The position numbers were made by a program, and so were the translations under genes. From the NCBI RefSeq assembly GCF_963506605.1, contig NC_083280.1, positions 30,070,001-30,134,000 on the forward strand: a stretch of 64,000 nucleotides of DNA. Reading direction: 5' to 3'. The notes below the pieces were generated by a model. It saw only the letters and a program-made list of their open reading frames with translations. It did no database searches and was not told where the DNA came from. This DNA is from Zootoca vivipara. Its lineage: Eukaryota. Below, one piece after another: positions 1 to 64,000 of the stretch; positions within the stretch are counted from its first letter, which is position 1; each line of letters begins with the position of its first letter.

Positions 1-234
1 TTGGTCAATGCTGGTGATTTTAGAAGAGGTGAGAATGGTGAAATGTGAACTGACTTGACATGTAGCGGGCGGTGAGTGCATGTGCTACAGCAGTAAAAGT
101 TTAGGGAAATGATATTTTCAGAATCTTTTTTAAAAATGCAATTCTCTCTCTCTCTCTTAAAGCACTCTTCACATTTTGGAGGTTGCTTCTTATTTTAGCA
201 ACATAAAATGTGTTATGTGTAACTTGATACACCC

Positions 235-2170
235 TAGAATCATAGAGTTGGAAGAGACCACAAGGGCCATCTAGTCCAACCCCCTGCCAAGCAGGAAACA
301 CCATCAAAGCATTCTTGACATATGCCTGTCAAGCCTCTGCTTAAAGACCTCCAAAGAAGGAGACTCCACCACACTCCTTGGTAGCAAATCCCACTGCCGA
401 ACAGCTCTTACTATCAGGAAGTTCTTCCTAATGTTCAGGTGGAATCTTCTTTCTTGTAGTTTGAATCCATTGCTTCGTGTCCGCTTCTCTGGAGCAGCAG
501 AAAACAACCTTTCTCCCTCCTCTATATGACATCATTTTATATATTTGAACATGGCTATCATATCACCCCTTAACCTTCTCTTCTCCAGGCTAAACATACC
601 CAGCTCCCTAAGCCGTTCCTCATAAGGCATCGTTTCCAGGCCTTTGACCATTTTGGTTGCCCTCTTCTGGACACGTTCCAGCTTGTCAGTATCCTTCTTG
701 AACTGTAGTGCCCAGAACTGGACACAGTACTCCAGGTGAGGTCTGACCAGAGCAGAATACAGTGGTACTATTACTTCCCTTGATCTAGATCAGACATCCC
801 CAGACTTCGGCCCTCCAGATGTTTTGGACTACAATTCCCATCATCCCTGACAACTGGTCCTCTTAGCTAGGAATCATGGGAGTTGTAGGCCAAAACATCT
901 GGAGGGCCGCAGTTTGGGGATGCCTGATCTAGATGCTATACTCCTATTGATGCAGGCCAGAATTGCATTGGCTTTTTTAGCTGCTGCATCACACTGTTGA
1001 CTCATGTCAAGTTTGTGGTCTACCAAGACTCCTAAATCCTTTTCACATGTACTGCTCTCAAGCCAGGTGTCTCCCATCCTGTATTTGTGCCTTTCATTTT
1101 TTTTGCCCAAGTGTAGTACCTTACATTTCTCCTTGTTAAAATTCATCTTGTTTGCTTTGGTCCAGTTGTCTAATCTGTTAAGGTCATTTAGAAGTGTTAT
1201 CCTGTCCTCTGGGATATTAGCCACCCCTCCCAATTTGGTGTTGTCTGCAAACTTGCTCAGGATGCCCTCAAGCCCATCATCCAAGTCATTGATAAAGATG
1301 TTGAATAAGACTGGGCCCAAGACAGAACCCTGTGGCACCCCACTAGTCACTACTCTCCAGGATGAGGAGGAGCCATTGATGAGCACCCTTTGGGATCGGT
1401 CAGTCAGCCAGTTTCAAATCCACTGAATGGTAGCATTGTCTAGCCCACATTTTACCAGCTTTACAAGAATATCATGGGGCACCTTGTCAAAGGCCTTGCT
1501 GAAATCAAGATATGCTACATCCACAGCATTCCCTTCATCTACCAGGCTTGTAATTCTGTCAAAAAAAAATGAGATCAGATTAGTCTGACATGACTTATTT
1601 TTCAGAAACCCATGCTGACTTTTAGTGATCACAGCGTTTCTTTCTAGCTGCTCACAGACCGTTTGCTTAATGATCTGCTCTAGAATCTTTCCTGGTATTG
1701 ATGTCAGGCTGACTGGGCGGTAATTGTTTTGGTCCTCTCATTTCCCCTTTTTGAAAATAGGAACAACATTTGCCCTCCTCCAGTCTGCTGGAACTTCACC
1801 TGTTCTCCAGGAATTTTCAAAGATTATTCCGCCAGTTCTTTTAATACTCTTGGATGTAGTTCATCTGGCCCTGGAGACTTGAATACAGTACATCTAAACT
1901 AGCCAAGTATTCTTGTACTACCTCCTTCCTTATTCTGGGCTGTGTTTCCCCTGCTGAATCATCTGCTCCATATTCTTCAGGTCGGGCATTGTTTTCTTTT
2001 TTGGAGAAGACTGAGGCAAAGAAGGCATTGAGGAGTTCTGCCCTTTCTCTGCCCCCTGCTCGTATTTCACCATCTTCTCCTCTAAGTGATCCCACTGTTT
2101 CCTTGTTCTTCCTTTTGCTACGGACATACTCATAAAAGCCCTTTTTGTTGCTTTTAACCTCTCTAGCAAG
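235..2170 (-). mobile_element. CR1 LINE, 5'-truncated, degenerate RT
   Basis: ORF fragments SGVPQGSVLGP, FADNTKLGG, LDFSKAFDKVPH and FHLNIRKNFL; CR1 3' tail (ATTCTATG-like repeats) at the left end. Confidence 0.92.
791..926. mobile_element. hAT-type MITE nested in CR1
   Basis: Near-palindromic with CAG..CTG ends; 8-bp TSD atctagat (783-790 / 927-934). Confidence 0.9.
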
Positions 2171-3597
2171 TTATCAGTTTTTGTATATTGAAAGTTCAGT
2201 TTATGGGACAATAGTTACAAATTTGTTTTTAAAAGTATTTGATACAAATGGAGCTACAAGCTGTTGAAACCTAGCATCTCTTTGGTTTTTCTGCTTTATG
2301 AGAAGCAGGCAAAAAACAATAAAAACAAACTATTTGCATTATAGTAAAATAAACTATTATTTTTGGAAAATTATTATGACTCTCATTATTAAGCAGCCAT
2401 AAGGCATTTGTTTATATAAACAGGACTGAGAAAAAGAGGAGAAAGGGAACAAAACTCAGTAAATACATCATGATATTTAGTTAGTCTCTGTGCTATTGCT
2501 ATCACTTTCTGTTCTTCATAGTTGTCTTCCTATTTATCATGGACTTCTAAAGACTGAAGGTTATCTCAGATTGAAACAAGCTTTTATCCTTGCACATGTC
2601 AGTTTATTTCTCGATTTAATGTTTATCCAAACATAGACCATTTTCTTCAACATGCTGTGGAAGATGGAGGAATCTGATGTAGGTGAGAAACAAGAGAAGT
2701 CAGAGGCTGTATTGTGCAAAAGGCCTTGCCACCATGTTACATGTGGGATATGTTTGGCAGAATCCCAGAGTGCATTCCTTGGCCAAATACCTGAAGATGT
2801 TCTGTGCTTTGCAACATTTGAAAGTACCTATCCGTAAATCTGCAGCCTGTTTTGTAATCCAGTCAAATGCAGAAGCAGTGCTATATCATTTACATTTCTA
2901 CCTTTGACTCTTGGATCTGACAGTTTTGCAACAATATGAACTTGATGGCAACAAAATTATGTTGCTCTGTACTTTCTCCCACTCCTTTGAGACATAGTGA
3001 AGACGACAGAAACAGATCCACCAGCTATGCCAACAAGAGGAAAGCACAATCAAATAATGCATTGACTCCTTTCTTTCCTTGTGACAATGGCATTGCCCTT
3101 CAAGAATTGGAATGCACCTTGCTCTTGCATTTGAAAATTATACTCTCAGTATACTACGCAGGACTTGCTTGTCCTCCAGTGTACAGGAATTGTGATGATC
3201 TAATTCTGTACATAAAACTTTTTGTTATACGGTTTTAGAAATAATTTTAGATTAGTGAAGTATGAATGCCTTGTCTTAAACATTTTGTTCATTATTTTAA
3301 AGCAAAATATTTTACAAGCCAAAAGAAATTAATTCTTTTGGGAACCTACCCCCAAAGGTTTCAGGGGTTCAGGCTTTCCTCTTTAATTTTTCTGTTTTTT
3401 CTTGGGCTTTCACAAATATAGCATGTGCTCATATACATAGCAGAAAATAATGTCTGTTCAACATTTGTTTTATTTATACTCTGTATCGGAAAATGTGCAT
3501 GCACACAGCCTGATTCATGCCCATCTCTGGTTAAAAAGCCTATTTTCTTAGTCTGTGTGGTAATGTCAAATTTTTGCCATAATCCAGCTTTCTAGGG

Positions 3598-3730
3598 TAC
3601 GGTTACCAGATTTTTTTTCAATGAATCCTGGGACACATTTCAACTTCCTACTAAATAGATGGATTTTATCAGGGACTGATTTGTAAATCCGGGAACTGTC
3701 TCCGGGAAACAGGGACGTCTGGTAACCTTA
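3598..3730. mobile_element. hAT-type MITE
   Basis: 13-bp TIR ta(c/a)ggttaccaga; 8-bp TSD ttctaggg (3590-3597 / 3731-3738). Confidence 0.85.
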
Positions 3731-4202
3731 TTCTAGGGTTAACACTTGACTTCACCCCCGGAGGCGCACTGCTGTCTCTCAAGACAGATGGATGCCAACA
3801 ACAACTAAAGAGGCTCTGATCACTTTAATATATGGTAGCTGAACTCATTGATTTATAATAAAATAATAATTTTATGTTACATCCATGTGGTTGCTATCCC
3901 TCATTTCTCTTCCTCTGGCATGGTCATGCAGAGGTTATAAGAAGCATTTGTTTCTGTTTCAACTAACCATGGTTTGTTATGTCTGAATAGGGAGCTACAA
4001 TCCAAGCCAGGATCTATTATTTTAAGTCTTTCTGCACAGATAAACTATGATTTAAATTAGCCACAGTTCATTCCAGTACTGACCTAGACAAATTGTGGTT
4101 GGTTAGGTGAAAACAGAAGCAGTTGCTTCCATTCTCCTTTTAGTTGCTCCAGGTGAGGAAACGGGAGAATAATGCATGCACTCATGGCTCACCCAAGCAC
4201 AT

Positions 4203-4351
4203 GGACTTCTGTTTCAGTGTATCTGAAGAAGTGTGCATGCACACAAAATCTCATACCAATAACAAACTTAGTTGGTCTCTAAGGTGCCATTGGAAGGAAT
4301 TTTTTTATTTTGTTTCGACTACGGCAGACCAACACGGCTACCTACCTTTAA
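4203..4351 (+). mobile_element. Penelope-like terminal repeat remnant with a degenerate hammerhead (4219-4256)
   Basis: gtat-CTGAAGA-a-gtgtgcatgcacac-AAAA-tctc-atac, ending acggctacctacct; 10-bp direct repeat ccaagcacat (4193-4202 / 4352-4361). Confidence 0.75.
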
Positions 4352-5389
4352 CCAAGCACATTACTGTAGTATGAAACTTAGCATTGTGTCAGAACCCAAG
4401 CTATCGTGTGCAGGGTTTTGATTTTTACAACAAACAGTATGACTCATTTAGCACATTAAGATTAAAAATATTTGGTTTCTTCACTTAGATAAGATATCTA
4501 TCTGTCTATCTATCATCTATCTATCATCATCTGTAGCATAGTGTTTGTACCTTGTTTGAGCTAGAGGTGGTATTTTCTTTTTTACATATAAGCAGAAATA
4601 ATAAAATAATATAATAAAAATACAGAAAGTGTAGACTTAGTCATAATATACAAGTGTTTCTGTCAAATTGATCACTAGCTCCACTTGTAAGTGGAGTAAG
4701 CCTCTGCGTCTTTTTTCATCCTCCCCAATTCATCCAACACAGCATTAGTAGCCAGGAAATTTGTAACTGGAAGTTCTATCATACCTGCTTAAATACTACT
4801 TCAGGGCAGTCTTGCTGCTTTCTTTGGACTTCAAAACATTTGTTTTGTAAAAGGAATGGTGGTTCCTGGAAAAACAATGTCATGAAAGCTTTTCCTATCT
4901 GCATGTTTTAACAGTGAGTAGCTTATTGCTATGCAGTTTTGGTCCCACTTAATACAAGCACCCGTCGTCCCTTTCTGCTATATCATATTGTCTGATTCAA
5001 AACAGCTGTATACAAATGGGAATTTGTAAGTTAAACATTTGACCGGTCAAAACGGTCTTTGAGTTGACTAGTTAAATATTGACCCAAGCCATTTCCTTGG
5101 CATATATTTTTGGATAAACATGTTTGCCACTGCTGAATTCTGAAGTAGTTTCTATTTGGCTCTGATCATTATACAAAACTAGAATGGAAACGGGTTCAAA
5201 TTAATTGGTGGAAATGCAACAGGTAATGTGTCCAATATGAGATAGAGCAGGCAGTCTTTCACTAGATGGAATTTCCTTCAAATTGAGGTTGCATCTTTCT
5301 GCCTTAAAATGCTTTTAAGTGGATGGGGGGGAAAGTGTAGTATAGAGTTTCTCCCAAATTTCTAAGTTCAAATTTAGTGTACTGTAGGG

Positions 5390-5525
5390 CAGTGTTTCCC
5401 AACCTTGTGCCTCCAGATGTTTTGGGACTACAACTCCCATCATCCCTAGCTAGCAAGACCAGTGGTCAGGAATGATGGGAATTGTAGTCCGAAAACAGCT
5501 GGAGGCACAAGGTTGGGAAACACTG
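5390..5525. mobile_element. hAT-type MITE
   Basis: TIR cagtgtttcccaaccttgtgcctccag; TSD ctgtaggg (5382-5389 / 5526-5533). Confidence 0.9.
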
Positions 5526-5782
5526 CTGTAGGGAATGCTTTTTGATTATAACTTTCCTGTCTGTTAAGATTAGCCAGTAAAATTCTGTTGGGCCCTCATA
5601 TCTTCCAGAAGTTGAACTGTGGATAGATAGGATAGGGCCTCTTCTGTAGTGGTATTGCAATTCTGGAGCCAATTCCTGACAGAGACCAGCTTCGATCCTT
5701 CATTGTGTACTTTTAGCCAATCAGTGAAAATAATTTTATTCTGACACGTTTGGAAGCTAGTATGATGTGCTTCTTTAGCTAT

Positions 5783-6095
5783 TCATAGAATCCTAGAACT
5801 GTAGAGTTGGAAGGGACTCCATGGGTCATCTAGTTGAACCCCCTGCTATGCAGGAATCTCAGCTAAAGCATCAATAGCAGATGGCCATCCAACCTCTGCT
5901 TAAACACCTCCAATGAGAGAGAGTCCACCACATCCGTTCCGCTGTCAAACTGCTCTTATCATGAGAAAGTTAACAGAATCTAATTTCTTGTAATTAGAGC
6001 CATTGGCTCGTGTCCTTCCCTCTGGAGCAGGAGAAAACAAGCTTGCTCCATCTTCTATGTGATAGCCCTTTAGAAATTTGATAGCTACTATATCT
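5783..6095 (-). mobile_element. CR1 LINE 3' fragment
   Basis: Similar to the 3' end of the CR1 at 235-560. Confidence 0.8.
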
Positions 6096-7332
6096 CTGCT
6101 GTTTGTTTTGTCAAGATACATTGGTTGCATAAAAGTATTTGTATTCATTTCACTGTACAATTTTGATTTTGTTATCATTTTATCTTGACTTCCTTGAATT
6201 GGAGATACTGAACAAATAATTTAAAAAGTGAAGGGACTCAAATCTGTTCAGAAGTGATGCAGTGGCCCAGTTCAAATGATGGTGTTACTGCTTTATAAGG
6301 TGAGATACAAACAAGCCGGTTCAAACAGTCCATTTGTTCCTCCCTTTTCAGCACACCTGAATGCAATGCAGAAGTTTCTATAGTTTTCTGTTTTGCATAA
6401 ACTGGGCACCATGGTTATCAGTTTTAGGACAAGCCAGAATCCTAAAACATGATCAAAACCTGTCTTAATGCATTGCCTTTTGATTTTTGCCTTTTTGGAA
6501 AGCTACTACGTACATAGTTCCCAGTTTGCACATAACTGCTCCGTTCTTTCACCGGTTTTGCACATGGAAGAGCAGCAAGGTTATGAGTAGGTGTATGAAT
6601 CTCTTACATCTTATGGCTTATTAAAGCCAGGGTTTGATTGTGTGTACTGGGTTCATTGGTTCAAGTTAGACTTTTGGCTGCTTCTGAAACTGAAAATGAT
6701 AGCTTCCTATTTGTATGAAATTGTGATTTGTGGTTAACTAGGGACTTCTTGGTTCAGTTGCTGCTTGGGCAGAAAGCTTGATTATATATTGGCTTAGTAA
6801 GATGAGAGATGGTTCTCTCTCCCAACGGATAAACTTTTAAAAAAAATTATTATAACCTGCATTGTTCATGTTTTAATTTTTTTTGCCAACTTTGCAGTCC
6901 TAACACATAATTGAGAATAGCATTAGTATTGCAAAATGATCAGTGATTTAGAATCATTTTGGAGATTGAACTATTAGGCTACTTGATAGTATAGTGATGA
7001 GACAGCCATTTCAATATAGTTTTGAAGAGTAATGTTATGAGAATTGTGTATTATTGAAATAATTGGAAATATGCCTAAATCAGCAGTGAAGGATTTCCTA
7101 AAAACATCAAGCTATACCTGGAAGTCATTGTAGCTGGTTATGCTTATTATTAACATATTTATGTATTACTGGAGTATGAATGATGACTCTGTTAACTGAG
7201 GTGGCTGAGGATTTTTGCTTTAATCTATGATTTATCATTAAACAATTGGATTTCATACGTAAATAAAAATCCCTCCTATTAATTTCACTTACTAAAGCAT
7301 TTGTAAAGGATTACATTAATGATTTGTCCAGA

Positions 7333-7537
7333 TTACAGGTAGGTAGCCGTGTTGGTCTGAGTCGAAGCAAAATAAAAAAATTCCTTCAGTAGCACCTTAA
7401 AGACCAACTAAGTTTTTATTTTGGTATGAGCTTTCGTGTGCATGTGTATCTGAAGAAGTGTGCATGCACACGAAAGCTCATACCAAAATAAAAACTTAGT
7501 TGGTCTTTAAGGTGCTACTGAAGGAATTTTTTTATTT
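7333..7537. mobile_element. Penelope-like inverted terminal-repeat insertion
   Basis: Perfect 77-bp inverted repeat (7368-7444 / 7463-7539); 13-bp direct repeat tgatttgtccaga (7320-7332 / 7538-7550). Confidence 0.8.
7446..7483 (+). ncRNA. Minimal type I hammerhead ribozyme motif, intact core
   Basis: Stem I GUAU/AUAC, core CUGAAGA, extra A, stem II GUGUGC-AU-GCACAC, GAAA, palindromic AGCU helix III remnant, UC cleavage site (after 7479). Confidence 0.75.
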
Positions 7538-8059
7538 TGATTTGTCCAGAGTTATACCTTTATCAAGGTATAACAAGGTTTACTACGTTACTAATTTTGC
7601 ATGTGTAAATTATCTAATATGTCTTGCTTTTCTTACTTTGTTACCCTACTTTTCAGCCAAGGTTGTGTCCCAGATAAATAGAGTAGTTGATAATGTGAAA
7701 GTATAAAAACATTTAGCTTCCCTTTAAGTGTATTTGAGACATTTATATTGCCAGAGGCATGTTTCGGTAAGCAAAAAACAAATGATTCAGCAATGACTCA
7801 GATCAGTAGCTTTTGTTACACATTGGACTGGTAATTCACAGTAAGCTAAACACCTGATAGCACCAGCAGTGCAAGGCTCACTGGTACAGTAATATGCATG
7901 ATAGTGTGGGGGAGGGAAAATTGCAGTGATACTTAAATATATTTCCGGTGAGATCCTATAGTCTAGTGAAACTGAGATGGTTACTTTGGCATCATAATTA
8001 CTCAGTGATTGGTAGTTTGTAGCTGAATTTGTGAACTGATTCCTCTGGAAAAGGTTGTA

Positions 8060-8286
8060 CAGTCGTACTTCTACTTACGTATCCCTCTGGATATGGAATC
8101 CTCGGGTTACAGCCACGACAAACCTGGAACTGTATACTTCCGGGTTTCGCCTCGCGCACATGTGCAGGAGCGCTCAATTGTGCCACACGTGTGTACAGAA
8201 GCGCGCCTCTATTTATGTTTTTTTGGGGGGGTGAACGGACCCCCCGGAACGAATTAAGTTCAAGTTCATATCCGGAGGGTCCACTG
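8060..8286. mobile_element. Tc1/mariner-pogo (Tigger-like) MITE
   Basis: ta|cagt...actg|ta ends, TA TSD. Confidence 0.7.
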
Positions 8287-8421
8287 TATTTGAAGTGATA
8301 TAAAAGTTCTGTTTTTGTGCTGGCTTACTTATGTTTGCAAGACAACAGCAGTCATCAAGTGATAATAAAATGTGTGAATCAGTGATGTGTGTTGCAAAGA
8401 AGAAATGTCTGATATCTTACA

Positions 8422-8443
8422 GATGATGATGATGATGATGATG

Positions 8444-8475
<32 letters not shown>

Positions 8476-10250
8476 TTATTATTTATACCTCGCCCATCTG
8501 TCTGGGTTTCCCCAGCCATTCTGGGTGGCTTCCAACAGAAAAATAAAATAAAATAATTGATTAAACATTAAAAACCTCCCTAAACAGGGCTGCCTTCAGA
8601 TGTCCTCTAGAAGTCTGGTAGTTATTTTTCTTTTTAACATCTGGTGGGAGGGCATTCCACAGGGTGGGTGCCACTACCGAGAAGGCCCTCTGCCTGGTTC
8701 CCTGTAACCTCACCTTGCATTAAGGGAACCGCCAAAAGGCCCTCGGCACTGGACCTCCGGGTCCGGGCTGAATGATGGAGGTGAAGACGCTTCTTCAGGT
8801 ATATTGGGCCAAAGCCATTTAGGGCTTTAAAGGTCAGCACCAACACTTTGATTTGTGCTCAGAAATGTACTGGGAGCCAATGTTGGTGTTTCAGGACCGG
8901 TGTAATATTGTCTTGACGGCCACTCCCAGTCACCAGTCTAGCTGCTGCATTCTGGATTAGTTGTCGTTTCCGGGTCACCTTCAAAGGTAGCCCCACATAG
9001 AGTGCATTGCAGTAGTCCAAGCGAGAGATAACTAGAGCATGCACCACTCTGGCGAGACAGTCTGCCAGGCAGGTAGGGTCTCAGCCTGCATACCAGATGG
9101 AGCTGATAAACAGCTGCCCTGGATACAAAATTAACCTGTGCCTCCATGGACAGCTGTGAGTCCAAAATGACTCCCAGGCTGCGCACCTGGTCCTTCAGGG
9201 GCACAGTTACCCCATTCAGGACCAGGGAGTCCCCCACACCTGCCTGCCTCCTGTCCCCCCACAAACAGTACTTCTGTCTTGTCAGGATTCAACCTCAATC
9301 TGTTAGCCGCCATCCAACCTCCAACTGTCTCCAGACACACACACAGGACCTTCTCTGGTTCTGATTTGAAAGAGAGGTAGAGCTGGGTATCATCCGCATA
9401 CTGATGAACACCCAGCCCAAACCCCCTGATGATCTCTCCCAACGGCTGCATATAGATGTTAAAAAGCATGGGGGAGAGGACAGAACCCTGAGGCACCCCA
9501 CAAGTGAGAGCCCAGGGGTCTGAGCACTCATCCCCCACCACCACTTTCTGAACACGGCCCAGGAGGAAGGAGCAGAACCACTGTATGACAGTGCCCCCAG
9601 CTCCCAACCCCTCTACACAGTCCAGAAGGATCTTATGGTTGATGGTGTCAAAAGCCGCTGAGAGATCCAGCAGAACTAGGAAACAGCTCTCACCTTTGTC
9701 CCTAGCCCACTGGAGATCATCAACCAGTGCGACCAAGTTTCAGTCCCATGATGAAGCCTGAATCCCGACTGGAAGGGATCCAAATGATCAGCTTCTTCCA
9801 GGCGTGCCTGGAGTTGTTCAGCAACCACTCGCTCAATCACCTTGCCCAAGAATGGAAGATTTGAGACTGGGTGATAATTGGCCATATTGGCTGCATCTAA
9901 AGATGTTTTTTTAAGAAGCGGTTTAATAACCGCCTCTTTCAGCGGGTGTGGGAAGGTTCCATCACAAAGAGAAGCATTCACCACCCTGCAAAGTCCATCA
10001 CCCAGCCCTTCCCGGCTAGCTTTTATAAGCCATGATGGGCAAGGATCAAGGAGACAGGTGGTTGGTTTCACTCGTCCAAGCAGCTTGTCTACATCCTCAG
10101 AGGTAACAGATTGAAATTGATCCCACACAATTTGACTAGACAGGACTCTAGCACTCCCTCGCCCCAGCCCTGCTCCCACAGTAGAGTCTACCTCTTCCCG
10201 AATCTGAGCGACTTTATCTGCAAAAAACTTTGCAAAATCATTGCAGGAGA
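8422..10250 (-). mobile_element. L2-clade LINE, 5'-truncated, with (GAT)n(AAT)n tail at the left end
   Basis: ORF fragments PVSNLPFLGKVIERVV, DPFQSGFR, LLDLSAAFDT, QYADDTQLY, SRLDYCNALY. Confidence 0.9.
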
Positions 10251-10431
10251 TTTTTGTGCAGTGTGAAGATATGTTAATACAAAGTGCTGGAAAATTAGTC
10301 ATGTATCTGGTATCAGGCTTGACTCACCTGTCAGCTTGGAACAGATCTTCTGCTAATCACATATATTGGGGGTTATGAATGTGCAACAGTTTTGAAAGGG
10401 AAATAATTTTGAAACTTCCTAATCAGAGTAG

Positions 10432-10716
<285 letters not shown>

Positions 10717-12609
10717 TAGAAGAAACTCATTTCTACTTTAGGCATATGGCCGTCCTTAGAGAATTATACACAATATTCTGGTTACCTTATTATTGTTTTC
10801 CGCATGTTAGCAAATGCTGACGTTCTCTTCACACACAGTGAAACTGTTACTAGTAAAAACTTACTAGTAAAAACTATACACCTTTAATTTGTAGAATGTT
10901 CCTTCAGTCTTTCTTGTTTTTACATTCACAGCTATGTTATTCTTAAAGTAAGCCATACTAATTTAACAGGTGAGACTGAGACTAAAAATTATTATTCGCC
11001 AGAAAACAGAAGCTTCTAATTTCTTGTGCATGGAGGAAGAAGTATGGGAATCAGAACAGAGGCCACTTGTTTTTATAATGTCAAATCATTTTGGTGTTTC
11101 ATCTGAATGAAATCAGATTTCATTCAAACCCAGAAAAATGTAGTTTTCCCACAAACAAGTCGGGATTTGATCCTGGTCTGTGGGCAAACTCTGGTTTTCC
11201 AAATTTGTATAAAATGATGAATGATTGTTTATTGCAAACCAGAAATGAAAGCTTCTAATTTTGTTCTTCACATGGAGCAACGGGAAAAGGGAGGATGAAT
11301 GCTTGAGCCCAAGACTTGCAACACCAAACCTGGTTTGGCATATTGTTTGAATGGAACTATTGCCGTGGCTTGTTGTCATGAAGGTGAGCAGTGTGAGCCA
11401 GCGGCTAGGCACTCCCCTTTCACTTCACATGCATATGCAAATAGTGTAAAGGTGCCACAACTTTCAACATATTTTTTGTAATTTCTGAATACAAGAAACA
11501 GTGATTCATTCAAAACACAATTAGTGCAGCAGCTCAGGCTCTGAAACCTTGTTTAGTTTTACATTTGAACTGGATGATTGACTTGCTCAAGACCACATAC
11601 TTCTTCATTCCTGGCTAGCAGGTCCAGTGGTCAGAGATGATGGGAGTTGTAGCCCAACAAACAACTGGAGACCCAAGTTTGAGAAACCCTGGTTTAGTGA
11701 AACCTTTCATCTTTCACAGATGTTGGCTAACGCTTCATGGTTGGTGATGGAATAAAGCAGAGAACTCTTTCCTTTGGGGACCTAGGGCACATTTGGAATC
11801 AAAAAATGACTTCTAAAAGAGCAAAATAGAGACAGAACCACAAAATGCTGTAGGCACCCTCCCCCCCCCCACACACCACAAAAAAATCTGTGAGGTTCAA
11901 GGCACCTACCACAGCAAATGCCATGCTTGTTCACAGATAGAAAACTTTTCACACTGTTCTGAACAGGTAGCAAAGTGGGTGTCTAATTGTGGCATGTAAT
12001 TAAATGTGGACATGTTTAAGGGGACATGCTGAATGTTGGAGGGGCCAGGCCAGTGCAACCTGTTTCATGCATTATGGATTTTTAAAGGGGATATTTGTTG
12101 AGACCTATTATGGGCACCATGTAAGGTATACTGGCTGTCATACTAGTGTCCATGTTGGTGCCCTGACATAAAGACTGTGTCACAGAAGTAGCTGTGGTGA
12201 AAAAAAAGTGGTTGTCTGCTATTGGGTCTGGAAAGTGTCATCTACTAAAGTTGATTTTGGTGGTCAATAGCCTAGTGAATTAGAGCTGTCTTTGCCCATG
12301 GTGGTGACTGTGCCACCTATTGATATTGACTTGCTTTGGGACTGCTGTAACTAGTGTGAATGTAGCATTTTGGGTAATGGGAGTTTCAGGGCCTATTGCT
12401 GCAGAAGTATGGTTGGCTCAGCTCCATGTCTGGATCGCATTCTGCTGTGACAGTACTGGTGATAGGAAACAATCACAAGGAATGGATTGCTGACACAGCT
12501 ACTTCCTGTGTTAACATTGCAGCCATCTGGAAGTGACAGGCACACTTGTGATAGTCTTTGGTCATCAGTCTCGACTTGTTTGAATCTGTTTCATTTAGAC
12601 TAAATGAAA

Positions 12610-12904
12610 GTCAGCAAACCTTTTTCAGACGTTGTGGGGGGCCGGACTATGTTTTGAAAAATAAATAAATGAATGAATTCTTGTGCCCCACAAATGACCC
12701 AGAGATGCATTTTAAAGAAAAGCACACATTCTACTCATGTAAAAACACCAGGCAGGCCCCACAAATAACCCAGAGATGCATTTTAAAGAAAATGACACAT
12801 TCTACTCATGTAAAAATGTGCTGATTCCCGGACCGTCTGCGGGCCGAATTTAGAAGGCAGTTGAGCCAGATCCGGCCCCCGGGCCTTAGTTTGCCTGCCC
12901 ATGA
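12610..12904. mobile_element. hAT-type non-autonomous element with an internal ~70-bp duplication
   Basis: cagcaaacc...ggccgg subterminal motifs; duplicated cccacaaat..cccagagatgcattttaaagaaaa..cacattctactcatgtaaaaa; the same left end recurs at about 63970-64000. Confidence 0.65.
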
Positions 12905-13958
12905 TTTAGTCTTTCCTGAAAATGACAAAATATATTTGAGAATTCAAGGACAGATTTTGCACCTGTATATAAAACGCACTCAGCCTCAGATATGAATGAT
13001 TTATATGTGTTTAGGTTGCTTCCATTGTCAGGAAAAAAAGATAGAAGCAGGAACCAGACAATTCAGAAGCACACCTGGCCAACTTTTAGAAGCATTTCAA
13101 AATCTTTATTGTTTAGGCCTACTGTCAGAGATCAGGGCTAAACTGACAGAGAATTGGAGAATTTTTTAAAATAGAGTTTTTTCTAGTTCTTAACTTTTGT
13201 ATTGTTTCATTAATTTAGATGGGGGAAGGTTGTTGGGGGGGGGAAATAAACTTCGGGGTCCTCTGTTAGAGAAGGGCACTGCTGCAGCTTTGGGATTTGG
13301 GGAGGCCTTGTGTGTTTTCCTAATGCTGTCTTGGGCATTACAATACAAACCACCTTGATGCAGCCTTATGCATTTAATATTTGCTGCTTATATTGGGACA
13401 GGTCTGCCATATCCCTTTAGCATATCCCTTTAGCTCCACTCGTGTATACCTGTAAGTAATTGGTATACACATCACCCATGGAAAATCATAACTACATTGG
13501 TATAAAACCTTTAGGAACGATACTTTTAAAATGTTCCAAATGTGCTAACAATATCCTGTAAAGCAAGAGTTCAGTTAAGGGTCAGTTCAGGATACAGTAA
13601 TCGTCTGGGAAGATTAGTAAACTGCTACTTGCTAATCACTGTACTGTATACAATTTTAAATGCATGCATTCATGTTTGGAATACAAAGTTGTTACTGTTT
13701 GGAGTGGGATTTTTTTTTTTACTGTGGCACATACAGGAAGTATTCCTTTCAATTTGTTCTAATTTGTTTGCTGAATATCTTGACTCAGACACTGGTACTT
13801 TAAACGAAAATTATATAACCTAGTAAGAAAGTGAGCAATTATTGTTAAAAATCTATTCATGATTGTACTTGCTGGTTGTCATTATCTGCAAGCAGTGAAT
13901 GCAAAACTTAAAAGCAAATGAAAGAAAGCATGCAATTTTTGCATGAAGTATGAAATAA

Positions 13959-14314
13959 GGGACATGGGTGGCGCTGTGGTCTAAACCACAGAGCCTAGGG
14001 CTTGCCGATCAGGTTGGTGGTTCAGATCCCTGCGGCGGGGTGAAATCCCGTTGCTCAGTCCCAGCTCCTGCCAACCTAGCAGTTCAAAAGCACATCAAAG
14101 TGCAAGTAGATAAATAGGTACCACTCTGGCGGGAAGGTAAACCGCATTTCTGTGCGCTGCTCTGGTTCGCCAGAAGCGGCTTAGTCATGCTGGCCACATG
14201 ATCCGGAAGCTGTCTGTAGACAAACGCCAGCTCCCTCAGCCTATAGAGCGAGATGAGCGTCGCAACCCCAGAGTCGTTCGCGACTAGACCTAAGGGTCAG
14301 GGGTACCTTTACCT
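13959..14314 (+). mobile_element. Sauria SINE (tail interrupted by BovB)
   Basis: tRNA-like head ggtggcgctgtggtctaaacc, ACCTTT tail; outer TSD tatgaaata (13949-13957 / 15383-15391). Confidence 0.9.
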
Positions 14315-15373
14315 GTTGTTGTTGTTTAGTCGTTTAGTTGTGTCCGACTCTTCGTGACCCCATGGACCATAGCACGCCAGGCACTCCTGTCTTGCACTGC
14401 CTCCCGCAGTTTGGTCAAACTCATGTTCGTAGCTTCGAGAACACTGTCCAACCATCTTGTCCTCTGACGTCCCCTTCTCCTAGTGCCCTCAATCTTTCCC
14501 AGCATCAGGGTCTTTTCCAGGGAGTCTTCTATTCTCATGAGGTGGCCAAAAGTATTGGAGCCTCAGCTTCACGATCTGTCCTTCCAGGGAGCACTCAGGG
14601 CTGATTTCCTTAAGAATGGATAGGTTTGATCTTCTTGCAGTCCATGGGACTCTCAAGAGTCTCCTCCAGCACCACAATTCAAAAGCATCAATTCTTCAGC
14701 GATCAGCCTTCTTTATGGTCCAGCTCTCACTTCCATACATCACTACTGGGAAAACCATAGCTTTAACTATACGGACCTTTGTCGGCAAGGTGATGTCTCT
14801 GCTTTTTAAGATGCTGTCTAGGTTTGTCATTGCTTTTCTCCCAAGTAGCAGGCGTCTTTTAATTTCGTGACTGCTGTCACCATCTGCAGTGATCAAGGAG
14901 CCCAAGAAGGTGAAATCTCTCACTGCCTCCATTTCTTCCCCTTCTATTTGCCAGGAGGTGATGGGACCAGTGGCCATGATCTTGGTTTTTTTGATGTTGA
15001 GCTTCAGACCATATTTTGCGCTCTCCTCTTTCACCCTCATTAAAAGGTTCTTTAATTCCTCCTCACTTTCTGCCATCAAGGTTGTGTCATCTGCATATCT
15101 GAGGTTGTTGATATTTCTTCCGGCAATCTTAATTCCGGCTAGGGATTCATCTAGTCCAGCCTTTCGCATGATGAATTCTGCATATAAGTTAAATAAGCAG
15201 GGAGACAATATACAACCTTGTCGTACTCCTTTCCCAATTTTGAACCACTCAGTTGCTCCATATCCAGTTCTAACTGTAGCTTCTTGTCCCACATAGAGAT
15301 TTCTCAGGAGACAGATGAGGTGATCAGGCACTCCCATTTCTTTAAGAACTTGCCATAGTTTGCTGTGGTCGAA
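14315..15373 (-). mobile_element. BovB (RTE-clade) LINE 3' portion
   Basis: ORF 14696..15337 (GVRQGCILSP, NLRYADDTTL), LEKTLMLGKIEG, (CAA)n tail; TSD acctttacct. Confidence 0.93.
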
Positions 15374-17134
15374 ACCTTTACCTATGAAATATTAAAACAC
15401 ATATTTTTATTCTTGAGCAGTCCAATTATATGTACATAGAAGATCTCTAACATGACTAGCATCTAGTAAGTACTGTACTAAAAATAGGAGTCTTTTTTCT
15501 ATTTTGTATAATTTGCTGTATAATCTATAGAGTGTTGTCTTAAGCACTTGACTTTCATGAAGCTTCTTTGCCTTGGAAAGAGGAGCTGTATAGGTGATAA
15601 ATGTGAAGTAACTTTAGTGAACAGACAACCACTACATACTCCATACCTGTTCTTCCTCAAAGAAACAGGTTGCAATTAGTGTTAGAAACTCAGCTATATA
15701 AGCTAGGGGCCAAAGGTTATAGTTGGCAAAACAAAATGTTGAGTTGCCATTTTGGGGCAAGAGAGCTCTAAAATCTTTTTTTTCAAATGATGTACTGACT
15801 GTGATTGATTATCAGTTAACCATCTGGGTAGTTCAGATTATAATCTTGAGCTAGATTAAAAACTTTGAGAACTTAAGCAAGAAAAGCCACTTTATCCAGT
15901 GATAGTGCACATTTACATTGGCCTATTCCTACCGCTTTTTCTTAATGGTGACACAGACCATTCATAACATAAAAATATTCTTCACAACTGTGAGCAGGGC
16001 TGTAGGGTGGGATAAGTGAAGACAAGCTACAACATTGCTCACTGCTCCTGCTCAGGCTGCACAGAAAAAGTATTTTGGTTCCTGAAATCCATTGTGATTG
16101 TGCAGATAAAATATAACTGATAGAATTCTACAGGATGTGGTATTAGTGTGTGAAAACAATCAAGATCCAATGATCCCCAGATAGTGATGTCAGGCGCTAT
16201 CCTGGCACCCAGGGATCTTCACTTCGTTGTAAGTGGCTGACAATCAGGTGCAAAATGTGCCAGGTAACAGGCTAATTTCAAACACTGGTTGCAATATATG
16301 TATAGGGAGTGATACAGATCAAATGCACTATCAGTAACAACTACATCAAGTCTCTGTGTGCTATCCACGAGAACCTAGACTTTACAGATGAAAAGAGAAT
16401 GAAACATAAGGCATCTTTCATATGACTGACTGACAGACTTCATATTTTTTTCTCCCAAAGAGTGCTTTTGTGACTTGGGAGCAGAAAGACCTCTTAGCTG
16501 GTCCTTCTGAGTAGTACTACAAGATATCCAGAACTGTTTGTTCAAGTGAATGTTACAAGAAAGACTTGAACACCTCCTTCTCAAGGACCCGGTGTTCATC
16601 ACAGAGACTATAGCTGTTTGTATAGCAGGAAACAGAGCCAAGACTTCCTCTGGGATATTGCTATGTGACTTCACTAAATAATGAACCTTTTTGTGGAAAA
16701 GCAATGTCAAAGGCTGCTATTCTTAAAACACATGTAAATAGTCCTGAAATCTATATGTTTATTTTTGTGTGCCTGCTACCACCTGAGAATTTTGAAGTTA
16801 AAAGGCTACAGGAGCCAATTTTATCCTCCATTCCCAATATGCCTGTATATTGTATAAACATTGAACTCAACAGCTGGTTGAAGTGTAGTGACTAAGAATT
16901 TTAGTTGTGAACTAGCAAGTGCTACTTTTTTTTGTTGAGGCAAGAACTGAAAGGAAAACACAGATTAAAACTTCATACCTTTTACCCCTCAGCTAGAAAT
17001 GTTTTACTTTGTTCCAAATTTGGCAAAACCCAGAAAGAGTTGATATTTCAGAAGATAGAGTGTGGCCACTAAAGAGTATGAGCTGAGTACCAGTTTTCCA
17101 AAATTGGAACCTCCCCAACGTGCTAAATCTTATT

Positions 17135-17360
17135 TGGCAATCACTCGTAGCTGAGTAAGATTGCCTTCCATGAACATGGTCTTAACAGTGAGTCCATAAG
17201 TGACTATGGAGGCCAATTCTGGATCCACACACCCTTCCACAGTGGTAGTTGATCACAGTGAGGGTTTGCCAAGCATGCCGTCCTCTTAACACATTTCTCC
17301 CTTTCGTCCTGAGTTCAAGCGTCTTCAAAGTCCATGACACCTTTGGTAAATATGGATGTA
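17135..17360 (-). mobile_element. RTE-clade LINE 3' fragment
   Basis: Translates to CGRVCGSRIGLHSH, a typical RTE ORF C-terminal motif. Confidence 0.6.
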
Positions 17361-19158
17361 GACATCGACATTTAGGAACATAGGAAAAACCTACTGAATC
17401 AGGCCATTGGCCCATCTAGTCCAGCATCCTGTTCTCACAGTGGCTGACCAGGTGCTCATGGGAAGCCTGGAACAAATGCTTCAGCCCCCCCCCCCCCCAG
17501 GCATGGCTTTAGGATAAGAATATATAGCCTCTGACCCTTACTTGCAGCTGCTGCTAAATGACAGTCTCCTCCCCAAATTTATCCCTGAAACTGCAGGACC
17601 TTCCACGGACTACTGTAGGAATCAAAACAGTTACATACTTATATCACAAAAAGTAAGCTGCAAAGGGGATTTAAAGAACAGCAAACAACTTTCAAATATT
17701 TTGAGATGAATACCTGTTAGCCTCAGATGGGATCTTTTCTTTCTATCCAAAAAGGACCATTCTTAACCTTGTAAATAAAGGCACAAAAGTTACTTGCCTG
17801 CAAAGTGTTTTTGCTAGTGTGTTGGTGGCTAGCTGAGGAGGGATAAGAGAGCTTGGTCCCACCTCCAGCAGCCTACAGTACTACATTTCTATCATAGTTA
17901 TCATTTTATTTGTAAGGCTTCCATACTTGTCTTTTATTCCTGGGGCATTGTGCAACATTAAGAACATGAATGAAAGTGTCTTTAATCATATGTATAGTGC
18001 ATTGCTTTCTGTCCCTCACCCCTAGCTATAATGCTTTTATAAGGGCACCTCACCCTCTTATTCAAAGAAATCCCCCCTCCAATAAAACCCCCAAACATTT
18101 TAATTAGTTCAAGGAAAGTGTTTGAGTTAGGGCTCAGTGAATGCTTAGTCATAGAAATTTGGCCCAAAAACAACAATTGTAGTTTAGTGATTAGAAAAAG
18201 AGTGGTAGTGGTAGAGCAGAGCCATCAGAAATTGTGAGGCATTACAGAGGAAGACACTACATTATTTCCTCCCATTACAGTTTTATGATAAAATTAAGAG
18301 TTATATTTTAAACAACATTGAATACTAACAATTCCAGGCAGAGGTTGGGTGCCAGTACATGGGAATGTAGGGAGCTGCCTCATACCATCTCAGACTATCT
18401 AGCTCAGTATTGTTTCCTGTGACTGGCCATAGTTCTCTAGTATTCCATACCTGCATATTTCCCAGCCCTGCCTGGAAATGGCAATGATTGAACTTGGTAT
18501 CCTATGCATGCAAAACATTTGCTCTACTACTCACCTGCTGAGTTAAAAATGAACAAAGGCAGGCTTCGTCAAATGTATCCAGAAGACAAGGTCAGCAATT
18601 GCGACAGAAAGAGGAGGGAGAAATCCAGAAGAGGCAGGCATCAAAAAATAAACAAGCAGGCTCCAAGAACCAACCAAGAAGGTTGCTACTCAAATCCATT
18701 TTCCATATGCCATTGTAGCAAAGAGCTGATGGCATGGTCAGTCAGCTCTTGATAAGTAAGCGTGATTACTCTTCCTTTCGCATTTTGCACACATTACAAG
18801 ACGAGTCCCAGTAGCACAGCAATGCACATGACTGACTAGGGCTGTTTCCTGTCCTTCCAGTAAGAAAGAATTGTAAATGTTTGTGAGTAATATTTGCTTC
18901 TAAGAGCTTCAGGGCTAAATGTATCATTTATCCTATATGGTAAAGCTGCCTACACTGCTAACAAAACATGATAAATTAACAAGTTTCATCTATATATTTC
19001 ATTTATATGCTCATGAGTCAGACTGTCTGCAGACAATACTTGCTTTTTAAATGCAAAGAGCTTCCTAATAGTGGTGCAGTTTGAAACGGTAGTGTGGTTA
19101 TTTGGCATGTCTTTTTGTTCATTCCTGTGACAGTAGCATAGCAGTACATATGTAGTAG

Positions 19159-19347
<189 letters not shown>

Positions 19348-19718
19348 TGATTTCTCTCTCTCTCTGGAGCTAGAAGTATTTAGTCATAAGAACAAACTTG
19401 TAGAGCTTCATACTGATGGAAGAATTGGACATGATAAGTTGAAATCTTTAACTCAGGGGTCTGCAACCTTTAAGACAAAAAGAGCCACTTGGACCCGTTT
19501 CCGAAGAAAAAAAATAAACTGGGAGCCGCAAAACAGGGACGTAATTAGAAATCAGAGGGCCCCATAGCAAAATTTGCTATGCCCAATAATCAATGCCCCA
19601 AAATGCCATAGAAAATTAATCAGGGCCCCAGTGTACCATAAATCATAATCAGTGCCTGATGTAAATAATAATTAATAATGAGGGCCCAATGTCATCCTCA
19701 TCATTATAAAAATAACTT

Positions 19719-20010
19719 TGAGTTTGGGCTGCCTTGATTACTGGGAATGGGCACCAGCAACCACTGCCTTATGAGTTTGGACTGCCTTGATTACTGGGAA
19801 CATAGCTGCCAAGTTCTCCCTTTTTTTAAGGGAAATTCCCTTATGCTGAATAGGCTTCCTCGTGAGAAAAGGGAAAACTTGGCAGCTATGACTGGGAATG
19901 GGCACCAGCAACCACTGCCTTATGAGTTTGGGCTGCCTTGATTACTGGGAATGGGCACCAGCAACCACTGCCTTATGAGTTTGGGCTGCCTTGATTACTG
20001 GGAATGGGCA
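19719..20010. repeat. 53-bp tandem repeat (~3.7 units)
   Basis: Unit tgagtttgggctgccttgattactgggaatgggcaccagcaaccactgcctta at 19719, 19772, 19923 and 19976. Confidence 0.92.
19801..19890. mobile_element. 90-bp MITE nested in the minisatellite
   Basis: TIR catagctgccaagtt(c/t)tccctttt; 8-bp TSD actgggaa (19793-19800 / 19891-19898). Confidence 0.9.
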
Positions 20011-21772
20011 AAACTCTGACTCTCTTATTAGGACACCTGTATGGTTTCATGTGTGTTGCTCCCATCAAGTGAACTTATAAAATTTCCTCATATTGAATCA
20101 ACCCATTGATTAATACATCTACCTCAATCTCCTGACCAGGCCGGCAGGAGGCCACAGGCAGGCCGCAGGCAGGAGCAGCAGCAGCAAACACGCGCTCCGA
20201 GCCCGCAAGCCTTTTCTGCTGCTGGGCGGGAAGAAGCGCACCCGTTTAAAAAAATAAATAACTACGCCCCGCCCCCCGTGAGCCTATTGGCTGCAGAAAT
20301 GCGGCGGGGAGGGGCTGATGCAGGGAGGGGGCCGACCACGCTCCCCGGGCTGCTAACGTCACCTTGCGTCCTTTTTGCACAGCGCACGCGCACAGCGGAG
20401 TTGTGGACTCCAGCGGGCGCCGTGCGGGGCGCAGGCGCACAGCGCGCCACCGCAGCTGTGTGCTCCGGCGGTGGTGGGCACCGCGCGAGTGTCTGGCGGG
20501 TGTGGCGGGCGCCGCCGCATGGCTCAGGCGGCGCATGGCTTGAACGCCTCCTCCCCTCGTGTCTGCTCCGGAGCCGCAGCAAAGGTGTAAAAGAGCCACA
20601 TGCGGCTCCGGAGCCACAGGTTGCAAGACCCCTGCTTTAACTGATATGAATGTGGAGCATACACACACTGGAGTCCACTTTTCCTCCTCAATAGTTTCAT
20701 TGTGAATGGTTCTTTTGGGAAGCTGAGATTGGAATAGAGGTTAACAAGATGTACTTACATAATGAAAGAGAAAGGCTCATATATCGGCCTCTATGTGGGG
20801 CACCTGCATAGTATATTGTTCTAGGTATGTGGTGGAGTATCTACACCCATGCCTCCTTGCGAAATCTGTTGCTATCATCTCTCTTGAACTAGGTTAAAGC
20901 CTGCTAATGAAATGTCAAAAGATCAGGATCGATTTTTGTTGTCATTTATCTAGTGTGCTCATTCAGATTTCCACTTTATTCAAATACTGTTTTGAACTGA
21001 ACACAGTTTTAGATGTTTTACCCTTTACATATCATGTCTTATTCTGTATGTGGACCATATTGTCACTGGAAATTTTAATTTTTAAATGGAAAGAGCAGCT
21101 ACCCTTTACCTTTACAAGGAATCTTGCAAAGCACAATTTAGGATTGGGTTTTTAGATCTGATATTTCCAGTGCCTTATGAAAATACTCTTCTACCGAGAG
21201 TGTTTGTATTACATTGTATTACATTTTTATGTCTGCTTTCATCCAAAGAGCTCTGAGGGTTTCCAAATAGTCTCTCTTCCAGGTTTTAACTAGGACCATT
21301 CCTGCTTAGGATTAGGTACCCTGAGACCATTTTATGATGCTCTCCTCTTCCTTGCAGTCAGTGTTCTCTATTATACATGTGTACATCTGTCATAACTGAC
21401 AGGACAGATTTCTTTTTTCTTTGTATGTAGTCTGAGCTGTACTGTATTGGTCAGCTTTATCGTCTTTCAAATGGCAAAGTTTTGATTGCATTGATTTAGG
21501 GGTATGTGTATGTTACATGGTGATAAACACACACATGAATTGAGAGAACTTAAATGATAGTGTGTTCCAGTTCATTTATTTTGCCCTGAAAATTGTAAGA
21601 CAGTTTTCTGCAATATAAACAATAATCATTTATCTTGGTATCAGTTTTCAGGACAAAGTGCATTGGAAGTTATTTTGGGGAGGTGGTGACTGAGGTATGC
21701 TCATGTAAGCAGTCTCTGGATAAACTGCATAAGAGTTGTATGCAAGGCTTATTATTTATATTTTAATTTTAG

Positions 21773-21961
<189 letters not shown>

Positions 21962-22495
21962 TGATATCATTCTTGCAAGATCTTTGTTTTGTGTGCATGA
22001 GTTAATCTTGCTGCTATTGCGCTTTCGTTTCCATTTTTTAATTTCATTTTTAATTATTAATAATGGGATATATTTTATGAGGCCATCAATAAAAAATTCC
22101 CTGGGTGGCTAATAGTACACTATATTATCAGAATCAAGATGATAACAAACATTTTTTTAAAAAAATACATGCCATCAATATATTCAGTATCCATTTCTTA
22201 CCATCTGTGCCACTGCAGTAGCTATTTGCCTTTTTTCCATTCCTTACCATTTTAAAAAGAATTTGAAACCTGATTCTATTTTGGCTGCAGGTTGCCTATT
22301 GGCATTTTATGAATATAAGGCTGTATGCACCAGTTGCACTACATTCTCCTCTTTTGGAGTGTTTAGGGAGCTTCATTCTCAACACATCTTTGCTTGTAAA
22401 CAGATGGTTATTCTGACACATTTACAGAGCATTACAATGGTGGAGCTCTAGTAGCTATTAACACTTCGTTAGTAATTTAAAATGTGTACACAGTA

Positions 22496-23128
22496 CAAAG
22501 GTACCTCAGGTTAAGTACTTAATTGGTTCCAGGAGTCCGTTCTTAACCTGAAGCGTTCTTAACCTGAAGCACACTTTCCCATTGAAAGTAATGGAAAAGT
22601 GGATTGATCCGTTCCAGACGATGAAAAACACCCCCTAAAACAGCAATTTGACATGAATTTTACTGTCTAACGAGTCCATTGATCCATAAAATGAAGGCAA
22701 TAATCAATGTACTATACTATAAAATAAATAAGACCGTATTGTAGATGAAATAATTAACTTTTTTTTTCCTTACATGCACTGATGGTAGTCATTGTTTGGA
22801 TGGGGTGCTTTTATCCATTTCTGCAGACACAAAAACACCCAGTAGCTGAACACGATCCCCAAAACAATGACAGAAGGCAGAGTCCCCCAGAAGTCCCCCA
22901 AATGAAGGAGCAAAGCAGAGACAAAGGCACAGGGCAGACTCACATAAACAAATCCCAAAATCCCTTGCAGAATCCCGGGAAGGTAAACGGGTGTTTCCGT
23001 GTGCTGCTCTGGTTCGCCAGAAGCGGCTTAGTCATGCTGGCCACATGACCTGGAAGCTGTACGCTGGCTCCCTCAGCCAATAAAGCGAGATGAGCGCTGG
23101 ACCTAATGGTCAGGGGTCCCTTTACCTT
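22496..23128 (+). mobile_element. Tigger-like DNA element fragment joined to the 3' half of a Sauria SINE (about 22975-23128)
   Basis: ggtacctcaggttaag start resembles 25560; SINE core and tttacctt tail. Confidence 0.65.
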
Positions 23129-23832
23129 GTGTGTGTTTTTGCCACTTGAGATCAGTGACTTAAAGATTAAGTACCTAATTTTTTTCAGAAGAGCCAGTAA
23201 AAGAACTCTTAAAATCTTGTCTAAAATAATTGGTTCTAAACAATCGCCTTACTCAGAATAATACATAACATTTGCTTATTGTTCATAGCATTTTGCATAC
23301 ACTCTCAGTGATCCTCTTCTGTAAAACAGGCCATTGCCCGCATATTGCAGATGGCGGTAAGGATAAGGGAAGGTCTCTAATGCCACCTATTGAATTCATG
23401 ACAGCTGGAATGATAGAATTTATGACTTCATGGTTCACGGTTTAGTCTCTTCAAAAACTAATTATACCAGATCTAAATGGAGACAACCAGAAATCATTAT
23501 AGCTAGCAAGTCAAGTTGAGCAGCCTATCAGTTCTGAGTAAACCTGGTGTCACTATAGTCTCCAAAGAGCCCACCAAAGGAGGGATTCCTTAAACTGCCT
23601 CTTGAAGTTCAGCAGCAATACACATTTTTGTTATCTCTGCATGGGGTTAACTACTATAATCTCAGAGTAAGAGTGGAGAAGTCTGTTCTTTGTTCTCTTC
23701 TACTTCTTACATCCTTGATGAGAGGGACTTGCATTGATCATGGGGGGGTGGAATTTATATGAGGATGTCTTTTGAATGACTTTGAAAATTCTACTTCTGC
23801 TAAAATATATCTAATCTCTACATCTGATTTAA

Positions 23833-24006
<174 letters not shown>

Positions 24007-24751
24007 TAATCTGCTTAATGAATTTGTTTGGAATTACTTGCAAGTAATCTTTCTAATCATCCCCCCCCCCCATATAAGGTTTTTAATTGTAGATATTGAC
24101 TGCTATGCTGCTTAAAGATTCACTGTCTCAAACATCCAGCAAAAATAAAATGTTATTTGGAAAATAGGAAAACTCTTGGTTGTATCCAACGCTGGTTATA
24201 CATAAGCAGAATGGACTTCCACTCATGCAGTGCAACTTTGTCTTCCTCTCCTCCTCCCTAAAACACTTTTTGTGCCCTCAAAATCTGCTCTGGCAGGTAG
24301 GGTGGGGACCCTCCAGAGCATAATTTGGGCTGCAGGAAGAAGAAGGCGATGTCTCACTCTCTCTATATATGATATAGATGATGATCTTCTCGCACCTGGC
24401 ATCTTTTCATCTCTGCCGCTTTTCAGTGGGAGCCCCCTTCCATGCATGCACTCAGATTCAGGGGGTCCTTTGGAGTGGAATCCCATAAAGTGCAAGATGC
24501 TCCAATTCCAAAGAAAGATAAATATGGCTTCATCCACAGTCCACATAGACACTGGTGCGCATATGGTGGTGGGAGTGAATCCCAACCAATATCCACAAGG
24601 CTGTATTAGGGGGCATATTCAGAGCTGATGTAGCCGAGCTGAGTTAAAAGCTGGGACATTCTTACTTCAAATCCTGCCTGTGTCATGGACATGAGGCCAA
24701 GCCCCATCCTTTCATCCTCATCACATACTGTAATATATGATTAATAATACA

Positions 24752-25074
24752 GGGGGTGGCACTGTGGGTTAAACCACAGAGCCTAGGGCTTGCTGATCAG
24801 AAGGTCAGCGGTTCATATCCCTGCGACGGGGTGAGCTCCCGTTGCTTGATCCCTGCTCCTGCCAATCTAGCAGTTCGAAAGCACGTCAAAGTGCAAGTAG
24901 ATACATAGGTACTGCTCCGGCAGGAAGGTAAATGCCGTTTCCGTGTGCTGCTCTGGTTTGCCAGAAAGTGGCTTAGTCATGCTGGCCACATGACCCGGCC
25001 AGTAAAGCGAGATGAGTGCCGCAACCCCAGAGTCTTGTGTGACTGGACCTAATGGTCAGGGGGCCCTTTACCTT
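24752..25074 (+). mobile_element. Sauria SINE
   Basis: Same head, core and ACCTTT tail as the other copies. Confidence 0.88.
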
Positions 25075-25155
25075 AATAGGTATGAAGTCTTATTTCGATT
25101 AAGAATGTTTATGGTGGGGGAGTGCATCTGTAGCAATTCTTTCAGAATATTATAG

Positions 25156-25455
<300 letters not shown>

Positions 25456-25559
25456 TAGCTTATAAACATGAAGTATACTGAATATTTCTTAATATTTCTT
25501 CCTTTTTGTTAGAATATCTATATTGCTTAGAGATTTCTGTTGAAATATGAAGTGATATA

Positions 25560-25785
25560 CAGTGGTACCTCGGGTTACAAACGCTTCAGGTTACAAACTC
25601 CTCTAACCCTGAAATAGTACCTCAGGTTAAGAACTTTGCTTCAGGATGAGAACAGAAATTGTGCTCCGGTGGCACAGCGGCAGCAGGAGGCCCCATTAGC
25701 TAAAGTGGTGCTTCAGGTTAAGAACAGTTTCAGGTTAAGAACGGACCTCCGGAACTAATTTAGTTCTTAACCAGAGGTACCACTG
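25560..25785. mobile_element. Tigger/pogo-like MITE
   Basis: TIR cagtggtacctc, TA TSD. Confidence 0.88.
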
Positions 25786-25880
25786 TATATACTAAAAAAC
25801 AACTGTGTTTTCCATTCCCTCAGTAGCGTTATTCTATCTAAAGCTGCCTAAAGAATAATTATTGTTACTAATCTATAGAT

Positions 25881-26017
25881 CAGGCATCCCCAAACTTCGG
25901 CCCTCCAGATGTTTTGGACTACAATTCCCATCTTCCCTGACCCACTGGTCCTGCTAGCTAGGGATCATGGGAGTTGTAGGCCAAAACATCTGGAGGGCCG
26001 CAGTTTGGGGGTGCCTG
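25881..26017. mobile_element. hAT-type MITE (same family as 791-926)
   Basis: TIR caggca(t/c)ccccaaact; TSD ctatagat (25873-25880 / 26018-26025). Confidence 0.92.
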
Positions 26018-26766
26018 CTATAGATACTTCCTACATGTCCAAAGATTTTGTAAGAAATGTCATTTTATTTTAGAAAACTATAATGTCTGGCCCTTCATCA
26101 ATGTTTACTAATGTAAACTTTTTGCTTTACATAGTTCCATTAGCAGATTTGTGCTCTGTATGCTTGTGATAGTAACTAATGAGTGAGATGGTAGCTCACC
26201 TGAAATGAGTTTCAGCTCTGTTCATTTCTTGCAACAGCAATAAAATGTTATGTATCTCCAATAAACTTTTTAATAGTTTATGTGGTATTCATGCTTGCTT
26301 ATTGTGATCAACCAAATTCTAGTTAAATATAATTACATTTACCAATCCTAGTTTAAAAGCCAATGGTCACTTAGCATAACATAGCATTAGGATTCATTAG
26401 GGTTTTTAATTTGTAATCTGGCATCAGCTTTATTATATTTTGTTGTTGAAGTGGACACTGTGCTGATAATTTTTTTTAATTCATATTTTAAACATTTATA
26501 TCTCTTATATTAAAAGACACTCAATGTGCCATACTGCTGCAGCAAATCACCATAATGATTTTATTTTTTAAAATAATATAGCATCCAAAAGGTGAAGAAC
26601 AAAAATCAAGGTAACATTTAGGACAGGTCTGTTGTGTCTGCTATTCCAGGACAGAAGGGAGAGCCTCACAATGAGATTTCATGTTAAAATATGAGTTGAC
26701 AAAAATTTGAGAACACTTATTCTGTTCATCTGCTGTCTTGTGATGGAAATACCATGTTGATGGTAG

Positions 26767-27060
<294 letters not shown>

Positions 27061-27999
27061 TAGAACTGACAAGAGTAAGACCCAAACCTTCAACATTTCT
27101 CAGGACAGACCAAAAAAATCACCTGCAACAGCTAAAGCAGCTAGGATAGAAGCAAAGGAAACCCCACACAGGAGAGTCCATTTGTAAAGATCACACCTCT
27201 TAGCAGACAGGTGGTCACCATCCTTTTAAAGCAAGTGGGGCAAGTCCCAAGAGATCGCTTGTTGACAAATGGCTACACCAGCCCACTAAAATGCCACCTT
27301 GGTAATTTCAGCACTGATCTTCTTTAAGCCGTCTGAAGTACCTTGGAATCCTGGGGCCCTGCCTACATACTCCTAGGCAGCATCCTCACCCAAGTCACCT
27401 TGGTCTTAGGGAAGATATTCAGGATTTCATTGAAATCGCCCAGTGATCATTGAAATGGACTGCACTCCCAGAACCTTCCCAAAATCATTCTTTCCCAAGC
27501 GTAGATCCAAAATACAGAGAGGTGAAGGGTACTTTGCTATGCCCTAGAAACCATGGCACCAAGACCCAAACTGTTGAATGTTTGAATTCTAGGAAGAGCC
27601 AGGACATGCAGCTGCCATTCACTTCACAGTCCAGTATGTGAAGCTGTTGCCTGTGACTTGGACGCCCAGGAGCAAATACAACCATAATGAAAAAGAGTTG
27701 GTCGGGGTAGTTGCAAGATGGTGCTTGAGGTTATACAGGATGCATGTGAACCCTGGTAACATCCTCTTGCTAGCTGTCCTCTGCACTTGAGAAAGAAATC
27801 TTTACTTAACAATGGATTTTCTTTTCCATTTAAAATACCAGGTTTTTCTAAGCTTAACCTAATATCAAGTAAAATGTTCTAGAAACTTTGAAGCAATGAG
27901 ATTCTTTTTTAACGAGCAAATAGTTTTCAGCCCTATAACCTCACAATGGATGTGATTTCCATACAACATATAGTAGAAATCTGTAACATAAAAATATTC

Positions 28000-28196
28000 A
28001 AGGTAAATAAAAAAATTGTCCAGTAGCACCTTAGAGACCAACTAAGTTTGTTCTGGGTATAAGCTTTTGTGTGCATGCACACTTCTTCAGATACCTGAAA
28101 GCTTATACCCAGAACAAACTTAGTTGGTCTCTAAGGTGCTACTGGACAATTTTTTTATTTCAACTGTGTCGGACCAAAACGGCTACCTACCTGAAA
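28000..28196. mobile_element. Penelope-like inverted terminal-repeat insertion with a minus-strand hammerhead (28057-28094, G12 mutated)
   Basis: Perfect 63-bp inverted repeat (28005-28067 / 28098-28160); 12-bp direct repeat ataaaaatattc (27988-27999 / 28197-28208). Confidence 0.8.
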
Positions 28197-28222
28197 ATAA
28201 AAATATTCTTTATTTTTCTAAG

Positions 28223-28399
28223 GGTTTACTGGATTTGAAGAGTAGGTTTGATCGCTTCCTTCAAGAATCTTTCAATAACGACAGGCTCTTCAAACAAACC
28301 ATTGCGGGTGACTTTGAGTATTTCCTCAACCTTAACTCTAGGTCTCCAGAGTACCTCTCATTATTTATTGATGACAAGTTAAAAAAAGGAGTCAAGGGA
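28223..28399 (+). CDS. CUL3: Cullin-3 exon 8 ([10 protein letters not shown]...KKGVKG), 177 nt
   Basis: Within ORF 28124..28537; tctaag acceptor (AAG type) / gtaagt. Confidence 0.97.
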
Positions 28400-29130
28400 G
28401 TAAGTATATTTTCAGTTACAACTATGCAAATTTGTGTCAAAACAGCAACATATATTTATGCAAACTTCTGTTCTCTTACTGTCCTGAAAGTGTACTGTTT
28501 TAACTTTCAAAATGCAATAAGCAGTGCAGTTGAGTGAACAAATTATATGTGCTTGTCAAAATCTTTTGCAGCTGCATGAACTACATATATGTTTAACAAG
28601 AGAGAGAACTGAATAATTCTTGATTGACTTAACCACTGTTAGTCGTAGTTGTTTTTAGAATGATAATGCTGATAATTAGTGACATTTAAAAATGACCTAG
28701 TATGTTAAAATGAAAATGTTACTGGTGGCAGTGTCAGAAGTACTAATGTATGTGTTCTGGTCTTGCACAGCAATACATCTTCAGTTTACAGTATGATGCC
28801 TTCAAGTTCTTTGTAGCTTAGCATGCTGACCATGTAATCAGATTGCTGCCCCCCCCCCCCCGCCCCAGCAAAATATGTTCCCATTTAGTACTTGAACTTT
28901 TGTCCCCTAACAAGTTACTGTTGCACCAAAAACTTGAAGCCCATGCCTTCGCACATTATTTTCGTGAAGTGTGAAGCCTGAGAAGGCTGTGGCTGCCATG
29001 CTACACGCCAACTGAGCAGAGCAGGATTTATTTCTGAGTAAAAATGCATTGATTGTGCTATCAGTGTTTCTGAATCATAGGATTTTGTGGGCACGATCTC
29101 TAGCGATGGAGATTGGTAGCATTTGGTTGA

Positions 29131-29403
<273 letters not shown>

Positions 29404-30268
29404 TAATTTTAGCTAATGTGGGATCATTGCAGTATGCTATCTAAATACTAAAGGTAGGGCAATAAAAATATTTCATTGCCAGCAAAAGTTGTTTGATAGG
29501 TTTATTCATACTGTTTTTAAAACTTGGAACTGCAGTCGATTTCCTGCCAGAAAGCTTGAAAAGCAGGGAGGAGTTGAAGAGGGTAGAATAAAGCAGGTAA
29601 TGTCAATTTTCCCTGTTCACAGATTTTCTGGAACCCCTGCTGCATGGCAAAAGGCTCCTTCCCATTCTCCATCTAAGCTATAGTCCTCTTCCTTATTTAT
29701 ACAACAAAGTGAATACTTACCTGCTATTCCTTCTTGGAGAAGGATTGAAAAACACCCCACCCTAACCTTCCAATCCATCTTTTCCTCTTCTTTACCCTGC
29801 TAAAAAAAACACTTCATATAATGTGCTTCTTTAGATAGTACAGCTGGAACTAAACTGGGATTTTAAGAATGCACATGGGAATAAATTTCTAATTTTTAAA
29901 TTTGAAATAATTTATATCCTGCTTTTCCTCTTAAGACATACACAAATAGAAAAACAGGGGTTCAAGCCAGTATACAAAGACATGTGACTTTGTATGCTGA
30001 CCTGAACCCCTGTTTTTTTCTATTTGTGTATGTTCCTATACAGTGGGTTCCTTATTTTTGTAAAACAATAGGAGATAGCATGTCATTCAGAATACCTTGG
30101 AAGGCTTTAAAGCCTGATTCAAAAGTTTTAACTTTCCTCCTAAACATAAAGAATAAGGAAGACATATTTTGTTGTATTTTTAAAAAGATTGGGACAGCAG
30201 ATTCTTTTGTTCATTTACAGAACAACTTTTGATCTCCCCAAACTGGTGTAGTAGTGGTGGTGGTGGTG

Positions 30269-30301
<33 letters not shown>

Positions 30302-30548
30302 TGTACCCTGCCCATCAACCATTAAAATCATGGCATACTTTTGCATTAATAGCACAACATTTTGTGGTAAACATTTTGGGATGTTTTCTACTGTTGGAAC
30401 TGATGTTTGGAATCAAGCAGAATGTGTTATGCTTTTTCATAACTTTAACAAGTTCAAACATATTCTGTATATTTTGTAATGTTCTGGTTCCAAGTATATA
30501 TGATGGCATATATAATTTTAAAAGAATTGTTCTCTTCTTTTTTTATAG

Positions 30549-30665
<117 letters not shown>

Positions 30666-31377
30666 TAACTGCTGGCTTGAGCTGAACACTAATTTCAGTT
30701 ATTCTAACAAAGTTTTTGAGTGAAATGCCTTTCTGAATAAAATACTGCTTTTTATTTAATTATTTTTAAATTATTTTAGAATAATGGGTTATCTTTTTGC
30801 AAGCTAGCAGCCAAAGCAGTTTAACAATTAAAGAAAATCAGTAAAGTATTCAGCACTGTAAAATACAAAGCAGCAGCAAGATAAAACAGCAACATGTGAA
30901 CTCAAATAAAGAGAGCAGCCAGTAAATAAGTTCGTATTTTTTCTGCCAGAAAACTAACTCTGCTACCCAAAAAACTGCTGAATCTTAAATAGGTCAACTA
31001 CTGAAAGCCCAGAAAAATATTACAGTCTTTGTTGGGTTCCTAAAATATGCAATAAAGGTTGCAGGTGGGTCTTCTTGGGAAATGTGTTCCAAAATTGGAG
31101 TGCAACCAGAAAAAATGTCATCTTCCTGGGATCACCTTGCGCAGGCAGAGGTGACAAGAGAATGGCTTCCAGGTTATAGTAGTTGGCTATATTCACAGGG
31201 CAGCAAGCAATCTTTCTGATAACCAGAGTATTAGGACAGGAGTGGGGAACTATTTTTCTATTAAGGGCTGTTGACCTACAAAAAAAAGTCTATGGTGGAG
31301 CACATACCAGAGTGAATTCTTGTACAATTGCTAGGTGGGTTGTTTTACAGGTTCTTAATTATACAGTATTATACACT

Positions 31378-31379
<2 letters not shown>

Positions 31380-31427
<48 letters not shown>

Positions 31428-32006
31428 CAAGGGCGTACCCACCATGGGGCAAGTTAGGGCAGCTGCCCTACTCTAGAAGCAGGGCTGGTGGGCAGAGGCG
31501 GAGCACAGCCCGGCGGAGCGCGAGTTCGCCATTCCCGCCGCGCCGCACCGCACCCTCCCTCCAGCTCCCCGGCGCGCCCTCAGGCAAGGCCAAGCGCGGT
31601 GGGGAACCAGGGAGCGCGGCGCGGTGGGCGGGAACGCCGAACTCGCGCTCCGCTGGGCTCCGCCTCCGCCCACCAGCCCTGCTGCTAGGGAGGGGCACAG
31701 CCCGGCGGAGCGCGAGTTCGCCGTTCCCGCCCGCCGCGCTGCGCCCTCCCTCCAGCTCCCCGTCGCGCCCTCTGGCAAGGCCAAGCGCGGCGGGGAACCA
31801 GAGAGTGCGGCGCGGCGGGCGGGAACGCTGAACTCGCGCTCCGCTGGGCTGGGCTCCGCCTCCGCCCACCAGCCCTGCTTCTAGGGAGGGGCACAGCCCG
31901 GCGGAGCGCGAGTTCGCCGTTCCCGCCCACTTTGTGGCCCCTCCCCTTCCGTGCCTTGGCCCCTCCCCTTGCCCCCCCCCTAGTTTTGATCCTGGGTACG
32001 CCCATG

Positions 32007-32051
<45 letters not shown>

Positions 32052-32052
32052 T
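31380..32052. repeat. (GATA)n microsatellite split by an insertion
   Basis: About 12 GATA units on each side of 31428-32006. Confidence 0.95.
31428..32006. mobile_element. Extremely GC/CpG-rich TIR element (hAT-like) with internal ~196-bp repeats
   Basis: TIR ca(a/t)gggcgtaccca; flanked by gatagata; motif cggagcgcgagttcgccgttcccgcc repeated in alternating orientation. Confidence 0.8.
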
Positions 32053-32159
32053 ACTGCCTAGGAAGATGGTTCTGGGATATTACCCTCTTGAGAAGCTCTG
32101 GCTACTCAGGTTGGGATCCATTGCTTAACAGGAACAGTATAACCATCCCTGCAGAGAGA

Positions 32160-32344
32160 AGCAGGTAAAAGCTGTTTGACACTGGAACAAATTCCCTCGA
32201 GAGATTGTGGACTCTCCTTCCTTGGAGGTTTTTCAGCAGAGGTTGGATGGCCATATGTCCTGGATGCTTTAATTGAGATTCCTGCATTGCAAGGGGTTAA
32301 ACTAGATGACTCTCGGGGTCCCTTACAACTCTACAATTCTATGA
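32160..32344 (+). mobile_element. CR1 LINE 3' fragment
   Basis: gactctccttccttggaggttttt...caattctatga tail. Confidence 0.8.
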
Positions 32345-33459
32345 GGACACCTGCTCCTTTCAAGGAATGGATGAATGGAGATAGATATTTCCAACATTTC
32401 ATAAAGTAGGTGACACCAGTCACTGGGCTCTGTGTGAGCAGCTTTTTCCAGGTAAAAACTGGGTTAGCATGTTTACTCTGAAGTAACTCCTCCCAAATAT
32501 TGCTAGCGGGTGGGAGTGTCTTCTCTTTCATGCTATTCTCAGCACAGAGCAGCAGTGCTACCCATTACCTCGGTGGTAAAGAGTCCTTAGAAATGTTGGG
32601 TGGCTGATGAAATTAAGTAGGGGGCTGTAGGTTTCCTGCTTTTAGTTTAGGGCTTGGAAGGTTAAAACCAACACATTGAGCTGTATCTAGAAACAAACTA
32701 GGAATCACTGGAGTTAAGAAGTTGTGCAATATTCTCAGAGTGCCAAGCTCCTGTCAGCAGCATTACTGCTGTCTTCCAAACCAGCCGAAGTTTCTAATCA
32801 CTTTTCATAGGCAACCCCAAATATAACACAGTATTTGATTCAAAAGTCACACACTTCTGTAGGAAAAAATATATCCAAACTTCCAGTCAGGACTCCACTA
32901 CCACTTCCTGAGGCAATGAATTAATCCTTGGTGTCTTTGCACCTTGTTCTGCCTGCAATAAAGTCTCCTTGGGAAATGAGTACATTCTGTAAATAAATTC
33001 TTACTCTGTCTAAATCCTCTTTATTCCAATTACAGGCAATTAGAAGAATATTCCTCATTACCTCCCTGGTTTGGGAGTGAGTCATTTTGTGTCCCTGCTG
33101 TTTTTCTTGGATGTAGTGGCCATTTCTCAGGTTTCCTCTGGGGAATTGTAGATCTCCTTGGGCTCTTTCAACAAGCACAGAAAGTACCATCAAAAATTGG
33201 ATGCCCATTTAAATAATTTCATCATTCTTTTGAGGGCCTGCAATTGGAACACAACTTAAATTATTTAGCAAATCAGATAGAACAACAATTTTATATTGTT
33301 CCTGGGTAATTACCCAGCATTTATTAAAATCATTGTATACTTTTGCATTTATAAACTGACATGGATTCGGATTTCAGTGTAGACAGAGTTATGAAAGTAT
33401 ATGAACTGGCTTTACCTTGATTTTTTGTTTCATCAGCATATCATTTTGTATTCAGTTTA

Positions 33460-33700
33460 CAGTGGTACCTCCGTTTACGACCACAATTTGTTCCGGGGAG
33501 CCAGTTGCTCCCCGAGCAGGTCATAAATAGAGCGTTTCTGTGCATGCACGAACTGCGCAGATCACTTCTGCGCATCCGCCGCTGCGCATATCGCTTCTGC
33601 ATATCCATGCGCGGAACCCGGATGTAAGCACTTCCGGGTCCGCGGCGGTCGTAAAACGATCAATCGCAAACCGCAGCGATCGTAAACCGAGGTATGTCTA
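33460..33700. mobile_element. Tigger/pogo-like MITE
   Basis: ta|cagtggtacctccgtttacga ... tcgtaaaccgaggta; TA flanks. Confidence 0.75.
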
Positions 33701-34726
33701 TACTGACTTTAAATACATATGTGAATAGAATTGAACTGATTTTGTGTTGGTTCTTTGCTTTGTGTATGCAATTTTGGATCATTGTCCCCCCCCCCCCCCG
33801 TTTGTTCTCTAGTAATTAGACACGACTGGTTTCCCTCCTGCCACTTGCTCCCCAAGGGAAGCAGCAGCAGAGAGAGAGCTGTGCTGGGCATTATTACGAC
33901 AAGCTGCATATATAACTCTTTAGTTCTCTTTTGTATTAAGGGCAGAGACCTGTACTTGGGCCTAAAAAGTTATTTGTCCATTTGTTCTGAATTCCACAAG
34001 AAAAGTCAATATTTGTAGCATTGCACTGTGGAAATTATAATATTTGTGAGGCAGTAAATTGATGGCCAGTTAGAGCCCTTTCTAGAATATATGCTACTTT
34101 TTGATTGAAGAAACATTTTGAATCTTAAAAACAAAATCTGTTAACTGAACTGCTTCACCAGCAGGTGGCACACACCTGCTTTTTGTTATTAAAAATAATG
34201 AAATATAATAAAACTTCTGGCAGTATTTTCATGAGTACTATGACCTTTTGTAGTTCGTGCATTAAAAAAAATAAAAGCATCTGTGTCATCAGAGTTTAAT
34301 TTTCAGAACTCTGTAACAGCTTAGCTCATTGGATCAAACTGACATTTTAAGCAATCTGCCCATTGATAACATCATTTAAAAGGCTGTTTGGTTAAAGGCC
34401 AAAATAAATCACCTGTAGAATCGGGCTAATAGCTGAGAGGGCATATTTAAATTGGGGAAATGGTGCAAGGAAAGGGTTGAATCTCCCCCTCCCTCCAACC
34501 TCTGGATCATATTGCAGTTGTCGTCCCCCCCCCCCTCCACTCCCATAGCATTTCTAAACAAATTAGAAATTGCTTACATCTCCCATCTTTCAATTTCTCA
34601 TCTACATAGGCTTTCAAATTATAATTTTGTAGCATGTCAAAACAAATACTGGAATTATAATTAGATCAGAATATTGACTGTTAAGCCTAAGCTTGTTTAT
34701 ATTAACAAAAGTATTAAGAATATGAA

Positions 34727-35093
34727 GGGATGCGGGTGGCGCTGTGGTCTAAACCGCAGAGCCTAGGGCTTGCCGATCAGAAGGTTGGTGGTTCGAATCC
34801 CCGCAACGGGGTGAGCTCCCGTTGTTTGGTCCCTGCTCCTGCCAACTTAGCATTTCGAAAGCACGTCGAAGTGCAAGTAGATAAATAGGTACCACTCCGG
34901 CGGGAAGGTAAACGGCGTTTCTGTGCACTGCTCTGGTTCACCAGAAGCGGCTTAGTCATGCTGGCCACATGACCTGGAAGCTGTCTGCGGACAAACGCCG
35001 GCTCCCTCGGCTTATAGCGAAAGATGAGCGCCGCAACCCCAGAGTCATCCACAACTGGACCTAATGGTCAGGGGTACCTTTACCTTTACCTTT
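34727..35093 (+). mobile_element. Sauria SINE, full length
   Basis: tRNA-like head with ggttcgaatcc B box, (ACCTTT)n tail, TSD tattaagaata (34712-34722 / 35094-35104). Confidence 0.92.
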
Positions 35094-35563
35094 TATTAAG
35101 AATACAAAGAGCCCTGCTGGAGCAAACCAAGGACGCAACTGCTTCCAATAGAACCCCCCCCCCCTCGATGCTCCCAAGGGGCCCTCAAGCATGAAGGTAT
35201 TAGGCTTCCTCTATTTTTTGTCCTCAGCTTCTTGAACTCAAAGCTATGCAGCCTCAATATGGGGGCCTCTGAATATGTTTAACTATCCTGGCATATGAAA
35301 CAACTAACAATTAATTTCAATAACTATTTAAAGAATATTTAATTTCAGTAACATGCCAAATATTAAGCAATTGTCAGATGATCAAAGCACCGGCAGAATG
35401 AGTGCACAGATAGATGTAAACAATAAATAAGTCTTCAAAAGTGGTAGCAGTAATATGAAACAGAGAAAGTGCTGACACTCTCCTCCCACCAGAAAACCTC
35501 TCTATTATCTCCATGTGTCTGGGTTGCCCTTCTATGCCCTTCTGCATTTCATAGAAAGTGTAA

Positions 35564-35899
<336 letters not shown>

Positions 35900-36157
35900 T
35901 AAGGAATGGTTAAGATTATTTGTGTGAATGGTTAGTGGAATGTGTGGTGTGTGTTTTTTTTAAAGAAAAAAGATACAGCTAATGGCCAGATAATCTGCAT
36001 GCATTAAATCCTTCTTTATATGCATGCAGTTGAAGCGTGCTTGCCATGTTATCAGTCACAAAATAGTAAACTTCTATATTGATATAGAAGAAGCTCTTGC
36101 TTCCATAGTTAAAAGTATAGATGATCAAATGGCCATTCAACTTCTTGAATTTTGTAG

Positions 36158-36254
36158 ATTTTATTTAGCCAAACATAGTGGAAGGCAGCTGACACTCCAG
36201 CATCACATGGGCTCTGCAGATCTCAATGCCACCTTCTATGGTCCTGTTAAAAAG
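36158..36254 (+). CDS. CUL3: Cullin-3 exon 12 ([11 protein letters not shown]...GPVKK), 97 nt
   Basis: Within ORF 36024..36290; ttgtag / gtaagt. Confidence 0.97.
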
Positions 36255-36940
36255 GTAAGTGCTGTGTCTGTAAACATATTATTGCTTTGAGTTGTGCCTC
36301 CAGCTATTGTGAACTTAGAAATAAAATTCAGTTCCACATACATTTCAGTCTTTCATATATAAGCTCATGTTAACAATACTTACCACTTTTAATATATATA
36401 TATTCAGGGTGGGTGGGTGGGTGCGTGTACACACACACACACACACAGTCTAGCACTGCAAATTTCCGAGAACAGCACACTGAAAATATATATATATTAA
36501 GCTTTCTGGCAGGCTTCCTTTGCTTCTGGCTCTCAGTGGAACTATAGTTCACTTTGAGAAGCTGTGGGGTATCAGAAGCTGTGGTTGTCATAATGTGTAA
36601 AGTTTGACATTAAAAAACTTATCCAATTTACGTATGTTGAGAAACTGCACAATCTTGACTCAGTTTTGTGAAAGCCTATTTGTCAGATGTTATGATGACT
36701 TGGATCTTCCGCTGGCTTATTACAAAGCAAACAGCTCTATAAGCTGTTTTGCTTTTTAATGGCAAAACTGATTATATAAACTCTGGGATAAAATGGAATA
36801 AGTATCTCAAAATAAAAATCTTTGTTTTGTATTTACAAGCAGATGAGTCAGATCATGACTTATACCTTATAGTAAGTACATAGAAAGCTGAAAGAAGGAG
36901 CATAACATAATGTTCCCAGAATGATTTTTGACTTTTTTGA

Positions 36941-37090
<150 letters not shown>

Positions 37091-38147
37091 TGAGCTGTGA
37101 CTTTCTCTGCTAGCTGTAAATTTTTTTAACTTATCTTCCAAACATGCATTCATCTTCCTCTACTGTATGGAGAAGAGGGATTATTCATCCCTTTGAGCCA
37201 TTTGTACAGGAAGTTCTTGAACTATTGGTATATGAGGCTGCTAACACTTTAGAGTATTTTGGAATCTTATTGGTCCTCATCCAGGAATACCTTCACTTGT
37301 TAGTGAAAGTCTGAGATTGGATCATTCATTATATACTTATATACTTAAATACTTCTTGGGTTCAGCTCTAAAAATAATTTATATGTTTCAAAGCCCTTTG
37401 ATTCAAGGAAGATTTTAAAATTCCTTTGAATTGTGTTGGGTGAAATTCAAGTGTTGTAAGCCCAAACAAATATATTTATTTACAGTATTTACTGATAGTA
37501 ACCACATCTTTTTCATGGTGTGTATTTTTCCTAATGGATACTCATTTTTTTTACATGCCATGTAATGATGTGGAAAACAAATCCTTAGTTGCCATCTTGC
37601 CATCTTGTGTGTGTGTGACAGTAGTACTTAAGTGAAAGTACTCTTTAAGTGTCACCACACAAGGTGAATTGATACATTGTGAAATTAAACAAAATCAAGC
37701 AGCCTGAATGTTAACAGTTTGTGGACAGGAAGTCTAGTTGCTACTTCCCCTTAAAACTATATTTAAATCAAAGGAAGTGCAATCCTGTAATCAAGCAATT
37801 ACCATTATTTTCTAGTTTGATGTTTTAATATATTTTGTAAAAAATCTTGTTCTTATATAGACACTAATTGCTGAGCACCATGTTCAAGTGACAAGAGTAT
37901 TTCCTGGACGGGAACGCTTAAGTCTGCAGGTGCAGGAATTGCATTTTTGAATGCTCCCCCCACATTTAAAAAGAAAAATCCTTACATGTAGAAAATGAGG
38001 GGATCTGGGAAGGGTTTCTAGCAGCCTTCTTTCAGTGCTTCTTTATAATAAGGAAGCATTTTACAAGGAACTCTCTACTTCCTACCTCCTACCTGGAGTC
38101 TGAAGTGGTATAGTTCAGAGGGACTCTTCAGCACACCTGTGCCAAGA

Positions 38148-38345
38148 GGGAAAGGCCATGGCTCAGTGGTAGAACACATTCCTGTAATGCAAAATGTCCC
38201 AGGTTCAATCCCCAGTATCTCCAGGTAGGGTTGGGAGTGACCTTTGTCCTGAACCATAGAGAGCCGCTGTCAGTTAGAATAGACAGTACTAAGCTAGATG
38301 GACCACTAGTTTCACTTGGTATATGTAAAAGTTCCTATGTTCCTA
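38148..38345 (+). mobile_element. tRNA-derived SINE (second family); related copies at about 59121-59320 (+) and 18365-18535 (-)
   Basis: A box tggctcagtgg, B box ggttcaatccc, tail ttcctatgttccta. Confidence 0.75.
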
Positions 38346-38695
38346 AATGCTGAACATATAGATCATCCAACTCCTCTACAGATTTGTGAACAAGGTGTCC
38401 TGTGCTACAGTAACTTGCACAGTTGAAGTTTATATAGATTACTGTATCAAGTGATAAAATTTAAGTGCTGAAACACACTGCTGTCAACTTATACAGTCTA
38501 GAGTAACTTTCACTTTTTCTCTAAATAGCCTTTTCAGCTATGAATTATATATAGATTTACTGCCAGATGTTTTCTGAATTTGTCAAAATAACCATTGATA
38601 GTCTTGAACTAGTTTGATTAGAGGGGGGAGACATCTTCAAAACTGTTTTTGAAGAATTTTGTTTTCTTCATAACTACCTTTTGCCACAATAAGAG

Positions 38696-38735
38696 TAATA
38701 ATAATTTTATTATTTATACCCCACCCATCTGGCTG
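38696..38735 (-). mobile_element. 40-bp L2 LINE 3'-end fragment
   Basis: taataataattttattatttataccccacccatctggctg matches the LINE ends at about 8465-8505 and 59455-59495. Confidence 0.8.
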
Positions 38736-38750
38736 TTAAATTTAATATAG

Positions 38751-39032
<282 letters not shown>

Positions 39033-40105
39033 TGATCACCCATTCTTAGGGGTGCCTTCAAGGTATATTCTTGAACCAATGCTTGCCTCAGTGCAAGCTG
39101 GATAAGATTCTGTTATGTATCTTCTATTTGTGATCATTTCATTTCATGTACTGTGGATAATATAAATATTCATAAAGCCATGGCCTTATAATTCCAGGTG
39201 GGTGTTTAACTTAATAAACCAGGCATATATTTTGTGAGCCCTGCTGTATCAGGCAAAAGACCCATCTGGTCCAGCATCCTATTTTTACAATAGCCAACCA
39301 GATGCCTATAGGAAGACTGCAAACAGGACCTGAATGCAACAGCACTCTCTCTGCTTGTAATTCCCAGCAACTGGTATTCCAAGGCATACTGCCTCCGACA
39401 GTGGAGGGAGAACATAAACCATCATAGCTAATAATCCTTGGTAGCCTTATCCTTTCTTTTTGACTAGTATATTGTTAAATTGATTACCAGTGATACACAG
39501 GATACCGATACAAAATGAAAATGGAGATGGATCCAAATTGGAAGGGAAATGGAAGCCTAAAATGAAGTAGGATAAGGTCCACTGACAGCAGCTACAGATG
39601 TAGGGATATGCAGATAGAAAAAGCATGTTATGACAGAAAATGCTGCTCTTTTAGACTTTGTGAACTACTTATGCTAGGAAAGCTTCATGATTATAGCAAA
39701 TGCAAAGACTCAGTTCTCTTACTATCTCAGTAGAAACTGGCACTTCAACAAAGCAAGCTAAACTAGCCCCAAAGGTTGTATTATATAACTTATTTCCATG
39801 TGTGACTGAATATATGAAACCCAGTGTTATCCAGAATTGCAGTTTAACAAATGTGAAGGAACCTTTTAAATGCATTCAGTTGTGGTCTAAAAATATCAAA
39901 TCCCTCAGGAAGCATTTGACCTGTTTTAAAACTTGTTGCTTTAACGGATAATCATTTCTTAATCTTAAATATGTTCCATTTTTGCACTTTGGTTGGTTGT
40001 CCTTTTGCATCATATTCTGTTTCAAGTATTTATTGACACTGCTAAAGAAAAATACTTTGACTTTAGTATCTTTAGAATTAAATAGCTACAGTATTTCTAA
40101 ATTGA

Positions 40106-40297
<192 letters not shown>

Positions 40298-40537
40298 TAG
40301 TCAAGGGTGGATGTGGCCCGCAGACCAAAAGGGTTAGCCACCTCTGCTTTAGAGCAGTGTCAACTGTGTAATAAAAATAAATTGCTGCTGAACTCTTGAG
40401 GCTACTAACTACATCTTTTGGTACAAATGATTGGTTGCTTTATAGAATGTTGATTAATATGCAGTGGCCTTTTGTGAAACACAGCTAACTGAGGTGGCAC
40501 AAGTTCCCTCTTGATTTAAAGTCAGTGTTAAGTCTAG

Positions 40538-40732
<195 letters not shown>

Positions 40733-41018
40733 AATGTGTTCCGCAAATATGATTTATTCTTGGACTATACTCTTCGCATGAACTGGGAAGTTCTTTTAAA
40801 TCATTAAATATTAAGACGACCATCTCTTCTATTAAATTACAATACATGTTCTAGATCATTCAGATCAAGCCTTTTCTCCTTCGGAGAGTTTTTCAACATC
40901 AAAATGATTGAGCTTCAAGCTTCTCAGCGTTTATCCCAGTAGAAATCATCCTTACAGTTCCTCGGGAAAATGTGAATGTGCCGCGTTTTGTTTTCAATAC
41001 TGTATGAAAACAGGAAAA

Positions 41019-41130
41019 AATAAAATAAAAACAAATTTAGAAAATACAGCTCATTAAAAAATAAAATTGTTGGAATTTCATTTCCCCGGATCTTCAGTGT
41101 TGATGTAAATGTGTTTTCTGTAGTGTTGCT
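41019..41130 (+). terminator. CUL3 proximal polyadenylation signal cluster
   Basis: AATAAA at 41019, 41024 and 41060 and ATTAAA at 41053, followed by a GU/U-rich tract at about 41098-41130. Confidence 0.7.
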
Positions 41131-43877
41131 TAGCACTTTGCGCATTGTATACATTGGGTTACAAGAAAAACACAGGTGGTAAGACTGAATTTCCAAAAAT
41201 ACTGCTCTGCTTTGGACATTTCTTTAAAGAGCCATGTTTAATTTAAATATTTGGTGAATTTATAAAGACCTGATAACACAGTTTTGGCATGCTTTACTTC
41301 TCCACCTGCATTCATTCATGTTCCAGCTAATATGATCGGGAACCTTTTTTTCTGGGCACAGTTATGGGCTGTAATATTTGGCCTTCCCTTTTGTAGTTTG
41401 AGTTCTTCCAAATTAAGTTTCATACTGATTAGGTTTGATCTGGTTCCTTTATAGGAGAAATGGGAAGAAATGTAGTGTGTATAAACTGTATGATACTTTT
41501 TGCTGTTGTACTCACTGCTCATAGTGGACTGTACAGAGCGATGTTTTTATTTCACTCAATGTAGACAAAACAAATTTAAAATAAATGGATTTAGTGTACA
41601 AGGAGCACTAATTCAAGTGTATTTAGAGCACAGGGATGACAATTTATTAAACTAAATATTGCCCCTTGGAGAAGCACATTAGCCTGCACTCTATTCACAA
41701 AGTAGAGAGGGGGTTATGGCTTTTGATTTCCCACTTTTCAGAAGGTTCGAGTGAAGCCATTGTGCACTATTAATTTACTGTTTTAAAATGCAATCTAAAA
41801 ATGCAATAAATATTGTTACTTTGATCTTAATGAAATCTCCAGTTCTTACAGCAAATATTTTCTGCCTCTCCTCAGGGTGATTCAGCATAACATTTGCTAC
41901 AGTGCTTTCAAAACCAGGGTATTTCTTAGAGGATGTTCGTAAATGTTAACTTTATGTTGTCCTTGTACCATATAACATACTTGCTTTTGCACCAAATAAC
42001 TAACTTCTTTAGAGATCACCCTAAAGTTGCCACTGGTGAATTAAATCTAGCTTTATTTTATACATAGTAATAGATAACCTCTCAGATGTAACAGGTCTGA
42101 TTGTTTTCTCTGTAACACTGTGAACTTAAACAAAACTGGTGCAGCATGAAAAAAATTGAGGGGTTTTTTTGGGGGGGAGGTGGGGAGATGCAAATTCCCT
42201 AATGTCTGTTATGTGTTGGCCCCTTGTAAAGGGGTCTGTATTTGAGCAATATTCACCTAGCAATCCATGTTGGTCTCTGTCACGGTGAACTGTACAGCTA
42301 GTGCGAGTGAGAAGGGAAAACTTCAAAGAACTCTGTTGAGCATTTTGCTGCAGTATATTTGTATGCTTAGTTGAATATATAACAAATACCTTTTTTGTAG
42401 AATAGCTGCTACTTAGCAGGTGTTTAGCACATTTGTATTGTTTCTCATATATTGTCAGTTATCCTTATGATGTTGTAGTAAGGTAAGTCAAAAGAATGAT
42501 GGAAAAGAGAAATTGTAAAGTGTGTGGGGGGCAGAAGCTGAAAGACAAAGGTAAAGGGTAAAGGGACGCCTCAGCGTTAGCTGATAAAGAAATAAAAGTG
42601 GTTCTGTGACACAAGCTGTTTGAAGCAAACACAGATAAATTGCATAGGCTTCAGTAGCAATGAACTGGATATGTGTATACCTGCCCAAGATTTCCCAGCC
42701 ATTTTTTTAAAAGTAACTTAAGATTGTAACCTATACTTGAACACGCAGATGATTGCTCTTAATATTTCTCATCGTTTCTTATTGAGGCTACTACTATTTG
42801 CTGGTCATGTTCACTACATGAATTAGGCAAGTTTGCTTTAACATTCCTTTTTTGTAGTATTGTTGGCATGCCATATCCTTGCATTCATTTCTTTTCGTAA
42901 GCTTGAGGGGTGTGGATTTGCTAGGGAATTTATAACAAAGTCGGCAACAAGCATGCTAATTTAATTAACTGTAAATTTAAGAACTATATCTGTCAGTCTT
43001 CTCACTGTGACTGAAGTTTAGCTGCTGCAAGATAAACTTTACTTTGCTCTATAAAGCCACATCCTGTCTGCCCTATCTTTCAGTAGCCATTTGCTGATAA
43101 GAAGGAAGCAGTGTTGTCTTATTGCACTGTTTCAGGCTCTAGGGCTGATAAATAGCTAGTAGGATGCCACTTAAGGGACTGTTATGTCATGTCCTATTGA
43201 ATAAGGTATTCACAAGATACATCTGCAGGTGAGGAATGCTGGCATGCAGGACTGGGATAAGGCTGCCTGCTGGTGCAAGCTGATAGGTTTTCCCCTATGC
43301 AAGTATATAATGGGGACCTATATACTTGATCCTGTGATCTAGTGTCTGAATGCAAATAGGGCCAGAAGCTTATACATTTGGAAAAAATAACTTTTAAGTA
43401 GCAACAACTCTGGAAAGAAAATTTGTTTTTGCTGAGGAGGGTTGCTTAGCCCTTTCTACCATTTCTCTCACTAAAATTCCACCCACCCCATCAGCTATTT
43501 GCCCTGCTGAGGAAAATGTATTGAGTTCATCCTCCCGCCCTAGTACGCTGTTTTAAAAGGTATATGTGGAATGGGGATCTGCTTCTAGATTTCCTGCATA
43601 TCATCTAGTTTAACCTTTAGATTGTATATTAATGTATATTAAGGCTGAATAATACTCTTATGATGAACACTATTTCTAGAGGTTTTGGGAGGTGGGTGAA
43701 GGAGGTGTTTTTTTTAAGTTTTCCTTGTTCAACCCGTTTGCTTTTACTCCTGTTTACAGCCTTTTGGCAGCATTTGAAAATCCTACTACTTCTTGACTCC
43801 ATTTCCCCATTATTCTGTGTCAATTACGGCAGAAAGCATTGTGTCCACTCCAGATACACTTCATGATGATGCCACAT

Positions 43878-44190
43878 AGATTCATTGATAGTTGGAAGGG
43901 ATCTCGCAGGTCATCTAGTCCAACCCCCTGCTGTGCAGGGATCTCAACTAAAGCATTCATGATAGATGGCCATCCAACCTCTGCTTTCAAACCTCCAAGG
44001 AAGGAGAATCCACCACCTCCTGAGGGAGTCCGCTCCACCGTCAGACAGCTTTTACTGACAAAAAGTTATTCCTGGCGTTTAGTCAGAATCTCCCTTGTAA
44101 CTTGAAGATTCTACCCTCCGAAGCAGGAGAATACAAGCTTGCTTCAACCTCCATGTGACAGCCTTTTAGATATTTGAAGATGCCTATCAA
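43878..44190 (-). mobile_element. CR1 LINE 3' fragment
   Basis: Similar to 235-560 and 5783-6095. Confidence 0.8.
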
Positions 44191-44236
44191 ATATCTACCA
44201 TTTTAGATTTTAGCACTGTGTAGCAGAAGTGATGGA

Positions 44237-44522
44237 GGGGTGCAGGTGGCTCTGTGGGTTAAACCACCTAGGGCTTGCCGATCAGAAGGTTGCCAGTTAG
44301 AATCCCCGCGACGGGATGTGCTCCTGTTGCTCGGTCCTTGCTCCTGCCAACCTAGCAGTTCGAAAGTGCATCAAAGTGCAAGTAGATAAATAGGTACCGC
44401 TCCAGCGGGAAGGTAAACACCATTTCCGTGTGCTGCTCTGGTTCGCCAGAAGCGGCTTTGTCATGCTGGCCACATGACCCGGAAGCTGTACACTGGCTCC
44501 CTCGGCCAATGACACGAGATGA
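44237..44522 (+). mobile_element. Sauria SINE, 3'-truncated
   Basis: Head and core match the other copies. Confidence 0.85.
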
Positions 44523-46811
44523 CCCCAAAAGGTTGGGGGGGGGGTCCTTCTTGCATCAAGTAGACAAGTTGGGACATGTTTTGACTCAGCCTCTGTGAAC
44601 ATGTTTATTTTCTACCATTAGACGATGCTATAGTGCTATTTGCTGGCACAGAGCCAGCAAAGGGCATCCACTATCTATCAGGAGGTGTAGACAGCCATTC
44701 TGGATAGAACTACAGAAAACAGACCCTCAAATCTATAATGTGTTAAGGCAAAGTTTTTCAATCCTGTGAAGATCAAATTACACTTCCTAAAAGCAAACTC
44801 TTAACCATATGAAAGAACCTTCCTTGGAAAAGGATCCCTCTTCAGCATGGGAGGAAAATCATTAAAATCACATTTGTTTGAATCCAGCACAGTAAATATG
44901 AAAACTGAATACTGTAAAGATGCCTACATAAAGTTGTGATTGTGCTAAAGTGCAATTTTAGAGTAAATTAATGCAGGTCCTGTTTTCTGTACTTAGTATT
45001 TTTTTTTATGCTTACTGTAAACCTTATTCTGCTTTGTTTCTGAGCTCCATACAGCTTTTCCCTTAAAATGGTTGCTGCACTTTTATATTATTAAAGCAGT
45101 GATTGACATGTTCTGCTTAAAAGCGGTATGTTTTAGAAGGCAATGATACCATAACTTTCCACAGAATTCCAATTTCTATGAAGCTACTTGACAATAACAT
45201 TTGAAGCCTCTAAATGACAGAACAGCCCTCTCCCATCATAGTATTGTGACAAGAACCCACTATCATTTGGTGATGGAGGCTGGTTTATTGGAGAAGTAAT
45301 CTACTGAAACACCTAAAATTATACTGCCAAGGCAGCTTTGCAATTATGTCACAAAACCTTTTGTAGAGCATTACGGGAGGAAATGCAGGGTTACCTTCAA
45401 TGTACTGTATATTAAATTGTGGCTTTACCCTTTGTCGTGGAGCTGATACGAAGAGCTACATAGAATATTAACATACATTGGATGAAAGTTACAGATGAGA
45501 TGGAAGGTAACATGATCCCCAAGACTTTGTTTGAAACTAGGGTTGACTGAAATTTAGTTGATTATTTGCTTTAATGGATTATCCAGTTTATTGGTTAAAT
45601 CTGCAAACATTTGCGTAATATAGTTCTGAAGGTGGAAAGGTTTACTTTGAGCCAGAATCAATGAAGCAGGTGTGCTAGCGGGAGCCAGAGCAACAGAACT
45701 TACTCCACTCCCATGCTGCCAAAATTAGCATTTGTAGAATTTCTACACATTTTATCAGGTGGGGCACATTGTATTCTTTGAAATGGGCACATCTTCATTT
45801 TAATTATTGCCATGTCTATGGATGGAATGTAGACATGCATAATGCTCAAGAATTCTGCACCTGATGACAGGTCTGCATATCTTTGACCATATCTCAAAGA
45901 TGATAGCTTCCATCATTTAAATGGATCAATAGATCATTCACAATACTTGCAACTTGAGCTATATCCAATCAATAACAAGCATCCAGACAAAATTGAACAA
46001 CTTGTCCTGTATTTTGCGGATTTATTTACAGCCTGCACTTAGTGCTGTCCTGTAAATGCTTTCTTAATTGCTGTTGGAATATATTTTACTGTCCCTCAGC
46101 CCAGTTTTACTACTTTATGTAAACTAAAACACTTTCCTCCAGTGGAGGCTATGTTAGGTCATATTATGAAACTTTAACTTCTAACAGCATCAACGTGTTT
46201 GAGAATTTCAGAATCTAGTGAATGCATCATCTGAGCAGGTTTGCACATGCATGGCATCATGAAGTGATTATGGTATCAAGTGATGGCTGGCATAAAAACA
46301 AGCAAAGGGTGGATAAGACACTTTTGTAATAACATCTTTGGAGACAATTCACCTATTGAGCTACAAGTAATTCATTGTCAAGACAGAGCTTGGGTGGCAC
46401 CTTGTTGGATGATACATAAATAGATGGATAAGTAAGGCATTCGATGTGAGAATGAGTAGCATGAATTCTGCAAATGGTCTCAGAAACTTTGGGGCCAGAC
46501 TAACCTATAATATGGGGTGGGGAACCTCAGGCCCCACAACCAAATACAGCCCGCCCCCGGCTTCTTTCTCTGGTTCTTAGGGTGCTTCCAAGAATATACT
46601 GTACCTCCTCCTCAGATCAAAAATCTCAAACAACTTTCTTGAGTGATTTTGACTGGCCGAGATGTGACAATGTCCCTTTCTTTCTTAGATGGATAACAGT
46701 GGAGCAGTAGGGAGCAGGTGATTCTTGTATTGCTGAAACAGAGCCTTCTCTATAAAAGTCATCCACTTTTTTTTTTTTTGCCTTTGGCCCCTGCCACTAC
46801 TGGCATGTGTA

Positions 46812-47203
46812 GGGGAGCAGGTGGCGCTATGGTCTAAACCACTGAGCCTCTTGGGCTTGCCGATCGGAAGGTCAGTGGTTCAAATTTGCACGACGAGATA
46901 AGCTCCCCTTGCTCTGTCCCAGCTTCTGCCAACCTACCGGTAGCAGTTCAAAAGCACACCAGTGCAAGCAGATAAATAGGTACCGCTGCGGCAGGAAGGT
47001 AAATGGTGTTTCCGTGCGCTCTGGCACTCATCACGGTGTCCTGTTGCGACAGAAGCGGTTAAGTCATGCTGGCCACATGACCTGGAAATCTGTCTGCAAA
47101 CAAACACCAGCTCTGTCAGCCTGAAACAAGATAAGCACCGCACCCCAGACACCTTTGACTGGACTTAAGCGAGCAGCTGCAGGGGTGTTTTGCCTTTACC
47201 TTT
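46812..47203 (+). mobile_element. Sauria SINE inserted in an older hAT-like remnant
   Basis: TSD tactggcatgtg (46798-46809 / 47204-47215). Confidence 0.85.
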
Positions 47204-47509
47204 TACTGGCATGTGGCCCCTGGGAGGCCCTTTGGCTGTAAATGCTTCCTTTCCCCTGCTATGATATGTGTGCCACTGTATCTGTGCCTGGGTATCCTTG
47301 TAGAATAGCAATGCCTGCAGAACAGGCGAGTTGCAAGGTTAAAGAGAAGTGTGTAAACATTGCCTTGGTTGCTCTGCCCACCACCGGCGTGTGGCCCTCA
47401 GGAGTTTTGGCCCAAAAGGGCCTGACTCAAGTTCCCCACCCTGTGGCAAGGATTTGGCCTAGCACTGCCTGGTGCGCCATGCAGGTGCTCCAAGACCCCC
47501 AGCGACCTA

Positions 47510-48266
47510 CAGGTGAAACTCGGAAAATTAGAGTATCGTCAAAAAGTGCATTTATTTCCGTAATGCAACTTATTCTTTTTTTCTTTTTCTTTTAATTTTT
47601 ACAAATGCTTTCTTTTGGAAATTCCACAGTAATAAAACAAATACAGTAGATACAATAATATAAAAATAAACATTGCTATTACATTTCATTAATTACATTC
47701 CATTTATAATTGACCCGCCTAATGACAAATAGGGACCCAGGTGGCGCTGTGGGTTAAACCACATAGTCTAGGGCTTGCTGATCAGAAGGTCGACGGTTCG
47801 AATCCCTGCAACGGGGTGAGCTCCCATTGCTCGGTCCCAGCTCCTGCCAACCTAGCAGTTCGAAAGCATGTTAAAGTGCAAGTAGATAAATAGGGACCGT
47901 CACCGCTCCGGCGGGAAGGTAAACGGCGTTTCCGTGCGCTGCTCTGGTTCGCCAGAAGCAGCTTTGTCATGCTGGCTACATGACCCGGAAGCTGTCTGCG
48001 GACAAACGCCGGCTCCCTCGGCCTATAGAGCGAGATGAGTGCCGCAACCCCAGAGTCGGACACGACTGGACCTGATGGTCAGGGGGCCCTTTACCTTTAC
48101 ATTTTAATGACAAATAATTACAATTACAACAAATATAGGCTTGACATGCCTTGCTTTTTGCATGTCATGCATCTATCTCATATACAGTATTGGTTTCACC
48201 TTTTAAGTTGCATTACTGAAATAAATGCACTTTTCGACGATATTCTAATTTTCCGAGTTTCTCCTG
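47510..48266. mobile_element. Tc1/mariner-type element with ~60-bp TIRs and nested insertions
   Basis: ta|caggtgaaactcggaaaattaga...gtaatgcaactt vs aagttgcattac...tctaattttccgagtttctcctg|ta. Confidence 0.85.
47732..48104 (+). mobile_element. Sauria SINE nested in the Tc1-like element
   Basis: TSD taatgacaaata (47720-47731 / 48105-48116). Confidence 0.92.
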
Positions 48267-48329
48267 TATGTCTGGCCCTTTCCCTATCCTGTTTAAGTAA
48301 AAGGGGATTTAGGACTGGCTGGGGGGGGG

Positions 48330-48760
48330 GCAGCTTCGCTCGTGAGGCGACTGCCTTCCCGCCCCCCTCCCCTCCTGCGAGCAGCTGCTAAAACCCGACG
48401 CACGCGCGCGGGGGGAGGGAGGGAGCGCGGCGGTCCCGCCTCCGAGTGGCGCGCGGAGAGGGCGGGCCGTGGCGGAAGAGCGCAGCTTAGGCAGAGGCGA
48501 AGCCGGCGTCCCGGCTCACTTGTTGCAGGATGGGCTGCAGGCGCGGTTGGCTGAGGAGGCGCAGGAGGCTCCGGTGCGCCTTCCCGGCGCAGGCACCATG
48601 GAGCCGGGCGCTGGCTCTGTCAGGTAGGTGCGGGGCTGCCGGGGTAAGCGCTGGAGCCGCTGGCCCGAGCGTTTGTTGTTTGGTATCCAGGCTGCGGCGC
48701 GTCTCTTCGGACTCCGGCGTTGCGCCTCCTTCCATTATCTCGAGTCCCTTTCCTGCCTTT
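48330..48760 (+). promoter_or_regulatory. CpG island, likely FAM124B promoter and first exon
   Basis: Abrupt GC/CpG-rich non-repetitive island with GC boxes (cccgcc, gggcgg) and an ETS-like cggaag; donor cag|gtaggt at 48623/48624. Confidence 0.8.
48598..48623 (+). CDS. FAM124B: Predicted first coding exon of FAM124B (MEPGAGSV-, 26 nt, phase 2)
   Basis: Strong Kozak gcaccATGg then cag|gtaggt donor; in frame with FAM124B via the microexon. Confidence 0.6.
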
Positions 48761-51700
48761 TCTCCAGCGAGGATGGCTGGTGGGTGCTTTTCCCAAGGAA
48801 ACGGGAACGATAGGCGTCGCCTGTTGGGTTTTCCTCCCGGTTGGGGGGGTTGCTCTTTTAACACCCCACCCCACCCACCCCAAGGGTCACGATGCCAACT
48901 TTGTTGCCCAGACTTGCCAAAAACTTAAAATGCAGGCTCCTCCAGCCCAGCCCATCCTAGTCTCTCAGGGAACTGAAGAGCGCTATGGTTATAGTTTTTC
49001 TACTGGATGGAAGTTGGGAGCAGGAGAGAAATGCAGCTTTAAATATTTTACCTTGTAAAAGTGGCCTGAGTCTGTTTTTTAAAGTTTTTTTCAGGGTCGT
49101 TTTTCATAGGATTCCTTGTTTAATTGCCCCTCTCCAAAATATTTTTATCTATTGTGTATTTTTTTAGTCAATCTTGTTTAAATTTAGGCTGCCTTGGGTC
49201 CTGCAGTGCAAAAAGGTCGGCTGAGCTAAGCAAGATATAAAATCAGTCAATTAATCCATTAATAAAATCCAGCTTTTTCAGACCCAGAGCCTACCTTTAA
49301 CCCATTGGCAGTGCTGCTGTTGTGATCCACCTTCGATCAGGCTGTGTGAGCTGGCAGTGGGTCGCTTCCCCCCAGCCAAAGGCAGCTGGCGCAAGTAATC
49401 TCATGGGGCTGAGAAATGGGTGGGGTGGAAGAAGCTGCCTCAGACCAAAGGTCTTACCTATCTAGTGTCTGGCATCCTTTCCATCCTCAAAACAGCCACC
49501 TAGATGCCTTTGGGGAGCCTGGAAACAAGAGCATGAGGTCTGTAATCTTCTCCCTCTGCTGTTTTCCTCCAGCGACTGGTATTCAGAGGCAGGCAGCCTG
49601 GGCTCCTAACATGTATTATTCGGATTGTAAATGGTTACTGTTCGTGTATTTATAGAAGTATTTCTGTGCTTTCGTATCGTAAAATAGGGTGGTGAGTACA
49701 GGACACCATTAAAAGCAATACAAAGAATAATTAAAGTGACTGCAGAGCTTGTCTGCATAGAAAGGTCTTCAAGAGACTCCTGAAACTTTGCTGGACTAAC
49801 GCAGCATGGGACCAACCACCAACTTCTAGTTGAGGCCAGTAAGGTGTCTTTGACACGGGGATGATGCTGTATTTTTACATTGTTGTGACCCACTCAGAGA
49901 CTTTATGGTGAAGAGTGGGTAAGTAGTAGTAGTAATAATAATAATAATAATGCTGTCATGACTTGTATCTATAGCCTTATTCCCATAGCGTTTGTCTGCA
50001 AGAGTCCTTTGCGGATCAAGTTTTAGCTGCAAATAACAACTTCCCCTTTCCTTTCACCACTTTAAGGAGAAGCGCAGTGCGATCCTCTGTATGTTTGTTC
50101 AGAAGTTCAGGGAGACTTGCTTCCACAAGAGTGTGTAGGATTGTAGCATTAGGGTTCCTTTGTAATAGGAGCCTCTGAGTAAGTTTCATTGGGGCTAGTT
50201 TGAGTAGACATGTGTAGGATTGTGTTGTTAAGCTTGCAACACAATGCACCAGGCATTATTGGTACTGTCCCCAAAAAGGTTTTTTCAAATGACTGCTAGA
50301 TATACAGTTTATTCTCTCTTCCCATCACACACACACACATACACCAAAAACCCATTTGTCTTCCACTTATGTACACATCCTTCACTCTCCCAAAATCTGG
50401 ATGTGTACTTATTACAAAGAAACCACGACCCTCACTGCTTGCTTACTGTTTGGTGCAAAGTGGGTTTGTCATGCTGTTCTGTTGTTGAATGAGGAGCAGA
50501 TAAAGGGCCATATGATGAAACCTTTGCAAATATATTTGTATTTGGCTAAATCTGTTGTGTGCTTTTTTAAAAAGAATATTCACAAAATGATGTACATAAA
50601 AGCAAAAGTAAAAATGTAAGAAAGAAAGCCCATTTTGCAAAGAAGTAATATATCAAGAGGTTACCAGGGTAGCTTCTCCTTATTCATCCTCTTGGCTAGG
50701 TTATTTGAGAAATGTGACCTTTTGACTTGTGTTAACTTTGGTCTCTGGCTTCCCTGCCTGCAGCTCCCTAAGAACTGCTATGGGAACAGTTGTGCAGCCT
50801 CCAAGAAAATGAGGTGGTGAAGGGCAGGGAGGATGGAAAGAGAAGGGAGATTATGCGGCTATTAATCAATTGTTTTGGCATTGTGATGGTAAAAAGTGAC
50901 CTATCTGTGGGAACAGTCATTATTAACGTAGCACAACTTGGGTGTGTGGCACTTTAAAAAGCAACATAAGCAAAATATACGGTAGGTACCTACTGCCAAG
51001 CCTCTTACAATCTCTTAATTTAGATCAAGGAGTTGGAGACAGGCAAGAAAATGTTGTTACTCAAGTAAAGCAGAATCTTATACATACTTAACCTTGAAGT
51101 GATTATTAATGGCACTTCTGAGTAGAGGTGTTTAGGATTGCTCCATTAGTCTTCATCCCCAACTAGGGGTGGTGGGGGAACTAATGGTGCAATCCCTTAT
51201 CCCATTTACTTGGGAGTAACCCCAGTGAATTCCATTAAATTGACTTCTGAGTAGACATGGGTGGGGTTGCACAGCAAGGGGTTAAACCGGTGGCCTCAAA
51301 GAAGTGCATTTTGAGTTGGGATCTGGAGGAAGAGAATGAGGTAGCAACATTGCTGTGATCTTTAGAAGGTGGGTCACAAATCAGAAGTTCTCAGTTTTCG
51401 GTGCAAACTATTATCAGCATTGAATTTGCTTCTCTTTATAAGCAAAGGGAAATCTGCCTTTAAAGCTTCTTATTTTGGATATTTGAACGGTTGAGACGCA
51501 ACTGATCTAACTAAATTGGAGTATCTTCTCTTGCTTAATAACGTAACTATTATGCTAACTTGGACCATGTTTAACACAGACCATCATTCTTTGCAAGAAC
51601 CCCACAGGCTTTTGGCGTTTGCCTTGGGCTGCCATCTCCTTTGTGTCCATCCCTGATACAAAGAACCAGCTTCTGCTCAGGAATATGAAAAGTGTGAACC

Positions 51701-51945
51701 CCTCTACCATAACAGCACGAAACTGGGGTACAAGTACTACCCAAAGCTCTCACAGCTTTGTCTTTTTTGTTGTTGTTCACAAAGATTTTGAAGCATAGAA
51801 TTTTGGCAGGTGGCAAGAGTCAGGGAAGACGTTCATCCTTATGAGATAACTTCTGACTCTCTTGCACGTTTTTCTGTGCACAAGAATGTTAAGAGGGTAC
51901 AGGCCAGGGGCCTTGCATGGATGGGGCAGGCTACACAGTGACAGT

Positions 51946-52040
51946 ATCATAGAATCATATAGTTGGAAGAGACTACAAGGGCCATCCAGTCCAACCCCTT
52001 GCCAAGCAGGAAACACCATCAAAGCATTCTTGACATATGG
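51946..52040 (-). mobile_element. Short CR1 3' end
   Basis: Near-identical to 237-325. Confidence 0.85.
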
Positions 52041-52343
52041 CTCTTGGCATATTGGCTGTGTCTGTTTAGTGGTGGATAAAGTTTTAAGTGTTAGAATCAT
52101 AGAATTTTTGGAAGGGACTTTGAAAGTTGAAGTAAATTTTATCTGTTTTAGTATGTTAACTTTTGTATGTTTCAAAGTACTTTGCCATTTTTTCTTGATT
52201 TCGCTGTTTCATCTTTTGGTAAACTGGGTGAGGTTTTTGTTGTTTTACACAATCAAGTGGTGTATAAATTTTATAATATAAGTAATTTATTCATTGATCC
52301 AGATCAATGCGCATAGTAGTCCTGGGCTGAGCTTCATCTAGAG

Positions 52344-52467
52344 CAGTTTGCCAAACTTGGGTCTCCAGCTGTTTTTGGACTACAACTCCCACCATCCCTA
52401 GCTAGCAGGACCGGTGAAAAGGGATGGTGGGAATTGTAGTCCACAAACAGCTGTTTGGGAAACTCTG
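52344..52467. mobile_element. hAT-type MITE
   Basis: ggactacaactccc core; TSD atctagag (52336-52343 / 52468-52475). Confidence 0.85.
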
Positions 52468-52794
52468 ATCTAGAGTAGCTCAAGGCACCTCCAACAGCTA
52501 GGCTAACTCTTCCCTCCCCAGCAGCACTCTGCAGGAAGATTTCCCCACCTCCCTGGGAACAGTGATTGAAGTATGCTCCCCGCCAAGCCTAATTGTAGTG
52601 TGAGGGGCACTTTGGGGTAGGGCATCATGTACCTGGCCCATATGACTTGCTTAAAGCAGTCCTAGCATCAGTTGGCAACCTCACCACAAAGGAACTGTGC
52701 CATTTGAAAGCACCCGTGTTAAGTAAAATCAATATGGTATAGCTGGACTAGATTATCCAATGTACCAATGTACCAATAACTTCTGTTTTTTCAG

Positions 52795-52829
52795 GTTCCA
52801 ATGCAGTGGATTGACAGCATTTTCTACAA
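52795..52829 (+). CDS. FAM124B: Predicted 35-nt microexon of FAM124B (-RFQCSGLTAFST-)
   Basis: ttctgttttttcag acceptor and consensus gtaagt donor; open in the frame linking ATG 48598 to exon 58335. Confidence 0.65.
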
Positions 52830-52977
52830 GTAAGTAATCCTTTCCTTGCAGTATATATGCTTTGATTAAGGAAGGGATGCTAGAGATTAGATGCTGAAGT
52901 CCTGAAAACTAGTCCAGAAACTTTAGTTGGTTGGGTTATTTCCATTCTCCTTGCAGTCTGCAAAGTATAAAAGCCTT

Positions 52978-53290
52978 AAAGGTAAAGGTAAGGGACCCCT
53001 GACCATTAGGTCCAGTCGTGACTGACTCTGGGGTTGCGGCGCTCATCTCGCATTATTGGCCAAGGGAGCCAGCGTACAGCTTCCAGGTCATGTGGCCAGC
53101 ATGACAAAGCTGCTTATGGCGAACCAGAGCAGCACACAGAAACCCCGTTTACCTTCCCGCTGTAGCAGTACCTATTTATCTACTTGCACTTTGACGTGCT
53201 TTTGAACTGCTAGGTTGGCAGGAGCTGGGACCGAGGAACGGGAGCTTACCCCGTTGCAGGGATTCGAACCGCCGACCTTCTGATTGGCAA
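52978..53290 (-). mobile_element. Sauria SINE (reverse)
   Basis: aaaggtaaaggta tail at the left; reverse complement of the SINE core. Confidence 0.88.
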
Positions 53291-54509
53291 TTCTAGCAGC
53301 TGTCTGAATACCGATAAGGTGTTCTGCTTTATGGGATCTGGTACCACACATCATCCCCAAGTGCAGTTCTTATTGAAAATGCTAAGAACTCCAAATGACT
53401 CAGACTGGCATGAATTAGCGTTGGACTTCCTTCCCGATGGACATATATTAGTATATACACATCAGCAAATCAAACTGGTGCCAAGAGGACAGATGCCTCC
53501 ACTCATTCCAAGCTCCCCACAGTCCAATGTAAGGCAGTTTGGTGTGCTCCGCCCATTTCAAATATACTTTTTATTATGTCCATACAATAGGAATATATTT
53601 TTCTATTGACGTTAGGGAGACACCCCAGGAATTCCAAATGGCCTTCGTTTGACATAGCATTGGGCTAGGAATTGTGCACATAGACAGGCACAGTCAAGCT
53701 TCATACTTTGGGAAGTTTCATCCTTTGGGAACGCTACTCCCAGCTATTGTGTTTACCATCCCAGTGAAATTTACTTGATTTTCTCTTTCATTCTGATTTT
53801 CTTTCTTTTTTTGCCAGGGTTAGAATTTGAAAAGGGACCAGCTTTTTGAGGCTCCATGAACAGCTCAAAAAGCCGCCCAGAGAGGCGGGAGGAACAATGT
53901 CATGCCAGCTGCAGTATAAATTACCAATTAGAAAAGCTGTCATGGGTGTGTTTCATGTGAGGACAAAGCATGGGCTGTTTACGACCAGAAGGCCAGAGGG
54001 ATGTGCGTATGCACGCCTGCTGCTCCCATAAAGATACCCTTTATCTTTCTACTCTAAAGTGGAGAAAGCTACAAACTTTTATTAAGAATTTAAACTTTTT
54101 ATTCTTGAATAGAAAGGATGAAACCATTAACACAAGCCAAATGGTGTTTGCTCAAAGGGGCTTTGTAAAAAATACAAAAGAAATCAGGTTATAGTTATTT
54201 GGGGTCTGTTGAATTGCACCTCCTAAAAAGTATTGCATTACCTGTTTGGTGTGCTCAGTATTGTGATCCATCTTAATTGTACAAGGGAGCAATCCTGGCT
54301 CCTGTCCAGGAGAGGGGACGTCACAGCTGCATTCAAAGCCCTGCTGTGAAAGCCAATCAGGCTGCAAGGTAGAGGTGGGTGGTTTCTTCCCCATTTTGCA
54401 GAAATAATCAGTAGGTGATAGATGTACTTGCTGAACTTGGGCCACAGTGGGTCTCAGCTCCACTCCTCCCTTCCACAGAAATACCTCTATTGTGTGGATC
54501 TTCTGTGGT

Positions 54510-54894
54510 AGGGACACGGGTGGCGCCATGGTCTGAACCACTGAGCCTCTTGGGCTTGCTGATCAGAAGATCGGTGGTTTGAATCCCCACGATGGAGTGA
54601 GCTCCCGTTGCTCTGTCCCAGCTCCTGCCAACCTTGCAGTTCAAAAGCATGCCAGTGCAAGTAGATAGATAGGTACCACTGCAGTGGGAAGGTAAACAGC
54701 GTTTCCGTGCACTCTGGTTTCCATCACGCTGTTCTGATGCGCCAGAAGCAGTTTAGTCATGCTGGCCACATGACCCAGAAAGCTGTCTGTGGACAAACGC
54801 CAGCTCCCTCAGCCTGAAAGCGAGATGAGCGCCACAACCCCATAGTTGCCTTTGACTGGACTTAACCATCCAGAGGTCATTTACCATTTTACCA
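54510..54894 (+). mobile_element. Sauria SINE
   Basis: Head, core and tail present; TSD ttctgtgg (54501-54508 / 54895-54902). Confidence 0.88.
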
Positions 54895-55844
54895 TTCTGT
54901 GGATTTACACTAGCTGTTGTCAGTGGAGATCTCATTGAGGGCAGTTTCTACCCACCTCCACCTCTGTAGATAGAATATATACAGCAGTGAAGGACCCATA
55001 TTGATGGATCCCAGAAAATGGACACAATCGCTGCTTCCTAACCCCTTCCAAGATGGTGGATTGTGGGTTAGGATTGCTTTGAGGCTGCAGTCGTGTGCAT
55101 ACCGGTACTCATCCGGGAGTAAGCCCTGTTGAATATAGTGAGCTCTGTTGAACAGGATGGGACTTACCATCTGAGTAAATAGGCATAGCATCACATTGTA
55201 AAGCAAGCAGGGATGAACGGCAGTTTATTTACAGTGCATATCAATTTTGTGTGCTAATTCATAAGTCAGTTCTGTCCCATTTTTGCATTCTGCACCTTTT
55301 TGCCATCTGCAAATTTCATATTTAAATACCGTATGTGTTTTATACTGGTTATCCTAAAGTATTTGTTTATCCAAGTATTTATATATGTCTCTCTTGCAGA
55401 ACATCAGGGCAGCATATAGCAATACAAAGACCTTTGAAAGCAACACAGAGCAATCATTAAAATTTGCTTAGGTTGCTAGTAATTTTAAACCACTGCATAG
55501 GACTATTAGCAACCCCCTCCCCTCTCCCCTGCACAGAGAACATTGGACTGTATGGAACCTAATTATTCTCATGGTAGACCTATTGAGATTAATAGACCCA
55601 AGTTAGTCATGTCAGTTATTGTGAATGGGTGTCTTCTGAGTAGGACTAACATTAGATGAAATGACATTTGGAGAAATACGAAATCTAAATGAAAACCTCA
55701 TTCCAATCACACAGTATTTTGGAAGGTTGGGATCAGGTATGTTCGCATTCCTTAAAGCAAGTACCTGGGAAATTAGATGAGCGAAACAAATGTAGTGATA
55801 TGGAATTGGTGAAAGTTTTAATAGGTACTGTTTCTTCTCTCCAG

Positions 55845-55954
55845 CTCCTCTCCTCTCAATGGAAGTAGTCAGTGACTACATTGATTGGGATATTGATCAT
55901 CTGGGCTTTGTCCAGAAAAATTACTTTGGACTCGCAGACTCAAAGAGCAATATG
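55845..55954 (+). other. Candidate 110-nt alternative (frameshifting) exon in FAM124B intron
   Basis: tttcttctctccag acceptor and atg|gtaatt donor; length not a multiple of 3. Confidence 0.4.
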
Positions 55955-57216
55955 GTAATTTTTTTAAAAAAATGCATCAAGATAGAGAATAGTGAGCTAT
56001 GTCATGACTCAAGCTCATTAGCCTTACATTTCTTATCCCAATGCTGCAATATTTTAAACAAGAGATGCCTGGAATTGAATCTCTTGTGTGCAAAACCATG
56101 CGATTTAAACCTTGGTCTATGGCCCTTCTTACCTCGAAAACATCTTTTAAAATATACACTCCCCCTTTTCCCCCTAGCTCAGTGTGGGTGTCACAAAAAC
56201 CTTCACACAAAGAAGAAATTAAAAAAAAAAGAGGGCGGGGGGTGGCGAGAGAAGAATACAGCTGCGTCCGCCAAAGGATGAGGTATTGTTGGTGAAACCC
56301 ATCTGAGTAATAGCTAGGGAAACAGGGCAAGTTGCTTTGCTGCATTCACACTTAGGGAAATTAGGGTTTTCAGTAAGATAGAATATTAGCATCCCCCCCT
56401 CCCACAGGAAGGTTGTACAGGAAAACAGGAAGCAGGTGGTAATTACTGATAATGGGATAATTGTTGTATTGTGTGATCTCTACCCCCCTCCTGCCATTTT
56501 GCTTTAGGAGCTCCCCAGAAAGATAGTTTTAAGCATGTTGTATCTAAGCAACACTACAAGCAGGGCCATCTTTTGTTTGCCTTTTGCAATGACATGGGAA
56601 TGGGATTCTTGCTAGCATTTGACGTTTGCTTTACGTGCATCTAGGACATCCCCAGAATGGGAAACAATGATCCTATCACTTTTATTCTTGCCTTCTTTAA
56701 ACAAAACATAGTTTGCAATATAGTTGTTCTAGTTTGCATGTGACACTTCTAATTTGCATAGAATTTGCATGACACTACTGTACCTATTTTACAGATGGGG
56801 ATCAGAATCATTTCAGAAAGCAGCCACAGATTTCCAGCCTGGGGAAATCGCATGAATCTTTCCCCTGGGATTGGAGCTTCCCAGGGCTGCTCATTCTGTG
56901 GTTAGACATCACTCAACTGGCCCTGACCGTCCTACTGAATCATTTAAATGTTAACATAGCTACGTGGAAGCTATTCCTGCATGGCTAGGGCTGTAGCTGG
57001 CAGAAATCGAGGCTTACGACTGGGGAGAGCCTGGTTCAAATCTCCGCTCAGCTATGAAGCTCGCTGGGTGACCTTGAGCCAGTTACATTCTTTCTCTCCC
57101 TACCTCACAGGGTAGTTGTGAAAATAAAGTGTGTGTGTGTGTAAGAATTTGTAAGTCACCCTGGGGTCCTTGGAGATGTGGGATAAAACAATAAAACTTG
57201 CTTAAATACTCTAAAG

Positions 57217-57352
57217 CAGGCATCCCCAAACTCAGCCCTACAGATGTTTTGGGACTACAACTCCCATCATCCCTAGCTAAGGGGACCAGGGGTCAGAGAT
57301 GATGGGAATTGTAGTCCCAAAACATCTGGAGGGCCGAGTTTGGGGATGCCTG
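57217..57352. mobile_element. hAT-type MITE (791/25881 family), followed by an older related MITE at about 57361-57470
   Basis: TIR caggcatccccaaactc; TSD (c/t)tctaaag. Confidence 0.9.
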
Positions 57353-58334
57353 TTCTAAAGCAACCACGCCCAACCTGGTGCCTTCCATATATTTTGAACT
57401 ACAACAACTACCCAGCTGAGGCTGATGGGAGTTGTAGTCCAAAACTGTTGGAAGGCACCAGGTTGGGGGGCGGGATTGAACCAAAAGTATTTTACACTTT
57501 CAGGATTGATCTCAAATCCATGACATTGGTAGCTAGGCAACAAATAAACAGCTTACATTTCTAGGAAACTCCCTCTGACACACGCGTATACACTCACACT
57601 TTGCTTTGAGATTGCTGTGAGGAAATGAGGCCTCTGGAATAATTGGTGCAGTGCCATATGGCAGGATGTGCAATAGCCTTGCATAAAGGCAGCATTTAGA
57701 AACAGTTTCCCTGAAGTCTTGCCTCTCTTGAAATTGCTTCTTGGGAGATAGACATCTGTTATCTGCAGCACCCACATTGGATTCCCTTTAGTTGTCCTAT
57801 GTCTTTTTAGCCTTTTTTAAAAAAAAGGTTTATCAGCACAGGACAGAAGGGTGTTGTCTCAGGAAGAGTGCTACCGTAGCTTTGTAAACACAGACCCCAA
57901 CACTTGGCATAGAGATTTGAAGGAGAAAACAACACTGAGTCTTTGAAAACATTAGCATCACCTTGCATTTGCACAGAGATGGTGGTTTACGAGGGTTGTG
58001 TTAAGATCCTGCAGTGAAAGAAAATCTGGTCTGGATTTTAGGGATTTGCAAATGTAAGGTATAGAGCTCTGTCTTGGGAGCTAGGAGATGCGAGATTTCC
58101 CCCACCCTTGTCTTATCATCACATTTCTAACACCCAATATGCAGGTAATAAAAAGATTAATCTCTTGTGTTAGTGCCATTCTGAGGTCTGCAGAGCATAT
58201 AGAGGAGCTTAAGTGGGAATCGGTTGGGAAGTGCAGAGTTAATTGTTTTACTTTGGTGTTTGTTGCTGTGTGTGATATCCCTTAATCCGTAAGCACTGAG
58301 GCAGCTCTTGTATTATTCCTTGTGTACTTTCAAG

Positions 58335-59077
58335 GTCACTATACAATGGATGGAAGGGCAGACTCGTTGGTGATGACTGTGCACTTGCTTGCCAAATGTG
58401 GACACGCGTTGCCCTTGCAACAAGCCCTCAATCAGCTTCAAGAATGGATCTGCCTGGACGTGCGCCTCTTCCTTGTGTCGGAACGCACTTCTCCCATAAA
58501 GTATTATGAGACGTACCGCCAGAGGAGCTCCAGGTTCCCTGGGACATCTGTGTTACTTTTCCTGCATGAGGACTTGGGGGAAGAGCGGATTTTCCAAGTC
58601 CACGACTTTTTCCAGCACCCGCCGTGGCAGCGAGTCCACCTGGAGATTGCCAGCAGGAAGCTGTCGCCCCATACCCTTGAGGACCAGGACTTCTATGGGC
58701 TGGACGAGCACATGCCCGTGTGGGGACTGAGGCAAGTTCATTACGGCACGGAAATCTTGCGCGTTACGCTCTACTGTAGCTTTGATAACTACGCCGATGC
58801 AGTGAGGCTCTACGAGACAATCCTGCAGAAGGAAGCGACTGTGCAGAAAAGCAGCTTCTGTGCCTTCGTGCTGCACGTGACAGAGAGCATTGCGGTCCAG
58901 CTCTGCTTGAAGCAGCTGCCTCTGGGAATATGCGTGGACTCGAAGGAGTCTTCGGTGTTGCAGTTCAAGGTGCATGAAATCGGACAGCTGGTACCGCTTC
59001 TGCCTAATCCCTGCATTCCTATTAGCAGCACTAGGTGGCAAACTGAAGACTACGAAGGGAACAAGATCCTGTTTCAG
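58335..59077 (+). CDS. FAM124B: FAM124B main coding exon (FAM124 domain; internal ATG 58346 MDGRADSLVMTVHLL...GNKILFQ)
   Basis: ORF 58322..59095 matches FAM124B (EILRVTLYCSFDNY, EIGQLVPLLPNPC, RWQTEDYEGNKIL); tttcaag acceptor, cag|gtattg donor; 732 nt from ATG 58346 to the donor; CUL3-FAM124B synteny. Confidence 0.93.
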
Positions 59078-59420
59078 GTATTGCTCGGTTTATAAATGGT
59101 GGGCAGAATCTGCAAGGGAAGGGGGGATGGCCGTAGCTCAGGGGGCAGAGCATTCACTTTGCATGCAGAAGGTCCCCGGTTCAATTCCCAGCATCTCCAT
59201 GTAGGGCTGGGAAATACTTCTGTCTGAAACCCTAGAAACCCAGTGCCAGTTGATATAGACCATACTGAGCTAAATGGACCCAAAGGTCTTGACTCAGCAT
59301 AAGGCAGATCCCTATGTCCACCCGGTGAACCTCTCTTTACTGCATTGGATATTGCATTAACACAGCAGTAGACACTGTGTAAGACTGCTTGGTGTTGATG
59401 GTTTATTGAATTATGATCGT

Positions 59421-59764
59421 AATAATAATAATAATAATCATAATCATAATTAATAATAATAATTTATTATTTATACCCCGCCCATCTGGCCGGGTTCCCC
59501 CAGCCACTCTGGGCGGCTTCCAACAAAATATTAAAATACAGAAATCCATCAAACATTAAAAGCTTCCCTAAACAGGGCTGCCTTGAGATGCCTTCTAGTA
59601 ACTTCTGGTAGTTGCTGTTCTCTTTGAACTCTGGTGGTAGGGCATTCCACAGGGTAGGTACCACTACCGAGAAGGCCCTCTGCCTGGTTCCCTGTAACTT
59701 GGCTTCTCGTAGCCAGAACCGCCAGAAGGCCCTCGGCGCTGGACCTCAGTGTCCGGGCAGAACG
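59421..59764 (-). mobile_element. L2 LINE 3' fragment with (AAT)n tail
   Basis: Matches 8445-8775. Confidence 0.88.
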
Positions 59765-60251
59765 TAATGCTCTCTAAATTTATTCATAACCCTTTCCCCC
59801 CCTTTTGCGTTTATTTCTTTTAAGAAGGGGGGTGCCCATGCTCCTGTACCCCAGTTGAAGCTGAATATTTATGTTGGGATTTCTCTCCTGCCTTCACCCT
59901 GACAACAACGTTAAAATGATGGTTTTTACTCCAACAAAACTGGGAAGCGCACCACGGAAGTCTAATAGGAATTAAAATTCTTCATACTTGCTTTGCCTTT
60001 AGCCATTAAAAGACAAACAACATGCTAAAATGCTTCTGGGAAGTGTCTGGACTTCAGCATGCTTGTAGGCAAGTCAGTTACTGTTTTGCAAAAATAAGTC
60101 TCCCAGGGAGGGGGTGTATTACAAAACATGCTTTAAGAAAACGCCACAAATCACTGTTATAGCTATATGTGAAAAATGTATGTGAACTTAACTGCATGGA
60201 CCAACTCCAATGTGTTAGGGAGTTTTGTAGTTTCAGGGCAGTAGCAGGAAC

Positions 60252-60253
<2 letters not shown>

Positions 60254-60317
<64 letters not shown>
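60254..60317. repeat. (CT)n microsatellite
   Basis: About 32 uninterrupted CT units. Confidence 0.97.
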
Positions 60318-60320
<3 letters not shown>

Positions 60321-61966
60321 TTGCTTGGTCTTTGTACATGGTTGGTATATCTTACTGGTGTCGTGTGTTTCATCTCTTACCAATCTATATTCATAAAAAG
60401 ACTTTTAAAGTCAGGTGCTGGGAGCCTGTGGCCGTCTGTATGTTGGACTACAACTCCCATAATCCCTGACCATTGGCCATGCTTGATGGGGGGTTGGGAG
60501 ACTGATGGAAGTCCAACATCATCTGGAGGACCACCCTGTTCCATAACACAAAACACTTTGGTTTACAACTACATCCAGTGTTAAGGTAATGCACCAGGGC
60601 TATAATTATCGCTCATGGGCTGCTGCCTCCTGGCTATGGTTTGTTGTGTTCTGTAGCTCAACAAAAGCATCTCACTGTGAGTGAGGCATATCTGGCGCAG
60701 CCTGCTTCCATGAAATGCCTCAACTTGTCTTACAGGACAAGGAGACATCTCAACTGGATGTGAAGGTGCATGAGGGCAGCACTCTTAGGACGCCACAACC
60801 TCTGCACAACGGCTGGGTACAATGCTGCATCTGGGGACTTTAGAGGCCAGTCCCAGTTGGGAGGATACCCAGGAGTGGGATAGCAGACACCAGTGCAAAG
60901 GAAAGACTTTACTAAGGAGGAGGAAAGAGTTATAGACTGCAGAAGAAGGAAATAAAGGAAAGCGGTTGTCTTGAACCTCAACAAGGGCTGAGGAACTAGA
61001 GGAAAGAAGAGGGAAGAGACTGGGGCAGTTAATTTTATTGGTGAGCTAAGAGAAGTGAAAGGAAGGAAGAGGGAACATAGGGAAAGTGTATATTCACATA
61101 GAAAGCAATCTGGTGATGAAATGGAGTAAGCAGATTCTGAGCAAGGGCCTCAGCACAAAGTCTGAGGATCTTTGGGACCTGTTAGGCAGGGCAACCTTGA
61201 GAATCAGATTCTGAAGTATGAAATACTTCAGCTTTACACAAATAGCTGCCATTTGAAATCCAGAGATGACCAAGTTGGTGAATCAACTAGGTGCCCTAGG
61301 CTCAAGAGAATTTTCTGTGATTCTAGTTAAGGTGCTAAGTTACTACATGAATCTGCCATGTAGGTGTGCCAATAGTAACACTGATTATGAACCTGGGTCA
61401 ATCACTCAGCTCTGGTGTGCAATTGTTCAAATCTGTGTGTCTCCATCATTTTCTCCTCTGTCCATTCAGAGAATAATATTGGTTTGGAGGTTGTTTTTTT
61501 TAGGGGAGTGAAGTCAAAATATATTCCTGATGGATTAATAAAGATTGCCATAAGGGCAAGAAATGCTTTCACCAAAAGGATTTAAAGCATTCCCTCACTG
61601 AATACTGTTTTCAAGCGGTGTCCTAATGATAGTTTGTGTTTGTATGTTCTCACATGTATTTGTTCGGATTAATAAACCTTAAAGTTCATTGTAAAAACCA
61701 AATATAATGCTGTTTCATAACATCACATTTTGTAACAGCAGCATTGTATTGATTCTAAAAACTATCTATGCCAGTTTCGTAAGAAACATACAAACATACA
61801 TAATACATCACTTTTCGCTATCTTCTTCCATGAGTTTTTGATTTAAAAGTTCTTAGTAGAAGCCTCTTTAACTATTGATATGTGGATTCTGGTTCCACAG
61901 GGGCAGGTGGAGACTTGATCACATGACAGATTATGCTTAACCTCATTTTTTTGTTTTGTTTTATAG

Positions 61967-62623
61967 GTTCAAGGCAACTCGAAGCACACTGGAAATCAAG
62001 ACTCCTCTTCTAGTTGGCACAGCCATGAACACAAGGAAGGGCCCCTTCACTACCCCTGCAGTCCATCTCCATTGGCCATAAGAAAAATTGCAGTACAGCC
62101 CAAAAACCGGACAGTTCGAGCCATGAAGAATAAAAGCAAATCCTCACGAGAAGGTGCATATGCTCCAGGAAGTATTTGCAGTCACTCACCAAGCAACCTT
62201 TGCTCTTCATCCCAGTCATATAGTCCAGCAGGTTCTTCTTGCCAGGGCTTAGGCCCTTCTCAAACGAACTTGGCCACTAAATTGCGACATTCCAGTCATG
62301 AACTCTGGCCTTGTCAAAGGGTGGAGGAGACTGATGTTGACACAGGCAACAAAGTGATCCTTTCCGACTGCAGTGATTCGCCACTAAGTAGATTTTCACA
62401 AGACATACAGAAAGCGCTTCTTCAGTCTCAGGCATCCTGCTGTCTGTTAACGGGATCAGGCTCCACAATCAGCTTGCACTCTGAGGGCAGAAGCAATCTG
62501 TTGTCATCACACATCGCCAAGAGGAATAAAGGATCAGAACAGGTGCCATCAAGTTTCCCCTTGGGAGCATCCAAAACAAGCCATGGATATGGAAAGGATG
62601 AGGAAGAAGAATTCTTTATATGA
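61967..62623 (+). CDS. FAM124B: FAM124B terminal coding exon (VQGNSKH...EETDVDTG...EEEEFFI*)
   Basis: ttttatag acceptor, phase 0, in frame with ORF 62072..62623; ETDVDTG motif and EEEFFI C-terminus typical of the family. Confidence 0.9.
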   Translation, partial: VQGNSKHTGNQDSSSSWHSHEHKEGPLHYPCSPSPLAIRKIAVQPKNRTVRAMKNKSKSSREGAYAPGSICSHSPSNLCSSSQSYSPAGSSCQGLGPSQTNLATKLRHSSHELWPCQRVEETDVDTGNKVILSDCSDSPLSRFSQDIQKALLQSQASCCLLTGSGSTISLHSEGRSNLLSSHIAKRNKGSEQVPSSFPLGASKTSHGYGKDEEEEFFI

Positions 62624-64000
62624 CTTTTCAAGTATAAATCTTGTTCTAGATTTTATTTCAAGTGCCTTATTTCTGAAATAACACTAAAGAACAATATGTA
62701 TGCTGCACAACGACCCTGTCCTTGTGTAGATACCCCAGCTGCCTATACTACCTTTTATGTTAGTGTTTAAAAAGAAAGGCTAAACGTAGTTTGCAAGAGA
62801 GCAAATAAGGTTATGGACTAGGGACTAATGCTAGGAGTTTTAAAAAGAAGAGGAGGACTGTGAGAGAAGTTTCACACACTGGAGGATTACTGTGCAATAG
62901 ATTGAAACAAGCCATTCATTTCAGTGCTCCACAAGCTCACTAGAATTCATTAGCAACCTGGGAGAGATGAACCTGTTCTGCTTCTACGAGCTTTCAGCAC
63001 CCCTGTGCTGCCACCAGTTGGTGGCACAATATTTCCACATTCTAGAGAGATGTGCTTAGCTGTGCAGAAGAACTTCGCACTCATGTGACCAGAGATCTGA
63101 ATTCATGCAACAGCATCTCATTTAAGAGTCTCCGGGGAGCTGAACGGCTCTATTCCCATAGTTTGCATTTGGCTCCTCTCTGAGGGAGCAGCACACTTTG
63201 GGATTATGACTTTGCGCTAGGTAGGAGACTCCCAGTCATCATGATGCTGCAGTTTGCTAACATACGAATTTTACGTGTTTGATAGGTTGAGAAGTATATA
63301 AACTTCATGTCACACAATGTGAACTGAACACTTTGGCTTTAGAGCTAGGATTGCTGGGTAACAGATTTAAGTGGCCTAGCTTGTGAAATCCCCTTTCCCT
63401 TGTGTGTGCTTAGTCCCTGTTAAAATCTGAATGTATGGGGATTCTTTCTAGGAGATCTCTTTGTTTTTATTATACTTGGTAGTGCCCTATAGCTGATTCT
63501 TGCATCACATGGTGACTAGAGATAGAATAGACTCACCGGTCTGAGTTTGGGGCTGTTCCTCTTGATGGGGCTGCCCCTGTTTCCTCTCCCCCCTCCCCAT
63601 TGCCCCTTCCTTACACAAGCTGTTCAAAACTGCTCTGCTGCTTATCTCTTGGAGTCTATATCCCGTGTCATCTTTTTGGTTCCCCCATGAACACTAGGAA
63701 GCACAATGTCACTCTATGATATTACTCCAGCTACTGAATGAATCTTGGCTGAGCCCAAAGGTTTGCTTCTACTTTTGCTGGCTTCACTAATGATACTTTA
63801 TAGCCAGACCTAGAGTGCAGGGAAATGGATACCAATCTCCTTGAATGTGCTTTGACCCTATCACATTTCCAACATGTGCGCCAGAGGAGGAGTTGAATGG
63901 GATATGCTCTGCGGAAGTTAAGCCTTGCCTCAGGAACATTAAGGTATGCCAGTATATAAGTGTGTAGAACGGGTCAGCAAACTTTTTCAGCAGGGGGCCG

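Follow-up and report, generated by a model that had tools for sequence, protein, structure and literature searches.

A Penelope-like retroelement next to the acceptor of CUL3 exon 8 in Zootoca vivipara and a probable replacement branch point in its tail

How is exon 8 of the essential gene CUL3 spliced in Zootoca vivipara, where a 197-nt insert and a 12-bp target duplication, ending 14 nt 5' of the exon, lie between its acceptor and a motif resembling a branch point? The insert itself sits 26 nt upstream of the exon. A sequence-only reading of the locus placed the branch-like adenosine A27986 about 28 nt from the exon without the insertion and about 237 nt from it with the insertion, and proposed that splicing is rescued either by a 63-bp stem looping out most of the insert or by a new branch adenosine from the end of the element. 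All of its coordinates were right, and the two distances were computed here as -28 and -237, the empty allele being obtained by removing the insert and one copy of the duplication in silico. The two routes of rescue fared differently.

In the window, that is, the whole stretch of 64,000 nt that was analyzed, 15 exons of CUL3 were found in order by tblastn with a 768-aa CUL3 query, and exon numbers were assigned by counting from amino acid 23 as exon 2. Exon 8 (28223-28399, forward strand) was identified by a translation match to CUL3 and encodes amino acids 344-402. Translation and sequence confirmed that it is frame-preserving (177 nt, phase 0-0) and follows an AAG acceptor; its donor is GGA/GTAAGT. 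The AAG, described at first as less common, indeed precedes no other of the CUL3 exons examined. However, in other vertebrates the bases before exon 8 were AAG (lysine) in 12 and CAG (glutamine) in 19 of 31 genomic read-through ORFs, counted by hand and of a kind in which TAG acceptors cannot appear; one of the 12 is named as albatross. AAG thus works elsewhere, and no weakness peculiar to the Z. vivipara allele follows from it. Exon 9, rather than exon 8, is the CUL3 exon given in two reports as known for skipping in disease (PMC12539212; PMC5832971). In the window, the exon 9 acceptor (29095-29154) has only a weak branch candidate, ggttgAaa at -25, with an A-rich stretch preceding the tract, which echoes the weak human exon 9 acceptor. 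The features around the insertion are collected in Table 1.

Table 1. Features from CUL3 exon 7 to the acceptor of exon 8, in positions of the window.
Feature	Position	Strand	Basis
CUL3 exon 7, donor CAG/GTAGTT	26792-26937	+	tblastn with 768-aa CUL3
Old motif ctgtaAc (A27986), resembling a branch point; moved from -28 (empty allele, computed) to -237	27981-27987	+	consensus only
Target-site duplication ATAAAAATATTC, left copy	27988-27999	+	direct-repeat search
Left junction, complementary to tail end 28188-28195; predicted outer closing helix	27997-28005	+	pair probability 0.1-0.8 by folding window
Penelope-like pLTR copy, inverted and 5'-truncated: left stem arm (28005-28067) and most of the loop	28005-28095	-	89% identity to the pLTR flanking a 925-aa RT and GIY-YIG ORF in L081
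Minimal hammerhead ribozyme motif with core CUGAAGA (28090-28084), stem II and a palindromic loop 3	28057-28094	-	by eye against the descriptor in PMC4209133
Right stem arm: direct 5'-truncated pLTR copy; buries cryptic acceptors 28124 and 28136	28098-28160	+	unpaired probability 0.0
Penelope 'tail', 36 nt, AG-free, one side only	28161-28196	+	same layout described in PMC8557442 and PMC11167929
acctgAa, candidate for the new branch point (A28194, -29)	28189-28195	+	highest-scoring motif of the final 60 nt
Target-site duplication ATAAAAATATTC, right copy	28197-28208	+	direct-repeat search
Polypyrimidine tract (14/17 pyrimidines) and AAG acceptor, unaltered by the insertion	28203-28222	+	

The 63-bp stem described at the outset was found as an inverted repeat (28005-28067/28098-28160) with arms of 63 nt that are 100% complementary. 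The insert fold has z = -16.9, and none of 200 shuffled sequences was equally stable. Twelve AGs are carried by the insert, ten of which are hidden in the stem; use of the cryptic acceptors 28124 and 28136 would lengthen exon 8 by 33 and 29 codons, respectively, in frame and free of stops. Positions 28130-28146 of the right arm resemble the true acceptor and exon start (28217-28233) at 14 of 17 nt, making 28136 a stem-buried decoy. As a perfect duplex in an expressed pre-mRNA, the stem is a likely substrate for A-to-I editing, the products of which are not separable from paralogue reads. Two other inverted repeats lie in CUL3 introns 6 and 9, at 25876-26022 (63 nt, 87%) and 29933-30034 (50 nt, 78%), and are probably other small transposons.

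On sequence comparison, the insert is an ordinary 5'-truncated copy of a Penelope-like retroelement, short and non-coding. It aligns at 89% and 82% to two repeats flanking an intact 925-aa ORF in L081, in which Pfam RVT_1 (E 5.5e-12) is followed by GIY-YIG (E 6.2e-05), both above the cut-off. Longer copies of the family run into the GIY-YIG domain; the copy in the CUL3 intron itself contains no ORF. A C-x4-C-x2-C motif stands before the GIY-YIG domain of the 925-aa ORF, and going by this Cys linker the element is a candidate Neptune-type element, although Nematis is also possible. Many near-identical copies with intact 925-aa ORFs occur genome-wide (for example, L081:1067-3844), often as tandem or inverted pairs, and a related Penelope-like subfamily looks, from such sequences, to have been recently active. 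RNA reads derived from the element are abundant on both strands.

Penelope-like elements are described as leaving a direct copy with an inverted, 5'-truncated copy next to it and a tail of 30-40 nt at one end (PMC8557442); the tail corresponds to the segment that separates two start sites of reverse transcription (PMC11167929). A minimal hammerhead has been described in the repeat of such an element (PMC4209133). The CUL3 copy shares with the EN+ elements of this class the inverted/direct pLTR pair, the one-end tail, the hammerhead, an AT-rich target and a full-length relative with an RT followed by GIY-YIG (PMC8557442; PMC11167929; PMC4209133). It departs from them in that only 197 nt of non-coding sequence remain, that these belong to an older subfamily, at 82-89% to the intact element, and that the ribozyme core is mutated; there is no difference in kind, and its position alone is unusual. 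Because the described anatomy is matched, such a hairpin is what Penelope-like transposition generally leaves behind and is no sign of splicing rescue. Other identities were considered and rejected: the Rfam matches are only sub-threshold microRNA hairpins, and a MITE or DNA transposon is contradicted by the internal inverted repeat, the one-sided tail and the match to a Penelope-like pLTR. An active ribozyme in the CUL3 pre-mRNA was also rejected, since the hammerhead is antisense to CUL3 and its conserved G12 is changed to A at 28068, where most paralogue reads have C, so that it cannot cut this transcript.

The family is present in high copy number: a 25-nt core is matched exactly at 1,396 places, and the motif that continues this core in longer copies at 2,194; a similarity search with the insert scored 40 places among 2,452 first-look candidates. 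Two further copies lie in the window upstream of exon 2, on the minus strand (7333-7537 and 4212-4347), the former with perfect core arms and a target duplication. Thousands of contigs from two related organisms fall on the element, in which the family is thus also abundant, and almost none on the CUL3 flanks; the joints shown for these contigs included none across an empty site. Among other copies, which were chosen by similarity and are therefore biased towards young ones, the layout of a hairpin with a one-sided tail was found in all 19, and target duplications of 10-17 nt with at most one mismatch in 17 of the 19. The 49-nt core arms were free of mismatches in three of 20 other copies, so that the perfection of the CUL3 stem is not exceptional, and selection on it is not supported.

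The reading that best explains the locus, to which we assign a probability of roughly 0.6, is that the tail of the element probably provides a replacement branch point at A28194 and that exon 8 is probably spliced normally. Of the two routes of rescue proposed, this was the better supported: spacing is the same as for the old site, the motif score is similar (3.84 against 3.72 for ctgtaAc, by an approximate matrix based on the human consensus) and no AG intervenes before the acceptor. The motif ctgAa is yUnAy-like, although its +1 base is A and not a pyrimidine, and it falls in the range of 21-34 nt, as do 83% of the human branch points that have been mapped (PMC2367711). An AG-free zone of 87 nt extends from 28136 up to the acceptor, the closest AG upstream of A28194 lying at -89. 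Transposon-borne motifs are able to act as new branch points (PMC7969005), and branch sites at the expected distance prevail over more distant ones (PMC5378181). At the junction, two A residues would have been kept in register (gtAAc to ctgAAa), by which the spacing is barely changed, and U2 would now pair at acctgAa, or at a neighbouring A, instead of at ctgtaAc. The 63-bp stem would be a by-product of insertion with a passive role, hiding most of the AGs, including the two in-frame cryptic acceptors, and the copy would have persisted as near-neutral.

Several predictions count against the tail site. A28194 is predicted to be mostly paired (unpaired probability 0.09-0.32), with the pyrimidine tract or the left junction, whereas A27986 is predicted to be mostly open (0.46-0.97). 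Furthermore, pairing of the new site with the U2 box is weaker, at -0.3 against -2.0 kcal/mol for the old motif by a crude duplex score. However, opening the A28194 site costs 2.3-2.5 kcal/mol, which falls within the 0.7-6.4 kcal/mol of the best candidates at 14 other CUL3 acceptors.

The closest known system is that of MIR insertions in OGDH minigenes, in which the repeat likewise brings a URA motif into the zone of 19-37 nt, where it competes with a more distant site (PMC7969005). The CUL3 case differs from it in being a natural allele, in its Penelope-derived origin and in that a canonical site, not a distant one, would be replaced. Narrow literature searches found no natural case like the CUL3 insertion, with an intronic branch point supplied by a transposon.

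The other route is that the insert folds away and the old branch point continues to serve. As originally put forward, with the 63-bp stem alone, this does not hold up: 81 nt would be left, with an AG exposed 15 nt after the old site, and scanning would choose this AG at 28001 (PMC1431707). It becomes feasible only through a weak outer helix of 8 bp (27997-28005/28188-28195), absent from the earlier account, which together with the stem would bring A27986 to an effective distance of about 38 nt from the exon and would mask the candidate site in the tail along with the first AG, as in the yeast COF1 and UBC13 introns. That AG, at 28001-28002 and the first one downstream of A27986, lies within the left junction itself. 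Closure of the outer helix is somewhat more probable at 20-30°C in three of four folding windows, and it was found in only two of 19 other copies, so that the feature that looping-out needs is an uncommon one; the greater predicted accessibility of A27986 points in the same direction. However, the helix gains just about 2.8 kcal/mol over the alternative fold and depends on the window chosen, and the 5-nt filler at the junction has a ready alternative origin, as we infer, in a copy of the tail made during insertion.

Precedent also weighs on both sides. Structure can bridge distance to a branch point (PMC5378181), and bridged use is established in yeast (PMC3239191). In COF1 and UBC13, as here, a stem between the branch motif and the acceptor cuts the distance and masks AGs, but the CUL3 stem is made by a transposon in a vertebrate gene, a proximal alternative is present and the dependence on structure is only predicted (PMC3239191). 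Human distant branch points, in contrast, are reported with AG-free, unstructured spacers and a pyrimidine tract of their own (PMC1431707; PMC3239191). The CUL3 locus resembles the human exons with AG exclusion zones in having a branch motif more than 100 nt from the acceptor; it is unlike them in that 12 AGs intervene and no pyrimidine tract lies behind the old motif, which is followed by A-rich sequence (PMC1431707). Looping-out onto the old site is considered unlikely. Slightly less likely again is its full form, in which the Penelope copy would fold out entirely, masking all 12 AGs, the cryptic donor and the branch-like tail, while the ancestral branch point acts from 237 nt away at about 38 effective nt. 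This would be a natural vertebrate case of yeast-style bridging, made in one step by a transposon and possibly sensitive to body temperature. If looping-out were true, the vertebrate spliceosome would accept a 200-nt hairpin between a branch point and an acceptor, and for this question the CUL3 allele is a ready-made two-site competition minigene.

It may also be that the insertion is irrelevant, ctgtaAc never having been the main branch point or use being spread over the adenosines of the retained duplication. Most human introns use several branch points (PMC5959240), and the duplication restores the A-rich stretch at -26 to -15. However, on the approximate matrix every A in 28197-28208 scores 1.0 or less, compared with 3.7-3.8 at the old and new sites, and irrelevance appears improbable.

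An allele that is measurably impaired, with partial skipping of exon 8, slower removal of intron 7 or use of the cryptic acceptors (for example, if the stem were edited or unwound), is marginally more improbable still. Partial occlusion of the new site in the predicted folds, the preserved frame of exon 8 and the existence of two open in-frame extensions are in its favour. Against it, the pyrimidine tract and acceptor are intact and the cryptic sites are fully paired, and the fold of the last 40 nt, at -6.6, is close to that of the empty allele (-5.5) and within the range of other acceptors (-1.3 to -10.5). In addition, three of 170 positions in the copy deviate from the base that most close copies share, so that it has persisted for some time. 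RNA reads were examined on 26920-28290, a stretch that excludes exon 9, in about 6% of each of runs X21 and X22. The start of exon 8 was covered by about five reads in X21 and none in X22, and X21 had a depth of 0 in the intron, where X22 had patches with a depth of 0-2. Among the 15 of 50 joints that were shown, all lay within the element and are attributable to other copies, and these included no 7-8, cryptic or lariat joints. A slight surplus of read bases just 5' of exon 8 in X21, where the mean depth over 28208-28253 was 4.5 against 3.4 expected from five exon-starting reads, would fit impairment, as some bases may fall in the last 15 intron bases, but the figure is not interpretable, because the reads are too few and those from conserved exons are filtered out.

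The left junction (28000-28008) is donor-like, AAG/GTAAAT being almost the same as the genuine donor of exon 9, AAG/GTAAAG, and with its preceding AG it looks like a recursive site with a poor pyrimidine tract. Recursive removal, in which the old site would splice to AG 28001-28002, regenerate the donor GTAAAT (15 nt after A27986) and then splice to exon 8, is very improbable, because only seven of 17 upstream bases are pyrimidines, the site is predicted to be largely paired and the second step would still require the new branch point at the end of the tail. A pseudo-exon ending at 28002 was rejected, as all four upstream acceptors with at least 11 pyrimidines give stops or frameshifts and no reads lie there.

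The insertion is thus a real copy of a well described class of retroelement in an uncommon position. With roughly 200,000 acceptors, about 0.4% of the genome lies within 30 nt of one, so that with thousands of copies some such landings are expected, and those that survive near acceptors should be those that leave splicing intact. That transposons can supply branch points is already known to specialists. If the tail does provide the branch point of intron 7, the CUL3 allele would be a tidy natural case in which a transposon has brought about the turnover of a branch point in a gene that is highly conserved, and would show how an insertion inside an acceptor region can be tolerated.

Follow-up and report, generated by a model that had tools for sequence, protein, structure and literature searches.

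Human FAM124B has been described as partnering with CHD8/CHD7 in the nucleus (PMC3528654). The human protein (NP_001116251.1, 455 aa) shares with that of the lizard analysed here a FAM124 domain exon and a last exon. Passages on FAM124B in a SLiM atlas preprint (10.64898/2026.07.03.735260) deal with residues 356-371 rather than with the N-terminus. Literature searches retrieved no paper pairing FAM124B with 'microexon', FAM124A with 'TrCP', or FAM124 with 'evolution' and 'intron phase'.

The window, a 64,000-nt stretch of the genome of the lizard Zootoca vivipara, contains a gene whose encoded protein yields a full-length match to the FAM124 profile (Pfam PF15067, 358 bits versus a cutoff of 23.5). 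In a 35-row tree of the FAM124 domain it falls with named FAM124B sequences, apart from FAM124A (B clade support 100/99), and its product is identical to an entry named FAM124B. Cullin exons, with Cullin-3 as the best PDB match, lie upstream on the plus strand, placing the gene next to CUL3, which is also the neighbour of human FAM124B. The coding exons and associated features are collected in Table 1.

Table 1. Features of the FAM124B locus, numbered from the first letter of the window.
Feature	Position	Strand	Remarks
CpG island, presumed FAM124B promoter	48250..48899	.	GC and CpG o/e windows; promoter role inferred
Upstream ATG	48530..48532	+	uORF or 497-aa start, by microexon use (predicted)
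Coding part of exon 1	48598..48623	+	26 nt, phase 2; N-terminus of RefSeq X1
20-nt extension of exon 1 to second consensus donor	48624..48643	+	putative use in Zootoca
Microexon	52795..52829	+	35 nt, phase 2/1; homologous to 32-nt FAM124A microexon
Large exon	58335..59077	+	11 nt, then ATG 58346 and FAM124 domain (PF15067)
Internal ATG	58346..58348	+	strong context; start of 462-aa form
Last coding exon	61967..62623	+	218 codons and stop

All introns of this four-exon chain have GT-AG borders. The donor of exon 1 is GTAGGT, the microexon is flanked by a pyrimidine-rich CAG acceptor and a GTAAGT donor, and the acceptor of the large exon ends in AAG. The 72 nt obtained by joining the three 5' pieces are open and share the frame of ATG 58346, so that with the last exon the ORF from ATG 48598 (A at -3, G at +4) comprises 486 aa, versus 462 aa from ATG 58346. 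The exon chain and 24-aa in-frame extension put forward in the preliminary description are thus correct. Candidate internal exons of 15-150 nt in the interval separating exon 1 from the large exon were scored under graded splice-site filters. Under the loose filter, 40 of 381 candidates were open and in frame, the microexon among them, whereas under the three strict filters it was the only such candidate (1/15, 1/12 and 1/3 pairs) and hence is not a chance occurrence.

Comparison with FAM124A, based on the gene in the Zootoca genome and on mammalian entries, places the same chain in a paralogous context. In Zootoca FAM124A, the first exon is of phase 2 and the microexon is 32 nt long and of phase 2/1; a phase-2 first intron, a microexon of 3n+2 nt and a phase-1 second intron are hence present in both paralogues. 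The two microexons are identical at 19 of 32 nt, a value reached by 54/20000 and 41/20000 nulls. The proposal that FAM124B retains the ancestral FAM124 exon architecture therefore holds, since the phases match.

The extension is not hidden, as had been claimed. The ORF product is identical (486/486) to RefSeq XP_034989389.2, the predicted FAM124B isoform X1 of Z. vivipara; the 486-aa isoform adds nothing to existing annotation. The 24-aa start is also annotated in four further lacertids (Lacerta agilis X1, Podarcis muralis X2, P. raffonei X4 and P. lilfordi CAI5775571.1) and one amphisbaenian (Rhineura floridana X2). These other lacertid models, also predicted, share 22-23 of the 24 extension residues with Zootoca, and the predicted Rhineura model 15. 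In the lacertid protein cluster (21 members), the 486-aa form accounts for 5 of the 15 members listed; 462-aa forms are found among them as well, one being common to four Zootoca accessions.

FAM124B proteins of shark, lungfish, bowfin, teleost and caecilian have an N-terminus with a conserved DSGAE(T/S) motif, and the long-N-terminus shark, lungfish, bowfin and teleost proteins group in the FAM124B clade (100/99). Anchored on splice positions, the N-termini of Carcharodon X1, Amia X3, Esox, Protopterus and Microcaecilia X1 can be aligned to the lizard extension, the exon borders in fishes, lungfish and caecilian being deduced from the alignment rather than from DNA. The latter proteins keep a DSGAE(T/S)(A/G)-SD.S..SS..S peptide, preceded by more residues than in the lizard. 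The full motif and the internal Met occur together in Microcaecilia X1. Among the 57 extensions in 206 tetrapod FAM124B entries, a redundant set including isoforms and near relatives, the true motif occurs in only two, both of them Microcaecilia isoforms. A third match to the DSG regular expression, in elephant, proved on inspection to be an unrelated exon.

In the lizard the exon-1 codons are in register with the ancestral xDSGAETAG motif, yet eroded. The Asp of the DSG core is lost in lizards, and in lacertids the Ser as well; DSGAE(T/S) followed by SD.S..SS is absent from the lizard extension. Against the motif profile, from which one row lacking the anchor was left out, exon 1 scores 7.7 in Zootoca and 12.3 in Rhineura, versus 27.8-35.1 in the intact rows. 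For the microexon, four lizard genera score 8.6 (Zootoca), 0.2, 1.4 and -5.6, crocodilians 18.5-21 and intact rows 24.6-34.2. Homology between the old motif and the exon-1 codons of the lizard reaches only moderate significance (448/20000 for protein and 781/20000 for DNA; 90/20000 for Rhineura). Since the motif encoded by the fish exons has decayed in the lizard, the extension is probably vestigial and not a functional novelty. Judging from these comparisons, the 5' exons of FAM124B are probably relics, and the 24-aa extension an annotated but eroded vestige of the ancestral N-terminus of FAM124, its original job likely lost. The best reading takes the shorter form of 462 aa as the product conserved in amniotes, a Met at the position of ATG 58346 being found in 118 of the 120 orthologue matches listed, and the in-frame upstream ATG as lineage-limited.

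Alternatively, the 486-aa form might be the main, selected product of lacertoid lizards, its extension remodelled into a new functional peptide. The near-ideal Kozak context of ATG 48598, the canonical splice sites and the residues shared among lacertids and Rhineura speak for this possibility. Moreover, the microexon has 11 codons and is open in the lacertid, Rhineura, Varanus and Anolis models (10 codons in crocodilians), its frame thus being preserved in four lizard lineages, and the ATG at the 48598 position is common to lacertids and Rhineura; both could reflect continued coding constraint. However, the identity between Zootoca and Rhineura in the extension (15/24) is not above that of the variable C-terminal region (145/218; domain, 220/244). 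The extension has no Pfam match, the internal Met is nearly always kept, and start and frame vary in snake, Varanus and Anolis models. Python and boa models align with lizard exon 1 without gaps but in another frame (0/2000 shuffles), and they leave the microexon out, whereas in three colubrid-type models the stretch with ATG 48598 is gapped or altered; other species were compared through protein annotation, which displays in-frame cases and conceals out-of-frame ones. Extensions in turtle, several bird and some lizard models were discarded as instances of microexon use, as their F/Y-rich ends look on inspection like translated acceptor tracts. A selected 486-aa product with a remodelled functional peptide is unlikely. 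The preliminary description implied that the ancestral peptide was retained as well, but only the exons were kept: the DSGAE(T/S)...MSS peptide is eroded and the exon-1 start codon and frame vary among squamate lineages.

A second alternative concerns the upstream ATG. Windows of 200 nt starting at 48250-48700 have GC of 0.59-0.76 and CpG o/e of 0.75-1.0, and GC-box matches are located at 48359 and 48460. ATG 48530, described earlier as out of frame, has A at -3 and G at +4. That description stands with the microexon included, when it opens a 37-codon uORF with a stop at 52812, and fails with the microexon skipped, when it is in frame and yields a 497-aa ORF. Across the eight start/donor/microexon combinations compared, ATG 48598 comes into frame on inclusion of the microexon, ATG 48530 then opening a uORF that ends within the microexon, and skipping does the reverse. 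A second consensus donor, GTAAGC, follows 48643; the 20 nt preceding it are homologous to a part of exon 1 that snake gene models use, and their inclusion brings a stop into the frame of ATG 48598. The retained exons might thus serve mainly translational control, with microexon inclusion or skipping picking the in-frame one of two strong upstream ATGs and tuning FAM124B output. Consistently, exon 1 remains recognisable between lizard and snake despite different frames. However, such a swap is possible for any two ATGs of different frame around a 3n+2 exon, the 497-aa form is absent among the 15 of 21 lacertid cluster members listed, and ATG 48530 may fall outside the mRNA. We consider such control highly improbable as the main role.

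The interval 48200-59300 was compared with one contig run and with three raw RNA runs, about 6% of each raw run being covered. Neither junction 48623-52795 nor 52829-58335 is among the 15 joints listed, at a low depth (0-3 raw-run reads over the large exon) and with repeats crowding the tables; a further 52 joints and 571 loose ends lie beyond the listing. The bin at the end of exon 1 has zero depth in 4/4 runs, although dips in animal genes are no finding in themselves. Contigs of the contig run and reads of one raw run cover the intron upstream of 58335, and a contig break falls at 58334, at odds with the microexon junction. It is nevertheless hardly credible that the chain represents an annotation artefact or a trace-level splice form, with transcription mostly from nearer the large exon, given its annotation in five lacertids and Rhineura (P. 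lilfordi CAI5775571.1 being outside RefSeq), its homology to FAM124A in phase and sequence, and the shallow, repeat-crowded RNA data.

Under the preferred reading of the 5' exons as relics, a Met would have been gained four codons into the large exon in early tetrapods, so that the FAM124 domain presumably no longer needed the exons upstream. These exons would have drifted in amniotes into mostly 5'-UTR exons; in lacertids and Rhineura they may stay translatable through an ATG at the codon that directly precedes the old motif. Transcription from the CpG island would yield the 486-aa form provided that the microexon is included and ATG 48530 is bypassed by the ribosome; leaky scanning, reinitiation or a different choice of 5' exons might yield the 462-aa form. 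On this reading, the 5' exons of FAM124B offer a clear case of coding exons decaying towards 5'-UTR once an internal start codon arose. More speculatively, and quite unlikely as a whole, a phosphodegron-like N-terminal module would have been lost stepwise (intact from sharks to caecilians and bypassed by the new tetrapod internal Met, with partial erosion in crocodilians, erosion in lizards, another reading frame in snakes and absence from human transcripts), and the lacertid microexon remnant would act as a frame switch between two upstream ATGs, setting both N-terminus and protein amount.

The ancestral DSGAE(T/S) motif resembles, as a pattern match, the beta-TrCP DSGxxS/T phosphodegron; PMC13097077 gives the consensus as DSGXXS, which the lizard extension does not match. 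This degron-like motif is conserved in FAM124A and non-amniote FAM124B. FAM124A is like lizard FAM124B in its short phase-2 first exon within a CpG-rich stretch, its phase-2/1 microexon and the phase-1 acceptor of its large FAM124-domain exon. Unlike lizard FAM124B, it has 65 coding nt and an intact DSGAET motif in exon 1 and a microexon of 32 rather than 35 nt; the lizard gene also lacks the Met that FAM124B has four codons into its large exon. Should the motif be a degron, FAM124B of amniotes, a reported partner of CHD7/CHD8 (PMC3528654), would have been freed from a turnover control that FAM124A has kept.

All three pieces of the 24-aa N-terminal extension claimed for lizard FAM124B lie where the preliminary description had placed them (see table). 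Together with the last exon they form an open reading frame of 486 aa from ATG 48598 (A at -3, G at +4), versus 462 aa from the internal ATG, as predicted there. The Pfam FAM124 domain is entirely contained in the large exon. The extension is not hidden, as had been proposed, since the 486-aa product is already in RefSeq: it is identical over 486/486 residues to P0127 (XP_034989389.2, FAM124B isoform X1 of Zootoca vivipara), and the 486-aa form accounts for five of the 15 listed members of a 21-member cluster (Zootoca, Lacerta agilis, Podarcis muralis, P. raffonei and P. lilfordi). Forms of 462 aa are annotated alongside; both kinds of entry are predicted gene models. The 486-aa isoform is already known.

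Coordinates of FAM124B, FAM124A and neighbouring features (window positions unless a contig is named)
Feature	Position	Strand	Remark
CUL3 (Cullin-3) exons	10432-40296	+	upstream of FAM124B, same strand
Second CpG-rich stretch within CUL3	20001-20700		GC 0.60, CpG o/e 0.84
CpG-rich repeated stretch within CUL3	31421-32079		GC 0.76; apparently a tandem repeat, not a promoter
FAM124B exon 1, coding part	48598-48623	+	donor GTAGGT directly after
FAM124B microexon, 35 nt	52795-52829	+	CAG acceptor, pyrimidine-rich; GTAAGT donor
FAM124B large exon, start	58335	+	11 nt ahead of ATG 58346
FAM124B last exon	61967-62623	+	completes the ORF
FAM124A (this genome, G000)	C3: 6069935-6060697	-	loci L001, L003; DSGAET motif intact; introns 2397 + 6744 nt
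FAM124A microexon, 32 nt	C3: 6067473-6067442	-	followed by phase-1 acceptor of FAM124A large exon

With strict splice-site filtering, no open in-frame candidate other than the microexon is left in the 9.7 kb (1/15, 1/12 and 1/3 pairs); with loose filtering it is among 40 open in-frame candidates out of 381. Start, donor and microexon can be combined in eight ways in the window, two of which yield long in-frame ORFs: ATG 48598 when the microexon is included (486 aa) and ATG 48530 when it is left out (497 aa). The upstream ATG 48530, described earlier as out of frame, is so when the microexon is included but not when it is skipped. No entry for the 497-aa form occurs among the 15 listed members of the lacertid cluster.

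In three raw RNA runs and one contig run, neither junction of the microexon (48623-52795, 52829-58335) occurs among the 15 joints listed, at a depth of 0-3 reads over the large exon in the raw runs. One contig assembled from RNA run X1 covers 58334-59079 and reaches two bases beyond the large-exon donor, as expected with splicing to 61967, where the first two bases match those of the donor. Its other end overlaps an intronic contig by 30 nt, which points to a branch ending in a non-A base followed by G. Such a branch mismatches the microexon (AA end) and donor 48623 (AG end) and is compatible with 7/30 consensus donors, 48643 among them. These contig ends speak, if only mildly, against dominance of the microexon form in run X1. 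X1 contigs (depth 3-10) and a few reads of run X23 cover the 3' portion of the intron that precedes the large exon (55200-58334); this coverage may stem from intron retention, nascent transcripts, DNA or an alternative start.

Models from Python, Liasis and Candoia align without gaps to lizard 48530-48643 (0/2000 shuffles each). Their exon 1 follows the frame of ATG 48530 and not that of 48598, reaches the equivalent of the second lizard donor, after 48643, and is joined without the microexon. The ATG 48598 stretch is gapped or substituted in Pantherophis, Ahaetulla and Erythrolamprus, a result that depends on the alignment. Judged from these alignments, exon 1 is conserved across lizards and snakes and its reading frame is not. 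Stretches 48985-49065 and 53331-53530 (+) are homologous to 5' exons added in models X1/X2 of P. raffonei and X1 of P. muralis; these P. raffonei models translate the microexon in a different frame. In the window, the counterpart of the 53.3-kb piece matches in two separate frames and is therefore not a single open frame.

The paralogue was located on contig C3 by searching this genome with a FAM124A protein. Its first exon (65 coding nt, CpG-rich surroundings) ends in phase 2 and a 32-nt microexon follows, in agreement with the FAM124A architecture given in the preliminary description. The FAM124A and FAM124B microexons are identical at 19/32 nt with one 3-nt gap, a match equalled by 54/20000 random intron pieces and 41/20000 shuffles. 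In a domain tree of 35 rows, long-N-terminus proteins of shark, lungfish, bowfin and teleosts fall within the FAM124B clade (100/99). These share with FAM124A the DSGAE(T/S) motif and, after it, a serine-rich stretch, which in fish and lungfish FAM124B maps to the microexon, with exon borders inferred from alignment. Isoform X1 of the caecilian Microcaecilia has the full motif plus the internal Met. FAM124A phases, microexon homology and fish N-termini bear out the earlier proposal that the exon architecture of lizard FAM124B is ancestral.

Lizard exon-1 codons, anchored on splice positions, align gap-free with the ancestral motif, the start ATG lying one codon ahead of the old Asp. Against a profile of 10 rows (one row without an anchor was left out), exon 1 scores 7.7 in lacertids (448/20000 nulls) and 12.3 in Rhineura (90/20000), with intact rows at 27.8-35.1. 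The Zootoca microexon scores 8.6 (284/20000 nulls; intact rows 24.6-34.2), crocodilians reach 18.5-21, and Rhineura (0.2), Anolis (1.4) and Varanus (-5.6) are non-significant. Rhineura floridana X2 also has a 24-aa extension, with 15/24 residues identical; identity is 220/244 in the domain and 145/218 in the C-terminal region. Among 206 tetrapod FAM124B entries, a redundant set with isoforms counted, 57 have an extension of >3 aa, 21 an in-frame microexon-like peptide, and only two, both Microcaecilia isoforms, the true motif. Of 364 matches, 120 were listed, and 118 of these carry the internal Met. The N-terminal peptide of the lizard extension is eroded. In a marsupial model, Macrotis lagotis FAM124B X1 (P0367), the extension is 16 aa long and contains a remnant of the motif, DSGAG.

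The FAM124B 5' exons are probably relics. The internal Met would have appeared early in tetrapods, constraint on the upstream peptide would have been lost in amniotes, and lacertoids would have retained a degenerate yet translatable version. That the extension was remodelled into a functional peptide seems unlikely, and a uORF or frame-switch role of the 5' exons still less probable. In favour of these readings, the microexon keeps its length and frame in models from several lizards; on the other side, databases of proteins reveal in-frame cases only.

Literature searches, partly judged by title and abstract start, found no paper on FAM124B exon history, which is a modest addition to a known isoform. 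Human FAM124B is described as consisting of two exons, the first of which contains the ATG (PMC3528654). In that paper, a western-blot band taken as the endogenous protein runs at ~57 kDa versus 51 kDa predicted, and the authors suggest modification. The ancestral motif may be likened, as a pattern match only, to the beta-TrCP degron consensus DSGXXS, as given in PMC13097077.
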